The notes beneath the pieces are model-generated. The model had not been told where the DNA came from and made no database searches. It saw only the letters and a program-made list of their open reading frames with translations. The position numbers and the translations under genes are program-made. 64,000 nt of DNA from NCBI GenBank assembly GCA_963828465.1, contig CAWHEU010000002.1:64001-128000 (forward strand), given 5' to 3'. Below, in pieces: positions 1 through 64,000 of this stretch. This DNA is from an uncultured Acidobacteriota bacterium (lineage in GTDB: Bacteria > Actinomycetota > Acidimicrobiia > Spongiisociales > ZC4RG35). The stretch's first letter is position 1, and the number at the start of each line of letters is the position of its first letter.

Positions 1-66
1 ATCCACGTGATCTGGCGGCCACCTGTCGTCGTAGCTAGCTTCCTCGCAAGTCGACTCGGAGTTCAA

Positions 67-626
67 ATGGCCAGCCAATCCGCCGCCTACTCGCTGGGCT
101 GGCCGAGATGGGCCCTGATCGTCTTTGGGATCATCTCGATCGTGGCCGGCATCCTCGCCCTCGTCTGGCCGGGGGCGACCATCCTGGTGCTGGTCATTGC
201 CCTCGGCATCAACATCCTGATCTGGGGCATCCTCCTCGTCGTGAACGCATTCCAAGCCGGCGAAGGCCGGGTACTGGCGGTGATTCTGGGTGTCCTCGCC
301 TTGATCGCCGGCACCGCGCTCTTCCTCAGGCCGGTGCGCAACCTCGGCTCTGTTGATCATCATCTCCTTCTTTTGGGTCGTCGGCGGGGTCATCGAGTCG
401 ATCGGGTCCGTCGTCGATCGCGGCCCGGGCTGGGGCTGGGAAATGGTGTCGGGCTTGGCCTCGATCGCCGCCGGCATCATCGCCATCACATGGCCGGATA
501 TCACCTTGTTCGTCGTCGCCCTCGTCGCCGGGCTCTGGATGATCGTGATCGGATTCATGCGGCTCGTGGCTGCCTTCACCGGTGGGGGAGCCAGCCGAGC
601 CCCCTTACGTCCTGCAGGTGGCGTAG
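67..626 (+). CDS. HdeD/DUF308 family membrane protein (frameshifted near 350 and 600)
   Basis: Two hydrophobic DUF308-like repeats (WALIVFGIISIVAGILALVWPG; GWEMVSGLASIAAGIIAITWP) split over ORFs 7..630 and 353..781. TAG at 624-626 abuts the next ATG. Confidence 0.75.
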
Positions 627-1480
627 ATGAAGGCCGAGCAACTGACCGAGCCGGTGTGTTATCACGGGGAAGGGCCGGTGTGGTCGGAAGCCTGGGGCGG
701 CTTGCGCTGGGTGGACATGCTCGATGGCGATGTGATGTCGCTCGGGGCCGACGGATCGGTGGATCGCCGCCACGTCGATAACATCGCCGCTTTGGTCCGG
801 CCCCGGCGCGGTGGCGGCGCGGTGCTCGCCATCGAGCGTGGGTTCGCCCTCGAGGATCCCGACGGGGCGCTCACCCGGCTCGGTGATGTGTGGAGCAACG
901 GCGACGTCCGGATGAACGAAGGGGGATGCGATCCCGACGGCCGGTTCTATTGCGGCTCGATGGCCTACGACAAACGTCCGGGCGGCGGCTCGCTTGTATC
1001 GCCTCGATCCGGATGGCGAGGTCACCGTGGTGCTCGAAGGGCGTCACGATCTCCAATGGCCTCGATTGGAGCCCTGACGACTCGGTTGCCTACTACATCG
1101 ACACCCTGACACCTCGAGGTGTCGATGTTCGACTACGACTACAGAGCATGGGTTGACCGGGAGGAGGACGTTCGTCGAGATCACCCCGATGGGGGAGGGC
1201 CCGACGGTCTCGCCGTCGACGAGCAAGGCGGGATCTGGGTGGCCCTGTTCGGCGGGAGCGCTGTTCATCAGTACACAGCCGAAGGGGCGCTGGACGAGGT
1301 GATCGAGGTCGAGGCAAGGCAGGTGACCGCATGCACATTTGGCGGAGCCGGATCTGGATCGGCTCTACATCACCACCTCGCGAGAGAATCTCGAGCCCGA
1401 CGACGATCCGCTGGCCGGCTCGCTGTTCACCGCTAGTGCCTGGCGTTACAGGTCTCCCGGTGCGGGCGTTCGCCGGTTAG
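627..1480 (+). CDS. SMP-30/gluconolactonase/LRE family protein (several frameshifts)
   Basis: Motifs HGEGPVW, RMNEGGCDPDGRFYCGSM, ISNGLDWSPD, PDGLAVDEQGGIWVA, VTACTFGG and LYITTSR lie in consecutive ORF fragments. Confidence 0.85.
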
Positions 1481-3238
1481 GCCGCCTCCCCTTCCTCCGC
1501 CCACAGCGAGCGCATCAGCTCCGATCGCTTCAACAGGTCGGGTAGGGCTCCGCGATCCACGATCTTCCCGCCGTCCATGAGCAGGATCTGGTCCGCCCGC
1601 GAGAGTGCGGCACGACGATGGGAGACGACCAGACAGGTCACGTCACGCTGGGTGAGCAGCCGCTGCCACAACTCTGTCTCGGTGTGCACGTCGAGAGCCG
1701 AAGACAGGTCGTCGAACACGAGCAACTCGGCTTCCGTCGCCAACATTCGGGCGGCCGCCGAACGCTGTACCTGGCCCCCGGACAGCTTGACGCCCCTGGC
1801 CCCGACCATTGTCTGCTCGCCCGCCTCGAGGCGTTCCAGATCCGGGTCGAGCACTGCGAGTTGCACCGCTTCGCGGAGCCTTTCGCGGGCGACTCGCTGC
1901 CCCAGCGCGATGTTGTCGGCCAGGGACTCGGAGAAGAGGCGGGGGACCTGGGCGGTGTAGGCGGACCGGGGAGGGACGAAGAACGATGCCGGGTCCTCGA
2001 CGGGCTTCCCATTCCAGAGCAAATCGCCGTCTGCCGGGACGAGACCGAGCAGTGCGCGAACCAGGGTGCTCTTGCCTGAACCGATCTTGCCGGTGACGAC
2101 GGTGAAGGAGCCCCGCTCGACGTCGAAGTCGACGCCCTCGAGACCCTCGCCGCCGTCCGGGAACCAATGACTGAGGCCCCGGACCTCCAGCCGTTGCAGC
2201 GGATCGATACCGATGTCGGGGAGCTCGATGTCGGGGATATCGCCTTCCAGGGATACCCGTTCCCGATCGAGCAGCTCATCATCGGGCGCATCGACGGCAA
2301 GGGCGCGGATTCGCTCGTAGGCGACCCCGGTCCGGCGGTGCTGGGCGATGATGTCCCCCACGAACGCCATGTAGTCGGTCAGCCTGGGCAGATAGGTGAG
2401 GAAGAGGGCCAGATCGAAGATGCTGAACGACCCATCGCTGATCGAGTCGGCGGCGACGATCAGCACGATGGCGACCGTGATGGTCGACATGTTGCGGTTT
2501 GATCCCGCGCAGGATCTCGGTGAGCACCGTGTCGGAGAGGGCCGCCTTGTGCCGGGTCTCGTTCAGAATGTGGAGGCGGTCCAGCACTGGCCGCTCGGCC
2601 GCGCCCAGCTTGATGGCCTGGACACCGGAGAACGTCTCGCCGATGAAGCCGGTCACCTGATCGGTGGCCTGCGCGCATCGCCCTCCTCCGCTTCCGGATC
2701 TGGGGGCTCAGGGCCTGGGTGAGGATCATCGTGAGGACCAGTGGGATGAGGAGGATCGCCGTGAGCCCGGCATCTATCGAAGCCATCACCGCAACAGCTC
2801 CGACGCCGAAGACGACCAGGCCTCCCATGTCCACCCAGTTCTCCATGTACTCGAGGACGTCATCGACGTCGTCGCGGAAGGTGCTCACCGCCTGGCCCGG
2901 GGCCAGCGGGATGACCCGGGAGCCGGGAGCCTCCATCAGCCAGCGGAGCAGGTTGCGCCGAAGCTGGAGAGACTGCTCGATCCAGTGGTTGATCCATTGC
3001 CGGTCGCCGAGCCAGATGATGAGGTTTCGGCCGATGGCGAGCACCGCGAAGGCGATGGCGGGCGCCCATGCGGTCTCGTCCACCGGGCTCCCTTGGGCCA
3101 GTCGGTCGAACACGAGACCGATCAGGATCCCGAACAGCAGACGGAAGCCCGTGGACGAAGGTCCACATGACGAAGCAGAAGAACCACCTGACCCGGCCGA
3201 TAGCGGATCACCTCCCAGACGAGACGCAAGGTGCTCAT
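1477..3238 (-). CDS. ABC exporter, fused permease/ATPase subunit 2 (frameshifted)
   Basis: Walker A GKIGSGKST, LSGGQ signature, degenerate Walker B LLVFDD, N-terminal TM helices. ATG at 3238 overlaps the upstream stop (ATGA). Confidence 0.85.
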
Positions 3239-4983
3239 GGCCGGGTGTCTCCCAGGATGTCGCCCCGCCCGGCGGCGAGGAGTGCGGCGTATCGGGTGCT
3301 CGGGTCGGCGGCAAGCGTCTGTCGCGGTCCGTGCTCCACGATCCGGCCGGCATCCACGACCATGATCTCGTCCGCCGTGCGCACCGTCTCCAGACGATGG
3401 GCGATGATCACCACGGTTCGCCCGGCGTAGAGCCTCTCCGTGGCCGTGGCCAGAAGCATCTCGGTGACAGGGTCGAGACCGCGACGAAGGCTCGTCGAGG
3501 ATCACCACTCCGGGGTCCTGCAGGAACACACGGGCGAAGGCGAGGAGCTGCTGCTCCCCAGCCGAGAGGCCCTGGCCCCCGGCGCCGAGCTCGGTGTCCA
3601 GCCCGAGCTGTCCGATCCACGGTCCGAGACCGACCCTCTCGAGAACGTCGAGGATCTCCTCATCCGGCCGCTCGGCGAAGAACGTGAGGTTGTCCCTGAC
3701 CGTTGCCTCGAAGAGTTGTACGTCCTGTGTGACGACACCCACCGACCGACGAAGGGACTCGGAGTGGAGGGTCCGTAGATCGTGGCCGCCCACTCGCACC
3801 ACACCGCGATCCGGGTCATAGAGCCGGGCGATGAGACGGGTGATGGTGGTCTTGCCTCCGCCGGTCCGGCCCAATAGGCCGAGCGACTTGCCCGGGGCCA
3901 GGGTGAAGCTGATCTCCTCGAGGACACCCCGGTCCTCGTATGCAGAACGACACTTGGTCGAACTCGATCGCCAGTGGCCCGGCGGGCACGACCTCAGAAC
4001 CCTCGGCGATCGAGGAGCCGAGATGGCGGAGCTGATCGATCCGGACGATGCCACCTGCCGCTTTCTGCAGCTCCTGGAGCTCCTGAGTCATCTGCTCGAT
4101 GGGTCGCCGCACCAGCTGGACATACTGGAGCAGGAGGAACGCGGTGCCAACCGTGATCGACCCGCTCACAGTGAGCCATACCCCGACCAGCAGGGCCAAG
4201 GCATCGCCGGTCCAGAAGGCGGTGTTGGCCGAGACCCAGACCAGGATTCGCTTCCGCCACGCATTGGTGGTGCGGGTGTAGAAGTCCCGCATCACCGGGA
4301 TGAAACGGGTCATCGTGAATCTGCCGGCTCCGAGCGAGCGAATGTCGTCGACCCCGGCCAGGCGCTCCTCGATGAACCCGTAGAGACGGGCCGAGGTCTC
4401 CCGTTCCTCCTCGGCGGCGGCAACCGCCACCTTGCGCAGGCGGATGAGGAAGAGGACGACCGCGATCACGTAGAGCGTGATGGTCAGGCCCATCGCCGGC
4501 GACTCGAACCAGCAGACGATGACGACCCCTGTGAGCAGGACTCCGGCGGCGATCAACCTGCACCAGGAAACGGGAGATGAACTCGGAGATCGCGGTGACA
4601 TCGCCGTCGACGCGTTCGATCATCTCCCCTGGGGTGGTGTCGTTGTGGAACCCCATGTCGAGGGAGAACAGATGTGAGGTCAACTCCTCGCGTAGACGGT
4701 TGGTGGCGCTCCAGCCGATGTCTGTGCCCAGGTAGGAGGCGCCCGGCGTCGAGCAACTGGTTGAGGATCCCGGCGATCAGGTAGGCGATGCCGGCGGTGG
4801 TGAGACTTGCGACGGCCGACCCCGCCATGAGCAGAGTCGATGAAGTCGGCGCAGGATGAGGGGGATGACCAGCTGGAGGCCGATCGAGCCCGATAGGAGC
4901 AGCATGAGCACGACGACTCGACCCCGGTGCGGGCGGAGGTAGGTCGACAGCGTGGCGCGATAGGACGGTGACGAGGCAGTCAT
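3235..4983 (-). CDS. ABC exporter, fused permease/ATPase subunit 1 (frameshifted)
   Basis: Walker A GRTGGGKTT, LSAGEQQL, VVILDE and IIAHRL in fragments; TM domain with TPGEMIERVDGD. Forms a heterodimeric exporter pair with the downstream gene. Confidence 0.85.
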
Positions 4984-5046
4984 GGGCAGGGTCAGACGGT
5001 ATCTGTCCCAACCCGTTTATCCGGGTGGATTTTCGATGTCCGACCT

Positions 5047-5511
5047 TCAAGGTCGTTGCTTGACCCCGGCCTTCAACAACTCAACGGTCTCGGCGATGCG
5101 GGCCGCCCTCATCTCGGGGCTGCGCTTGGTGGAGTCGATCCATCGCAGGTAGGCCTTGCGATAGAACTGGGCCAGGGAATCGAAGAACGCGCCCGCCTCA
5201 GGCTCTGCCTCGAGGGCGGCGGCGAAGTCGGGGGCCAGATCGTCCCGCTGCGGCCCTTCGGGGGCAAGGGCTACGACCACTTCGTCTCCGGCCGCTATCC
5301 CGCAATCACGGCGCCAGGCCGGTCCAAGGAGGATGCCGTACCCGTCGCCCAGCGGTTCGATCGAGGCCCGCACGCCCATCCCGTTGACCGTGCCCGCGAC
5401 ACGGTGCTCCGGCTTGGCGCCCCATACGTGATCGGGGTCGAATGGGACGGGGACCATCACCCGACCTCTGGAATCGGCCGTCACCACCGTGGTGTACCGC
5501 TGCGTCTTCAT
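5047..5511 (-). CDS. DUF1905 + YdeI/OmpD-associated (OmdA) domain protein
   Basis: RVAGTVNG N-domain followed by PDFAAALEAEPEAGAFFDSL...YLRWIDSTK...RAARI. Confidence 0.8.
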   Translation of the reverse strand: MKTQRYTTVVTADSRGRVMVPVPFDPDHVWGAKPEHRVAGTVNGMGVRASIEPLGDGYGILLGPAWRRDCGIAAGDEVVVALAPEGPQRDDLAPDFAAALEAEPEAGAFFDSLAQFYRKAYLRWIDSTKRSPEMRAARIAETVELLKAGVKQRP

Positions 5512-5527
5512 GTTGCCGTCCGATTCT

Positions 5528-6167
5528 TCAACCTGACACCGTCGGGTGCAAGATCGGGCTGTATCCGTTGGCCAGGGCGGCGACGGAGGTCGGTGGAGTC
5601 AGCACGTCGACTTGACCGCCCCTTGGTCGCGGGACTGGCTCGCTCCATCCGCCGAAAGTGAAACGCGGCAAGCGGTCCTCCAATACCAGTCTCGGGACTT
5701 GGTGTTCATCGACGATCACCGTGCCAACAGGCAGCCGATCGATCGTCTCGGTCCACAGCATCCGATCTGGAGCGCGATCGAGGCCGCGGCCCGCGGTGAA
5801 GCCGTTCCCGACCCAACCGCCGGTTCATGTCGCCGGCAGACAACGAAGTACTCGATCCATCGGCCCTGGTCACGGCATCCCGGTATTCCAAATAGGCCTG
5901 GCGTCGGCAGAGGCCGCAAGGACGGTGTCCCGCGGCCAACGCGTCCGCATCGTCGAGGAAGAACAGCGGTGTCCAGGTGCTGGCCCGCTCGAGTGGGTGC
6001 CTCCATCCCTGGTACTCGAGGAGACAGATGATCCAGAGCGGGCCACGATGATGGCGGGCGAGACGGCCCCGATCATCGACCAGACAGCCCCGATTGCCGG
6101 TGAACAGTCCTCGCTCGGGGACGGCATGGAGGTCGCCCCAGGGGTCGACACGGTTACGCCGCGGCAT
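5528..6167 (-). CDS. conserved hypothetical protein with Ada-like Zn motif (frameshift near 5770)
   Basis: NRVDPWG...GNRGCL...LFFLDDADALAAGHRPCGLCRR, continuing in ORF 5528..5761 (VLTPPTSVAALANGYSPILHPT). Confidence 0.7.
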
Positions 6168-6175
6168 CGGGAGAG

Positions 6176-6220
6176 TCCCCCTCCCCGGCTGCGCCGGTAC
6201 TCCCCCTGCAGGGGGAGAAA
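6176..6220. repeat. REP-like palindromic element, single unit
   Basis: tccccctccccggc-tgc-gccggtactccccc-tgca-gggggagaaa forms two hairpins and is nearly identical to 12731-12777. Confidence 0.8.
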
Positions 6221-7250
6221 TTCGATGACGGTCTTCACATCGTCTGGCTGAGGGGTATAAGCCTCCTTCCAGTCCTCTAGCGAGACCCGCCGATTGACCA
6301 CGCGTTCCAACCAGGACTGGTCAGATCGGGCCAGCATTCGAGCTGCCTCTTCGTAGTGTCTGCGGTTGGCGTTGACGGTCCCGAAGACGATTCGGTTCTC
6401 GAGCACCATGGCCCGGGCGATATCGCTGGCCACGGTGACCTGATGCCCCTCGTCGGTGACCCCGGCGAGACAGACGATCCCGTTGGGTTTGGTCACACCG
6501 GCCACGGCCACCATCAGGTTGGCATCCCCGGTGCACTCCACCACCACGTCGTAGTCCTCTCCCATCGAGTCGCCGTCCTCGTGGTACACCGCCCCCAGGT
6601 CACGGACCAGATCCGGTTTGGGCCCATCGCTGGCCCGGTCGAGAACATGAACCTCTCCGCCCAGCCGGGTAGCGAAGAGAGTGGCCAGGAGGCCGATCGG
6701 GCCTGCCCCCGTCACCAACATTCTCTCGGGTGCCCACTGTCCGACGACTCCCGAGATGGATGATGTGCTCCCAGGCCTTGGCCACCACGCTGGCTGGCTC
6801 CACCAGGACGCCAAGGTGCCCGAGGTCCGAGCTCACCTTCACCGCGAAGTCGACAGGAAGCGACAGTTTCTCTGCGGTGTAGCCGTCCAGACCCCTGATC
6901 CCGGCCTCGGTGAAACGGCCGTTGCGGCACATGTCCCATTCCCCGGCAGCGCAGTTGGTGCACGGGACCGGGTCGGGGCGGCGCACGATCGGCGCCACCA
7001 GATCTCGCGGTGCGAAGTCGCTTCCCGGCGGGGCGGTTAACACTCGGCCCAGGGCTTCATGACCCAACACCAACCGGTCACGACCAGGTGCTGGGTAGCC
7101 GAGATCCCCTTCCAGGATCTCGTGGTCGGTACCGCAGATCCCGGCCACGACCATCTCGACCAGGAGCTCAAGAGGACCAGGCTCGGGGTCGGCCACCTCA
7201 TCGAGTCGGAGAGACTCGGGATCCCCCGGGACCACGGTGATGGCCTTCAC
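6218..7250 (-). CDS. zinc-dependent glucose 1-dehydrogenase family (MDR); frameshift near 6755, true stop uncertain
   Basis: GICGTD, LGHE, VRRPDPVPCTNC...DMC, EAGIRGLDG, GAGPIG, FGTVNANRRHY and terminal KTVIEF. Coupled to the GH15 gene by a GTGA overlap. Confidence 0.8.
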
Positions 7251-9064
7251 GAATCGGAAGCCCGGTCCCGAGCAGGGCCGCCCTTGCCCTCAGCCCGCAG
7301 GTTGTAGGCGGAGTCGATCAACCCGAGATGGCTGTACGCCTGCGGGAAATTGCCCAGCATCCTCTGCGAGATCGGGTCGTACTGCTCGGAGAGCAGGCCG
7401 ACGTCGTTCCGGAGCCCGAGCAGATGCTCAAACCTTCGACGAGCCTCGTCGTGATTCCCGGCCATCGCGAGCGCATCGACCATCCAGAACGAGCAGAGGA
7501 GGAAGGCCCCTTCGCCCCCCGGCAGCCCGTCGTCGGCCTCATCCGTGTCATAACGGCGAATCAGTGTGTCGTCGATCGAGAGCTCGCGCTGGATGGCCTC
7601 GATCGTGCCCAGGACACGCTCTTCGGTTGGAGGGAGAAACCCGACCTGGGGTATGAGCAGTAGAGATGCGTCCAGGGCTGTCGATCCGTAGGACTGCGTG
7701 AACGTGTTGCGGTCAGGGTCAAAGCCGCGCTGCTCGATCTCCGCTCTTATGTCCTCGCGGCGCTCACGCCAGCGACCCACCGGCCCATCGAAGGTCCATT
7801 GCTCGACACACTTGACGGCCCGGTCGAAGGCGACCCAGGCCATGAGCCGGGAATGGGTGAAGTGCCTCGGGTCGCCCCGCACCTCCCAGAGCCCGTGATC
7901 GGGCTCGGACCATTTGCCCTCCAAGTGCTCGAGGAGCAACTGCTGCAGGTCCCAGATCGTCTCCTCGTGGTCCATCCCCATCCGCCGGGCCATGTAGATC
8001 GCATCCATCAGCTCCCCGTAGACATCGACCTGGATCTGCTGGTGGGCGGCGTTGCCGGTACGAACCGGTCGGGAGCCTTGATACCCGGCGAGCCAATCCA
8101 GCTCCAGCTCCGGCATGCGGCGCTCGCCGGCCACCCCGTACATGATCTGGAGGTCCTTCGGGTCGCCGGCTACCGCCCGGAGCAGCCAGTCCCTCCAGGC
8201 GAGAGCCTCACGTTGGTGCCCAGCCATCATCAGTGTCTGCAAGGTGAAAGTGGCGTCACGTACCCAGACGAACCGGTAGTCCCAGTTGCGCACCCCGCCT
8301 ATGTGCTCGGGGAGGGAGGTGGTTGGGGCGGCGACAATGCCGCCGGTAGGGGCATACGTGAGGGCCTTGAGGGTGATGAGTGACCGATCGACTGCTTCCT
8401 CCCACTCTCCGTCGTAGGTGTTCGCGTCGGTCCACTCTCGCCACCACTTCTCGGTGTCCTCCAGCGCACTCTCGGCGTCGACATCCGGCGGGGCGGGTCG
8501 GTGAGACGGGTGCCAGGTGAGCACGAACGGGACTCGATCGCCCTCCGAAACCGCGAACTCCGCCACCGTGCTCAGGTTCTCGCCATGGATTTCGACAGGC
8601 GTCGCCAGGGTGAGTGCGTCCGGGCCGCCGACGGCTGCCAAACTTTCACCCGACTGGGTGACCCAGGGCACGAGATGGCCGTAGTCGAAGCGGATGGTCA
8701 GGTCCATCCGCATCATGACACGACCCGAAACACCCTCCACGATGCGGACCACGTCTGCGTTGTTGCCACCTTCGCGGCCCCGGACCGGCATAAGGTCGAT
8801 GAGCCGGACCCTCCCCCCGTCGGCCTCCATCTCGGTTTCCAGGATCAGCGTCCCGGGGCGGTAGTTCCGCGTTACCCGCTTCGCGCCACCCGCCGGGGAG
8901 ATGCGCCATCGACCGTTTTCCTCACTCCCGAGCAACGCGCCGAGGCAGGCACCCGAGTCGAAGCGGGGGAGACAGAGCCAGTCGATCGATCCGTCGTTGG
9001 CAACTAGCGCAGCAGTCTCTGTGTCGCCTATGACCGCATAGCCCTCGATTGGCGTGCTCACCAC
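7247..9064 (-). CDS. glycoside hydrolase family 15 (trehalase/glucoamylase-like)
   Basis: GSIDWLCLPRFDS, AAPTTSLPE..GGVRNWDYRFVWVRD, GLWEVRG, GLLSEQ...GNFPQAYSH. Confidence 0.93.
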   Translation of the reverse strand: MVSTPIEGYAVIGDTETAALVANDGSIDWLCLPRFDSGACLGALLGSEENGRWRISPAGGAKRVTRNYRPGTLILETEMEADGGRVRLIDLMPVRGREGGNNADVVRIVEGVSGRVMMRMDLTIRFDYGHLVPWVTQSGESLAAVGGPDALTLATPVEIHGENLSTVAEFAVSEGDRVPFVLTWHPSHRPAPPDVDAESALEDTEKWWREWTDANTYDGEWEEAVDRSLITLKALTYAPTGGIVAAPTTSLPEHIGGVRNWDYRFVWVRDATFTLQTLMMAGHQREALAWRDWLLRAVAGDPKDLQIMYGVAGERRMPELELDWLAGYQGSRPVRTGNAAHQQIQVDVYGELMDAIYMARRMGMDHEETIWDLQQLLLEHLEGKWSEPDHGLWEVRGDPRHFTHSRLMAWVAFDRAVKCVEQWTFDGPVGRWRERREDIRAEIEQRGFDPDRNTFTQSYGSTALDASLLLIPQVGFLPPTEERVLGTIEAIQRELSIDDTLIRRYDTDEADDGLPGGEGAFLLCSFWMVDALAMAGNHDEARRRFEHLLGLRNDVGLLSEQYDPISQRMLGNFPQAYSHLGLIDSAYNLRAEGKGGPARDRASDS

Positions 9065-9073
9065 ATGTTCCCG

Positions 9074-9469
9074 CTAGAGCGCGCCCCAATCGGCGGGCGG
9101 GTCGAGGAGGCCCTGGGCGAACTCGTAATACTCATCGAGGCTCCGGCAACGCCCGTCGTCATCAAAGGTGAGAAGGAGAGATCCGACCAGGGTGACCTCC
9201 TCTCCCGAATTCTCCATGGTGGTCCAGAACTCGACCGCGGCTCGGGGGCCGTCGACGACCGGCCGTCCCATGGTCACGTGGACCTCGGCCTGGGTGGCGG
9301 TCACCTCGCTCCAGTAGGCCCTGACTCCGTCCCGCCCGACGTGGGGCTCGTCGAAGATGAATGAGCGATAGGTAGCGTCCTCGGCGAAGAGATCGGCGGC
9401 TGCCTCCGCGTCCATCTCCACCCAGGCTCGTGCGTAGCTCTCCGCCCACGTCGCGACGTCGATCGTCAT
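9074..9469 (-). CDS. SnoaL-like/NTF2 family protein
   Basis: 131 aa; YARAW..DAEAAADLFAEDATY...GRDGVRAYW...FDDDGRC pattern. Confidence 0.8.
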   Translation of the reverse strand: MTIDVATWAESYARAWVEMDAEAAADLFAEDATYRSFIFDEPHVGRDGVRAYWSEVTATQAEVHVTMGRPVVDGPRAAVEFWTTMENSGEEVTLVGSLLLTFDDDGRCRSLDEYYEFAQGLLDPPADWGAL

Positions 9470-9503
9470 GGCTGGTCTCCTCGTAGAACGTAAAACGTGA
9501 ACG

Positions 9504-9983
9504 CTATCTCTCCGACATCTCGGTCAGATCGGCTTCCAGCAGATCCCGGTCCCCGGGGTCCTCGATCTCGAGCAACTTCTCCTTGGCCGCCTCCAAGTGC
9601 TCGGTGAACATGTCGATGTCGTCGACATCGGCGGCGGCACGGGCGATTGCCTCATGTGCGAACCCTGTGACAAAAGGGTCGAGGCCGTTGTCGAGGCAAA
9701 GGGCCAATGAGCGCTCGCCGAAGCGGAGTGCGAGATCGGCGTAGCCAAGGACGGCGGCGACGCGCGAGATCTGCCAATCGGAAATCGCCTGGTGGCGAGG
9801 CGTCCCGACCTCGTACCAGTGATAGCGCTGGGCGAACGTCGCGGCCAGCATCTCTTCTTCCTGTTCACGTGTGGGATCGGCGGTGTCGAGGAGTGCCCAC
9901 GCCTCATTGAAAGCGATCGGGGCAAAGGTGCGGTGCCACTCCTGGAGGTCGGCCGCATCGGGCTTTTCGACAGGATCCGTCAT
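9504..9983 (-). CDS. hypothetical helical protein
   Basis: Good codon bias; ATG overlaps the upstream stop (ATGA); FNEAWALLD...RYHW...WQISRV. Confidence 0.7.
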   Translation of the reverse strand: MTDPVEKPDAADLQEWHRTFAPIAFNEAWALLDTADPTREQEEEMLAATFAQRYHWYEVGTPRHQAISDWQISRVAAVLGYADLALRFGERSLALCLDNGLDPFVTGFAHEAIARAAADVDDIDMFTEHLEAAKEKLLEIEDPGDRDLLEADLTEMSER

Positions 9984-11639
9984 CGTTCGATCTCCGCTGG
10001 GTTGGGGAACCATCGCAGACGCTCACCGACGGAGCCCAGATCGGGCGATGCCCCACCGGACTCGGGCTCTTCGGCGAGGATCCGCTTCGCCTCGGCCAGG
10101 TATTCGCCCAGTTCACCTATCGGCGCAGTCATCGGGGGCTCGAGAGCCTCCGCCGGAGAAGTCGAGGTCGCTGAGAGAGGTCGGGGGCCTGGGGAGTCCG
10201 TCGCGATGACGCCACAGGGCAGTGTCGGGCTCGTAGGTGTAGAGAGGGAGGAGTCGCCATCCCTGGTCGGCCACGAGATGAACCGCCTCGATGAGATAGG
10301 CGAACTCCTCCTCGGCGATGAAGTAGTTGAAGTTGACCCGGACCCACCCCGGCTTGATCACCTCGCATCCGGTGGCGACTGCCTCCTCGATTCGAGAGCT
10401 GGTCTGTAGATCGATGCCGAGCAAACGGTGACCGTAAGGCCCGGCGCAGGAGCACCCACCACGGGCCTGGATGCCAAAGAGGTCGTTGAGTAGCGCGACC
10501 ACGAAGTTGTGGTGCAGGGTCCGGTCGCCGTGGCGGATCACGAAGCTCACGATCGACAGACGCTCGGCATCCGGGTTCCCCAGGATCTCGATGTTCGGGT
10601 TGCGGGACCAGGACTCGATGGCGCGCCTGATGAAGTCGTGTTCCAGCGCCCGAATCGTGGTTACCCCGACGGTCTCCTTCAGGCGGAAGGCGAGACCAGC
10701 CCTGATCGACTCGATGATCGCCGGGGTGCCTCCCTCCTCGCGGTGCTCCGGGTCGCTGATGTAGCTGTGGTGGTCGGGTGACACGTACAGAACGGTGCCC
10801 CCGCCCGGCACTACGGGCACCTCATTGCGAAGCAGATCCCGGCGGACCACCAGCACCCCCGGCGTCCCCGGGCCGCCGATCAACTTGTGTGGGGACAGGA
10901 AAATGGCGTCCTTATAGGCGCCATCGGCCGCGGCCGACGAGCCCATCTCGATGTCCACGTATGGCGCCGATGCCGCGAAATCCCAGAAGGAGAGAGCGCC
11001 GTGGGCATGGAGCAGGCGGGATATCGCCGAGGTGTCCGAGATGATCCCGGTCACATTGGATGCGGCGGAGAAGGAGCCGATGAGCAGGGGGCGACGCGCG
11101 TGCTCGACCAACCTCGATTCCAGCTCGACGAGGTCGATGTGGCCGTCGGCATCCTCCTTGATCTCGATCACATCGGCGATCGACTCTCGCCAAGGAAGTT
11201 CATTCGAGTGATGCTCATAGGGCCCGACGAACACCACGGGGCGCTCGTCATCGGGAACCCGTTCCTCGAGCCCGTAGGTCTCACTGAGTGCTCTCGGTAT
11301 CCGGATGCCAAGGAGCCCCACCAATCGGTCAACAGCGCCGGTGGAGCCGCTCCCGGCGAATATCACTGCGTGCTCGTCGTGGCTGGCCCCGACCGCCCGG
11401 CGGATTACGTCTCTCGCCTCCTCTCTGAACCTGGTGGTCTGCAGGCCGGTGCCCGAGGTTTCGGTGTGAGTGTTCGCGTAGAGAGGGAGGACCTGGGCGC
11501 GGATGAAATCCTCGATCATCGCCAGCGATCGGCCCGAGGCGGTGTAGTCGGCGTAGGTGACCCGGCGCAGCCCGAACGGGGTCATCACCGCGGTGTCTTT
11601 CCCGATCACCGCCTCTCTCACCTGCTCGACCAGATCCAT
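9980..11639 (-). CDS. class V PLP aminotransferase / SufS-like cysteine desulfurase (frameshift near 10130)
   Basis: YADYTASG, YANTH, EHHSN, SNVTG, SPHK (PLP lysine), EEGGTP, RGGCSCAG. The C-terminus continues in another frame (...ERLRWFPNPAEIER*) to TGA at 9982-9980. Confidence 0.85.
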
Positions 11640-11680
11640 CCTTCGCCCTTCTCGGGATGATCCACAAGACTAGGAAGCCG

Positions 11681-12682
11681 ATGGGTGACGAGACCAGTGT
11701 CAGCGTCGGAGGTGAGGAGATAAGGATCTCCAGCCCGGGACGGATCATCTTCCCCAAGCAGGGGTGGACCAAACTCGACGTCGCCAACCACTTCGCCAAC
11801 GTCTCCGAGGGGGCCATCCGGGGCGTCTTTGGTCGGCCCACCATGTTGAAGCGGTTCATGGGGACCGTCGACGAGGACCCGATCTATCACAAGCGTGCCG
11901 CCAAGAACACGCCGTTCGAGACGGTGCAGATCAGGTTTCCCTCACAACGGCCGGGGATGATGAATGTCCCCCGAACCGCGGCCGATGTCGTTCGGCTGGC
12001 CCAACTCGGTTGTCTCGATTTTCACCCCTGGCCGGTCCGGGCGGAGGACATCGACCATCCCGACGAGCTCCGCTTCGACTTCGATCCAACACCGGGGTTC
12101 GACTTCGAGAAGGTGAAGGAGGCGGCGGCCGGGATGAAGACTCTTCTCGAGGAGGTGGGTTTGGTCGGCTGGCCCAAGACATCGGGTAGCCGCGGCATCC
12201 ATGTCTACGTCCGCATCGAGCCGCTGTGGGACTTCTTCCAGACTCGGCGGGCCGTCCTGGCGGCAGGCCGTGAGCTCGAGCGGCGGATGGATGGCCTGGT
12301 CACCACCAAGTGGTGGAAAGAAGAGCGGAACGGCGTCTTCATCGACTACAACCAGAACGCCAGGGACAAGTCCGTGTGCTCGGCCTACGGGGTCCGGCCG
12401 ACCGGATACGTCTCGACTCCGATCACCTGGGACGAGCTGGCTGACGTCGCCATCGAGGACTTTCCCCTGGGATCGTTTGCTGACAGGTATGGGGCGGTCG
12501 GCGACCTCACGTCGAGCATCGACGAGTCACCGGGGCGAATCGACACATTGATGGAATGGGTGGCCCGAGATCAGGAGAACGGTCTCGGCGATGCCCCGTG
12601 GCCGCCGCATTATCCAAAGATGCCTGACGAGCCACCCCGCGTCCAGCCCTCCAAACAGCGTCGCCCATCGGAGGACTACTGA
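11681..12682 (+). CDS. stand-alone LigD-type primase-polymerase (Prim-PolC/PolDom)
   Basis: HPDELRFDFDP, KTSGSRGIHVY, FIDYNQN, and C-terminal PWPPHYPKMPDEPPRVQPS typical of Prim-PolC. Confidence 0.88.
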   Translation: MGDETSVSVGGEEIRISSPGRIIFPKQGWTKLDVANHFANVSEGAIRGVFGRPTMLKRFMGTVDEDPIYHKRAAKNTPFETVQIRFPSQRPGMMNVPRTAADVVRLAQLGCLDFHPWPVRAEDIDHPDELRFDFDPTPGFDFEKVKEAAAGMKTLLEEVGLVGWPKTSGSRGIHVYVRIEPLWDFFQTRRAVLAAGRELERRMDGLVTTKWWKEERNGVFIDYNQNARDKSVCSAYGVRPTGYVSTPITWDELADVAIEDFPLGSFADRYGAVGDLTSSIDESPGRIDTLMEWVARDQENGLGDAPWPPHYPKMPDEPPRVQPSKQRRPSEDY

Positions 12683-12685
12683 CGA

Positions 12686-12777
12686 TTTCCTCCCCCGAAG
12701 GGGGAGGTGGCCCGGAGGGCCGGAGGGGGATCCCCCCTCCCCGCCTGCGGCGGTACTCCCCCCTGCGGGGGGAGAAA
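12686..12777. repeat. REP-like inverted doublet between convergent genes
   Basis: tttcctccccc-gaa-gggggaggtggcccggagggccggaggggg followed by an inverted related unit cccccctccccgcc-tgc-ggcggtactcccccc-tgc-ggggggagaaa. Confidence 0.8.
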
Positions 12778-13506
12778 CTACAGGGCGTCCCGTTTCCGTA
12801 AGGCCCAGGTGAGGACCACGAGTCCGATGATGAGCACGCCGGCCAGCTTGGCTATGCCACCCCACACTCCCGGGGTGACCGGAGACATCGCCTCGCGGGC
12901 GACTTCGCCGAATCCGGGCTCGAGCCCGGCGTAGATGGAGAGGGAGATCCTCCAGATCGAGATCTGGGCCAGGCCCTCCACGGCGAAGGCGAGGATCGTC
13001 TCTACGACGATGATGTAGCCGAGACCGACGAGCAGAGCGCGGGGGACCAGGTACCCGAGCGGGACGAATATGGCGGCATAGCCGAAGGCGGCCGCCACGA
13101 ACAATGCCAGCGAGGGAACCGCCGCCTGCAAATCGCCCCCGACTGCGAGGAGGGCCACGGCGGAGGCAATCCACCCCCCGACCCCGATTACGAGTGCCGC
13201 AGCCGTCCCGGCGGCGATCGATTGCGCCGCCATGTTGGTCCTGGCGATGGGGCGCATATAGATGTAGGGCAGCGTGCCGCTGTCGCGCTCGTCGCGCAGC
13301 GTTGCGGTGGTCAGGATGAGAGCCGCAATCGCGAAGGTGTATCCGACCGATGCCAGGACGTCGGTATAGAGCGTGGTGAGGTCGCTCTCGGGCGCATCGA
13401 AGGCGGAGAGCCAAAAAACGAGGCCAGGCACCGCGGCAAGCGCGAGGAGGCCGATGACTCGTCCCCGGCGCATGATGCGTCGGTAGAGATGGAGGGCGAG
13501 GGTCAT
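12778..13506 (-). CDS. ABC-2 type permease
   Basis: About 6 TM helices; DERDSGTLPYIYMRPIAR motif; in an operon with ATPases. Confidence 0.85.
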   Translation of the reverse strand: MTLALHLYRRIMRRGRVIGLLALAAVPGLVFWLSAFDAPESDLTTLYTDVLASVGYTFAIAALILTTATLRDERDSGTLPYIYMRPIARTNMAAQSIAAGTAAALVIGVGGWIASAVALLAVGGDLQAAVPSLALFVAAAFGYAAIFVPLGYLVPRALLVGLGYIIVVETILAFAVEGLAQISIWRISLSIYAGLEPGFGEVAREAMSPVTPGVWGGIAKLAGVLIIGLVVLTWALRKRDAL

Positions 13507-14423
13507 TAACGACCCTCGACCAGATAGCGAAACACCGATTCCAGCGACTCATCGACCGGCTCCACCTTGCTGATGGCGATCGAATGATCGATGGCGATGG
13601 CGGGCAGTCGTCGGGCGAGGTCGCCGGCGTCCCTTGTCTCGACGTGGACTGTCCCCCCGTCCACCTGGACCCCGAGGACGTCGGATCCGGCGATCAACGC
13701 CGCAGCCAGCTTGCGCGGGTCTGTGGTGTCGACGTAGATCCGGCGAGGTTTGTCGGTCATCGCGGCCCGGATCGTCGCCACGTCGCCAACTGCGGCGAGA
13801 CGGCCATCGACCATGGCGACAACACGGTCGGACACCCGCTCCACTTCGGTCAGTACATGCGACGACACCAGCAGCGTCTTTCCCTCGGCACCGAGCCGCT
13901 TGAAGAGGGCGATCAGCTGCGCCCGCTGCACCGGATCTGCCCCGTTGAGAGGCTCGTCGAGGAGGAGGATCTCCGGGTCTGAGACGAGGGCGGCCGCCAC
14001 CTTGGCACGCTGTCGCATCCCCTTGGAGAAACCGCCCAGCGCCCGCTCGGCGGCATCGGTGAGGCCGACCGTGTCGAGGACGGCCTCCGCCCGATCCACC
14101 GGATGATCGATTCTTGCCAAACGAGCCGCGAGCTCGACGAACTGCCGCCCGGTCAGCCGGTCGTACACCGACTCGTCTTCGGGGACGAGGGAGATCTTGC
14201 GGTAGATCTCGGTGTCCTGGCGGGGGTCGACTCCCAGGATCCTCACATCCCCCTGAGATGGCCTCAGCAGACCGGCCATGACGCGGAGGAGAGTGGTCTT
14301 GCCGGCGCCATTGGGACCGAGGAGACCGGTCACTCCGGGTCGAAAGCCGATGCTGAGCTCGCTCACTGCGACCTTGAGACCGAACCACTTGGACAGGTCG
14401 GTGACGACGATGGTGTCGGTCAC
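13506..14423 (-). CDS. ABC transporter ATP-binding protein
   Basis: GPNGAGKTT, FSKGMRQR, LLLDEP, VSSH. GTG at 14423 overlaps the upstream TGA. Confidence 0.92.
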   Translation of the reverse strand: MTDTIVVTDLSKWFGLKVAVSELSIGFRPGVTGLLGPNGAGKTTLLRVMAGLLRPSQGDVRILGVDPRQDTEIYRKISLVPEDESVYDRLTGRQFVELAARLARIDHPVDRAEAVLDTVGLTDAAERALGGFSKGMRQRAKVAAALVSDPEILLLDEPLNGADPVQRAQLIALFKRLGAEGKTLLVSSHVLTEVERVSDRVVAMVDGRLAAVGDVATIRAAMTDKPRRIYVDTTDPRKLAAALIAGSDVLGVQVDGGTVHVETRDAGDLARRLPAIAIDHSIAISKVEPVDESLESVFRYLVEGR

Positions 14424-15301
14424 GCCAGCCTCCGGTAACGAAAGCGGACGAACCAGGCGGCCAGAGCCACCAGCCCGACGATCACGACGACAGAGACCCA
14501 CACCTCGAACCCCGCCAACTCGGGGGCGTACTCGACGGTATCCCCGAAGAAGTAGTCCCTGATGATCCTCGGGTGGTGGTCGATCGCCAGCAATGAGAAG
14601 TACCTCGCACCGGGGAAGCCGGCCTCAGCCACCCTCCCGGCTACCGCGGCGCCGGCAAACAGGGTGCCGAGGAAGGCGGCCGCCGCGATGCCGGTCCGAT
14701 CGATCACCGCGGACAGAGCGAAGACCACCGCCCCATGGGTCAAGACGAAGGCGAGAGTCGTCACCGGGACCTGCCACAAGATGTCGAGGTTGTTGCCCAA
14801 GTAGGAGAGAAAGCCCTCCTCGGCGATCAAGGCAAGGCCGAGATGCAGAACCACCTGGGGGAGGATGTAGATCGCCGCGACCACGGTGACGAAGGCACCG
14901 ACCTTGGATGTGAGGTAGCCGTCCACTGTGAGCGGTCGGGAGAAGTACACCGAGAGAACGCCCTTGGTCCGGTCGGGGATGAGCAGCAGCGGCCCCGCCA
15001 GTGCGATGAAAAGGAGTGAGATGCCCGAGTAGAAGTCGAAGAGGCCGCCATACGTCGGGATCTCCTGACGCATGCTTTCTTCGATGTTGCCTATCGCCCA
15101 GTGGATGCCGACGAACACCGCGGCAGAGACGACGGCGATGACGATGAGCGTCCAGGGGAAGATCTTCACCCGCGCTTTTCGACCCAGACCGAGCACCCGG
15201 CGCACCCCATCCTTGTAGACCACCCTTCTCGCCCCTTTCGGGCCAAGACGGGGCCCGTCGTAGGAGCGATAACCGCGGTCGTAGATGACCTGGTCGGTCA
15301 C
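14420..15301 (-). CDS. ABC-2 type permease
   Basis: IYDRGYRSYDG N-terminus, DRTKGVLSVYFSRPL motif, multiple TM helices. Confidence 0.85.
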   Translation of the reverse strand: MTDQVIYDRGYRSYDGPRLGPKGARRVVYKDGVRRVLGLGRKARVKIFPWTLIVIAVVSAAVFVGIHWAIGNIEESMRQEIPTYGGLFDFYSGISLLFIALAGPLLLIPDRTKGVLSVYFSRPLTVDGYLTSKVGAFVTVVAAIYILPQVVLHLGLALIAEEGFLSYLGNNLDILWQVPVTTLAFVLTHGAVVFALSAVIDRTGIAAAAFLGTLFAGAAVAGRVAEAGFPGARYFSLLAIDHHPRIIRDYFFGDTVEYAPELAGFEVWVSVVVIVGLVALAAWFVRFRYRRLA

Positions 15302-16203
15302 TAGACGGTCTCCTGGTTCAGGAACAGGTCCTCGAGCGAGGCGGAGCCGCGGATCATCCGCACCAACCCGGAGCCAGTGCTAGCGGCCGCGGCGACCACC
15401 ATCGGCTCGATGGTCTCGTCACCAGGACCGACGACCAGGCGGAGGCCATCGACCACTACGTCGAACCCCTGCCCCCTGATCGCAGCCGCCATCGCGTCTG
15501 GGTGCTCGAGTACCTCGATCAGGACCGTGCCCAGCTTGTCGAAGCTCTGGAGGGGACCGGACCGGAGAAGATTCCCTGCATCGAGCATGACCACCCAATC
15601 ACAGGTCTGCTCGATATCGGTCAGGACGTGCGACGACACGATGACGTTGACGTCGAAATCGGAAAGCCTCTTGATCAGGTCCAGCATCTGGGTGCGCCCT
15701 TCGGGATCGAGTCCCGAGGCGGGCTCGTCGAGGAGAAGGAGATCGGGATCATGAACGATGGCCTGGGCCAGCTTGACCCTTTGCTGCATGCCTGTGGAGA
15801 AATCGCCGAGGAAGCGGAAGCGCTCCTCCGCGAGACCGACCAGAAACAGAGTCTCGGACGATCTCCGCTTGGCCTCGTGTGGAGGGATGCCGGCAAGCTG
15901 GGCGGCGTACGAGACGAAATCCGCCGCGGTCTGGTCTTTGGGCAGGCATTCCCCCTCGGGCATGTAGCCGATCCTGGATCGCACCACCAGCGGCTCGCGC
16001 TGCGGGTCGTGACCCAGGACCTGCATCGATCCCGAAGTGGGGTGGAGGAGGCCGAGCATGAGCCGGAGCATCGTGGTCTTGCCCGCACCGTTCGCTCCCA
16101 CCAGCCCGGTCACGCCCGACGGCACCTCGAGGGTCAGGCCGCTCAGGGCAACGACCTCGCCGTAGTCGTGGGTGAGGTCGTCGATTTCGAGAATTGCGCT
16201 CAT
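15301..16203 (-). CDS. ABC transporter ATP-binding protein
   Basis: GANGAGKTT, FSTGMQQR, LLLDEP, VSSH. Confidence 0.92.
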   Translation of the reverse strand: MSAILEIDDLTHDYGEVVALSGLTLEVPSGVTGLVGANGAGKTTMLRLMLGLLHPTSGSMQVLGHDPQREPLVVRSRIGYMPEGECLPKDQTAADFVSYAAQLAGIPPHEAKRRSSETLFLVGLAEERFRFLGDFSTGMQQRVKLAQAIVHDPDLLLLDEPASGLDPEGRTQMLDLIKRLSDFDVNVIVSSHVLTDIEQTCDWVVMLDAGNLLRSGPLQSFDKLGTVLIEVLEHPDAMAAAIRGQGFDVVVDGLRLVVGPGDETIEPMVVAAAASTGSGLVRMIRGSASLEDLFLNQETV

Positions 16204-16312
16204 GTTTCCTCCCTTAGGGCGGGAGGGGGGACGACTGGCACGACGTCATTGGACCCTGGGCCGCATCGCCTATCAATCAGGGACAACCCTGAGATTCCCC
16301 CCAGCAGGCCCT

Positions 16313-17332
16313 TCACTGCACCACCTGGCGGAACCCGGGGCCTTCGGGGCGCTCCAGTTGCTCCATGGTGCATTGGAGCGGGTCCTTGTCGGGGCGCCAG
16401 CGATGAAAGCGGGTGGCGTGCCTGAAGCGCTCACCTTCCAGTTGGTCGTAGCTGACCTCGACCACCACTCCAGCCTCCACCGGGGTCCAATCGAGGGTCT
16501 TTCCTGCCGACCAGCGGCTCTGCGCGCCGGGGGCCCTCGCCTCCTCTCCAAAGCTGCCATCGACAACGAGCTCCTTGAACCGATTGAAGATCTCCACCCT
16601 GTCGACGTCCCCAAACCCCGAGCAGTGACCGATGAAATGCAGCTCACCCCGCTCGTCGTAGAGACCGAGGAGGAGAGATCCGATCTTCCCCCCGTCCTTA
16701 TGCTCACGGAAGCCGCCCACGACGCAATCAATGGTTCTGCGGTGCTTGATCTTGATCATCGCCCTCTTCCCGTGCTGATAGGCGAGATCGGGGACTTTGG
16801 CCACGATGCCATCGCAGCCGGCGGACTCGAACTCGTCGAACCAGCCCCGGGCCACATCCTCGGAGTCGGTTTGGGGGGTGAGGTGCCAAGGGTCGGAGAG
16901 CTTTCCGGCGAGCTCTACGAGTCGATTTCTCCGCTCGCTGAAGGGACGCTCCCGGAGGTCCTTGCCCCGGTCGGCGAGGAGATCGAAAGCGATCAGCTCG
17001 GCTGGAGTCTGTTCCGAGAGCATCGTGATCCGGGACACGGCGGGGTGAATTCTCTGCTGGAGCGTGTCGAAGTCGGTCTCCCCGTCGACCACCACCACGA
17101 TCTCGCCGTCGACGACGGTGCCGGCGGGCAACTGATCGAGGGCAGGAGTCAACTCGGGGAAATAGCGGAGGAGCGGTCGCTGGTTCCGGGAGTCGATCCG
17201 GTTCTCCGGCTTCGACCACGAGATCGAGCGAAAGCCGTCCCATTTCGGCTCATAGAGGTAATTCCCCTTGGGCCACTGCTCCGAAGTCTTGGCCTCCATC
17301 GTCGCGATCGGTGGCTCGAATGGATGACTCAC
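16313..17332 (-). CDS. ligC: ATP-dependent DNA ligase, LigC type
   Basis: YEPKWDGFR (KxDG), DGEIV, FDLL, DGIVAK, MIKIKH, GSLLLGLYD, RFRH...WRPDK. About 340 aa with no accessory domains. TACACT lies 8 nt before GTG 17332. Confidence 0.88.
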   Translation of the reverse strand: MSHPFEPPIATMEAKTSEQWPKGNYLYEPKWDGFRSISWSKPENRIDSRNQRPLLRYFPELTPALDQLPAGTVVDGEIVVVVDGETDFDTLQQRIHPAVSRITMLSEQTPAELIAFDLLADRGKDLRERPFSERRNRLVELAGKLSDPWHLTPQTDSEDVARGWFDEFESAGCDGIVAKVPDLAYQHGKRAMIKIKHRRTIDCVVGGFREHKDGGKIGSLLLGLYDERGELHFIGHCSGFGDVDRVEIFNRFKELVVDGSFGEEARAPGAQSRWSAGKTLDWTPVEAGVVVEVSYDQLEGERFRHATRFHRWRPDKDPLQCTMEQLERPEGPGFRQVVQ

Positions 17333-17370
17333 GGGGGGCGAGTGTAAGCAGCGATAGCCTGCACCCCGAG

Positions 17371-18372
17371 ATGGAGACATACATCGAACGACTCCCATCG
17401 TGGGCACAGGGGCCCGCCGAAATCCTGGCCGCGGCGGCGGAGGGATATGGCGTCCACCGCGCATCGCGCATGGCGGCAGCCATCTCTTACCGGACGGTCT
17501 TCGCCTTGGCTCCGCTCTTGATCATCGCCGTCGCTGTCCTGGGAAGCTTCCTCGGCAGCCAGGAGGAGGCCCAACAGGAGATCATCGACGGAATCGAGGC
17601 GGTGGTGGGGCCGGAGGTAGCCGCAATTGTCGACGACATCCTGACCTCGGCTCTGGGCTCCACGGGGACCGCCTATCTGATTGGCGGAATCCTTCTCATC
17701 TGGACCGCCTCCAGCCTCTTTCTGGAGATGCAACGCGATCTCAACGACATATTCGAGGTGCCCCAAGAGGAGGTGGCCGGGATCGTGGCCATGGTCCGGC
17801 GCCGTGGCATCGGGTTCCTATGGGTGCTCGGGCTGGGATTTCTCCTGGTTGCGACCTGGCTGATCAACGCCATATGGGGATTCGTGAGCAACCTGTTGCC
17901 GGCATCATTGGAAGTGGTCGACGACCTGGTCAGCGTCATAACCCCATTCGCCTCGCTGATCCTGCTCCCGCTGGTCTTCGCCTTGATCTTCAAGACAATG
18001 ACGGTCGCAGCGATCCCGTGGCGCCCGGCGTGGGTGGGGGGTGCCTTCACCGCGGTCGTCTTCCTTGTCGCGGCCTACGGCGTGGGGATCTATTTCGAGA
18101 TCGCCGGCGCGACGACCGCTCTTGGCTTCGCCGGCTCGTTCGTCGTGATCCTGTTCCTTGCCTACTTCCTGTCGATGGTTTTCCTCTTCGGGGCGGAGGT
18201 GACCAAGGCCTATTCCGATCGGCTCGCCGCCAGGGAAGCGCCAGCAGTCAGCCGACCTCTCTACACCGACCCTCAGGTGGTGGTGGCGGAGCCACCGGCC
18301 GGCATCCCCCAAGCAGCCTTCCTGGCGTTTGTGGCGGGGCTGATCGCCGGGTGGCGCCGCAGTCGTCGTTGA
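17371..18372 (+). CDS. YihY/virulence factor BrkB family membrane protein
   Basis: AAAISYRTVFALAPLL, LNDIFEV, GSFVVILFLAYFLSMVFLFGAE. Confidence 0.88.
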   Translation: METYIERLPSWAQGPAEILAAAAEGYGVHRASRMAAAISYRTVFALAPLLIIAVAVLGSFLGSQEEAQQEIIDGIEAVVGPEVAAIVDDILTSALGSTGTAYLIGGILLIWTASSLFLEMQRDLNDIFEVPQEEVAGIVAMVRRRGIGFLWVLGLGFLLVATWLINAIWGFVSNLLPASLEVVDDLVSVITPFASLILLPLVFALIFKTMTVAAIPWRPAWVGGAFTAVVFLVAAYGVGIYFEIAGATTALGFAGSFVVILFLAYFLSMVFLFGAEVTKAYSDRLAAREAPAVSRPLYTDPQVVVAEPPAGIPQAAFLAFVAGLIAGWRRSRR

Positions 18373-18413
18373 CCCCTGTGAATTGAAACCGGACTCCAAT
18401 AACCTCACGCTCA

Positions 18414-18980
18414 ATGTCAGTTGACATCGCCGGGTTCGTCACCGATCTCAAAGAGCACGCTACCGAGCACGGTTTCCATGTCCATGACGAGCGCCACTTC
18501 GTCGAGACCTACTCGTTGCGACAGTCATGGGAAGTCGATCTCCATCCTGAGGCGGGGTGCGGGGGGCCGATCGACCTCCATGTGGCTCTCGATGTCGACC
18601 CCAAGGTGATCCTGTCCCTCCGTGAAGCTCTCGACGAGATGGACGCCGACTTCGAAGAGCCGGAGAACGTCTATCACCTCGATCTCTTCTTCAATTGGGC
18701 CGTCCCGCCATTGCATAGCCCGCCGGATCTCCTCGTTCTTGCCACCGACCTCGCCGGTCTGGCCGGCGTCACGCTCCCTGTCGAGGTGTCCGCCATCGAT
18801 TCTTACGGGGCGGTGACCGACGCACCTGAGCGCAGGTTGACATTGACCGGTCGGGCGTCGGTCAGCCTCGTCGATGTGCTCATGGGCCGCGACCAGCTCT
18901 GCGATGTGCTCGATCGGTCACACGAGGTGAGCGAATATCTCCTCGACCGTGTCGGCGGTTGGATGGAACTGCCGAGCTAG
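18414..18980 (+). CDS. hypothetical protein
   Basis: 188 aa acidic ORF with strong GC3 bias; TAACCT 8 nt upstream of ATG; no family recognised. Confidence 0.75.
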   Translation: MSVDIAGFVTDLKEHATEHGFHVHDERHFVETYSLRQSWEVDLHPEAGCGGPIDLHVALDVDPKVILSLREALDEMDADFEEPENVYHLDLFFNWAVPPLHSPPDLLVLATDLAGLAGVTLPVEVSAIDSYGAVTDAPERRLTLTGRASVSLVDVLMGRDQLCDVLDRSHEVSEYLLDRVGGWMELPS

Positions 18981-18990
18981 AAGCCGGCTA

Positions 18991-19383
18991 TCAAAGCAGC
19001 GAGAGTGTCGCCCAGATGCCGAGGGCGGCGGTGATGACGGCGAGCACCCAGAAGGCGGCCAAGGTGGCCGGCCTCGGCGGTGGCCCCTCCTTGACTTCGA
19101 GTGCTCCGGGCGACCCGCCTGCCGCCGACGATGCCGGTGTCTCGGTGTCACGTTGTATCCCGAGGGCGAAGCTGCTCGGATCGTCGGGGACGAACGGAAT
19201 GGAGTCGTCCTCGGCTTCGATCACGAATTCGCCCGCACCGAGGTCGATCACCTCGTACTGGCCGGCCAGCCACTCGCCGATCGAGACCTCGCCCGACACG
19301 AGCGTGATCTTCTCGTCGTCCAGTCCCACCATGACCGGCACGTTGTCTTCCTTGAGCGTCGCCACGCCCGGGAATGTCGTCAT
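18991..19383 (-). CDS. hypothetical protein with C-terminal TM anchor
   Basis: 130 aa, good codon bias, C-terminal hydrophobic helix. Confidence 0.65.
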   Translation of the reverse strand: MTTFPGVATLKEDNVPVMVGLDDEKITLVSGEVSIGEWLAGQYEVIDLGAGEFVIEAEDDSIPFVPDDPSSFALGIQRDTETPASSAAGGSPGALEVKEGPPPRPATLAAFWVLAVITAALGIWATLSLL

Positions 19384-19441
19384 CTTCTTCGTCCCCCAGG
19401 AACCCTTGTCGAAGCTAGGTGCTTCACCCGGCTCCGCAATC

Positions 19442-20138
19442 CTAGAAGGGCAGCCCGAGTGCGTCGCACAGGAAGCCGGTGAATCGACCGGCCCTCGAGA
19501 ACATCGCCGCCAACTCCTCGTCGAAACCGGCGCTGGCGACCTGTTTCTGGGTCAGACTGGCCCCGGCGATGAAGGATTTCATTCGGAGGTCGTCGGCGTA
19601 GGGATGATTCGGATCGAGCCCGGGCGGGACTCTCTTCAGCATCTCGTCTTCATCCTGATCGAGAGACCATGTCTTGGTGAACTCCTCGCCCTTGGTCGCG
19701 GCCGTCCAGCCGGCGGTCTCGTCGTTGATCGCCTGGCGAAGAGTCGCGAGCGACCTCTGTCTCGGGATGCCAGAGCCCGACGCCTGCGAAGCAGGCGCCC
19801 GCCTCCAAATGGAGATAGAAGCCTGGCGCGTGGATGTCCTTGCCTGCCTCGTGTCGGAACTGGATGCCGACATTGGTCTTGTAAGGGGTCTTGTCGTTGG
19901 AGAATCGCGTGTCGCGATATGGCCTCATCAGAGACCCACCGGTGGTCCTCGCATCGGCCACGAAGTGGGGCGAGAGCTTCTGCAGCCGCCCACCGAAGTC
20001 GGTTATGAAGTCGAGGGCCGGGTCTCGGACCACCGTCTGATAACGATCCTTGTTGGCATCCCACCAGATCTTCTCGTTGTTTGCTTCCAGCTCGCGGAGG
20101 AAGGCGAACAGAGCGGGGGTGAAATGCTTGGAGGCCAA
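19442..20138 (-). CDS. DUF2461/TIGR02453 family protein (frameshift near 19750)
   Basis: FLRELEANNEKIWW, RPYRDTRFSNDKTPYK, GFYLHLE, then LKRVPPG...HPYADDLRMKSF in the next frame. Confidence 0.88.
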
Positions 20139-20210
20139 GACAGCTCCTTCGGTCGTTCCTCCGAAGATAAGTCCTCGACCCGACAGAATTGAAGGGGTTC
20201 GTCGAGAGAT

Positions 20211-21530
20211 CTATACGTGCTCTTCGGCGGCGAGCTCGCTCCACGGGGTGCGGAGGCCGTCACGAACGTTGACGATGAATGCCCGATAGTCCTTACGCAG
20301 CACCCAGACCGCCGCGATGAGGAAGACGACGCCGACCCCGATCCGGGCCTGGGCCGACTGCTGTTCCGACAGATGGCCTAGCTCCGCCAGGCCGGATTCA
20401 GCCAGTTGTGCGGCGAAAAGGCCCAGCATGACCCACGCCTCGGTCCTGCTCACTGTGCGGCTGGCCACGATCGCCACCGCGAAGACTGACTGCGCCGCAG
20501 TGACGAAGAGCTCGACCCGCTGCACGCCGTCGAGTGGCAGCCCGTGGAGGACACCGGCGAATATCGAGAAGACGATGGGCAGGGTGCCGACCAGTAGGGT
20601 CCACTGGTTCACCTTCGAGGAGATGAGGGCGCCCAGCCCGGTGCGGCTGGCCAGTCTCCAAGCAAAGAGCGTGGCCACCAACAATTCGGGTGCCTCGGAG
20701 GCGGTGGGGGCAATCCATTTGACGAGGAGAAACTCGCTGACCCCGAGCGCCTCGCCGAGCTCGATTATCGATTCGGCGAACGGCTCAGCACAGAGCAGGA
20801 TCACCCCGGCGGAAACGACGAACATGGCGTAGTTGATGATCCGACGCGTCCGCTTCGGAAGCGACCCGATGTACGCCGAAGGGCCCACCAGGTGGGGCTC
20901 GTGGGCAGGTGCCCCCGACAACCTCCGCAGGTAGAGGACGTAGATGGTGATGAGCACGACGGCGTCGAAGAGCGAGAGCTCATCCTTGAGGAAGAGGGTC
21001 AGACCGTAGACCGAGGCGATGGTCAGATAGGCGATGTCCACCGACTGGGACCGGGAGAGGTTGATCTCGGTCGCCGTGGTCCCCTCCGACTCTTCGGGAG
21101 GTTTTTGCGTTCGCCGGACTCGCCATGTGCCGATCAGGATCACCATCGGCCAACCCAGACCGATGAGGAGCTGATTGCCCCCGGTCATGTTGGCCAAGGC
21201 TAAAGGCCCGTATTGAGAGGATTGGCCGGTTTCGGCGAATTCCTGGCCTGCCTTGGCAGTGAACACGAAGTCGACGGCGTACTCGGGGAGGATGGCGATG
21301 AGGGCTAGGAGGGCCAGGGCTAGCCCGGCGGCGATGTCCATCTGAATCACCTCGGCGGCCCAGGAGAGAATGAAGGCGGCGCCGACGATCGCCATCCCGT
21401 ACAGGATCGCGGCCAGTATCGGTTCGGGATGGATGCCGGTTATACGGAGATATACCCCGGGTAGCGTCGCGGCCACGGCCAACGACATGAACAGGATCTG
21501 TTGTCGTGCGTCGGGCTTGGCAGTCTCCAT
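20211..21530 (-). CDS. cation:Ca2+ antiporter (Na_Ca_ex) family protein
   Basis: Two alpha-repeats (LIAILPEYAVD...ANMTGGN; PTASEAPE...LISSKVNQWTLL) and many TM helices. Confidence 0.85.
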   Translation of the reverse strand: METAKPDARQQILFMSLAVAATLPGVYLRITGIHPEPILAAILYGMAIVGAAFILSWAAEVIQMDIAAGLALALLALIAILPEYAVDFVFTAKAGQEFAETGQSSQYGPLALANMTGGNQLLIGLGWPMVILIGTWRVRRTQKPPEESEGTTATEINLSRSQSVDIAYLTIASVYGLTLFLKDELSLFDAVVLITIYVLYLRRLSGAPAHEPHLVGPSAYIGSLPKRTRRIINYAMFVVSAGVILLCAEPFAESIIELGEALGVSEFLLVKWIAPTASEAPELLVATLFAWRLASRTGLGALISSKVNQWTLLVGTLPIVFSIFAGVLHGLPLDGVQRVELFVTAAQSVFAVAIVASRTVSRTEAWVMLGLFAAQLAESGLAELGHLSEQQSAQARIGVGVVFLIAAVWVLRKDYRAFIVNVRDGLRTPWSELAAEEHV

Positions 21531-21594
21531 CGAGCGGCGAGATTCTAAGAGGGCCACCGGTTATTGCCGATTCCGGGTCGGTCAGACCCCCGGA

Positions 21595-21771
21595 TCAGTC
21601 TTCGGACCACTCGGGATCATTGTCCCACTCGCGGTTGCGACGCTCCACGGTCTCCAGCGCCTTGGCCGCCTCCTCCCGGGTGGGGAAAGGCCCGATTCGG
21701 ACCGCGGCCCGGCACCCGTCGGCGGGCTCCACGGTGCGGTGGTCCAGGCAGTAGAACCACTCCTCTTCCAT
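21595..21771 (-). CDS. small conserved actinobacterial protein
   Basis: WFYCLDHRTVE...CR...RIGPFPTREEA.KALETVERRNREWD pattern; GGAG RBS upstream. Confidence 0.7.
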   Translation of the reverse strand: MEEEWFYCLDHRTVEPADGCRAAVRIGPFPTREEAAKALETVERRNREWDNDPEWSED

Positions 21772-21791
21772 CACTCCGCCGGAAGCGACCG

Positions 21792-22967
21792 TCAACCCAG
21801 CACCCTCCGGCAGGACCATGGGCCCCAGAACCCCTTGCCGAGCTCCTGATAGCGGTTGGCCAGCCAGGCGGCGGTCCCGATGTTCGCTTCGGCGTCGAAG
21901 GCACTGGCCCCAGAGAAGCCGGCATTGGGAGACGCCGAGGCCCAGGTCGATGGGAGAAACTGATACAGGCCCGACGCACCCGAGTACGGGTTGTAGGCAT
22001 CGGCGTCTCCGAGGCTCTCACATTGCAGGACGGCGAGTGCCTCATCGACGCGGCTCGAAGGGAAGTACGCCTGCACGAGAGACCTCCACCGTTCGACGGC
22101 GGGTGGGAAGTCCCAATCACTTCCGCCGCCACCGCCCCCTCCACTTCCATCGGTGGTATCGGGCGTCTCGGGCGGGGGCGTGGTTGTAGCCGGCGCCGCC
22201 TCCTCCCCTTCGGGTGGAGGTGGCGGGGTTGTTGTGGGTGCCCGCTCCTCCTGACGTCGCCGCTCCTCCTCTCGTGCCTGGGCGGCGTCCACTGCGCTGA
22301 GGGCATCTCGATGGGCGGCATCGGCGGCGCTCGCCTCCCTGACGGCACGGCCGACCGCGGCGTCAGCCTCGTCATAGAGGGCGGCCAGGTGCTCGATCTC
22401 GGCGTCGACCTCGGCTCTGAGTGCTGCCACCCGCTCCTGTTGCTCCCGGTAATCGATCTGTAGACGCTCCAGGGCGTCCCTCCTCACAACGAGCTCGTTG
22501 ACCCTGGCTGCTCCGGCGGTGACGACGTCGCCGACCACCTGCCCGGTCACCATCGCCTGTTCGACATTCGCCGTGTTGACGAAGCTCACCCCCGGGCCCA
22601 CCAGAGCGTCCATGTATGCGTCGACTGCATGACTCTCGATGTCGGCCTCGATCCCGGTGAGCTCGGCATCGCCATGGGCTATCTGGGCCTTGAGACTGTC
22701 GAGGTCGGACGAAACGGCGGACAACTCTGCGGAGAGGTCGCTGATCCGGGTGATGCTGACGGCGAGCTCGGACTCGATCTCGGCCCTCCGGCTGACTGCC
22801 GTGTCGACCAGCCCGGCGGCGACCTCTGCCTGCCGCTCCGCTGCTTCCGCCTCCTGCTCCGACTCGTCGACGGTCTGGGCGCGAGCTGGATGGTCGTCGT
22901 ATGGGACCACGCCGAGGGCGAAGGTCGAGACAAGGGCGAGGAGGGTCAAGAAGCGCAGCACACGCAT
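21792..22967 (-). CDS. secreted coiled-coil protein with C-terminal lytic transglycosylase (SLT/Rpf-like) domain
   Basis: Signal peptide, long coiled coil, Pro/Thr/Gly linker, then CES...YNPYSGASGLYQFLPSTW...PWSC. Confidence 0.82.
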   Translation of the reverse strand: MRVLRFLTLLALVSTFALGVVPYDDHPARAQTVDESEQEAEAAERQAEVAAGLVDTAVSRRAEIESELAVSITRISDLSAELSAVSSDLDSLKAQIAHGDAELTGIEADIESHAVDAYMDALVGPGVSFVNTANVEQAMVTGQVVGDVVTAGAARVNELVVRRDALERLQIDYREQQERVAALRAEVDAEIEHLAALYDEADAAVGRAVREASAADAAHRDALSAVDAAQAREEERRRQEERAPTTTPPPPPEGEEAAPATTTPPPETPDTTDGSGGGGGGGSDWDFPPAVERWRSLVQAYFPSSRVDEALAVLQCESLGDADAYNPYSGASGLYQFLPSTWASASPNAGFSGASAFDAEANIGTAAWLANRYQELGKGFWGPWSCRRVLG

Positions 22968-23044
22968 TAGAACCCGAGGAGCGTAATGAATGGTCATGGG
23001 CACGAGAAGTGCAGATCGTTGCCATGGGCTAGCGTGCCCGTCCT

Positions 23045-23425
23045 ATGGAACGGGTGAATGTGCAGTCGGGGAGCCCGTTCGAGGCTGCAATTGGCTTCAG
23101 CCGCGCCGTGCGTGTGGGCGAGCGGGTCGTCGTGTCCGGCACCGCCCCGATCTGGCCCGACGGCTCGGTGGACCCTGACCCGCTGGCCCAAGCCCGACGC
23201 TGCCTGGAGATCATGCTCAGCGCCCTCGGAGAGGCGGGTGGGAGGGCGGAGGACGTGGTTCGGACCAGGACCTATCTGCTCGACGCCTCGGATGCGAAAC
23301 AGGTGGGGGAGGCGCATCACGAAGTGTTCTCGGGAATCAGACCGGCCTCGACAATGGTTGTTGTGAGCGGATTGCTCGACCCCCGTTGGAAGGTCGAGAT
23401 GGAGCTCGAAGCGGTCATTGCCTGA
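23045..23425 (+). CDS. RidA/YjgF family protein
   Basis: SPFEAAIGFSRAVRVG, VSGTA, VVRTR, RPASTMV, VEMELEA. Confidence 0.9.
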   Translation: MERVNVQSGSPFEAAIGFSRAVRVGERVVVSGTAPIWPDGSVDPDPLAQARRCLEIMLSALGEAGGRAEDVVRTRTYLLDASDAKQVGEAHHEVFSGIRPASTMVVVSGLLDPRWKVEMELEAVIA

Positions 23426-23446
23426 CTGCCCACGTTGGAGGTTGCA

Positions 23447-24082
23447 ATGTTTGGACGTAGGAAGACCGAGATGCCGGATGCTGGGGCAGCTCTTCCCGGA
23501 CGTTCCACGGCGGTGGAGGTTCCCCCGGCCCATTTCGTCAACGGGAACCCACTCGTGGGGCCCTTCCCGGAAGGGACCGAGACGGCGGTATTCGGGATGG
23601 GTTGCTTCTGGGGCGCCGAGCGGCGGTTCTGGAAAATGGATGGCGTCTACAGCACGTCGGCCGGTTACGCGGGCGGATACACGCCCAACCCGACCTACGA
23701 AGAGGTGTGCACCGGTCGTACCGGTCATTCGGAGGTTGTGCTCGTTGCCTATCGACCCGAGCAGGTCTCCTACGAGGAGCTCCTGAAGGTGTTCTGGGAG
23801 ACACATGACCCGACTCAGGGGATGCAACAGGGCAACGACATCGGATCTCAGTATCGATCTGCCATCTACACCACGACAGACGAGCAGCTGGAGATCGCCA
23901 AGTGGTCCCGGGACAAGTACCAGGCCGAGTTGACGCCGTTGGGCTTCGACGACATCACCACGGAGATCACACCGCTGGGCGAGTACTACTACGCCGAGGA
24001 CTACCACCAGCAGTACCTGGCCAAGAACCCACACGGATACGACTGCCACGCCAACACCGGGATCGCTTACCCGGTGGGCTGA
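23447..24082 (+). CDS. msrA: peptide-methionine (S)-S-oxide reductase
   Basis: [44 protein letters not shown]. Confidence 0.97.
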
Positions 24083-24111
24083 GCTTCAAGCGCTCAGTCT
24101 CTATATCGCGT

Positions 24112-25527
24112 CTACGCCGGGTCGGTTTTGTCGCCCAGGGTCACCGAGGCGGCCAGTGCCTCTTGGACCACGGTCTCGACTGGCAAGTCGGCCTCGATGT
24201 CCGCTTTCACGTCAGGGGTGACTCCCACCGACCCGAAATCGTGGCCCTCGGGAGTCAACCAGCGGGCGATCGTGAGCTTGAGCGCCCCGGTGTTCGATAG
24301 GGCGAATCTCTGCTGGACGGTGTTCTTGCCGAAGGTGTTGTCGCCGACCACGGTTGCTCTGCCCCTTTCCTGAAGCACCGCCGACACGACTTCCGAGGCG
24401 GAAGCGCTGCCCTCGTTGACGATGACGATCACTCCCATGTCTTCGGGAACGATCGGGTTTCCCGTGGTGGGGTAAGAAGTCGATGAATCGGGCCCCTCGG
24501 TGACGACGACGTCTCCGTCGGGGAGGAAGGCCGAGGCCACCTCGATTGCCGTGTCGAGGAGTCCTCCGGGATTGTTCCGCATGTCGAGCACGATGGACTC
24601 GACACCCTGGTCGAGCAGCGTTCCAACGTGCTCCACGAAAAGCTCGTCGGCGTTGTCCGTGAATGCATTGAGCCCGATGTAGCCGGTTTCTCCGACGACC
24701 TCGCTGACTACGGCCTGGACGATGAACGAGGCGCGGGTGATGGTCACGTCGAAGACTTTTCCCTCCCTTTCGATGTTCAGCACCACGTCCGAGCCCGCCG
24801 GGCCCCGCACCGTTGCGGTGACTTCGTCCACAGTCCAACCGGAGATGTCGGTGCCATCCACGCCCAGGATCAAATCGTCCGGTTGGAGACCGGCGGTGTC
24901 GGCGGGAGTGCCATCGACGGTCGAGACGATGTGGATGATGCAGGTGTCGGAGATGATGTTGCAATCCTCCCCGCTGGCCGAGTCCTCGGCAGTGACGAGG
25001 GCACCTATCCCCTGGATCTCGCCCGCTTGCTCCTCCTCGAGCAGGTCCACCGCCTCGGGGTCGAGGTACACAGAATGGGGGTCGAGACCGAAAGTTGCCA
25101 TGCCATGGACCATCGCTTCGGCGGCTTCGGCGCCGGTCTCGGCTTGAGTGAGTGCGGCCTCGCAGGTCTCGAGGAAGGGGGTGGCCGGTGCGACGCAGAC
25201 CAGCTCGGATCCGGAGCTTGCCCCGCCCAGAGCTTCCAAGCCGTGGGCGGCTGCCCCGGCCAGCTCGGCATCCGATATCTCGTCGACGTAGTGACGACGA
25301 ATCAGGTCGTAGGTCTCACAAACGATCTCCACTTCGGGCTCGACGGCGTCGCATCCGACCAGGCGCATTGGACGTCCGGCAGTCGCCGTGGTGACCGGTG
25401 CCTCGTCGGCCTGCTGGGTCGTGGGAGAAGAGGGCGCCGTCGGCGTCGGGGCGTTCTCGACGACATCGCAGGCCGTCAGAACCATGCTCGAGGCGAGCAG
25501 GAACGAGACGAGGCGCGTGCGGCCCAT
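24112..25527 (-). CDS. S41 family C-terminal processing peptidase, PDZ lipoprotein
   Basis: Lipobox LTAC, LDPHSVY, GIGA PDZ loop, LDMRNNPGG, SASASE (catalytic Ser), TFGK, LTIARWLTP. Confidence 0.92.
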   Translation of the reverse strand: MGRTRLVSFLLASSMVLTACDVVENAPTPTAPSSPTTQQADEAPVTTATAGRPMRLVGCDAVEPEVEIVCETYDLIRRHYVDEISDAELAGAAAHGLEALGGASSGSELVCVAPATPFLETCEAALTQAETGAEAAEAMVHGMATFGLDPHSVYLDPEAVDLLEEEQAGEIQGIGALVTAEDSASGEDCNIISDTCIIHIVSTVDGTPADTAGLQPDDLILGVDGTDISGWTVDEVTATVRGPAGSDVVLNIEREGKVFDVTITRASFIVQAVVSEVVGETGYIGLNAFTDNADELFVEHVGTLLDQGVESIVLDMRNNPGGLLDTAIEVASAFLPDGDVVVTEGPDSSTSYPTTGNPIVPEDMGVIVIVNEGSASASEVVSAVLQERGRATVVGDNTFGKNTVQQRFALSNTGALKLTIARWLTPEGHDFGSVGVTPDVKADIEADLPVETVVQEALAASVTLGDKTDPA

Positions 25528-25613
25528 TGCTCGGGGCTGCCCGGCAGTGCTCATGGAGGCTCGCTTCGCCATGCTCCATTATCGGTCCGGGTCGGCCATT
25601 ACCGTCGCGGAAG

Positions 25614-26681
25614 ATGCATCTTCGAGTCACGCTTCGTGTAGCGGGTGGGGCAACGGTCACACGTGACACCAGGGATGGCTGGTGGGTGGAGCCTTGGGGA
25701 GAGCCTGAGGAGGTCATGTCTTCCGATCTCTGGGCCTTGCCCGGCCTGGTCGATGGTCATGCCCATCTCGCTCAGGGCGGCGTTGAGATCCGTCCGGGAG
25801 ACCTCGATGGAGCCGCCGTTCTCGCGAAGATGGCACTCGGAGCGGGTGTCGGGTTGATCCTCGACAAGGGATGGCGTGACCTCACCGTCGTTCACTTGAT
25901 CGACAAAGTCCCGGCAGCGGAACGCCCCGAGATAGAGGCAGCAGGAGTGGTCCTCACCGTCGATGGTGGTTTCTGGGAGGGCTTCGGCCGAAATGTCGCT
26001 CCCGGCGAAATCGGCAACGTGGCCGCAGTCGCCGCAGGCGAGGGTGCCGGCTGGGTCAAGCTGATCGGTGACTGGCCGAGGAAGGGCGTCGGCCCGGTTG
26101 CCAACTTCAATGAGGAGGAGTTGAAGGAGGCGGTGGCTGCCGCCAGAGAGCACGATGCCAGGGTGGCGGTCCACACCATGGCTCGGGAGGTCCCGTCCAT
26201 GGCTGTGCGGGCAGGAGTCGATTCCATCGAGCACGGGCTGTTTCTGACCGACGACGACCTGGAGATGCTGGGGGCCCGGGGAGGCTGCTGGGTGCCGACG
26301 GTCCTTCAAACGGAGGCAACGATCGAACAACTCGGTGAGAGGTCGTCGGGCGGGCGGTTGCTGCTCCAGGGCCTAGAGAACGTGAGGGCGAGGCTCGGAA
26401 CTGCCGTCGAGGCCGGCGTCCATGTGCTCACTGGCACCGATCTCGCCATCGGGACCCATCAGGTGGCGTCGGAGGCGATCCGTCTCTGGGAGTTGGGCTT
26501 GGCTGCCGCGGCAGTGATCGAAGCCGTCTCCTGGTCGGGGTTCAGATCGACCGGCCGTCCGGTCGGGTTCGACCTCGGCGGGCCGGCCAATGCCGTCTTG
26601 TTTTCGGAGGACCCTGTTTCGAACCCGCGGGTGCTCGCCGACCCCGCTGCCGTCATCCGAATGGGTCGGATCGTGTCATGA
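25614..26681 (+). CDS. metal-dependent amidohydrolase family protein
   Basis: PGLVDGHAH, WVKL, VAVH, SIEHG, GTD. Confidence 0.85.
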   Translation: MHLRVTLRVAGGATVTRDTRDGWWVEPWGEPEEVMSSDLWALPGLVDGHAHLAQGGVEIRPGDLDGAAVLAKMALGAGVGLILDKGWRDLTVVHLIDKVPAAERPEIEAAGVVLTVDGGFWEGFGRNVAPGEIGNVAAVAAGEGAGWVKLIGDWPRKGVGPVANFNEEELKEAVAAAREHDARVAVHTMAREVPSMAVRAGVDSIEHGLFLTDDDLEMLGARGGCWVPTVLQTEATIEQLGERSSGGRLLLQGLENVRARLGTAVEAGVHVLTGTDLAIGTHQVASEAIRLWELGLAAAAVIEAVSWSGFRSTGRPVGFDLGGPANAVLFSEDPVSNPRVLADPAAVIRMGRIVS

Positions 26682-27271
26682 GGCTCGTGCTCGCCTCGGG
26701 GTCACCGCGCCGCCGCGAACTGCTGGAGCGGCTCGGTCTCGACTTCGACGTCGTCGCTCCCGATGTCGACGAGACCAGATATCCCGACGAGGCGCCCGCC
26801 GCATATGTGGACAGGGTGGCTCGATCCAAGTCCGCAGCCGTGGCCGGCGATGGCCTGATCGTGCTTGCCGCCGACACCATCGTGGTCCACGAGGGGAGGG
26901 TCATGGGCAAGCCCGGTCATCCCGAGGAGGCGCGGACGATGCTGCGACGAATCGAGGGGGATGTTCATGAGGTTTTCACCGGGTTGGCCATTGGGGCCTG
27001 GGATACCGGGGCGCAGATCAAATCAGTTGTCGATGTCGCCGAGGTCACCATGCTTCCCATGACGGAGGAGGAGATCGCGTGGTACGTCGGCACCGGTGAG
27101 CCCCTGGACAAGGCCGGGGGGTATGCCCTTCAAGGTCTTGGCGGGCTGTTCGTGGGCAAGGTGGTCGGGAGCCCGTTCACGGTGATTGGTCTGCCAATTC
27201 ACCTGATCGCCCGTCTTTTGTCCGCCTCCGGTGTTGATCTGACGGCCTTCAGAAACAACGCCTCCGGGTAA
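26678..27271 (+). CDS. maf: Maf-like nucleotide pyrophosphatase (YhdE type)
   Basis: LASGSPRRRELL, DVDE, AADTIV, GKP, H.VFTG, EPLDKAGGY. Confidence 0.93.
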   Translation: MRLVLASGSPRRRELLERLGLDFDVVAPDVDETRYPDEAPAAYVDRVARSKSAAVAGDGLIVLAADTIVVHEGRVMGKPGHPEEARTMLRRIEGDVHEVFTGLAIGAWDTGAQIKSVVDVAEVTMLPMTEEEIAWYVGTGEPLDKAGGYALQGLGGLFVGKVVGSPFTVIGLPIHLIARLLSASGVDLTAFRNNASG

Positions 27272-27280
27272 CTTGACCCT

Positions 27281-28279
27281 ATGAACCGCACCGCCTGGAT
27301 CCTGACGGGTCTGTTCGTGGTTCTCGTGGTGACCGTCATTTTCCTCGTGGGCCGGAACGATGAAACGGACCCTTCGACGACCACCACGTCCGTCGGCACG
27401 ACGACGACGACCCTGGACGACAACACGTCCACCACCTCCGGGGCCACCACCACCACCACCAGCACTTCGGTAGCGACAACGACGACTCTCGCCCCCACCA
27501 CCACCACGACGGCCGCGACAACCACGACTTCCGTTGCCGTTGCGGGCAACTGGGCCGCCACGCCGATGGTCGCGGCAGGATTCGGCGCACTGGGTTGGTG
27601 GGACGGCGCCAGCTGGGTTCAGGTCGATCCAGGCACGGCACTCCCCGTCGCCGGTGGTGAGGACTATCAAGTTGCGCTGATCGGGCTGGAGGCGATCGTT
27701 GCCGCAGGTGCCCCGACGACTTTGTGCGAGCCGCTCAACAACCCGGGCGTGGTGTTCGAGAACGAGCAGGTCCTCGGTGACTGGCCAGGGCCTGTCGGAG
27801 TGGGTATCACGGCGCCGTGGTTGATCGTGCCGCATCTGGTCGAGCAGATCGAGGATGACGGCACCTACTCCGCTTTCGCCGCCGAGCTCCTCGCCGAGCG
27901 TGGCCTCGATGTTCCCGATCCGGCGATGAAACAGATCGTGCAGGTCGATCTCGAGGGAGACGGGGTCAACGAGGTCCTGGTAGTGGCCGAGGACGTCAGC
28001 GAGGGTGTAGTGGCGCAGGACGGCGACTATTCGATTGCCTTCGTGAGACGGACGGTGGGCGGGGATGTGCAGACCGACATCCTGGGCGAGTCGGTGATCG
28101 TCACCGCGGATGGACCCTTCATGAACTCCTACTCGGTTGGCGCGGTAGCGGATCTGAATGGCGACGCCAGGATGGAGATCGTCCTGACCATTGCCTACTA
28201 CGAGGGGATCGGCGTGGAGGTGTGGGAGTACGGAGATGGAGGACCGGCACTCAGGATCTCATCCGGTTGTGGTGCCTGA
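27281..28279 (+). CDS. membrane-anchored secreted protein with Thr-rich stalk and DxxGDG Ca-binding loops
   Basis: N-terminal TM helix, poly-Thr linker, VDLEGDGVNEV and ADLNGDARMEI motifs. Confidence 0.75.
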   Translation: MNRTAWILTGLFVVLVVTVIFLVGRNDETDPSTTTTSVGTTTTTLDDNTSTTSGATTTTTSTSVATTTTLAPTTTTTAATTTTSVAVAGNWAATPMVAAGFGALGWWDGASWVQVDPGTALPVAGGEDYQVALIGLEAIVAAGAPTTLCEPLNNPGVVFENEQVLGDWPGPVGVGITAPWLIVPHLVEQIEDDGTYSAFAAELLAERGLDVPDPAMKQIVQVDLEGDGVNEVLVVAEDVSEGVVAQDGDYSIAFVRRTVGGDVQTDILGESVIVTADGPFMNSYSVGAVADLNGDARMEIVLTIAYYEGIGVEVWEYGDGGPALRISSGCGA

Positions 28280-28685
28280 TGGAGAATCCGTTCCTCGATC
28301 GCCCCACCTATGTCGGTCACACCGGCATCGAGCTCACCGATGCCACGCCTGACTCCTGTGAGGGTCGATTGGTGATCGAGGCCATACACCATCAGCCCTA
28401 CGGGGTGGTCCACGGCGGGGTCTATTGCACCTTGATCGAGACCCTTGCTTCATCCGGGGCCGCCCTGTGGGCGATTCAGAACGGCATGGCCGGTTGTGTC
28501 GGGGTGTCCAACCAGACCGATTTCATTCGAGCGACCACCGAGGGCGTCCTTATTGGCTCGGCGACACCCATACACCGGGGCCGCACCCAGCAGCTTTGGC
28601 AGGTCGCCGTCACCGCGAGGACGACGGGAAGCTCGTCGCCCGGGGCCAGGTCCGCCTGCAAAACATCAACTCCACCGAGTTCTAG
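28279..28685 (+). CDS. PaaI family hotdog thioesterase (frameshift near 28620)
   Basis: HHQPYGVVHGGVYCTLIET, IHRGRTQQLW, then DGKLVARGQVRLQN in the next frame. Confidence 0.85.
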
Positions 28686-28696
28686 AATCTGCTGCG

Positions 28697-29809
28697 ATGC
28701 TCCGCATCGGCCCCCTCATCGTCGATCCACCCGTCGTGCTCGCCCCGATGGCCGGGATCACCAATGCCCCATTCCGGCGTCTGTGCCGCGAGTACGGGGC
28801 AGGTCTCTACGTGTCCGAGATGATCGGCGCCCGCGGTCTCGTCGAAGGAGACGAGAAGACACGCCAGTTGGCCAGTTTCGCCCCGGACGAGACCCCCCGC
28901 TCGATCCAGCTGTACGGCACCGACCCCGGGTCTCTCGGCGACGCCGTTTCCTATTTGGTCGAGGTCGAGCAGGTCGACCACATCGACATGAACTTCGGCT
29001 GCCCGATGGGAAAGGTGACACGGCACGGAGGCGGCGCAGCCCTTCCCTGGAAGCGAGATCTGTTCCGATCAATCGTGGCGGCTGCGGTCTCCAGGGCCGG
29101 GTCGGTTCCGGTGACGGTGAAATTTCGCAAGGGAATCGACGACGACCACCTCACATATCTCGAGACCGGGCTCACGGCCGAAGAGGAGGGGGCGTCGGCA
29201 GTGGCGCTCCATGCGAGGACGGCCCGTCAGCTCTATTCAGGAAGCGCCGATTGGGAGGCCATAGGCAGGCTGAAGGAGGTGGTTACCTCGATCCCGGTCC
29301 TGGGCAATGGCGACATCTGGACCGCGACCGATGCGATCGAAATGATGACGCGGACCGGATGTGATGGGGTGGTGGTGGGCAGGGGGTGCCTGGGGCGGCC
29401 CTGGTTGTTCCGGGATCTGGTCGATGCGATGACCGGCCGCCCGGATCAGCCTCCGCCCGACTCGGGCGCGGTGGCCCGGGTCATGGTCCGGCACGCAGGC
29501 CTGCTGGTCGACCACTTCGGCGAGCGGGTCGGGATCGCACTGTTTCGGAAGCACCCCTCGTGGTACCTCAAGGGGTTCCCGGCTGGACCGCAGATGCGCG
29601 ATGCCCTGGCCAGGGTGGAGTCGTTGGACCAACTCGAGAGTCATCTGGCCGGCTGGGACCAGGACATTCCCTTCCCCGAGGAGGCAAACCACATGGTGCG
29701 CGGCCATTCCCACGGCCCCCGCCCGGTCCGCCTCCCCCACGGCTTCCTCGACCACCGCGAAGGCGACCGTCTGGGCCGGGAGGCGGAACAGGTGATCAGC
29801 GGAGGTTGA
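28697..29809 (+). CDS. dusB: tRNA-dihydrouridine synthase
   Basis: LAPMAGIT, VSEM, IDMNFGCP, PVTVKFR, LHART, GNGDI, VGRGCLGRPWLF, RKH. Confidence 0.93.
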   Translation: MLRIGPLIVDPPVVLAPMAGITNAPFRRLCREYGAGLYVSEMIGARGLVEGDEKTRQLASFAPDETPRSIQLYGTDPGSLGDAVSYLVEVEQVDHIDMNFGCPMGKVTRHGGGAALPWKRDLFRSIVAAAVSRAGSVPVTVKFRKGIDDDHLTYLETGLTAEEEGASAVALHARTARQLYSGSADWEAIGRLKEVVTSIPVLGNGDIWTATDAIEMMTRTGCDGVVVGRGCLGRPWLFRDLVDAMTGRPDQPPPDSGAVARVMVRHAGLLVDHFGERVGIALFRKHPSWYLKGFPAGPQMRDALARVESLDQLESHLAGWDQDIPFPEEANHMVRGHSHGPRPVRLPHGFLDHREGDRLGREAEQVISGG

Positions 29810-29869
29810 CCCTTCTGCGTCGGCGTAGGCCCATAGGTGGGCCCACGTACCTCATGTCCGCGGTTCGCG

Positions 29870-30772
29870 CTATTCGCGCTCGGCGTAGCCGGCGACCGCC
29901 GAGAGCATGAGGTGGGCCATGGCGTCGAGAGTGAGCCCGTCCTGATCGGCCTCCGGGTCGACCTCGACGAAGTCGATCGAGGCCACCTTGGGATTGCGGG
30001 CACATCGGCGTACCCCCTCGGCCAGATCGCGCACCGTGAGCCCTCCCGGCCTGGCCCCGGGGCAGCCGGGCGCATAGGCGCGGTCGAGCACGTCGATGTC
30101 GACGTCGACATGGACCGCGTCGGTCTTCACCGCCACCACCGTCAGGGCGTCCTCCACAACCGATCCGATGCCGCGTTGTGCGATGTCGTCGACGGTCAGA
30201 ACTGTGATCCCCCGCTCGTCGCAGTAGGCGCGGTACTCGGCGGAGTTGGCAAACGAGTGGATCCCGATCTGCGCCACGTTCTCACCGGGCAGACCGTCCT
30301 CGTCGATGAGACCTCGCACCGGGGTCCCGTTGGTCGGCCCGAGATCGAGAGTGCGGACGTCGTGATGTGCATCGAAGGTGATCAGCCCGATCCGGCTCCT
30401 GTCCGGAGATAACGATCTGACCAGGGGACGGGTGATGGCGTTGTCACCACCGAGGTAGATGGTCAACAGGTCGCGCGCCAGCTTGCCGGCCAGCCTTTCG
30501 ACTTCTTCCGGCATCTGATGCATATCGAGATCGGAGACCGCCCAGTTGCCCTCGTCACGGACGGTGACGCCACTGAAATCGACGCCCCATTCGCCGTGGA
30601 AGGTGGAGAATCGGCTGAGTCGATCACGGACCTCGAGCGGGCTCAGGTCGGCCCGCGATGGCGACAACGAGGCGCGGGACGAAGGCACACCGACCACCAG
30701 GATCTCCGGGTCCGGATGCTCCTGGGCGAGCCAGACATCGGCGCGCGGCCAGTGCGGGTCATTGATCGGCAT
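29870..30772 (-). CDS. hutG: arginase/agmatinase family, probable formimidoylglutamase
   Basis: LGGDN, FDAHHD, NGTP, DVDIDVLD, PGG, DFVE; directly downstream of hutU. Confidence 0.75.
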   Translation of the reverse strand: MPINDPHWPRADVWLAQEHPDPEILVVGVPSSRASLSPSRADLSPLEVRDRLSRFSTFHGEWGVDFSGVTVRDEGNWAVSDLDMHQMPEEVERLAGKLARDLLTIYLGGDNAITRPLVRSLSPDRSRIGLITFDAHHDVRTLDLGPTNGTPVRGLIDEDGLPGENVAQIGIHSFANSAEYRAYCDERGITVLTVDDIAQRGIGSVVEDALTVVAVKTDAVHVDVDIDVLDRAYAPGCPGARPGGLTVRDLAEGVRRCARNPKVASIDFVEVDPEADQDGLTLDAMAHLMLSAVAGYAERE

Positions 30773-30817
30773 TGGGGATCAGCGTATAGGTGCTCCGGTT
30801 GCGATCCCTAAACGGTT

Positions 30818-32473
30818 TCAGAGCATCGGGATGTCGACGCCCCGCTCATGTGCCACGCGGCGGGCGATGTCGTAGCCGGCGTCAGCGTGACGCATGACTC
30901 CGGTGCCGGGGTCGTTGGTGAGCACCCGCTCTACTCGCAGAGCGCCCTGTTCAGTGCCGTCGGCGACAACTTGAGCCCCGGCATGGATCGAGTTTCCGAT
31001 GCCCACACCGCCCCCATGATGGACGGCCACCCAGGCCGCCCCAGAGGAGACATTGAGCATCGCGTTGAGGATGGGCCAGTCGGCGATGGCGTCCGACCCG
31101 TCGGCCATCGCCTCCGTTTCCCGATAGGGGGAAGCGACGGATCCCGAGTCGAGATGATCCCGGCCGATGACGATCGGAGCCGAGATATCGCCCGCGGCGA
31201 CGAGATCGTTGAAGCGCAGACCGGCCAGATGGCGCTCGCCGTAGGAGAGCCAGCAGATCCGAGCCGGGAGACCTTGAAAATGGACCCTCTCGGATGCCAT
31301 CCGCATCCAGCGATGGAGTGAGTCGTTGTCGGGGAATAGCTCGGCGATGGCCCGGTCGGTGACAGCGATGTCGGCCGGATCGCCGCTGAGGGCCACCCAG
31401 CGGAACGGCCCCGAGCCCTCACAGAAAAGGGGCCGGATGTAGGCCGGGACGAATCCGGGATAGGAGAAAGCGTCGGCGAAGCCGCCAGTGGCTGCCTCAC
31501 CCCTCAGATTGTTCCCGTAGTCGAATGTCTCGACACCCGAGGACTGGAACCCGACCATCGCCTCGCAGTGAGTCGCCATCGACTCCCGGGCCGACTTGAT
31601 ATAGGTGTCGGGGTCGTCTTCGCGGAGCCGGCGGGCTTCGTCCACGTCGTATCCGACCGGGATGTACCCATACAGCGGGTCGTGTGCCGACGTCTGGTCC
31701 GTCACGATGTCGACGGCGAGATCCATTTCGAGCAATCGGGGGAACAGATCTGCAGCATTGCCGAGCAGGCCAATGGAAACCGCCTCGCGATTTCGTTTCG
31801 CCTCGAGGGCGCGGGACACCGCCTGCTCGGTCTCCTCGTAGCTCTCGTCGAGGTAGCCGGTCTCCAACCGGCGTTCGATCCGCTGCGGGTCGACCTCGAC
31901 ACAGAGTGCGACGCCGCCGTTCATGGTGATCGCAAGCGGCTGAGCGCCCCCCATGCCTCCGAGCCCGGCGGTGAGGGTGAGTGTGCCGGCCAATGTGCCG
32001 CCGAACCGCTGCTCGGCGATTGCGGCGAAAGTCTGATACGTCCCCTGGAGGATGCCCTGGGTGCCGATGTAGATCCAGGACCCGGCAGTCATCTGCCCGT
32101 ACATGGTCAGCCCTGCCGCCTCCAGCTCCCAGAACTGCTCGAGGGTCGCCCACCTTGGGACGAGGAGGCTGTTGGCGATGAGCACCCGGGGAGCCATCTC
32201 GTGGGTATGGAACACCCCGACGGGCTTGCCCGACTGAACCAGGAGCGTCTCCTCGTTCCCCAACCGCTCGAGTGTCCGAACGATGGCGTGCAGCGACGCC
32301 AGATCGCGGGCTGCCTTGCCCCGGCCGCCGTAGACGATCAGCTGCTCCGGGTCCTCGGCGACGTCCGGGTCGAGGTTGTTGAGGAGACAGCGCAGGGCTG
32401 CCTCCTGGAGCCAGCCGTTGGTGTTGAGCCGGGCCCCTCGGGGAGAATGGAGGGGGAAAGACAGGTCGAGCAT
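30818..32473 (-). CDS. hutU: urocanate hydratase
   Basis: [75 protein letters not shown]. Confidence 0.97.
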
Positions 32474-32527
32474 GAAGGGCCCGAGCCTATCGGCCACCGC
32501 CTGCGATCACCCGCCGGCGTGTTACCG

Positions 32528-33337
32528 CTATTTGCGTAACAACCCGTCGAGACGACGGGAGGCGATACGAGCTCCGATGAGACCCATCACCAGCAGGTAG
32601 GCGATGTGGCCGGCCACAGACCAGTCCAAGATGCCCAGCGAGAAGGCACGGAGCAACTCGTTCCCTTGATAGAGCGGTGATAATCGAACGAGCTGCTGCA
32701 GGGCTGGGGGATAGGTATCGAGTGGGTAGAAGGTGGCGGAGAACAGGAACAGCGGCATCGTCACCAGGGAGACCAGGTCGAAGTCCTGCCATGAGCGCAT
32801 GAACGTTGTGGCGGCGAGACCCACGGACCCGAAGGCGAATCCGATTAGGACCGCACCGGGGATGGTGAGGATCGCCCACCAGCTGGTAGTCAGACCCATG
32901 ATCACCATGACGACGAGGAAGGCGACGGCGTACAGGGCGCCGCGGAGGAGCGCCCATCCGATCTCGCCGATGGCGATGTCGCGTGGTCCCATCGGGGTAG
33001 TGAGGATGCCGTCGTAGACCTTGTCGAACTTGAGCCGGAAAAAGATGTTGAACGTGGTCTCGAGCACCGTCCCGTTCATCGCCGAGGCCGCCATCAATGC
33101 CGGAGCGACGAAAGCCGTGTAGTCGACGGTGACGCCACCGGGCATGGTCACCTCCCCGACGAGGGATCCGATGCCGATCCCGATCGAGAAGAGGTAGAAG
33201 ACGGGCTCGAAGAAGCCCGTGATCACGACCTTCCACACCCGTCGGTAGACCAGGTAGTTCCGCTCCCAGATCCGCTGCGCCCGAAATGGCGTCATCCGGC
33301 CCGGCGGAGTCAAACGCGAGGGTGCAGAGACACTCAT
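32528..33337 (-). CDS. ABC-2 permease (NodJ-like)
   Basis: FFEPVFYL, YTAFVAPAL, ILTTP, FLFSATFYP. Confidence 0.88.
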   Translation of the reverse strand: MSVSAPSRLTPPGRMTPFRAQRIWERNYLVYRRVWKVVITGFFEPVFYLFSIGIGIGSLVGEVTMPGGVTVDYTAFVAPALMAASAMNGTVLETTFNIFFRLKFDKVYDGILTTPMGPRDIAIGEIGWALLRGALYAVAFLVVMVIMGLTTSWWAILTIPGAVLIGFAFGSVGLAATTFMRSWQDFDLVSLVTMPLFLFSATFYPLDTYPPALQQLVRLSPLYQGNELLRAFSLGILDWSVAGHIAYLLVMGLIGARIASRRLDGLLRK

Positions 33338-34122
33338 GGCTTGAGCCTTCGGTCCAGCCAGCGCGAGCCGAGGACGATGCCGGCGGCAGCCATCGCCACC
33401 AGATAGACGACATTGACCCAGATCGGCAGCGGGGTGACGATCGAGGCATCGGCCCCGGGGAGGGCGATCTTGCGCACCAACTCGACACCATGGAACAGGG
33501 GCGTGAAATAGGCGGCCACCTGCAGTGGATCGGGCAGTTGGCTGATGGGGAAGAAGGTTCCCGAGAACAAGAACAGCGGGATGATCCCGAACCGGAACAA
33601 GGTGGAGAGGCTCACCTCGTTCTCACGGGTCACCGTGAACGCCGTGACAGTGGCCTGGAATGCCAGCCCGGTCAGTACCGCCGGTGGGACGGCGAGGAGG
33701 GCAGGACCCAGATCGAGGGCTCCGAAGGCCACCGAAATGAGGGCGAACACCGTCAAGACAAAAGTGAGTCGGATGGAGCCCCAGATCATCTTGCCCCTCA
33801 CGATGTCTGTCGGGGAGAGAGGGGTGGTGATTGCGCCGTGGAACTCCTTGCGCCATTTGATCCCCGCCATGACCGGGAAGGCTCCCTCGCCAGCCGAGGT
33901 CTGCATGGCGGTCGCCGCCATCAGGCCGGTGGCGACGAAGGTCAGGTAGGGCACTCCGAGATCATCCGTAGATGAGTCGACCAGAGTTCCCAGTCCCAAT
34001 CCCATCGCCGACAGGAACAGCACGGGGTTCACGAAGCTGGAGATGACCGTGCCACGCCATACGCGTCGGTAGCCGATGGCTTCCGACTCGACCCACCGCC
34101 ATGACCGGGTCAGGCTGGTCAT
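33334..34122 (-). CDS. ABC-2 permease (NodJ-like)
   Basis: FVNPVLFL, YLTFVATGL, PLFLFSGTFFPISQLP. Confidence 0.88.
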   Translation of the reverse strand: MTSLTRSWRWVESEAIGYRRVWRGTVISSFVNPVLFLSAMGLGLGTLVDSSTDDLGVPYLTFVATGLMAATAMQTSAGEGAFPVMAGIKWRKEFHGAITTPLSPTDIVRGKMIWGSIRLTFVLTVFALISVAFGALDLGPALLAVPPAVLTGLAFQATVTAFTVTRENEVSLSTLFRFGIIPLFLFSGTFFPISQLPDPLQVAAYFTPLFHGVELVRKIALPGADASIVTPLPIWVNVVYLVAMAAAGIVLGSRWLDRRLKP

Positions 34123-35048
34123 CAGTCGATGAGCCTTCGGCCGGTGAGCTTGAGGAACACGTCTTCCAGACTCGACCTACGCACGAGCACCTGTTCGGGA
34201 TGGATGTCGCGCTCGGTCAGCTGGTGCTGGGTGTCCTCGGCGTCGTCTGTATAGACGATCACCCGGTCGGCCAGGATCTCGGTGTTGCCTTCCAGCCATT
34301 CGAGCCTGCTCGCCATCGCAACCATCAGCTCTTCGGGGAAGCGAAGCTCTACCACTTCCCGGGGGGCGTACTGGGCGATGAGCTGCCGCGGCGAGCCTTC
34401 GGCGACGATCTTGCCCTTGTCCATGACCACCAAGCGGTCGCAGAGCTGCTCGGCCTCGTCCATGTAGTGGGTGGTGATGATCAGGGTCGCCCCCTCCTTC
34501 TTCAGGCGATAGAGCCTGTCCCAGAGAAGATGACGGGCCTGGGGGTCGAGGCCGGTGGTCGGCTCATCGAGGATGACGAGGTCCGGGTCGTTGATCAGCG
34601 CGCGTGCGATGGTCAGACGCCGCTTCATGCCCCCCGACAGCGGCTCGACCGGCGAGTCTGCTCGATCGGTCAGTTGGGCGAACTCGAGCAGATCGACGAT
34701 TCGCGCCTTGATGTCGGCGCGGTGCATGTCGTGGTATCGCCCGTAGACGTAGAGGTTCTCCGAGACGGTGAGCTCGAGGTCGAGGTTGTCTTCCTGAGGG
34801 ACGACGCCGAGGTGTTGTCGGATCTGCCGGCCCTGGGCGTCGGGATCCAGCCCGAAGACCGTGAGCTTGCCTTCGGTGATCGGGCTCACCGTGGTGATCA
34901 TCTTCATCGTCGAGGTCTTCCCTGCCCCGTTTGGACCGAGGAAGCCGAATGCCTCGCCTTTGGCGATGTCGAAGTCGATGGCGTCGACCGCGACGAAATC
35001 GTCGAATCTCTTGGTGAGCCCGCGGGCCTGGACGAGCGGTTCAGCCAT
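34122..35048 (-). CDS. ABC transporter ATP-binding protein (NodI-like)
   Basis: GPNGAGKTS, LSGGMKRRL, ILDEPTTGLDPQARH, TTHYMDEAE. Confidence 0.92.
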   Translation of the reverse strand: MAEPLVQARGLTKRFDDFVAVDAIDFDIAKGEAFGFLGPNGAGKTSTMKMITTVSPITEGKLTVFGLDPDAQGRQIRQHLGVVPQEDNLDLELTVSENLYVYGRYHDMHRADIKARIVDLLEFAQLTDRADSPVEPLSGGMKRRLTIARALINDPDLVILDEPTTGLDPQARHLLWDRLYRLKKEGATLIITTHYMDEAEQLCDRLVVMDKGKIVAEGSPRQLIAQYAPREVVELRFPEELMVAMASRLEWLEGNTEILADRVIVYTDDAEDTQHQLTERDIHPEQVLVRRSSLEDVFLKLTGRRLID

Positions 35049-35101
35049 GACCACTCGACGCTAGTGCGGGCCCGAGCCTGTCACGTCGGGATAATCGAGG
35101 G

Positions 35102-35593
35102 TCAGTAGTGCTCGTATCTGACCACGGTCTCGGCCGGTTTCCTTCCCCCGAATCGACTCGGCGCCGTTCCGGCCGTCGGGTACCCCAGGGCGACGGCGTA
35201 CCGCGTCTCGACCCCATCGGGAGCACCGAGGAAGCGCCTCGCGTCGGCGGGTCGATGGAGGGTGATAGGACACGAGGCGACACCGACTGTCTTCGCCGCG
35301 AGCATGATGTTCTGGGCTGCGCGCCCGATGTCGAACAGGTTGCCGCCCTCCTCCTTGACCAGGACGATGGTTGCGGCCGAGGCTCGGATTGGATCGGTGT
35401 AGTCGCCGTGCTCGGCGAGACCCTGGAGCCGATCTCCGGTCACGACGATGAACGACCATTCCTGGCTGTTCTTCGAGCTACCGGTCCATCGTGCCGCCTC
35501 GAGGATCGCGCCCAGGTCGTCGTCGCTGAGAGGGTCGGGCTTGAACTCACGGATGGCACGGAGCTTCACGATGAGGTCGTAGGAATCGGTCAT
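35102..35593 (-). CDS. nitroreductase family protein
   Basis: RAIREF, ILEAARWTGSSKNSQEW, DIGRAAQNIMLAA, ALGYP. Confidence 0.88.
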   Translation of the reverse strand: MTDSYDLIVKLRAIREFKPDPLSDDDLGAILEAARWTGSSKNSQEWSFIVVTGDRLQGLAEHGDYTDPIRASAATIVLVKEEGGNLFDIGRAAQNIMLAAKTVGVASCPITLHRPADARRFLGAPDGVETRYAVALGYPTAGTAPSRFGGRKPAETVVRYEHY

Positions 35594-35609
35594 GGGCGGC
35601 GAGGTTAGG

Positions 35610-36053
35610 TCAGCGGGGATACAGGATCATCTGGGTGCATCGGAACAGAGCGATCTTCTTCGCTGTCTCCTCGGCGGTAACCACGACATCCCAGACCTGG
35701 GTGGTCCGCCCGCCATGGGCCAGGGTGCCCTCGGACAGGAGGGCTCCATCCAATTGGGTGCCCAGGTGATTCGACTTGAGCTCGATCGTGGTGAACCCGA
35801 TGGCGCCGTCCGGGAGGTTGGCGACGCACCCGTATCCGGCGGTGGTGTCGGCTAGCGCCACGACGGTGGCTGCATGGAGGTAGCCGTTGGAGGCGAGATG
35901 CCTTTCTCCGATCTCCATGCGCATGCTCGACGCGCCTTCGGTGATCTCGAGCAGCTCAATCCCCAGAAGCCCGGGGAGCCGGGGAGCGCCGAGTTGCTCC
36001 AGGGCAAGGGAGAGCTCCTGACGGTCCGTGGGAAATGGCGGGATGTCGGGCAT
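35610..36053 (-). CDS. PaaI family hotdog thioesterase
   Basis: NGYLHAATVVALADT, FTTIELKSNHL, HGGRTTQVW, FRCTQ. Confidence 0.88.
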   Translation of the reverse strand: MPDIPPFPTDRQELSLALEQLGAPRLPGLLGIELLEITEGASSMRMEIGERHLASNGYLHAATVVALADTTAGYGCVANLPDGAIGFTTIELKSNHLGTQLDGALLSEGTLAHGGRTTQVWDVVVTAEETAKKIALFRCTQMILYPR

Positions 36054-36109
36054 GAGGCGGCGACGTTACCGATGCGGTGTCGGGGGAGATGATCGAATAG
36101 GTTGACGCG

Positions 36110-36826
36110 ATGCCAACGCCACATATCTTCGCAGAGAAGGGTGATTTCGCCCCGTCGATCCTGCTCCCGGGCGACCCGCTGCGGGCTCAGCACATCGCCG
36201 AGAACTTCCTCGAGAACGCGAAGTTGGTGAACGAGGTTCGCAACATGCTGGGATACACCGGCACCTACGAGGGCATCCCGGTATCGGTGATGGGCACGGG
36301 CATGGGGATCCCATCGGCCTCGATTTATGCCACCGAGTTGATCACCGAGTACGGGGTGGAGCGTCTCATCCGGGTCGGGTCATGTGGCGGGATCCTGCCC
36401 TCTGTCGAGCTCCGAGACGTGGTCCTCGCCATCGGGGCCTGCACCGACTCGGGTGTGAACCGGGTTCGTTATGGGGGTTACGACTTCTCGGCGACTGCCG
36501 ATTTCGAGCTGCTTCGGGCGGCGGCGGATGCTGCCGAATCTCGGGGCATCTCGGTCAAGGTGGGCAATGTGCATTCCGCCGACCTCTTCTACAACCCTGA
36601 CCCCGTGGCATTCGACCGGATGGAGGCGATGGGGGTGCTGGCAGTTGAGATGGAGGCGGCCGGTCTCTATGGCGTGGCTGCTGAGAAGGGTGGCCGGGCA
36701 CTCACCATCGCCACCGTTTCCGACCATGTCCGCACCGGCGCATCCACCACATCCGAGGAGCGTCAGCAGACCTTCGTCGAGATGGTCGTCATCGCCCTGG
36801 AGACGGTCAGGGTCGACGTAGGGTGA
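36110..36826 (+). CDS. deoD: purine-nucleoside phosphorylase, DeoD type
   Basis: [51 protein letters not shown]. Confidence 0.96.
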
Positions 36827-36844
36827 ATCCCGCCCTGGACTGAT

Positions 36845-37531
36845 ATGTCTGTAGATCCGGCGGCGGCCCGCCAGGGGGCCATCGACGCCTTGCCTTTGTT
36901 CGTACCGGCCATCCCGTTCGGGCTGGTCATCGGTCTCGCCATCACCGAGTCCGGAATGAATCCCTTCGTCGGGTGGTCCGGCTCATGGCTCATCTTTGGT
37001 GGAGCCGCCCAGCTCACACTGGTCACATTGCTGGGCACGGGTGTGGCCGTTGCGGCTGCGGTGGGCACCGCCCTCGTGGTCAATGCCCGTCATCTGATGT
37101 ACTCGGCTGCCCTCGCCCCCACCTTCCAGCGCCAGCCGCGTTGGTTCCGATGGCTCGGTCCCTATCTCCTCATAGATCAGCTCTTTGCGCTGACCACGGT
37201 GCGAGCCCCAGATGAGGACCCGGACAGCTTCCGCAGCTACTACCTCACTGCGGGCGCCACTTTCTGGGCGCTGTGGCTGACCGTCGTCGCCTTCGGGCTC
37301 CTGCTGGGGCCGGTGGTTCCCGAAGAGTGGAACCTCGAGTTCGCCATACCGATCCTCTTCATCGGTCTGCTCGTGCTGGGGATCGAACACTGGCCCGAGA
37401 TGGTGGCGGCCCTGGCAGGCGCCGGTGTCACCTATCTGGCCGCCGGTCTGCCCAACCGGACCGGGCTGCTGGTGGGCGCCTTCGTCGGGATGGTCGCCGG
37501 TTTCGCCGCCGAGAGGCTTCGCCGTGAGTGA
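36845..37531 (+). CDS. azlC: AzlC family branched-chain amino acid exporter
   Basis: PFGLVIG, IFGGAAQL, VNARHLMYS, YLLIDQ. Confidence 0.88.
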   Translation: MSVDPAAARQGAIDALPLFVPAIPFGLVIGLAITESGMNPFVGWSGSWLIFGGAAQLTLVTLLGTGVAVAAAVGTALVVNARHLMYSAALAPTFQRQPRWFRWLGPYLLIDQLFALTTVRAPDEDPDSFRSYYLTAGATFWALWLTVVAFGLLLGPVVPEEWNLEFAIPILFIGLLVLGIEHWPEMVAALAGAGVTYLAAGLPNRTGLLVGAFVGMVAGFAAERLRRE

Positions 37532-37832
37532 TTTCCTGGCGACCGTGGTGGTCGGTTTCGGGACTTATGTCTTCCGCGCCGTGTTCATCGTGGTGCTGGC
37601 CAAGCGGCGGATCCCGGAGGTCGTGCTCGTTGCCCTCAAATATGTGGGGCCGGCGGTCCTGGGGGCCTTGATCGTCGCCCTCCTCACCGACCCCGAGGGC
37701 AATGTCCAGATCGGGGTTCCCGAGGTCTCAGCGTTCGTCGTCGGGGGTTTCGTCGCTCACCGCACCCGAAGCCACATCTGGACCCTCTTCGCCGGGATGG
37801 CGGTGTACTGGGTGGTGCGAGCTCTCGTCTAG
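37524..37832 (+). CDS. azlD: AzlD domain protein
   Basis: GTYVFR...LKYVGPAVLGALIV; overlaps the end of azlC. Confidence 0.85.
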   Translation: MSDFLATVVVGFGTYVFRAVFIVVLAKRRIPEVVLVALKYVGPAVLGALIVALLTDPEGNVQIGVPEVSAFVVGGFVAHRTRSHIWTLFAGMAVYWVVRALV

Positions 37833-37940
37833 AGGGCGCGAAGAAGATTCTCCCTACGGCAGGCGACGCGTAACCCCTCCTCACTACTTTGGGTCTGAGA
37901 AGCGATGCCGACCTCCGGCATCGAGAAATTGGGAGGAGAA

Positions 37941-39320
37941 ATGACCGACACCGTCGATCGGACGGAGTCGACTGGATCGGGGGGGTCCGGTCTCGATTCC
38001 TACTTCAAACTCAGCCAGCGGGGCACTTCCGTCGGCACCGAGATAAGAGCCGGGGTCACGACGTTCCTGGTGATGGCCTACATCATCTTCGTCAACCCCG
38101 CCATTCTCTCGGCGGCGGGCTTCGATGCGCCGGCCGTGGCCGCCGGCACCGCTCTGGTCGCCGGCCTGCTCTGCATCTTGATGGGGGTGGTGGCCAACTA
38201 TCCCATTGCGATGGCAGCCGGGCTCGGCATCAACGGCGCGGTCGCCTTCGGGCTCGTCCTGGGCCAAGGGCTGACCCCGGCCGGGGCAATGGGGGTGATC
38301 GTCCTCGAAGGTCTGATCGTGCTCGCTCTGGTGGTCGTGGGTCTGCGGGAGGCGATCATGAACGCCGTTCCCCTCGCCTTGAAGAGGGCAATCGGGGTGG
38401 GCATCGGGCTCTTCATCATGTTCATCGGGTTCGTTGACGCCGGGTTGATCCGTCAGCCTGCCGGTGACGGCCCGGTTCCCGTCGAGTTCGTGTTCCCCAA
38501 CAGCGCCGGGGCATGGATGGCTCTGATCGGGCTCCTGATCACGGTGATTCTCTATGTGAGGAAGGTTCCTGGGGCGCTGATCATCAGCATCCTGGCGACG
38601 GCTGCCATCGGGCTGATCATCGGCTTCACCCAGTTTCCGGACACATTCACGGCCACTCCGAGCTTCGCCACATTGGGCGATTTCGATCTGGGCAATGTGT
38701 TCTCGACTCTGGGATTCGTCGCCGCGGCGCTGACCATCTTCAGCTTCATGCTCACCGACTTCTTCGACACGATTGGCACTGCCACCGCAGTCGTCGAGCA
38801 GGCCGAGCTGACCGATGAAGAGGGAAACGTCCCCGGTGTCGGCAGGCTGCTCGTCGTGGATTCCATTGGCGCCGCCGCCGGAGGTGCTGCTGGGGTGAGC
38901 TCGAACACCAGCTACATCGAGAGCGCAGCGGGCGTAGCCGAAGGAGGACGGACCGGTCTCACCTCGATCGTGGTCGGTGTGCTGTTCTTGGCGGCGATCT
39001 TCCTCTCGCCCTTGGCCGCGTTGGTCCCGGTGCAGGCGGCCGCGCCTGTGCTGATCCTGATCGGGTTCTTGATGGCCGGCCTGTTGAAGGGGATCGACTT
39101 CGACGACATCGAGGAGGGCTTCCCCGCCTTGTTGACCCTCATCCTCATGCCCCTCACCTTCAGCATCACCGTCGGCATCGGAGCCGGTTTCGTGATGTAC
39201 GTCCTGATCAAGGTGATCAAGGGCAAGTTCAGTGAGATCCACCCGCTGATGTGGGTGGTGGCCATCGCCTTCTTGATCTACTTCGGTCAGGCGGTCCTCG
39301 GGCAGGCGATCGCCGCCTGA
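37941..39320 (+). CDS. NCS2/AzgA family purine permease
   Basis: EIRAGVTTFLVMAYIIFVNP, GIGLFI, DFFDTIGT, TSYIESAAGVAEGGRTGL; strong GGAGG RBS. Confidence 0.93.
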   Translation: MTDTVDRTESTGSGGSGLDSYFKLSQRGTSVGTEIRAGVTTFLVMAYIIFVNPAILSAAGFDAPAVAAGTALVAGLLCILMGVVANYPIAMAAGLGINGAVAFGLVLGQGLTPAGAMGVIVLEGLIVLALVVVGLREAIMNAVPLALKRAIGVGIGLFIMFIGFVDAGLIRQPAGDGPVPVEFVFPNSAGAWMALIGLLITVILYVRKVPGALIISILATAAIGLIIGFTQFPDTFTATPSFATLGDFDLGNVFSTLGFVAAALTIFSFMLTDFFDTIGTATAVVEQAELTDEEGNVPGVGRLLVVDSIGAAAGGAAGVSSNTSYIESAAGVAEGGRTGLTSIVVGVLFLAAIFLSPLAALVPVQAAAPVLILIGFLMAGLLKGIDFDDIEEGFPALLTLILMPLTFSITVGIGAGFVMYVLIKVIKGKFSEIHPLMWVVAIAFLIYFGQAVLGQAIAA

Positions 39321-39333
39321 CCGTTGGTTGTGC

Positions 39334-39363
39334 GCAGGTACCCACGTGGGGGTGGGTACCTGC
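39334..39363. terminator. probable bidirectional terminator hairpin
   Basis: Perfect 12-bp inverted repeat gcaggtacccac-N6-gtgggtacctgc between convergent genes; no U-tract. Confidence 0.65.
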
Positions 39364-39366
39364 CAC

Positions 39367-40317
39367 TCAAGAGTCTGCGATGGGACCGGTCGTCAAATCC
39401 CCGGGAGTCGCCCCGGCAGCCTCGTCGCGTTGCCAGATCGTCGCGTTCAAGGAGATAGAGGCGACTAGGGCGCGACAAACGATGTAGAGCCAGGCGAGGA
39501 AGACTCCGGCCATCCCGAGACCGCCATAGAGTTCGCTGGCATTCTCCAACCTCCACGTGAAATAGACAACGGTGGCAATTCGGATGATGAACCAAGCGGC
39601 AGTCATCAGCAACGCACCCGGGATCACCGCCGTCCATGGGGTCCCGTCCGGCCGAGGCAGCGCAGTGAAGAGCACGACATGGATAGCGGCGATTGCGAAG
39701 ATCGCAATCAAGTACACCAGAACGTCCACGATCCAAGGCCCGCCTTGCAGCCGGTCCGTCAGCAGCTGGATCGCAAGCATGGCCAGGACGAACCCGATAA
39801 CCGACAGTGAGGCCACCACCTTACGAACGGGCTTCGAGGCGCCCACCCTCCACGCGAGCCGGCTCGTCAGGAAGAGTGCGCGCACCACGCCCAAACCGGC
39901 CCAGAGAAGCAGGATGATGCCGAGTAAGGCCAGGTAGAGCAACGCTTTGTCTGAGGCGGCTACCGCGGCTTCAACCATCCTGGCAAGGGCGGGGATCAGA
40001 CCCGAGTCCTCTGCCAGCTCGGAAGGCGGACGATCGAGCCAGTCCGCCAGTGTGCCAATGACCACCACAAAGGACAGAGAGAAAGGGAGGAACCAGAGGA
40101 AGACCTTCACCGACAGCCCACCGGCAATCAGGCTGCCGGCAAAGGCCTGGTCCCGCTGATAGAAGTCGTATGCCACCCCGACGCTGGCACGTCGCTCTCG
40201 CTCGGTCTCGAGGCGTTCAAGAGCCCCTGTCTTCAGGGCCGTATAACGCTCCTTGAGCTGCTCGATCCGTCCTTGGTCGACTTCCTCGGCGTCGCTCGAT
40301 GCAGGAGAATCGGCCAC
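39367..40317 (-). CDS. YihY/BrkB family membrane protein
   Basis: AGGLSVKVFLWFLPF, PGALL, LYGGLGMAGVFLAWLYI...LNA. Confidence 0.75.
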   Translation of the reverse strand: MADSPASSDAEEVDQGRIEQLKERYTALKTGALERLETERERRASVGVAYDFYQRDQAFAGSLIAGGLSVKVFLWFLPFSLSFVVVIGTLADWLDRPPSELAEDSGLIPALARMVEAAVAASDKALLYLALLGIILLLWAGLGVVRALFLTSRLAWRVGASKPVRKVVASLSVIGFVLAMLAIQLLTDRLQGGPWIVDVLVYLIAIFAIAAIHVVLFTALPRPDGTPWTAVIPGALLMTAAWFIIRIATVVYFTWRLENASELYGGLGMAGVFLAWLYIVCRALVASISLNATIWQRDEAAGATPGDLTTGPIADS

Positions 40318-40336
40318 ATCGTGAAGTTACCCGGTG

Positions 40337-41687
40337 TCAGCCCGACGGCTGGGCCAGGATGAAGCCCTCTAAGGCCTCCGTGAGTGGCGCCTCCGATATC
40401 ACGACTTCGGGATCGGTGAACCGCCGGCTCGTTCGCCCGTTGAACGAGAGCCGAACATCGGCGGCGACCTCGAACCGTCCTCCGAGGTCGTCGGCGATGA
40501 GCCGGGCGGTCTGACGGATCATCACCGGGTCGGTAGCCATGACCATCAGCTGTCGCTCGGTCAGGTAATCGGGGGGTGGCACCTTCCAGCTCTTCCCCGA
40601 CGCCGCATCGGTGACCACGAAGTCCGCCGACGCCGATTTCTCGCTGAGCATCACCTGCCACGACCCGAGATACCCCTCGCCGGTCCACTTGACATCGCCC
40701 GGGGTGAGATGGTGGCGAAGGGGCAGGGCGATCATCACCGCTATGTACACGGCGCCGACCCCGATCCAGGCTGGGTGGAGCCGCGGCCGGTTGCCCAACG
40801 ACCCCCTCCGGCCCTTCGGGCCACCTCCCCCAACGTCGCTTTGCTCCTGGGGGAGGAAATGCTCGGGCCATGCCGGGTCGAAGAAGACGAGGGCGGACAG
40901 GCTCATCAGGAGCGGGAACAGGCCGATGGAGGGGAACATCAGCCAGGTCAGGGTGTGAAAGACGACCAGCGCCACATAGGCATATGGCCGTGAGGGCCGC
41001 CATGAGAGCCAGCCGACGATGGTGAGATCGAACAGTGCACCCGCCCACGAGAACAGGTAGGCGACCACCGGGAGAGTCAACACCGGGCCGATCAGCCACA
41101 TCTCAGATCGGGCCGGCAGCCAGGTCGACAGCGGCTCTGCGCGCAACAGCCAGTCTCCGTTGAGCTTGGCCAGTCCGGCGAAGACATAGACCATCCCTAC
41201 CTGGAAGCGGAGCATCCAGATCACCCATGCCGGATACCGGCTCGGTGTGCGGACGCGGCCCTGTCGCGGCATCGAGCGAGAGGGTGGCGCTCAACGGGAG
41301 GAAGACCATGACCGCCGCGGTGAGGACCACCCAGTAGTAGTGATTGAGGTAGAGACTCCGGTCGATCAGCTCCACGTAGCCGAGACTCACGGCAAACAGA
41401 CCGGCGGACAGCCGGTAGCGGTATCCGATGGCGATGCCAAGGGCGGACAGGCCGATCACCAGGAAATGGAGGTGCATCCACGGCTCGGGCCATACCCGCA
41501 CCCATTCGAAGCCGGGATAGGAGAAGTGATACGCCGGCTCGATCAGGAGCGTCTCGATCCAGCCCCGGGCGAAGAACCGGACGACGAGAACCACGCCGAC
41601 GATCCCGAAACCGATGCGGAACAAGGCTCCGGAGGCGGCGCTCACCTCCTCGGCCGCCATCGCCCTGATCGAGGAGGTCGAGATCAC
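40337..41687 (-). CDS. HTTM-domain protein, full-length vitamin K-dependent gamma-glutamyl carboxylase homolog (frameshift near 41262)
   Basis: LFRIGFG, YLNHYY, LSLDA, VYVFAGLAKLNGDW, FH...IGLFP, WTGEGYLGSWQVML, SFNGR...FTDP. GTG overlaps the upstream TGA. Confidence 0.88.
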
Positions 41688-42727
41688 CCGGTATCACCGT
41701 CGGTATCGGAGAAGCCGAGCGTGATGTCCAACAGCGAGACCACGTCCGACTCGAAGAGTGTCCTCAGTTCGGCGATGTCCTCGTAGATGGGCTCGAGCTC
41801 TTCCGGGCGGTCCCGAGCGATGTCACGCATTGGGCCCTCGAGGGCGCTCACCTCGGCGATCGCTCGGTCGAGCGTCTCGTCGATGCGATCGGCTACGTCG
41901 GGCGATCTGGCCCGGATCAATTCACCGAGCGAGTCTTCGCCACCGGCATCGAGCGCCACTCGGATGCTCTCCAGTTGGGATCGGTACATGGCGGCCGCCT
42001 CGCCGGCTGCGCCCTCCGGGATGGCTTCGATGTCGGGCTCTGGCGCCGAGATGCCCAGGGCCTGGCCCAGCTCGAACAGGCTCTGACGTTTCAACGTCTC
42101 GACGAAAGAGGCGATGAGATCGCCGAAGGACTGATTGGGCGGGATCACCACCGTGTAGACGTCTACCCAAGGCTCACCACCGTTGAACGATGTGGTCCAG
42201 GAATCCACGAGGGCTGTGGCCGCATTTGCCGCGACGACGGCGGACGAAGCTGCCAGGGCGCAGGGCCGCTCCTCGGCGGCCAACTCGGGAGTACGGAACA
42301 GTGCGTACTCCACGGCCCCGAGACCGCGTTGCGTGGAGGCGGCGCGGTCGTCGATGTATTCGACATCGATGATTGTGTCCGAGGCGAGCAACTCGTCGAT
42401 TCCGAGCTCGGAGATGGGGGCGTAGTCCACTTTCGACACTGTCCGGAGCATTTCGGCAGGGCCGAAGAATGTGGTCAGCTCGGACCGCTCCCAGGCCTCT
42501 TTGGCCGTCCGCCAGGCTTCCGTCGCGGCCTCGTGTGTGTCGCCGTTGGGGGTCGAGCAGAACGACTCGGTCGCCGTGGAGAGGCCTGCGATCTCATCAG
42601 CGGCAGTCTCCATCGCAGGTATGAGCGCCAGATGTGCCGCGTTGGAGACCACGTCCACTTCCGGTGGCCCCGACGAACACGCGGTGATGGCGAGGCAAAG
42701 GATGGCGGCGGGCAGGAACCTTCTCAC
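41684..42727 (-). CDS. imelysin-like lipoprotein, second type
   Basis: Lipobox ITAC, RGLGAVEYALF in place of GxHxxE, C-terminal GFSDTDGD. GTG overlaps the upstream TGA. Confidence 0.85.
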   Translation of the reverse strand: MRRFLPAAILCLAITACSSGPPEVDVVSNAAHLALIPAMETAADEIAGLSTATESFCSTPNGDTHEAATEAWRTAKEAWERSELTTFFGPAEMLRTVSKVDYAPISELGIDELLASDTIIDVEYIDDRAASTQRGLGAVEYALFRTPELAAEERPCALAASSAVVAANAATALVDSWTTSFNGGEPWVDVYTVVIPPNQSFGDLIASFVETLKRQSLFELGQALGISAPEPDIEAIPEGAAGEAAAMYRSQLESIRVALDAGGEDSLGELIRARSPDVADRIDETLDRAIAEVSALEGPMRDIARDRPEELEPIYEDIAELRTLFESDVVSLLDITLGFSDTDGDTG

Positions 42728-44072
42728 AGTGACTCGAGGAACTCGATCAATTCCGAGCGTTGCTCCGGGCTGAGATCGACGAAGGCCTGCTTCGATGCCT
42801 CCGCTTCTCCTCCATGCCAGAGGATCGCCTCCTCCAGCGAGCGGGCCCGCCCGTCGTGCAGGAAGTTGAGGTTGCCGTTGACCGTCTCGGTCAGTCCGAT
42901 GCCCCATAGGGGCGGGGTTCGCCACTCCGAGCCCGTGGCCTCGCCGTCGGGTCGGCCGTCGGCGAGATCAGGTCCCATGTCGTGGAGCAGCAGGTCGGTG
43001 AATGGGTAGATCTCCTGGTCGGCGAGCGCCTCGATGTCGGACGAGCCGGTTTCCTGCCGTGGTTGATGACATGACACACAGCCGGCCTCTTCGAACAGTG
43101 ACGCGCCGGCCACCACACCTGGCTCGTCGAGGTTGCGCCGGGCCGGCACCGCGAGCGTCCGGTTGTAGAAGACCACCTGGTCGAAGAGGTCCTGTGTGAT
43201 CTCTGGTGAGCCACCGTTGATTGCCGATGCGCACTCGACCTGAGTCGGGGTGCAGTTGTCCGCGGGGAAGAGGGGCGAGGTGATGCCGATGTCACCGATG
43301 AAGGCGGCGGCCACCTGTTGTTCCACGGTCGGGACGTTTGCCTTCCACCCAAAGCGGCCCAGCGCCGACTCACCGGTGGAGACGTCGAGCACCCGGTTGG
43401 GCCGTCCCGAGATGCCGTCCTCGTCGGCGTCGTCGGGATCGGCCATGGCGAGCACGTCACTCTCCGGGATGGCTTCGAGGAGCCCGGCGCCGAAGACCGG
43501 AGGGGCCAGGCGGGGGGTCAGGATGGTCTCTACCGACACATCGCCGTAGGCGAGGTCCTCGAGCTCGTGGACGGGACGTCTCAGCTGGTAGGTGGATCCG
43601 TCGGGATAAGTCCCGGTCTCCTCGGTGTAGATGGTGCGGACCGACGCTTCCGGCTCGACGCCAAGGATCGCCCGGTCCTGGATCTGGTCTCCGTACACCG
43701 GATCGGGTTCGGCAATGTCGTCGTGGATGGTCGCGATTCTGAAGAGCAGACCCGGCTCATCGCCATCTGCCGACCCTCTCCCGTCGAGGAGATGGCACGA
43801 CGAGCACGATTGGGCGTTGAGCAGCGGCCCGAGACCGTCCCGCACATCGGTCGACGCGGGGGCAGTGACCCAATTCTGGGTGAAGAAGCTGTCACCGACC
43901 TCGAACACCGGCGTTCCTCGTCGGTCAGGTTCCGGGCCGAGTTGCCGAACGCGTTTCGATTCGAGGCGTCGGTGGTGCCCTCGCCCCCGCTCTCGGAAAC
44001 GAGCAGGTCCGAGCTTCCCGAACAGGCGACCGCCATGACGAGAGCGAGCCCGACCAGGGGCCGGGCTCGCAT
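42724..44072 (-). CDS. di-heme oxidoreductase (DHOR) family lipoprotein (frameshift near 43910)
   Basis: Lipobox AVAC, DGLGPLLNAQSCSSCH, GRFGWKA, GCVSCH, PFTDLLLHDMG, WRTPPLWG, LHDGRARSLEEAILWHGGE. Confidence 0.92.
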
Positions 44073-44103
44073 TTCCCACGTCAGGCGCTGCGGTCTCAAG
44101 TCC

Positions 44104-45249
44104 TCAGCTCAGATTCAGGTCCACCTCGAGGGCATCGGCTGCCTCGACGATCGTGTCGGTTTGGTCTTCGAGGCTTACGATCGTGTCGAATATTGCAACA
44201 CGTCCCGGGTCTTCGTCACTGACACCCTCGACGAGGTGCTGATCGAAGGGCGGGGGAATCTCCCCGGCGAGGGCGACACTGACCGCGATCTCGTCGGCCA
44301 GTCGGTCGGCCAGCTCCTGATTGTCGGCGGCGACCAGGTCGTAGATCCCGGGGCCGTCGACCCCGCCGACCTGGCCCAGGTACACGCGCTCGACACCAGA
44401 GGCGTTCCCGATGATGTCATTGGTCGTGTTGTCTGAGAAGCAGGAGTGCTCGTCCTCCTGGGAGCGGGCTTCGTAGGCCACGGTCATCCGCTCGCCGGCC
44501 AACTCTCCCCGACTCATCTCTCCCATTCCGGTCATGATCATGCCCAGCGCCTCTTCCGGGGGTAGAGCGAGGAACTCAACCCGGTAGTTGTCCCCGTCGG
44601 GAGCCCAGGCATCGACCATCTGGCCCAGATGAGTGAGAAGGAGGTCTGACGCCACGGTCAGGTATGCGGCGCGTCGGTCCGCATTTGTCCCGGTCGTGTA
44701 GTCCTCGACGGGCCGGGCCCCGGCTCCGTCTGTGGACAGGTCCTGGCCCCAGAGGAGAAACTCGATGGCGTGCCACCCGGTCGAGATGTTTGCCTCGCCG
44801 CCCTGCTCATTCAGAGAGACCAACAGGTCGGCGTCGATGGTCGGGTACTCGTCGGGCAGATTGATGACGCCGGCATCGGGTGAGCCATCGACGTAGTCGA
44901 TGTAGGCCTCGTCGAGTGGCCATGCGTTCAAGAGCCCTTCGACGCCATTCTCTTCGTTGTCGATCGGCCCACCGTAGAAGCGGAACGCTTCCGTGGGCCC
45001 GTAGTCGTCCCGGGCCGTGAGCCAGGCACCCTGAGCAGCGGCGAAGGTCTCCGCGTTTGGATCGGCGACGAAGGCGTCTATCGCCTCGTCCATCGTTGTG
45101 GCGCTGTCCAGGCTCATCTGATACGACTCGTGGACGAGGTCGGCGTAATTCTCGACCACTTCCGCCCGCATGTCGTCCGATGCACCGGTCCCGCAGGCCA
45201 CCAGGCCCACCGCCATCGCCACCGTCAAGCCAATCAGCCTCGACCTCAT
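44104..45249 (-). CDS. imelysin/IrpA-like iron-regulated lipoprotein
   Basis: Lipobox LVAC, TEAFRF, LNAWPLDEAYIDYV, TGWHAIEFLLWGQD (GxHxxE), GELAGERM, EDEHSCFSDNT. Confidence 0.93.
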   Translation of the reverse strand: MRSRLIGLTVAMAVGLVACGTGASDDMRAEVVENYADLVHESYQMSLDSATTMDEAIDAFVADPNAETFAAAQGAWLTARDDYGPTEAFRFYGGPIDNEENGVEGLLNAWPLDEAYIDYVDGSPDAGVINLPDEYPTIDADLLVSLNEQGGEANISTGWHAIEFLLWGQDLSTDGAGARPVEDYTTGTNADRRAAYLTVASDLLLTHLGQMVDAWAPDGDNYRVEFLALPPEEALGMIMTGMGEMSRGELAGERMTVAYEARSQEDEHSCFSDNTTNDIIGNASGVERVYLGQVGGVDGPGIYDLVAADNQELADRLADEIAVSVALAGEIPPPFDQHLVEGVSDEDPGRVAIFDTIVSLEDQTDTIVEAADALEVDLNLS

Positions 45250-45291
45250 CTCTCCAAGCTCCCACTCCAAGTCGTTAGGTACCGAAAGATA

Positions 45292-45317
45292 ATTTGCACT
45301 ACCCAGGTAGTGCAAAT
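45292..45317. promoter_or_regulatory. perfect palindromic operator between the imelysin operon and ferritin
   Basis: atttgcactacc-ca-ggtagtgcaaat: 12-bp arms, 2-nt spacer, AT-rich, in the divergent promoter region. Confidence 0.75.
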
Positions 45318-45379
45318 ACATCTTCGCCGGACTGTGGTCCGAATATGATCCGGCCGCCACGTCGAGAGAGGATCGCCCC

Positions 45380-45886
45380 ATGAAGCTGAACGAGGAGATG
45401 GAGAACGCGCTGAACGCCCAGGTCACGATGGAACTGGCGTCGGCGGCCTCCTATCTGCAGATGGCGGCCTATTTCTCTCATCAGAACCTGGACGGGATGA
45501 GCCGTTGGATGAGGGCGCAAGCCGAAGAGGAGCGCAGCCACGCCGATCGGTTCCTCGACTTCATCCTCGATCGCGGAGGAAAGGCCGTGATCGGGGAAGT
45601 GGAGGCGCCCCGTGGCGAGTTCAGCGGGGCCGAGGAGGTGTTCGCCACCGCCCTCTCCCAGGAGGAGGCAGTGACCGCGGCGATCCACGACCTCTACCGC
45701 CTCGCCGACAAACTCGGCGACTTGGCCAGCATCCCCTTCCTGCTCGACTTCATCTCCGAGCAGACCGAGGAGGAGGCCATGGTGAGCGCCATCGTCGACC
45801 GACTAGCCCTGGCCGACGGGCAATCAGGGGCGTTGTTCATCCTGGATCACGAGCTGGGGGGGCGGGAGGGCGACCTCGGAGTCTGA
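45380..45886 (+). CDS. ftnA: non-heme ferritin
   Basis: LNAQVTMELASAASYLQMA, QAEEERSHA, ALSQE..VT..I..LY, EQTEEE, LFILDHEL. Confidence 0.9.
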   Translation: MKLNEEMENALNAQVTMELASAASYLQMAAYFSHQNLDGMSRWMRAQAEEERSHADRFLDFILDRGGKAVIGEVEAPRGEFSGAEEVFATALSQEEAVTAAIHDLYRLADKLGDLASIPFLLDFISEQTEEEAMVSAIVDRLALADGQSGALFILDHELGGREGDLGV

Positions 45887-45961
45887 GACCGGGCCTGCCG
45901 ATCCCGGCTCGACTTGCCGAGCTCCTTCATCGCCCGATCCTGAAAGGCATGCTCGGGAAGA

Positions 45962-47059
45962 TCAGGCAGGCGTGATGCAGTCGTCCATGGAGCGAGGTGG
46001 CGCCTCGACCTCGTAGAGCTCGGGCTCGGGCGCGGGGATGGGGTTGTCGTCGGTCACCACGAAGCGGACCAATGCCCGGTACACCCCTTCGGCATAGGCC
46101 TGGCGGAAGGCGTCGGTCATGATGAGCGCTTCCTCGGATGGGTTGGAGATGTAGGCCCCCTCGATGATCGCGGCCGGGACCTCAGAAGTGGCCAGGAGCG
46201 TGTAGTAGTCGTCGCCGTCTTCCTCGACTCGGGCGGTGAGGCTCGACTCGCCGCCTACCCAGTCTGCCTCGAAGCCCTCGAAGGAGCGACGGAGCTCATC
46301 GACGAGGAGGCCGCCGAGTCGGGGCGACTGTTCGTTGTTCGCCGACACGAACGCTCCGGTGCCGGGCCCCTCTGTGTCGGCGGTGGGCTCGGTGTTGTGA
46401 TGGATGGATACGAGTGCTGTCGCCTCCACCGCGTTCCCCAGCTCCGCCCGGAACGTGAGGCCGAGCTCGTAGTCGCCCGCATTCGGGCCGTCCACGGAAC
46501 GGGTTGGGATCGCTGCCGCCGGGGCCTGATACGTGCTGCCGGGGGTGACCGCGCCGGACACCCAGTCGACGTCACGGGCCGAGGACAACAATTCGATGAC
46601 TCGTGACGACACATCGATGTTGACCTCGGCCTCGGTCAGCCCACTCGGGCCGACGGCTCCCAGGTCGGGGGCGCCGTGGCCGGCGTCGATCACGAAAACC
46701 GAGCCTCCCATGTCCTGACTTCTCGAAGTCGGGACGAAGCCGGGCTCCACCTGATCGACCGCGATCCAGCCCGGCCGGTTGCAGTTGTCGAGCACCTCGT
46801 AACCCCCGGCCACCTCCCCGGTCACGGGGAAGATCAGGTTCGCAGCGATCCCCTGACCGGTCTCACCTGCCGAGGGTGAAAGAGTCGCCTCGGCACCGGT
46901 GACCACATAGCCGACACGGCCGTTCTCCACGGGCGCGGTGGTCGTGTTTGTCGCCGGCTCCGCCCCGAATGGGGGGAACGGGATCAAACGCCAGGCAAGC
47001 ACGCCTGCGAACACGCCGAGGACGATGACGAGGACCGCGACCAGTCGGGCAGATCTCAA
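45962..47059 (-). CDS. N-acetylmuramoyl-L-alanine amidase (Amidase_3), membrane anchored
   Basis: IDAGHG, TEAEVN, LVSIHHN, PAAIIEGAYISNPSE, N-terminal TM helix. Start uncertain (TTG 47059). Confidence 0.87.
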   Translation of the reverse strand: MRSARLVAVLVIVLGVFAGVLAWRLIPFPPFGAEPATNTTTAPVENGRVGYVVTGAEATLSPSAGETGQGIAANLIFPVTGEVAGGYEVLDNCNRPGWIAVDQVEPGFVPTSRSQDMGGSVFVIDAGHGAPDLGAVGPSGLTEAEVNIDVSSRVIELLSSARDVDWVSGAVTPGSTYQAPAAAIPTRSVDGPNAGDYELGLTFRAELGNAVEATALVSIHHNTEPTADTEGPGTGAFVSANNEQSPRLGGLLVDELRRSFEGFEADWVGGESSLTARVEEDGDDYYTLLATSEVPAAIIEGAYISNPSEEALIMTDAFRQAYAEGVYRALVRFVVTDDNPIPAPEPELYEVEAPPRSMDDCITPA

Positions 47060-47152
47060 AACAGGTAAGACAGCAGGGTGCGTAGGACACCACAACCTCC
47101 GGCCAACGCAAAACCCGTGTTCGGGACCCGACGAATTGCCTACGGTTGAGAC

Positions 47153-47977
47153 ATGGCGACACTCGATGCCAGGAAGCGAGCCAGCTTGCCCGATAGCGCC
47201 TTTGCCTATGTCGACTCCGCGGGCAATCGGCGGCTGCCGATCAACGACGAGTCGCATGTCCGTAACGCTCTGTCCCGCTTCAATCAGGTCAAGTTCGAGA
47301 GCGAGGAGGCGAGGGAGCGAGCCTTTCGCCGCCTGCTCAAGGCCGCCACCAACTACGGGATCGCCCCGATCGGGTTCATCACCCGCCAGCTTCGCCAGGC
47401 CCGCGGGGCAGATTCCTCCGACCTGCCCTCGGGAGCCGTCACCTTGCTACTCAGCGACATCGAAGGCTCGACCAAGCTGGTCCAGGATCTCGGCGAGGGC
47501 TATTCCTCGGTCCTCGAAGAGGTACGGGCACTCATCCGGGAGACGGTCGGTCGTCACGCTGGATATGAGGTCGATTCGAGGGCCGACGAGTTCTTCGCCG
47601 TGTTTGCCGAGGCTGCCAGCGGAGTCGCCGCGGCCATCGAGATCCAGAGAGGGCTGCAGGATGCGATGTGGCCCGGCGGACATCAGGTGCGTGTCAGGAT
47701 CGGGCTGAACAGCGGGAGCCCGGCGGTCACAGACACCGGGTACGTCGGTCTTCCGGTGCATGTGATGGCCCGCGTGTGCAACGCGGGCCACGGCGGGCAG
47801 GTCTTGCTGACCGAAGCGACCCGGTCCGAGTTGGGTGCGCTCCCAGACGGCATCGAGCTCGATGCCCTCGGCGAATTCGCCCTAGCGGGGCTCCCCGAGC
47901 CCGAGACTCTGTTTCAGGTCAAGACGCACGGACTGATCGAGCAGTTTCCCCCACTGCGAGTCGCGGACCCGGCCTGA
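47153..47977 (+). CDS. DUF6582-like domain fused to a class III adenylate/guanylate cyclase domain
   Basis: N-domain RASLPDSAFAY...RRLPINDESHVRNALSRFNQV; cyclase domain TLLLSDIEGST, ADEFFAVF, VRIGLNSG, VHVMARV, GGQVLL. Confidence 0.85.
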   Translation: MATLDARKRASLPDSAFAYVDSAGNRRLPINDESHVRNALSRFNQVKFESEEARERAFRRLLKAATNYGIAPIGFITRQLRQARGADSSDLPSGAVTLLLSDIEGSTKLVQDLGEGYSSVLEEVRALIRETVGRHAGYEVDSRADEFFAVFAEAASGVAAAIEIQRGLQDAMWPGGHQVRVRIGLNSGSPAVTDTGYVGLPVHVMARVCNAGHGGQVLLTEATRSELGALPDGIELDALGEFALAGLPEPETLFQVKTHGLIEQFPPLRVADPA

Positions 47978-47987
47978 ACAATCGGGT

Positions 47988-48407
47988 CTATAGGGCCCTC
48001 ATCCGGTTGTTGCGGGCGTTGTGCTCCACCTCGGCCAGACCCAATGCCTCGAGGACCGGCGGGACATAGTTGCCGACCCGCCCCCGGAGACCCTTTTTCA
48101 GCCCGTACCAGCCTCCGATCGGGTTGTCGGAGGAGCGGGCCCAGGCCTCGACGGTGCCCTCGGCCGCCGGCTTCTGCTCGTCCGCGTTTCCGAGCGGGAC
48201 CCAATCGCCTTTCTCCTTCAACATGGCGTGCAAGTCCTGGATGATGCGCAGGTCGTAGTGGAGGATGGTGGTCCCGACCGTGCACACCAGGACAGGCGGG
48301 TCCTGGTCCTCGTCGCGATGCATCAGAATCTCCGAGCCGAGGCTCGGCGTCTTCAGCACCCAGGGATCGTCGGCGGTTCCTGTGCCGGTGAAGGGTGCGG
48401 CTGTCAT
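47988..48407 (-). CDS. conserved hypothetical protein (DUF6855-like)
   Basis: GTADDPWVLKTP...LHAMLK..GDW..LG.ADEQK...GTVEAWARS..NPIGGWYGLKKGLRGR...EHNARNNRMRA. Confidence 0.75.
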   Translation of the reverse strand: MTAAPFTGTGTADDPWVLKTPSLGSEILMHRDEDQDPPVLVCTVGTTILHYDLRIIQDLHAMLKEKGDWVPLGNADEQKPAAEGTVEAWARSSDNPIGGWYGLKKGLRGRVGNYVPPVLEALGLAEVEHNARNNRMRAL

Positions 48408-48434
48408 ACCTGCTCCTGTCGGTCGTGGGCGAGG

Positions 48435-50327
48435 CTACCCGACAGGCATCCAGACCCGCATGGTCGAAGGCCCGCGGTTGGCCCAGTCGTGATACGGGGT
48501 GAGGGGTATCACAGCGTTCGAGCTTCCAGACACCACAGGGCCGGGAACCGGCCAAGGACGGTCTTCGAAGGCCACAAGGCTTCCGCCTGCGCTGACCACC
48601 CCGTCGCTCTCCACCAGATCCGAGTCCCGATCGACCCGAACCGTGTCCACCGACTGTTCCCCGGGCAGGTCGACCGATTCGACGCAGAGCACCAGCGGGC
48701 CACGCTCGACAGCCACACAACCTCGGACCGAGTCGACGCGCGGGTCGGGCCAAGTCCACCTTGGCGTCATATCGAGCTCCAGCTCGACCACGTCGTCGAC
48801 GGCGAAGCTCCGCTCGACGACGACCTGGCCCGGTCCGACCTTCTTTCGCTCGCCCCCCACGACGAGCCACGAGTCCGACGACCAGGGCGGGACCCTCAAC
48901 GTCAGGGCCCATGCGGACCCATCGGTCTCGTTCACCCGGACCGAGATCCTCCCCTCAGCCGGGTACATAGTGCTTACGTCGACACTGACCCGTCGCCCGT
49001 TCCCGAGTGTTGTCGAGATCCTGCTGTCCGCGTACTGGTGTATCTGTAGTCCCGAGTCGTCTGTAGTGGCCAGATATGAGGCCAGCGAGGCAAAGGTCCT
49101 GGCGACGTTGGTCGGGCAACATGAGACGGCGAACCAAGGCTCGCGCAGGCTGGAAGCAGCGCGGTTGCTGACGAAGTCGGGTGACGGCACAACCCCGGGG
49201 ACCCGCTGATGCAGAGGGTTGGCGTAGAAAAAGGAGCGACCATCTGGCGCCGGTGAGGTGGCCACCACGTTGTAGAGGGTTCGCTCGGCGAGATCGGCAA
49301 ACCGTGTTTCCCCGGTGGCCAGGAGCAGGCGCCAGGCGAGCATGACCGAGGCGATCCCGGCACAGGTCTCGGAGTAAGCGCGGTCGGGGGGGAGGACGAA
49401 ATCCTCGCCGAACTTCTCGCCATCGTGATGGGACCCCATGCCCCCGGTGAGATAGGTGCGACGCGCCACGGTCCGCTCCCATTGACCGATGATCGATTCG
49501 AGGAGCGCCTCGTCGCCGGTCTCCGCCGCCACATCCACGGCGGACGCCGCCAGGTAGAGCGCCCGGACCGAGTGACCGGTGAACGCGACCTGGTCCCGCA
49601 CCGGGAGGTCGTCCTGGAAGTACGACCGCCCCCAGTGGATGTCGGCGAGGGTCTGATGTCCTCGGCGATCGATGAACAGCGATGCCTGGTGGAGATAGCG
49701 CTCCTCGCCAGTCACCCGCGCCAGCTCGACCAAGCCGAGCTCGATCTCCGGATGGCCGCCGACCCGCTCGACGCCCCCGTCACCGAAGACGTTGCAGACG
49801 TGGTCGGCGACCCGCTTCGCCACTTCCACGAATTCGTCGGCCCGGCCGGTCCGTGCTCGGGCGACAGCGGCCTGCAGCATGTGCCCGTAGCAGTACAGCT
49901 CGTGACCCCACTCCAGGTCGCTGTATCGATCGGGCTGGCCGGGACGACCGAAGACCGTGTTGAGGTAGCCATCTTCTTCCTGGACCGGGGCGATGACTCC
50001 GGTGAGGTCGGTGAAGCGCCGATCCGCGTCGGCCGAGCCTGATCGGCCGACTTCCCAGGCGGCCGCCTCCATCAACTTGTAGACGTCGGAGTCAGTGAAG
50101 ACCACACCATTGCGGTCCTCCGGCAGCCGACCTTCGGCGGCGGCCTGAAAATTGCCCACCCAGCTGAGCCGCTCCATCCACTCGTGACAGTGGCCGATTG
50201 TGGCTTCCGAGTTGACCTCCTGACGGCGACCCCAGAACCCCCCTGTGATCTCCACCTCGGCGAGTCCAAGGGGGCGGAGACGACTCGTGGACGGGACGAC
50301 GGGTCTGCCGTCCATGCTGTCGCTCAT
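48435..50327 (-). CDS. glycoside hydrolase family 127 (beta-L-arabinofuranosidase-like)
   Basis: DSDVYKLMEA, HELYCYGH, GHPEIE, GHSVRALY, YLTGG, YSETCA, SCCP, RGPLVLCVE, PYHDWANRG. Confidence 0.93.
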   Translation of the reverse strand: MSDSMDGRPVVPSTSRLRPLGLAEVEITGGFWGRRQEVNSEATIGHCHEWMERLSWVGNFQAAAEGRLPEDRNGVVFTDSDVYKLMEAAAWEVGRSGSADADRRFTDLTGVIAPVQEEDGYLNTVFGRPGQPDRYSDLEWGHELYCYGHMLQAAVARARTGRADEFVEVAKRVADHVCNVFGDGGVERVGGHPEIELGLVELARVTGEERYLHQASLFIDRRGHQTLADIHWGRSYFQDDLPVRDQVAFTGHSVRALYLAASAVDVAAETGDEALLESIIGQWERTVARRTYLTGGMGSHHDGEKFGEDFVLPPDRAYSETCAGIASVMLAWRLLLATGETRFADLAERTLYNVVATSPAPDGRSFFYANPLHQRVPGVVPSPDFVSNRAASSLREPWFAVSCCPTNVARTFASLASYLATTDDSGLQIHQYADSRISTTLGNGRRVSVDVSTMYPAEGRISVRVNETDGSAWALTLRVPPWSSDSWLVVGGERKKVGPGQVVVERSFAVDDVVELELDMTPRWTWPDPRVDSVRGCVAVERGPLVLCVESVDLPGEQSVDTVRVDRDSDLVESDGVVSAGGSLVAFEDRPWPVPGPVVSGSSNAVIPLTPYHDWANRGPSTMRVWMPVG

Positions 50328-51154
50328 GAGATGTGATCCTTCCAGGCGTGCTTGGGCTCGTAGTCGAGCAACTCGCGGGCTCGACCGATGGCGAGGAGGG
50401 TCTCCCTGGCCTCGACCTCCCGTTTCATCGGAACATCGGGATAGACCTCTGCCATTAGGTCAGCGGAATCACGAGTCATGACCGTGTCCGCGGCGGCGAT
50501 GACGAAGACCTCGGCACCCTCGATATCGGACTCCAATCCGAGATGGATCGCCTCGGCGACGTCGCGGACGTCGACATACCCCCACAGGTTCCATTTCCTG
50601 AGGAGAGGGTCGTCCCAGAACCCAGGGAAGTGCTCGTAGTCGTCGGGCTCCATGATGTTGGAGAAGCGAAGCCCTACAAACGGCAGGCTGGTTCGCCTGG
50701 AGAACTGGGAGGCCATCTCTTCGCCCACCAGTTTGGACAGGGCATAGGAGCTCTCGGGGCGTGGGTCGATCGTCTCGTCGATCGGAGCGAACAAAGGAGG
50801 CGTGTCGAATGGGAGCCCGAGGACGGTCTCACTCGAGGCCCATACGACCCGCTCCGTCGATGCCGCCACCGCGGCGGCGAAGACGTTGAAGGTCGAGACT
50901 GTGTTGATCCGAAACGTCTCGGCCTCGGACCTGATGCCTGGAGCCGGTATCGCGGCCAGATGGACTACCGCATCGGCACCCGTGATGAGCTCCTGGGTCT
51001 GACCGGGATCGGTCAGGTCGGCGACGAGACAGAGGCCGTGGCCGCTTCCGTCGTGCGTCCAATCGATGTTGCGCACGTCGTGACCACGCTCCCGCAGGTC
51101 GCGAACCACCCACCGACCCGTCTTCCCGCTACCACCGGTCACCACGATCTTCAT
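50324..51154 (-). CDS. extended SDR / NAD-dependent epimerase-dehydratase family
   Basis: TGGSGKTG, VVHLAAIP, WASSE, YALSK, LRFSN, YVDVRD. Confidence 0.88.
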   Translation of the reverse strand: MKIVVTGGSGKTGRWVVRDLRERGHDVRNIDWTHDGSGHGLCLVADLTDPGQTQELITGADAVVHLAAIPAPGIRSEAETFRINTVSTFNVFAAAVAASTERVVWASSETVLGLPFDTPPLFAPIDETIDPRPESSYALSKLVGEEMASQFSRRTSLPFVGLRFSNIMEPDDYEHFPGFWDDPLLRKWNLWGYVDVRDVAEAIHLGLESDIEGAEVFVIAAADTVMTRDSADLMAEVYPDVPMKREVEARETLLAIGRARELLDYEPKHAWKDHIS

Positions 51155-51237
51155 CGCCTGCTCCGTCCAGGAATGGTCATGAAATCGTATGCTACATTGC
51201 CTTTTTCGCCTTCGAACCGCCGAGAGTGGAGCCGTTT

Positions 51238-52191
51238 ATGACGCAATTGAGAATGGGTGCCGTGCTGTGGAGCCAGGGAACCGATTGGGCTGGCTTCCTC
51301 GCCGCGGCCCAACGTGCTGACGAGTTGGGATATGACTCGATCTGGACCTGGGATCACCTGTACGCCATTTTCGGGGATCCCGATCAGCCGATCGTGGAGG
51401 GCTACACGGCACTCGCCGGCATGGCCATGGGAACCGAGCGCGCCGATATCGGGCTACTGGTCGGTGCCAACACGTTTCGCAACCCGGGCATCGTCGCCAA
51501 GTCGGTGGTCACTGTCGACGAAATGAGCGGCGGACGGGCCATCCTCGGCCTGGGAGGTGCCTGGTTCGGGTTGGAGCACACCGCATTCGGGATCGATTTC
51601 GGCACCGGGTTCGGCCAGCGGCTGGACTGGATGGATGAGGCGACAGCCGCGATCCGATCCCTCCTCGACGGCGAGACTGTGAGCAGCAACGGCGATGGGC
51701 GATACGACTTCTCCGATCTACATCTCAATCCGCTGCCGGTCCAGGAGCACCTGCCGATCATGATCGGAGGGTCGGGGGAGAAGAAGACCCTGCGCACCGT
51801 CGCTGCCTATGCCGACCAGTGGAACGCGTTCGGCAGCCCGGAGACCCTGGCCCACAAGGACGAGGTCCTACGCGGCCACTGCTCGGATGTCGGCCGCAAT
51901 CCCGACGAGATCGAACGCACGGTCGGAGCCAAGATCGTCATCCGTGAGACGGAGGCCGAGGCCCGGCGGGTGCTCGAGGATTTGATGGAGCACAACCGGA
52001 CGCCGATGGCGAACATCGAGGACGACGAGACATTCTGGATAGGCACCGCGGGCGAGATGACCGAGAAGCTGCTGGCCTATCGCGAGGTCGGGTTCAATAC
52101 CGTCCTGGTCGAGATGCCCGCTCCCTATGACCGGGAGACAATGGACAAGCTCGCCGAGGTGGTCAGGCCGGCCGTGGACTCGGCCTCCTGA
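51238..52191 (+). CDS. LLM-class (probably F420-dependent) oxidoreductase
   Basis: GYDSIWTWDHL, FRNPGIVAK, MSGGRAILGLGGAW, PIMIGGSGEKKTLR.VA.YADQWN. Confidence 0.88.
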   Translation: MTQLRMGAVLWSQGTDWAGFLAAAQRADELGYDSIWTWDHLYAIFGDPDQPIVEGYTALAGMAMGTERADIGLLVGANTFRNPGIVAKSVVTVDEMSGGRAILGLGGAWFGLEHTAFGIDFGTGFGQRLDWMDEATAAIRSLLDGETVSSNGDGRYDFSDLHLNPLPVQEHLPIMIGGSGEKKTLRTVAAYADQWNAFGSPETLAHKDEVLRGHCSDVGRNPDEIERTVGAKIVIRETEAEARRVLEDLMEHNRTPMANIEDDETFWIGTAGEMTEKLLAYREVGFNTVLVEMPAPYDRETMDKLAEVVRPAVDSAS

Positions 52192-53204
52192 TCGCAGACG
52201 CCACCACGCCCGCGGTCCGACTCACCGGCATCGGCACGCTCGAGCATGTGGAGCTGCCCCTCGACGAGCCCTCCGAAGGCGAGGCGCTTCTGCGGGTGTT
52301 GGCGGTGGGCCTGTGTGGATCTGACGCTCACTGGTTCAAAGGGGGCTCGATAGGCGACGCCAACCTCGGCGACGGGCTGGTGCTGGGCCACGAGTTCGCA
52401 GCTGTCATCGAATCAGGCCCGCGCACAGGCCAGCGAGTCGCCGTCGACCCTGCCATCCCGTGCCTCGAATGTGAGCAGTGCGCCGCCGGGCGCCCCAACC
52501 TATGTCTTCGCCTGAAGTTCGCCGGGCATAGCGTCGATGGCGCCTTGCGACGTCAGATGGTCTGGCCGGAGCGGTGCCTCGTCCCCATTCCCGATGACCT
52601 ACCCGACGAGCAGGGAGCGATGCTCGAGCCACTCGGGGTGGCCCTCCACGCCATCGACCTGGCGGGGGACATCGAAGGCGCCTCGGTCGGCGTGATCGGC
52701 TGTGGCCCAATCGGCCTGCTCCTGATCGCGGCCCTGCGACGGAGCGGGGCCGGGCGCATCGTCGCCACCGATCCGCTGGCCCATCGTGTGGAGGCGGGCG
52801 AAGCCATGGGCGCGGACGAAGTGCTCTCCATCGAAGACGATGTCGGGTCTTTGGTCGGCGAGGTCGTAGGTGGTCTCGATGTCGTATTCGAGACCGCCGG
52901 AACCGACGCTGCCCTGAACGATGCCCTGGTGGCGGCTCGGCCGGGGGCAACCGTGGTGTTGGTCGGCATCCCCGACCGGGACCGAGCCTCCTTCGTCGCC
53001 TCTCTTGCACGCCGCAAAGAGATCACGATGACGGTGTGCCGGCGAATGCTGCCCCAAGACCTGGTCAGGGCAGCCGAGATGGCGGAAGCGGGGATGCCCG
53101 GGCTCGACCGAATGGTGACCCATCATTACCCGCTCAGCGAGACCGGCGAGGCGTTCGGCATCCTGGACGACCGTCGCGGGCTCAAGGTGGTGATCCACCC
53201 CTAA
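52188..53204 (+). CDS. zinc-binding polyol dehydrogenase (sorbitol/arabitol dehydrogenase-like); start uncertain
   Basis: GLCGSD, LGHE, CLECEQC...NLC, LEPLGVALHA, GCGPIG. The in-frame homologous N-terminus (AVRLTGIGTL) extends upstream of GTG 52248. Confidence 0.85.
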   Translation: MIADATTPAVRLTGIGTLEHVELPLDEPSEGEALLRVLAVGLCGSDAHWFKGGSIGDANLGDGLVLGHEFAAVIESGPRTGQRVAVDPAIPCLECEQCAAGRPNLCLRLKFAGHSVDGALRRQMVWPERCLVPIPDDLPDEQGAMLEPLGVALHAIDLAGDIEGASVGVIGCGPIGLLLIAALRRSGAGRIVATDPLAHRVEAGEAMGADEVLSIEDDVGSLVGEVVGGLDVVFETAGTDAALNDALVAARPGATVVLVGIPDRDRASFVASLARRKEITMTVCRRMLPQDLVRAAEMAEAGMPGLDRMVTHHYPLSETGEAFGILDDRRGLKVVIHP

Positions 53205-53228
53205 TCGGCTCGCAGACCAGGTGGATAA

Positions 53229-53258
53229 CCTATGCAGGCAAGGCTATGCTGACAATCG
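53229..53258 (-). promoter_or_regulatory. promoter/operator motif, copy 1 (leftward TTGTCA-N17-TAGGTT)
   Basis: 24/30 identity to the reverse complement of 58348-58377; lies upstream of the LacI gene. Confidence 0.65.
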
Positions 53259-53391
53259 TATCCAGTGATCTCCGGCCCGGCACTGGAAGACCTGTGCCTG
53301 GGCCGAGAGGGGGCGGTTAGCTTGATGGGGCAGACACGCTCATCGGATCGGAATGAGACGTGGTGAGGCGCACGCAGAGAGGGAATTTGGG

Positions 53392-54423
53392 TTGACGACA
53401 TCTCGGCCTGTGACCATGCAGGACATCGCCCGCGCCGCGGGTGTGTCGCAATCAACCGTGTCCCGCGTCCTCAACGACACGCCGACCTCGGTGCCCATCG
53501 CCGCCGAGACCAGAGAACGAGTGCAGGAGGTTGCCAAGCGCCTGGGTTACCGGCCTAACCCATTGGCCCGGGGGCTGCGCGGGGCTCGGACCATGCTCCT
53601 CGGGGTCATTGTCAGGGAGATCACCGACCCCTTCTTCGCGGTGGCGATCGAAGCGCTGTCGACCGAGGCACTGGCCCGCGGTTACAACGTCGTCCTGGGA
53701 AGCGCCCACAGCAAGGCCGACGAGGCCATCGCCCTCAGAGCGGTGCTCGAGACACGGCATTGCGACGCCATCCTCCTCCTGGGCGACATGAGGGATGAGC
53801 CCAAGTTCCTCGAAGATCTCCGCGCCTCGCAGACTCCGGTGATCGCTCTGTGGCATGGCACCGAGCTCGAAGGGGTCCCGACCGTCAACATCGACAACCG
53901 CGCCGGCATGGTCGCGGGCATCGACCACCTGATCGACCTCGGTCACGAACGCATCGCTTTCATCGGTGGCCGCCCTCTCGGAGACATCCGCGAGCGTCAC
54001 ACCGCCTTCGTGGCGCATCTCGAGGAAAAGGGCATCCCGGTGCCCGATGAGTATGTGATGACCGTCATCAACGAGCCCGCAGGTGGAGACGCTGCTCTTC
54101 GAACCCTCATGAGCCTCGAGACGCCACCGACCGCCGTCGTCTGCTCCACCGACCATCTGGCCACCGGGGTGCTCCACGCCGCTGCAGACATCGGGCTCTC
54201 CGTGCCCGAGGATCTGTCGGTTGTCGGTTTCGACGACATCCCGATGGCCAGCTTCACGGTGCCGGCCCTGACCACAGTCCACATGCCAATCGCCGAGATG
54301 ACAGCGGCAGCGGCCCGGCTCGCCATGGATGAAGCCGAAGATGGTCAGGACGGCGGGGGAAATTTCGTCGTCACGCCGCAATTGGTGGTGCGGAAATCGA
54401 CCGGTCAGGCCCCGGGCCGATGA
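53392..54423 (+). CDS. LacI family transcriptional regulator
   Basis: VTMQDIARAAGVSQSTVSRVLN HTH, YRPNPLARGL, LGHERIAFI, VPEDLSVVGFDD, PALTTV. Confidence 0.95.
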   Translation: MTTSRPVTMQDIARAAGVSQSTVSRVLNDTPTSVPIAAETRERVQEVAKRLGYRPNPLARGLRGARTMLLGVIVREITDPFFAVAIEALSTEALARGYNVVLGSAHSKADEAIALRAVLETRHCDAILLLGDMRDEPKFLEDLRASQTPVIALWHGTELEGVPTVNIDNRAGMVAGIDHLIDLGHERIAFIGGRPLGDIRERHTAFVAHLEEKGIPVPDEYVMTVINEPAGGDAALRTLMSLETPPTAVVCSTDHLATGVLHAAADIGLSVPEDLSVVGFDDIPMASFTVPALTTVHMPIAEMTAAAARLAMDEAEDGQDGGGNFVVTPQLVVRKSTGQAPGR

Positions 54424-55127
54424 GCGGGGAGCACGCCGACCTACGCCAATCGGCAGCCCGGGCGAATAATGAGATAGCCGAGGCGGGCCTGGTGGTCCAT
54501 GCCTTCGGCAACGCGAGCCAGGTCGACCGCGACGAGCGGGTGTTCGCGATCAAGCCGAGTGGGATCCCGTGCCGGGAGGTGACCGGTGACGACATCGTCG
54601 TGGTCAGCCTCGACGACGGCGACGTGGTGTGGGGTGAGAACCGCCCTTCCTCGGACACGCCAACTCATCGGGCGATATTCAATGGTCTCGAGGAAGTCGG
54701 TGGCGTCGTCCACACCCACTCCAGGTTCGCCACTTCCTGGGCACAGGCACGGCTGCCAATTCCCTGTCTGGGGACCACCCATGCCGACCACTTTCGAGGC
54801 TCGGTCCCGGTGACACGGCCACTCTCGGCCGAGGAGATCGAAGGTGACTACGAGTCGAACACCGGCCGGGTCATCGTGGAGATGTATGGCGTCGACGGAC
54901 TCCACCCGGACGAGGCCCCTGGCGCACTGGTCGCGTCACACGGCCCGTTTGCCTGGGGCCCGGACGCGAGTGCGGCGGTCGAGATGGCGGCGGCCATCGA
55001 GTTGATAGCCGAGCTGGCCGCCCACACCCTGGCGATCGGGCGGGACCGTCCTCCGATCGAAGACGAGCTCCTCGAGCGGCACTTCAGCCGAAAGCACGGC
55101 CCCATGGCGTACTACGGGCAGCCATGA
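54420..55127 (+). CDS. araD: L-ribulose-5-phosphate 4-epimerase
   Basis: FGNAS, IKPSG, PSSDTPTH, VVHTHS, GTTHADHF, HGPFAWG, RHFSRKHG..AYYGQ. Confidence 0.95.
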   Translation: MSGEHADLRQSAARANNEIAEAGLVVHAFGNASQVDRDERVFAIKPSGIPCREVTGDDIVVVSLDDGDVVWGENRPSSDTPTHRAIFNGLEEVGGVVHTHSRFATSWAQARLPIPCLGTTHADHFRGSVPVTRPLSAEEIEGDYESNTGRVIVEMYGVDGLHPDEAPGALVASHGPFAWGPDASAAVEMAAAIELIAELAAHTLAIGRDRPPIEDELLERHFSRKHGPMAYYGQP

Positions 55128-56800
55128 GCGGCGCAGGCAAGGCGACGGTGGGTGTCGACTTCGGGACCGAGTCGGCACGGGCGGTCCTGGTCGACGTGGG
55201 GACAGGCCGGGAGTTGGCCACTGCGGTGCACAGGTATGCCTCAGGGGTCATAGACCAACGTCTTCCCGGCGACGGCGCTCCCTTGGCCCCCGATTGGGCA
55301 TTGCAAGACCCCGACGACTATCTGGATGCGCTCGGGTCGACTGTTCGAGCGGTGCTCGCCGAAACCGGAATCGATCCGTCCGATGTGATCGGGATTGGGA
55401 TCGACTTCACCGCATGCACCATGCTCCCGGTCACCTCCGAGGGAATCCCCTTGTGCCGCATCCCCGAGCTTCGCCCCGACCCACATTCATGGGTCAAGCT
55501 GTGGAAACACCATGCCGCCCAGCCGGAAGCGGATCTGATCAATGCGACGGCGGAGGCCCGGGGTGACGCCTGGCTGGACCGGTACGGGCGTCGGACCTCC
55601 TCGGAGTGGTTCTTCGCCAAGGCGCTGCAGATCCTGGATGAGGCGCCCGCCATCTATGCGAGAGCGGATCGCCTCATCGAGGCGGCCGATTGGGTGGTAT
55701 GGCAATTGACGGGTGTCGAGACCCGGAACAGCTGCACGGCCGGGTACAAAGCCCTTTGGTCCAAACAGGAGGGGTTTCCGGACCGTGCCTTCTTCGAGGC
55801 CCTCGCCGCAGATTTCGCCGACGTCGTCGACGAGAAGATGTCCCGGGACATCTCCAGCCCCGGAGAGAGAGCGGGCCTCATCAGCGCCGATGCGGCCACT
55901 TTGACCGGGTTGAACGTGGGCACGCCCGTGGCCGTCGCCAACGTCGATGCCCACGTCTCGGTTCCCGCCGCGACGGTGGTGACGCCGGGCTCACTGGTGG
56001 CGGTGATGGGCACCAGCACCTGTCATCTCGCCTTGGCCGATGTCGACCGTGTGGTGCCGGGCTTTTGCGGCGTCGTGGAAGACGGCGTGATCCCGGGTCT
56101 CTTCGGCTACGAGGCGGGGCAGGCGGCGGTCGGAGACATGTTCGCCTGGTTCGCCGGGATCCTCGCTCGGGATGGCGGGTCGCTCGATGAGTTGCACCGG
56201 TCGCTGGAACGCGACGCCGCGTTGCTCGAGCCGGGTGAGTCCGGCGTCGTAGCCCTCGACTGGTGGAACGGGAACCGATCGATCCTCGTCGACGCCGAGC
56301 TGACCGGGCTCTTGATGGGGGCAACTCTCGCCACCGGCCCCGGCGAGATCTATCGCGCCCTCCTGGAATCCACCGTTTTCGGCACCAGGGTCATCATCGA
56401 GACACTCGAGGAATCGGGGATAGGGGTCGACGAGATGGTGGTTTGTGGCGGGCTGCCATTCCAGAACCGGCTGCTCATGCAGCTCTCAGCCGACATCACC
56501 GGGCGCCCGGTTCGGGTCGCCGAGTCACGCCAGGCCCCCGCACTCGGCTCGGCGATGTTCGCCGCCGTGGCGGCCGGGCCCGAGTTGGGAGGGTACGACT
56601 CGATCGTCGAGGCGTCGGAGCGGATGGCCCGGCTCGGGGAGGACGAGTACCTGCCCAACGAGTCGACGCGGCCCGTCTATGACGACCTGTACTCCATCTA
56701 CAAGGACCTTCACGACACGATGGCGGGCCCTTCGTCGGGCATGAGGAAGCTGCGCTCGGTGCAGGAAAGAGCACGAAAACAGACGGTGGTGCCGGTATGA
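55124..56800 (+). CDS. araB: ribulokinase
   Basis: [62 protein letters not shown]. Confidence 0.95.
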
Positions 56801-58302
56801 AATCGCTTGACAGCTTCGAGGTGTGGTTCCTGACCGGAAGCCAGGGCCTTTACGGCGAAGAGGTGCTCCAGCAGGTCGCCGACAACTCGGCTGCGATCGC
56901 CGGCGGTCTGGACGACGCCGACGACATCCCGGTGCGCATCGTTCCCAAGCCGGTAGTGAGCAGCCCCGAAGCGATCGAGGATGTGTGTCGCCAGGCCAAC
57001 ACCAACCCTGGATGCGTCGGGGTCATCGCCTGGATGCACACGTTCTCCCCGGCCAAGATGTGGATCCCCGGGCTCATGGCCCTGGACAAGCCACTGCTCC
57101 ACCTCCACACTCAGTTCAACCGCGATCTGCCCTGGGCCGAGATCGACATGGACTTCATGAATCTCAACCAGGCGGCCCATGGGGATCGTGAGTTCGGCTT
57201 CGTCCTATCCCGACTGAGGGTGGCGCGGAAGATCGTCGTCGGGCATTGGCAAGACCCGGCGGTCGCGGCTCGCATCGGTAGCTGGGCTCGGGCCGCCTGC
57301 GGATGGCAAGAATCGCGAAATCTGAAGCTGGCCCGATTCGGGAGCAACATGCGACGCGTTGCGGTGACCGATGGTGACCGGCTGGAGGCACAGGTGCGGC
57401 TCGGTGTGGCCGTCGATGGGTTTGGCGTCGCCGATCTCGAGACTGCGATGGCGAACGTCGAGCGGCAGGCGATCCACAAGCTGATCGGCGAGTACCACGA
57501 CGAGTACGAGATGGCGCCCGAGCTCGCTCGAGGAGGCGACCGTCACGAGTCACTGGTCGAAGCTGCGCGCATCGAGGCCGGTCTGCGGGACTTCCTCGAA
57601 GCGGGTGGGTTCATGGCATTCACCGACACCTTCGAGGATCTTGCCGGCCTTCCCCAGCTCCCCGGTATCGCCGTGCAGAGGTTGATGGCCGACGGCTACG
57701 GGTTCGGAGCCGAGGGAGATTGGAAGACGGCGACGATGGTCCGGATCATGAAGGTGATGGGTGCGGGCCGAAGTGGCGGCGCATCCTTCATGGAGGACTA
57801 CACCTACCACCTCGGTGACGGGGGGCCCAAGGTCCTCGGCGCCCACATGCTCGAGGTATGCCCGTCGATCGCCGGCGGCCGTCCCTCGTGTGAGATCCAT
57901 CCGCTCTCGATCGGGGGCAAGCCCGACCCGGTGCGGCTGGTGTTCACCGCCCGGACCGGCCCCGGCGTGGTGGTCGGCCTCATGGATCTCGGCAACCGGT
58001 TCCGTCTGGTGGCCAACGAGGTAGAGCTCACCGATCCCGACGAACCGTTGCCGAATCTCCCTGTCGCCCGCGCCGTGTGGAAGCCGCTTCCCGATTTCGA
58101 GACCGCGGCGTCGTCCTGGCTACTGGCCGGGGGTTCGCATCACACCTGTCTGAGCCTCGATGTCGACATCGAGATCCTCACCGATTTCGCCAACATGGCC
58201 GGAGTCGAACTGGCCGTCATCGATCACGACACGACCTTTGCCTCATTCGAGCGGGAGCTCCGCTGGAATCAGGCCTATCACCATCTCGTCACCGGTCCCT
58301 GA
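56797..58302 (+). CDS. araA: L-arabinose isomerase
   Basis: [71 protein letters not shown]. Confidence 0.97.
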
Positions 58303-58347
58303 CCGACCCCGGAGCTCCTGCGTCTCTAGTGGTAGTGGACTTGATTA

Positions 58348-58379
58348 CGTTTGACAGCATTCCCTTGTATGCATAGGAT
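58348..58379 (+). promoter_or_regulatory. sigma-A type promoter with embedded operator, copy 2
   Basis: TTGACA (58351) -N17- TAGGAT (58374), with the palindrome tatgcata overlapping the spacer and -10; upstream of the sugar ABC operon. Confidence 0.75.
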
Positions 58380-58533
58380 TGCACTCGCTGGAGTGACAGC
58401 TGGAAGTGGCAGGGAAGGCGACTGGGAATTGCCCTTTCGCGGTTACCGGGAGGCGGGTCGGCGTCGGGAGCGCCGCTCCTCTTCCGCCCGAGACGCGGGA
58501 CTCGGGCATGACCCAACAAGGAGGAGAAAACAG

Positions 58534-59990
58534 GTGAACACGAGAAAGCATGGCGGCCTACTTAGCAGGCCGTCGGTCCTTCTCATCATGGCCATCGTGA
58601 TGGCAATGGTGGTTGGGGCCTGTGCCGACAGCGGCGCGGAAGAGACGACCACGTCGGCCGCTGCCGAGGAGACCACCACCAGCGCGGCTGCCGAGGAGAC
58701 GACCACCAGCGCCGCCACTGAAGAGACGACCACGAGCGCAGCTGCCGAGGCGCTAGCAGTGACTTGCGAGCCCACGGCGGCGGACGCCGAGGGAGCGCTG
58801 ATCATGTGGGAGAGGACCGGGGGCAACGCCCAGATGGTCGACGCCCTTGTCTGCGCCTGGAACGGTCGCAACCCCGACCGCCCGATCAGCCTGGAGTACA
58901 TCGAGCACACCGCGATGGTCGACCGTCTGGCCCGCGGCCTGGCAACGGGTGACGTGCCCGACCTGATGGGCCTCGACCTGATCTACGGCCCGCAGTTCAC
59001 CAGCGCCGACCAGCTGCAGGATGTCACCGACCTCGTCGACCCAGACCTCATGGCACACCGCGGTCACGGGTCACGTAGAGGTGGCGACATGGGAGGACCG
59101 TCTCTACGGGGTCCCGCTCTATGCCGACGTCTCTGCGTTGTTCTGGAACAAGGACCTGTTCGAGGCTGCCGGCCTCGACCCGGAAGTGCCCCCGACGAAC
59201 CTGACCGAGCTGCATGACATGGCTGCGGCCATCACCGGAGTGCAGGACGGTGCCTACGGGTATTACCTGGCCGGCAACTGCGCCGGGTGCAACATCTTCA
59301 CCTTCGGCCCGATGATCTGGGCCAACGGTGGGAAGATCGAGCCGGCCGCGCCTGGCGATGAAGCCATGGTCACACCCGAGCAGATCGCCCCGGTCCTGGA
59401 GTGGGCCCGCATGATGCATCAGGAGGGTCACATCGATCCCGCCGCTCAGTCCGAGGATGGCGCCACCTTCGCCCAGGTGTTCGGCTCGGGCAATGTCGGA
59501 ATCATGGGGACCGGCAACTTCAACATCACCCTGGTGACCGGCGCCGAGGGCATCGAGGGCCAGAACCCGGACATGAACTTCGGCATCACCGTCATCCCCG
59601 GCCTCAACACCGGTGATGCCTCGTCGTTCGCCGGTGGTGACATCGTGGTTGTCCCCCAGGGCAGCGAGCGCTTGGAGGACGCCGTCGAATTCATGAACTT
59701 CATCCTCTCCGATGAGGTCCAGGTCGAGGTGTACGCCAAGTTGCTCAACATGACCACCCGGACCGACATGACCGACAACGAGTACTTCCAGGCCAACCCG
59801 CTGGTGCAGGACGTCGCGGCAGGCCATCGAGATCGCACAGACTCCGTTCACGTTGAAGTTCTTCGAGTTGATCAACTCGCCACAGGGGCCGTGGCTGCAG
59901 ATGCTGCAGCGGGTGTACTACAGCGACGACGACATCAACACCGTCATCGCAGATGCCAAGGCCGAGATGGAGGCAATCATCAACGAATGA
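58534..59990 (+). CDS. sugar ABC transporter substrate-binding lipoprotein (frameshifts near 59055 and 59820)
   Basis: AAGGAGG RBS, lipobox VGAC, VPDLMGLD, LYGVPLYADVSALFWNKDLFEAAGLDP, SFAGGD. Confidence 0.88.
58639..58746 (+). repeat. coding tandem repeat, 4 x 27 bp (EETTTSAAA)
   Basis: Four units with synonymous divergence directly after the lipobox. Confidence 0.9.
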
Positions 59991-60015
59991 CGGAGCGGGT
60001 CTGAGCTCGAAGCCG

Positions 60016-60055
60016 AAGGGCCGCAGTGCCATACCTCCGGGGTGCTGCGGCCCTT
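60016..60055 (+). terminator. intra-operon stem-loop after the SBP gene
   Basis: 15-bp stem (2 G-U pairs) aagggccgcagtgcc / ggtgctgcggccctt between the SBP and the first permease. Confidence 0.6.
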
Positions 60056-60134
60056 GCTTCACCGTCGCCGTGATTCACCACGAAATACCATCGATGCCGG
60101 CCCTGCCTGACCGACGAACTGGCATCCACCACTC

Positions 60135-61008
60135 ATGACCAATCGCAGCAAGCTGACAGGTTTCTGGTACGTGCTGCCGGCCCTCCTCTTCGTCGTGACC
60201 TTCACCGCGTGGCCGTTCCTGCAGATGGTCTGGATCTCACTCAACGAGTGGTCGCTGATCACTCCCCCCGAGTTCGTCGGGCTCCAGAACTATATCGATG
60301 CCTTTGCCGATTCCCAGTTCTGGATCTCACTCCGTTTCACCCTGAAATACACCCTCTACATCACCCCGATCCTCATGATCGGCGGCTATCTCGTCGCATT
60401 GCTGGTGACCCCGAACAGCGGCTTGAGCCGTTTCACCCGGACGATCGTCTTCATACCGGTCGTGATCGGGCTCGGTGCCTCCAGCTTTCTCTGGTACTGG
60501 CTGTTCAGCCCCAACTACGGGCTGGTCAACAAGTTCCTGATCGACCTGGGGATCATCGACACCCCGATCCTCTGGCTCGGGGTCGATGCCGACCTCTCCA
60601 ACTGGGCGATCATCATCTCCGTGACCTGGAAAGTTCTCGGCTTCGGCATGATCCTCTTCGTCGCCGCCATCCAGGCCATCCCCCATGAGATAACCGAGGC
60701 GGCCATGGTGGACGGCGCCGGGTTCTGGCAAAGGGTGCGCAAGCTGATCCTGCCGCTCACCCGGAGGACGATCCTCCTGGTGACCCTGGTCAGTGTGATC
60801 GGGTCGCTCCTCGCCTTCGACCAGTTCTACATCATGACCGCCGGCCAGCCGCGGAACCTGACTGCCACCTCTGTCTTCTTCGTGTATCTCAACTCTTTTC
60901 CCGTATCTGAAGCTCGGCTACGGAGCCGCCCTCTCCATGATCCTGGCCCTGATCATCCTCGGTTTCACAATCGTCCAGATGATGCTCACCCGGAGGGCGG
61001 AGACGTGA
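60135..61008 (+). CDS. carbohydrate ABC permease, MalF-like (frameshift near 60900)
   Basis: FVGLQNY, EAAMVDGA, FDQFYIMT. The C-terminus LGYGAALSMILAL is in another frame, ending at TGA 61008. Confidence 0.88.
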
Positions 61009-61929
61009 CCCAGGTCTCGCTGCCACAGCCAGTAGGCACCGACCTCGAGCTAGAGATGGAGGGCGTGGGATCCGCCCACAGAGGTGGGCGATTCTGGTCG
61101 GGGCGCAGCAGGTACCTGTTGGGTGCGGTGTCGATCGTCATGTGCCTCGTGATGCTGACACCGATCGTGCTGTCGGTGGCAGCCTCTTTGAAGACGACCC
61201 AGGAGGCGGCGGCGGTTCCACCGACCTACTTCCCCAGCGAGCTCAGCCTGGACAACTACGAGAAGTTGTGGGACTACGGCAGCGGGCTGCCCAGGTATCT
61301 CGCGAATAGCGTGATCACCGCGTTCTTGACCATCGCCATGACTCTGATCCTCACCGTGCCTGCTGGTTATGGCCTGGCCAGATTCCCGATCCCCGGCAAG
61401 GAGTTCATCTTCGTCTTCCTCCTTCTGGCTCTGATCATCCCCTATCAAGCGCTGCTCACCCCGATCTTCCTCATGTTCTCCACATTGGGGTTGACCAACA
61501 ACCTGTTCGGCCTGGCCATCGTGCACACCCTGATCCAGCTCCCGTTCAGCATCTACATCATGCGCAACGCCTTCGAGGCCGTCCCTCGCGAATTGGAAGA
61601 GGCGGCCCTGGTGGACGGTGCCAGCACATGGCAGGTTCTGCGGCGGGTATTCCTGCCCAACATGGTCCCCGCGATCATCACCGTGACCCTGTTTGCCTTT
61701 GTCATGTCATGGAACGAGTTCTTGGGAGCCCTGGTGATGCTGACCAGGGACACCACTCTCACCTTGCCCCTGGTGCTCGCCGCCGCCCGCAGCGTCACCA
61801 GCCTGGGCAGCACCGACTGGGGGATGCTCCAGGCAGGAGTGACGGTCGCGATCATCCCCTGCGTCCTCTTCTACCTGCTGCTCCAGCGGTACTACGTCTC
61901 CGGCCTGCTCACCGGGGCTGGTGAAGTAG
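61005..61929 (+). CDS. carbohydrate ABC permease, MalG-like
   Basis: GTG overlapping the upstream TGA, NSVITA, AGYGLAR, ELEEAALVDGA, SWNEF, LQRYYVSGL.GA. Expected ending VK* at TAG 61929 after a 1-nt shift. Confidence 0.88.
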
Positions 61930-62208
61930 CGAGCGAGGACTCAGGCCGTCGTCGTCCTCGGTTTCGAGGCCGAGTGCGACGAAGATCCGGTGTCTCTCCT
62001 CGTCGAAGTGACTCTGGCTGACCTGATTTGCTGCGTACTCGTCGCTGAGACGGGCGAACTCTTCGTGCAGGTGGGTCTCCTCGTCGGCGGTCAGCTTGGG
62101 TGGCCCGTCCCCCTTGGCCTCTTGGCGCTCCTGTTTGTCTTCCTTCTTCTGCTGACGGGCCAGCTCTCGCGACCGCTTTGCCATCGCCTCGCGCCCTCGC
62201 TTGGCCAT
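61909..62208 (-). CDS. small hypothetical protein, basic N-terminus and SHOCT-like C-terminus
   Basis: MAKRGREAMAKRSRELARQQKKEDKQER followed by EEFARLSDEYAANQVSQSHFDEERHRI; good codon bias. Confidence 0.6.
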   Translation of the reverse strand: MAKRGREAMAKRSRELARQQKKEDKQERQEAKGDGPPKLTADEETHLHEEFARLSDEYAANQVSQSHFDEERHRIFVALGLETEDDDGLSPRSLLHQPR

Positions 62209-62517
62209 ATCAGCTGCACGCCCCGAGCAAGTTGGATTTGATCATGGATGAGCCCTTCCTGGCTGCCGCTTACCAAAGACCCTAACCGTCGGTGGGGGCT
62301 GAGCAGGGCGAACGTCTTCTGCTATGACGTCGCCACCGGCTAGCATGGGGGCACAGCGCACGCCTGATGCGTGCTGCGCCTTTCTTCGCTTCCTTCGTTC
62401 CGTCGGGTGAAGTCACCGCAGGGCCCAAGCCGAGACTCCCCGCTTCACGCGAACCCGTCCCGGATGTCCCGGCGGGGCGTGATGAGTACGACGGCACGAG
62501 CTCAAAGGAGCATGCAC

Positions 62518-62772
62518 ATGTCCACCAACATCTACGTGGGAAACCTCACGTTCGACACCGATTCGCGGCGTCTCGAGGATCTCTTCTCGGAGCACGGCAC
62601 CGTGACCAAGGCCCAGGTCATCACCGATCGTGAGACCGGCCGCTCGCGTGGCTTCGGCTTCGTCGAGATGGGCTCGGCCGAGGCGGCCGAGAAGGCGATC
62701 TCGGCCCTCAACGGCAAGGACCTCGGCGGGCGTCAGCTCACCGTCAACCTCGCCAAAGAGCGCTCGCGTTGA
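62518..62772 (+). CDS. RNA-binding protein, single RRM domain
   Basis: RNP2 IYVGNL, RNP1 RGFGFVEM, DRETGRS, LTVNLAK; AAGGAG RBS. Confidence 0.95.
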   Translation: MSTNIYVGNLTFDTDSRRLEDLFSEHGTVTKAQVITDRETGRSRGFGFVEMGSAEAAEKAISALNGKDLGGRQLTVNLAKERSR

Positions 62773-63042
62773 TCAAAGCCGTCCCCAAGCCAAAGCGCGA
62801 CGGGGCCAAGCACAAAGCGGATCGGTGCACCGGTTGCGGTCATCCCCTCAAGGAGCACCGCCAATCGGCCTGCACCGTCCCGCTGTGCCGCTGTCAGTTG
62901 TCCTCCTCTCAAGGAGCACCCACTATCTGAACTCGATGCAGGGGTATCACGCATGAGTGACGCTCTGCATTAGATGGCGAGCTGGCGGAACCCGTTGCTC
63001 CGCAAACGATTGTCGCCCTAGACTCGCCGGCGTGGATCACCC

Positions 63043-64000
63043 ATGACCACGCCAGTCACCACCGACGTAATCGGAGACGACCTCACCTTTTCCCGCGAAA
63101 CGGACGGGTTGAGGATCGACTATCAGGTCCCGGTCGAGATGCCGGATGGTGCTGTGCTTCGCGCAGACGTCTTTCGACCGATCGGAGAGGGCACCTACCC
63201 GGTGATCCTCACTCATGGCGTGTACGCCAAAGGTCTCCCGTTCAACGGGCCCATCTACAAGATGCAGTGGGACAAGCTCGTGGCCAAGGATCCGAGCGTC
63301 CTCGACGGCTCGACCAACAAGCACCAGGCCTGGGAGGTAACCGACCCGGAGCGGTGGGTGCCCCACGGTTACGCCCTGGCCCGGGTCGACTCCCGGGGAG
63401 CCGGGTGGTCGCCGGGAGTGCTCTGGCCCCGCAACCCGCTCGAGTTCGACGACATCGCGAACTCAGTGGAATGGGCGGGGACCCAGCCCTGGAGCACCGG
63501 GCGGGTCGGCATCCTCGGCATCTCCTACTACGCGGTCATGGGATGGGCCGCGGCGGAGCGCCAGCCCGAGCACTTGACCGCCCTCATCGCTTGGGAGGGC
63601 TTCACCGACTCCTATAGGGACGCCTACTACCACGGCGGCATCCTCAGCGAGTTCACCAGACGTTGGCAGGAGCGCCAGATCAACCCGATCCAGTACGGCC
63701 AGGGAGAACGCGCCCCGGTCAACCCCAATACCGGCCAGTCGGTGGCCGGCCCCGTCACCCTCCCTGAAGACGAGCTGGTGACCAACCGACAGGAGTCGTT
63801 CCCGGAGATCAAGAGCCACCCCCTCTACGACGACTGGCACCACGAGCGCGCCGTGGACCTGTCCAGGGTCTCCGTGCCCTTCCTCTCAGCGGCTAACTGG
63901 GGGGGTCAGGGCATCCACCCGCGCGGCAACTTCAACGGGTTTGTCGAAGCCGCGTCTGAGGACAAGTGGCTCGAGGCACACGGCGACACCCACTGGACCC
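63043..64000 (+). CDS. CocE/NonD family hydrolase (peptidase S15), truncated by the window end
   Basis: My translation from ATG 63043: MPDGAVLRADVFRP, DPERWVPHGY, VDSRGAGWSPG, EWAGTQPWSTGRVG, GISYYA nucleophile motif. Open to the end, so absent from the ORF track. Confidence 0.9.
   Translation, partial: MTTPVTTDVIGDDLTFSRETDGLRIDYQVPVEMPDGAVLRADVFRPIGEGTYPVILTHGVYAKGLPFNGPIYKMQWDKLVAKDPSVLDGSTNKHQAWEVTDPERWVPHGYALARVDSRGAGWSPGVLWPRNPLEFDDIANSVEWAGTQPWSTGRVGILGISYYAVMGWAAAERQPEHLTALIAWEGFTDSYRDAYYHGGILSEFTRRWQERQINPIQYGQGERAPVNPNTGQSVAGPVTLPEDELVTNRQESFPEIKSHPLYDDWHHERAVDLSRVSVPFLSAANWGGQGIHPRGNFNGFVEAASEDKWLEAHGDTHWT

Follow-up and report, generated by a model that had tools for sequence, protein, structure and literature searches.

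A putative iron module of a soil bacterium with a minimal GGCX-type enzyme that might carboxylate a docked imelysin

The stretch of DNA analyzed here (the window, 64,000 nucleotides) carries a four-gene operon that, judged from its sequence, most likely serves monoderm bacteria as an accessory module for iron acquisition. Its last gene encodes a membrane protein with HTTM and VKGC-lumenal domains, in which the catalytic pocket of the vitamin-K-type carboxylase GGCX is retained, as indicated by residue conservation. It is a real possibility, though somewhat short of an even chance, that this soil bacterium uses the minimal GGCX-type enzyme for menaquinol-driven carboxylation of a docked imelysin, which would thereby become an Fe(III) chelator.

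The operon and its iron setting

ORF calls and Pfam matches bear out the gene order of the first-pass annotation, with four minus-strand genes (imelysin, DHOR, imelysin, and HTTM) and a divergent ferritin gene, and the GTGA stop/start overlaps that it placed between the last three genes are exact, at 42727–42724 (DHOR/imelysin 2) and 41687–41684 (imelysin 2/HTTM). The features are as follows.

39367–40317, minus strand: YihY/BrkB-family membrane protein (PF03631, E = 4e-14)
40337–41687, minus strand: HTTM + VKGC-lumenal membrane protein (PF05090 and PF22777), in two frames
41684–42727, minus strand: imelysin 2, His-less (GxxxxE, IPPA type; PF09375, E = 7e-27; GLGAVE; lipobox ITAC)
42724–44072, minus strand: DHOR, di-haem lipoprotein (PF06537, E = 9e-104; CSSCH and CVSCH)
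44104–45249, minus strand: imelysin 1 (PF09375, E = 9e-69; GWHAIE, of the GxHxxE form; lipobox LVAC)
45292–45317, no strand: inverted-repeat candidate operator ATTTGCACTA-N6-TAGTGCAAAT, between imelysin 1 and ferritin
45380–45886, plus strand: ferritin (PF00210, E = 2e-39), divergent, with the operator region in common with the operon

The lipoboxes described for the first three products were also found (that of DHOR, AVAC, in the upstream frame), and the mature lipoproteins are Asp/Glu-rich as claimed, with combined fractions of 0.204, 0.190, and 0.176 versus a mean of 0.130 and a 95th percentile of 0.178 for the 1621 crude ORFs of 300 or more residues in the genome. One operon unites a GxHxxE imelysin, a di-haem DUF1111/DHOR protein, and a GxxxxE imelysin. 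By its sequence, imelysin 1 is an ICMP/LruB-type lipoprotein, with an NCBIfam LruB match that lies below the cut-off (E = 2e-47; 162 bits vs 850). Besides the lipoproteins, HTTM is the only membrane protein encoded in the operon, according to the ORF calls and Pfam. The YihY/BrkB gene, which starts 20 nt past the HTTM stop and holds this downstream position only in close relatives, is possibly co-transcribed.

The first three genes are the same, and in the same order, in P. aeruginosa PA4370–PA4373, V. cholerae VC1264–VC1266, and Leptospira lruB, Fur/iron-regulated operons that also combine an ICMP/LruB-type GxHxxE imelysin and DUF1111/DHOR with an IPPA-type GxxxxE imelysin ending in the same C-terminal tail. 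Unlike in those operons, all three products are lipoproteins here, searches of the genome (92% complete) gave neither Omp85 nor a TonB-dependent receptor, the fourth place is taken by HTTM instead of DUF1513, the usual fourth gene of such clusters, and the candidate operator contains no recognisable Fur or IdeR box. The search for DUF1513 (PF07433) in the genome gave no match, but it was positive in none of 14 control genomes, so that this negative is weak. A search for the EfeU/FTR1 permease (PF03239), positive in four control genomes, gave no match in the same genome. In the account of PMC3143127, as far as available, EfeUOB/FepABC combine an extracytoplasmic imelysin-fold protein with a haem peroxidase-like partner and a component in the membrane, whereas the present module has no EfeU/FTR1 permease or cupredoxin domain, and has DHOR instead of a DyP peroxidase.

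The candidate operator of the locus appears to be common to Fe–S and iron genes: its half-sites are kept, with a variable spacer, at the same place in the loci of 16 relatives, and five similar sites in the genome lie upstream of suf genes, Mrp, and an ABC importer. The ferritin gene has the same place in seven close relatives, and ferritin-like matches occur near the module in six Chloroflexota loci. The accessible portions of two reports tie imelysin–DHOR–imelysin operons to iron regulation (PMC3143127, PMC13066512), and the lruB–DHOR–imelysin operon of Leptospira is described there as dipyridyl-induced (PMC13066512). In Table 4 of a study on Riemerella anatipestifer, consecutive tags (RAYM_09779–09794) belong to a TonB receptor gene, a gene annotated as 'Vitamin K-dependent gamma-carboxylase', an imelysin lipoprotein gene, and a gene for a hypothetical protein, with ratios of 2.1–3.1 under iron restriction (PMC5609570). 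An annotated carboxylase thus adjoins an imelysin lipoprotein gene there, both being induced by iron restriction, although that study passes over the pair without comment; the likeness is by annotation, and this cluster belongs to a diderm member of Bacteroidota, includes a TonB-dependent receptor, and has no DHOR among its entries in that table.

Among 80 related loci of Acidimicrobiia and Chloroflexota, a His-less imelysin is located beside or near HTTM in 79 (within 1 kb in 78), and the sole exception begins at a contig end. The two genes are co-directional in 32 loci, convergent in 47, and divergent in G179, and three loci carry a two-gene module only, composed of HTTM and one imelysin without DHOR. 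As judged from these neighborhoods, HTTM belongs to the imelysin module as one of its conserved genes. In the 47 convergent loci, it runs toward the lipoprotein genes and is not co-transcribed with them. Within the class, VKGC_lumenal is patchy (8 of 201 genomes, and none of the three from the same genus); DHOR and VKGC_lumenal are both present in six of the 201, and adjacent in all six.

A minimal GGCX-type protein and its predicted partner

The two halves of the HTTM gene match PF05090 at profile positions 4–139 and 137–259 (122.7 and 107.6 bits), and PF22777 is matched with 101.9 bits (E = 4e-29; cut-off, 27.7 for each); intact orthologs contain both the HTTM and VKGC-lumenal domains. In phmmer comparison with human GGCX, matches were obtained at residues 60–184 and 192–491 (E = 3e-16 and 8e-9), a range that corresponds to the transmembrane domain, linker, and PBD-1. 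An AF2 model of P0001, an intact ortholog 89% identical to the HTTM protein (pLDDT, 91), gave GGCX for all of the top 16 Foldseek matches (TMq, 0.68–0.83; 0.80–0.83 for the first 14, with 25% identity), so that the structural comparison suggested by the first-pass annotation supports the same fold. Its claim of likeness along the entire length holds for the quoted motifs, which align, but covers only residues 60–491 of the 758 in human GGCX. Both alignment and fold match stop at residue 491, where the HTTM protein ends with a length typical of its bacterial family (about 440 residues), and PBD-2, Arch, and CTD of animal GGCX are absent from both comparisons; without these domains, no complete propeptide clamp would be formed.

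The HTTM protein is identical to GGCX at the catalytic Lys218, Asp263, Val210, Trp223, Phe286, Phe294, Ala214, and Gly259. Among 61 homologs, the equivalents of Asn159, His160, Val210, Lys218, Asp222, Trp223, Asp263, Phe286, His287, Phe294, Phe299, Tyr395, Trp399, and Met402 are invariant, and those of Ala214, Gly259, and Trp390 nearly so. As far as described in the available parts of two reports on the GGCX pocket (10.1101/2025.02.09.637231, PMC12647623), Asn159, His160, and Tyr395 bind the Glu carboxylate and Phe299 stacks on CO2 (PMC12647623); HTTM has the same residue at each of these four positions, without variation among the homologs, and the residues of the quinone tunnel are also the same. 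Because His160, Phe286, Phe294, and Phe299 line the quinone site as well, their conservation alone is no proof of carboxylation. HTTM differs at the positions of Asn158, Lys217, Met401, and His404, and these changes, together with the missing domains, indicate that substrate recognition must differ from that in GGCX. By homology with GGCX, the lumenal-type domain should face the lipoprotein side.

A complex of HTTM with the His-less imelysin 2 was predicted with a score of 0.63 (0.62–0.66 in three runs that share at least 58% of contacts; pLDDT of the partner, 88), as compared with 0.00 for the best of three controls; the score mark, which was attained with 58 of 80 complexes of solved structure and with 2 of 110 mismatched pairs, is only roughly valid here because the alignments for the model were home-made. 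The modeled interface is composed of residues 114–116 (the Asn158/Asn159/His160 positions), 251–255, and 345–346, and the PBD-1-like domain of HTTM, and of residues 3–8, 209–214, 306–321, and the tail residues 327–329 of imelysin 2. HTTM is thus predicted to bind imelysin 2, although the model does not single out the imelysin segment that would enter the pocket. The C-terminal tail of imelysin 2 (GFSDTDGD), also found in the homolog 3pf0, is nearly invariant in 47 orthologs, its invariant residues being Asp; no invariant Glu was found in the tether among these orthologs.

Proposed reaction and competing explanations

In the mechanism that we propose, a repressor site common to suf, Mrp, the ABC importer, and ferritin would control the four-gene operon, and the three very acidic lipoproteins would sit, lipid-anchored, on the outside of the cell membrane. 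HTTM would act as a minimal GGCX-type enzyme with the menaquinol pocket, catalytic Lys, CO2-trapping Phe, and carboxylate-binding Asn/His/Tyr, but with the first half of the substrate clamp only (PBD-1). The His-less imelysin may dock on this half-clamp so that its acidic and flexible N-terminal tether, its C-terminal D-x-D-G-D tail, or both lie at the pocket mouth, and menaquinol and O2 would then drive carboxylation of an acidic residue, converting Glu to Gla or Asp to its β-carboxy form. The resulting malonate-type chelator could capture the Fe(III) that DHOR and its imelysin partner generate and pass it to a separate importer. The presence of menA in the genome fits the need for menaquinone. 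Points against this mechanism are that no VKOR was found, that PBD-2, Arch, and CTD are lacking and four pocket positions are altered, that the tether has no invariant Glu, that the invariant tail residues are Asp and the tail recurs in 3pf0, that the module is patchy, and that HTTM is convergent in 47 loci. That the locus represents the first bacterial vitamin-K-type protein carboxylation, in which a menaquinone-dependent minimal GGCX modifies the tether or tail of the docked His-less imelysin into a Gla-like chelator, is a tentative and rather doubtful proposal. A precedent is MloH, a bacterial homolog reported to act as a carboxylase on an aspartyl residue (PMC12647623, 10.64898/2026.08.19.745780); the likeness is by description, MloH being an HTTM-type enzyme of the malonomycin pathway with a fused extra region, whose substrate is a polyketide–peptide intermediate in a biosynthetic cluster, whereas the predicted partner of HTTM, a folded lipoprotein, belongs to an iron module.

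It is also conceivable, albeit unlikely, that HTTM carries out no carboxylation and acts as a menaquinol-linked redox partner, in which the bound quinol, deprotonated by Lys, exchanges electrons with imelysin-held iron or the DHOR haems, and the quinone is recycled afterwards by the respiratory chain. VKOR (PF07884) was found in none of six carrier genomes (the present one, 92% complete, and five others, 95–98% complete) by a search positive in three control genomes, leaving no known route for recycling menaquinone epoxide, which fits turnover of quinone better than that of epoxide; VKOR is the partner that human GGCX has. DHOR moreover needs an electron donor or acceptor, no other membrane protein is encoded in the operon, and several residues conserved in the pocket also lie along the quinone site, as described above. 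Electron exchange is, however, difficult to reconcile with the quinone being the only redox center in GGCX-type proteins, and with the invariance of the CO2-stacking Phe and of the equivalents of Asn159 and Tyr395, which in GGCX bind the substrate carboxylate and not the quinone. In the three loci without DHOR, the redox partner would have to be imelysin-bound iron.

Quite unlikely, in our estimate, is that vitamin-K-type oxygenation serves some other base-driven reaction, or that HTTM is mainly a membrane dock or iron conduit replacing EfeU or DUF1513. HTTM is the sole polytopic membrane protein of the module, its docking model with imelysin would suit such a role, and neither FTR1 nor DUF1513 was found in the genome. 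A Leptospira homolog is said to have shown epoxidase but no carboxylase activity, in work by Rishavy in 2005. Nevertheless, the fold has no known transport function, the whole catalytic pocket is strictly conserved, which speaks for catalysis, and the DUF1513 part of the argument is weakened by its controls.

The 1-nt frameshifts that had been noticed near 41262 and 43910 were located at 41267/8, as one extra base in the HTTM gene, and at 43907/8, as one missing base in the DHOR gene. The HTTM site is in frame in all eight relatives and in the three covering public contigs (two in X1 and one in X2; in-frame depth, 14.6 of 14.6 and 4.11 of 4.11, respectively), and the DHOR site in all six relatives and both covering contigs (5.04 of 5.04 in X1 and 2.3 of 2.3 in X3). 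Both frameshifts are private to this assembly and no feature of the population; a real inactivating frameshift, which would have spoken against the proposal, is not borne out by the contigs available. A decaying pseudogene cluster with two real frameshifts is therefore very improbable, even though two 1-nt indels fall inside 5.5 kb of an accessory module missing from all three same-genus genomes, since the frames are otherwise open and well conserved and sister assemblies have similar split matches in other genes, as expected of assembly indel error.

Implications for bacterial GGCX relatives

GGCX has many relatives in bacteria (6086 cluster representatives at E values up to 0.001, and 2105 at 1e-30), and in the literature searched an assigned role was found for MloH alone. 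With the present locus, a specific candidate partner that is widely conserved can be named for bacterial vitamin-K-type carboxylases, together with a setting, iron limitation, and the question of their function becomes directly testable with two proteins. The working of imelysin systems has been called poorly understood, in the accessible part of one report (PMC3143127); for the monoderm systems, HTTM may supply the missing membrane component, and the candidate regulator site suggests a tie between the module and Fe–S assembly. If the proposed carboxylation is true, menaquinone would serve iron acquisition as a cofactor in Actinomycetota and Chloroflexota, and probably also in Bacteroidota, and the module would point to the ancestral job of an enzyme later used by animals for clotting factors.

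Gene content and reading frames of the imelysin operon

Positions 40337–45886 of the window hold four genes on the minus strand and, divergent from them, a ferritin gene.

Features of the imelysin locus (window positions)
44104–45249, minus strand: imelysin 1 (PF09375, E 9e-69), with GWHAIE as its GxHxxE motif and the lipobox LVAC
42724–44072, minus strand: di-haem protein DHOR (PF06537, E 9e-104), with two CxxCH motifs and the lipobox AVAC
41684–42727, minus strand: imelysin 2 (PF09375, E 7e-27), with GLGAVE, no His, and the lipobox ITAC
40337–41687, minus strand: HTTM protein in two frames (frameshift), with PF05090 at positions 4–139 and 137–259, and PF22777 (E 4e-29)
45380–45886, plus strand, divergent: ferritin (PF00210, E 2e-39)

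The GTGA stop/start overlaps reported in the first-pass annotation are placed exactly, and its description of the lipoproteins as very rich in Asp and Glu holds true: the mature proteins have D+E fractions of 0.204, 0.190, and 0.176 (pI ~4.05–4.11), against a mean of 0.130 and a 95th percentile of 0.178 for 1621 crude genome ORFs of at least 300 residues. A gene for a YihY/BrkB-family membrane protein (39367–40317) begins 20 nt past the HTTM stop, a position kept only in close relatives. Beyond ferritin lies an Amidase_3 (N-acetylmuramoyl-L-alanine amidase) gene (45962–47257), which is also nearby in several close relatives.

The HTTM gene contains one surplus base at 41267/8, and the DHOR gene is one base short at 43907/8. 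Relatives and public contigs both argue against genuine inactivation by these shifts, a concern raised at the outset. In blastn, a single-base indel relative to the window was found in 8/8 relatives at the first site and 6/6 at the second, and all covering contigs from 4 of the 22 listed public runs are in frame (41267/8: depth 14.6/14.6 in contig set X1 and 4.11/4.11 in X2; 43907/8: 5.04/5.04 in X1 and 2.3/2.3 in X3). The public runs contain no more than 0.49 of the sampled words and therefore represent related strains, not the proven source sample; none of the 22 listed is an RNA run. Split matches of similar kind occur in other genes of sister assemblies. We regard both indels as very probably assembly errors; a private, recent decay of the operon in this strain is very unlikely.

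Neither Omp85 nor a TonB-dependent receptor, the latter already reported as missing from the locus, was found in the genome (3.07 Mb in 29 contigs, 92% complete; the window is on contig 2), which fits a monoderm cell whose membrane carries the lipoproteins on its outer face. Because of these absences, the Acidobacteriota label looks wrong. The relatives' loci L004, L006, L009–L012, L014, L045, and L064, with DNA 76–91% identical to the window, are also titled 'uncultured Acidobacteriota bacterium'; the records of the other nearest relatives are named Acidimicrobiia or Actinomycetota.

Relation of the HTTM protein to GGCX

Full-length homologs of the HTTM protein are ~440 residues long (1321 matches at E ≤ 1e-5; the best, 84–89% identical), and its two halves align with residues 60–184 and 192–491 of human GGCX. 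The AlphaFold2 model of P0001, an intact ortholog of 89% identity (pLDDT, 91.1; pTM, 0.89), retrieved human GGCX as all of the top 16 matches in a Foldseek search of the PDB (TMq, 0.68–0.83, with 0.80–0.83 for the first 14; E down to 1e-18), so that alignment and fold both bear out the proposed kinship. Compared with the human enzyme, as delimited in the domain description of 10.1101/2025.02.09.637231, the HTTM protein has the transmembrane domain, linker, and PBD-1, but is without PBD-2, Arch, and CTD. The first-pass term 'full-length' GGCX homolog is thus sound as to homology and not as to extent, only the catalytic core with half of the substrate clamp being present.

In the HMMER alignments, the residues equivalent to human N159, H160, V210, A214, K218, D222, W223, G259, D263, F286, H287, F294, F299, W390, Y395, W399, and M402 are the same as in GGCX, and these 17 positions are invariant or nearly invariant among 61 homologs (alignments A2 and A4, 61 sequences each, from 120 listed homologs of the 1321 matches). 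According to PMC12647623 and 10.1101/2025.02.09.637231, K218 of GGCX is the base deprotonating the hydroquinone, F299 stacks on CO2, the substrate Glu carboxylate is held by N159, H160, and Y395, and the quinone pocket is lined by several of those same residues. Conservation of the pocket was already known, since PMC12647623 reports conservation of these residues in bacterial relatives; the same paper describes carboxylation of an aspartyl residue by MloH, and the 131-species alignment behind its Fig. 6b may already include this clade. In contrast, human K217, N158, M401, and H404 correspond to different residues in the HTTM protein, and R436 is ambiguous, with a conserved Arg one or two positions off.

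The loop between the HTTM and lumenal domains (window 40780–40860; GGGGPKGRRG...) is highly variable in length among close relatives; residues 284–295 of the HTTM model, within this loop, form its only low-confidence stretch (pLDDT < 50), and the database homologs P0102 and P0104 shift frame just past it. No HTTM–imelysin fusion was found among 10 longer representatives, which have no imelysin domain (one has TPR repeats). A 795-residue protein considered as a fusion candidate was rejected, its extension being Arg-rich read-through.

Linkage to the His-less imelysin and a predicted complex

The co-occurrence of HTTM and imelysin genes noticed in the first-pass annotation extends well beyond this genome. 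Among the best 80 of 479 relatives (one genome per species), a His-less imelysin gene adjoins or lies near the HTTM gene in 79 loci, within 1 kb in 78, and the single exception starts at a contig end; of these 80 loci, 75 also have DHOR and 71 imelysin 1. The HTTM and imelysin genes are co-directional in 32 loci, mainly from Acidimicrobiia, convergent in 47, mainly from Chloroflexota/Dehalococcoidia, and divergent in genome G179. Three loci hold a minimal module of HTTM and one His-less imelysin, with no DHOR. In one of the minimal module loci, L060 (6488–7555), a Peripla_BP_2 (siderophore/haem-type) binding protein gene lies divergent beside the imelysin, which has a membrane anchor helix in place of the lipobox. 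The His-less imelysin of the Chloroflexota locus L027 (10401–11420) has an in-frame stop, which reflects either pseudogenisation or a fault of the assembly.

Within the class (even sample of 201 genomes), VKGC_lumenal was found in 8 genomes, DHOR above the cut-off in 18, and both in 6, being adjacent in 6/6. The module is accessory, since it is present in 0/3 same-genus genomes. In this class, DHOR also occurs in other settings, as judged from ten DHOR-only Acidimicrobiia genomes (L118–L127) with a paralog 36–51% identical and no imelysin within ~7 kb; the DHOR match of genome G004 is on a 2.8-kb contig, too short to judge its neighbours. Genome G001 (locus L117, contig C150, 3304–5681) has DHOR and a His-less imelysin without HTTM or imelysin 1, and this imelysin, a single case, is devoid of the GF-x-D-x-DGD tail that is conserved at the C-terminus elsewhere. 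The HTTM protein's Atlas neighbours belong to Actinomycetota and Bacteroidota clusters. The sole trace of a carboxylase–imelysin pairing in the literature searched is Table 4 of PMC5609570, in which consecutive Riemerella locus tags denote a TonB-dependent receptor, a 'Vitamin K-dependent gamma-carboxylase', an imelysin lipoprotein, and a hypothetical protein, with iron-restriction ratios of 2.1–3.1; the pair draws no comment in the available portion of that paper.

A complex of the HTTM protein with the mature His-less imelysin was modeled for the intact relative L014, using alignments of 61 and 47 rows; the latter (A3) comprises 47 of the 71 available mature imelysin-2 sequences, L027 being excluded for its in-frame stop. 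The model scored 0.63 (0.62–0.66 in three runs) versus 0.00 for the best of three controls, with a partner pLDDT of 88 and at least 58% of contacts shared between runs. The score mark is passed by 58/80 solved complexes and 2/110 mismatched pairs, counts that are approximate here, with self-made alignments. Since there is no solved structure of a similar complex, the pass is unlikely to reflect memorised structures. In the model, the lowest-error contacts join the last helix (306–321) and LGxALG loop (209–214) of the imelysin to the PBD-1-like domain (351–370 and 412–420). The predicted interface also includes, at the pocket mouth, HTTM residues 114–116 (the N158/N159/H160 positions), 251–255, and 345–346, and, in the imelysin, residues 3–8, just past the lipidated Cys, and tail residues 327–329; either end of the imelysin may touch the pocket. 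The motif of its tail, VVSLLg-x-x-GF-s-D-t-DGD, is almost invariant in 47 imelysin-2 orthologs, and homolog 3pf0 terminates in it too; this acidic element, flexible and conserved, thus belongs to the IPPA-type family at large and is not peculiar to the HTTM-linked copies.

Candidate regulon and possible function

A perfect inverted repeat, ATTTGCACTA-N6-TAGTGCAAAT, is located at 45292–45317 between imelysin 1 and ferritin, 43–68 nt upstream of the former and 63–88 nt upstream of the latter. It occupies the same place in 16 relatives' loci, with conserved half-sites and a variable spacer. A sigma-70/terminator scan flagged this palindrome as terminator-like and gave otherwise no useful result. 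With ≤4 mismatches permitted over the 18 half-site positions, six operator sites were found in the genome, the other five being at C21:71380, C22:212436, C22:221246, C28:30364, and C9:44350 of G000 (this genome).

Gene contexts of further operator sites
upstream of sufB
upstream of another SufB/D gene
at the start of a SufC-like ATPase gene, followed by SufS
upstream of an Mrp/NUBPL Fe-S carrier gene
upstream of a Sfu/PhnS2-type ABC importer made up of a binding protein, a fused double permease, and an ATPase, whose matches stay below the curated cut-offs

Chance would give 0.06 sites at ≤2 mismatches, 1.0 at ≤3, and 12 at ≤4; the two weakest sites are therefore backed solely by their position. 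Judging from these sites, the imelysin operon may be regulated by iron, and, together with ferritin, the suf genes, Mrp/NUBPL, and the ABC importer, may constitute an iron- or Fe-S-responsive regulon. No match to an IdeR-box consensus was found in the window at ≤3 mismatches, and in 34 Chloroflexota loci of convergent arrangement the upstream regions of HTTM and imelysin 1 had no palindrome in common. Homologous operons are described as induced by iron limitation in Leptospira (three genes; PMC13066512) and as Fur-controlled in Pseudomonas and Vibrio (PMC3143127).

The three-lipoprotein-gene operon, the HTTM family, and its conserved pocket were all known previously. The literature searched yielded neither an imelysin link of the HTTM family nor, more specifically, the conserved pairing across phyla of a minimal GGCX and a His-less imelysin, their complex as predicted here, the two-gene minimal module, or the operator regulon; earlier mentions of any of these may exist.

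The gene content, conserved pocket, conserved linkage, and passing binding model are observed or directly supported; the orientation of the active site, the cofactor, and the iron control are inferred. Homology to GGCX, in which this side is lumenal, would place the HTTM active site on the outside; menaquinone is its probable cofactor, menA being present, and MqnA was not found in the genome (92% complete). Our preferred reading, held tentatively, is a putative carboxylation of the docked imelysin. Against it, VKOR, the epoxide reductase of the vitamin K cycle, was found in none of the six module carriers searched, half of the substrate clamp is missing, the tether has no invariant Glu, the tail has Asp as its acidic residue and recurs on 3pf0, and HTTM is transcribed convergently in many genomes; moreover, the Leptospira HTTM homolog reportedly has no carboxylase activity. 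A quinol-linked redox partner that performs no carboxylation, as also proposed in the first-pass annotation, is considered unlikely. Another base-driven reaction, or a role as a dock or conduit, is quite unlikely. In the preferred carboxylation, menaquinol and O2 would drive the modification of the docked imelysin at an acidic residue, and the carboxylated residue would provide a malonate-type ligand for Fe(III); DHOR and imelysin 1 would take EfeB/EfeO-like roles, and iron would be taken up via a separate importer.
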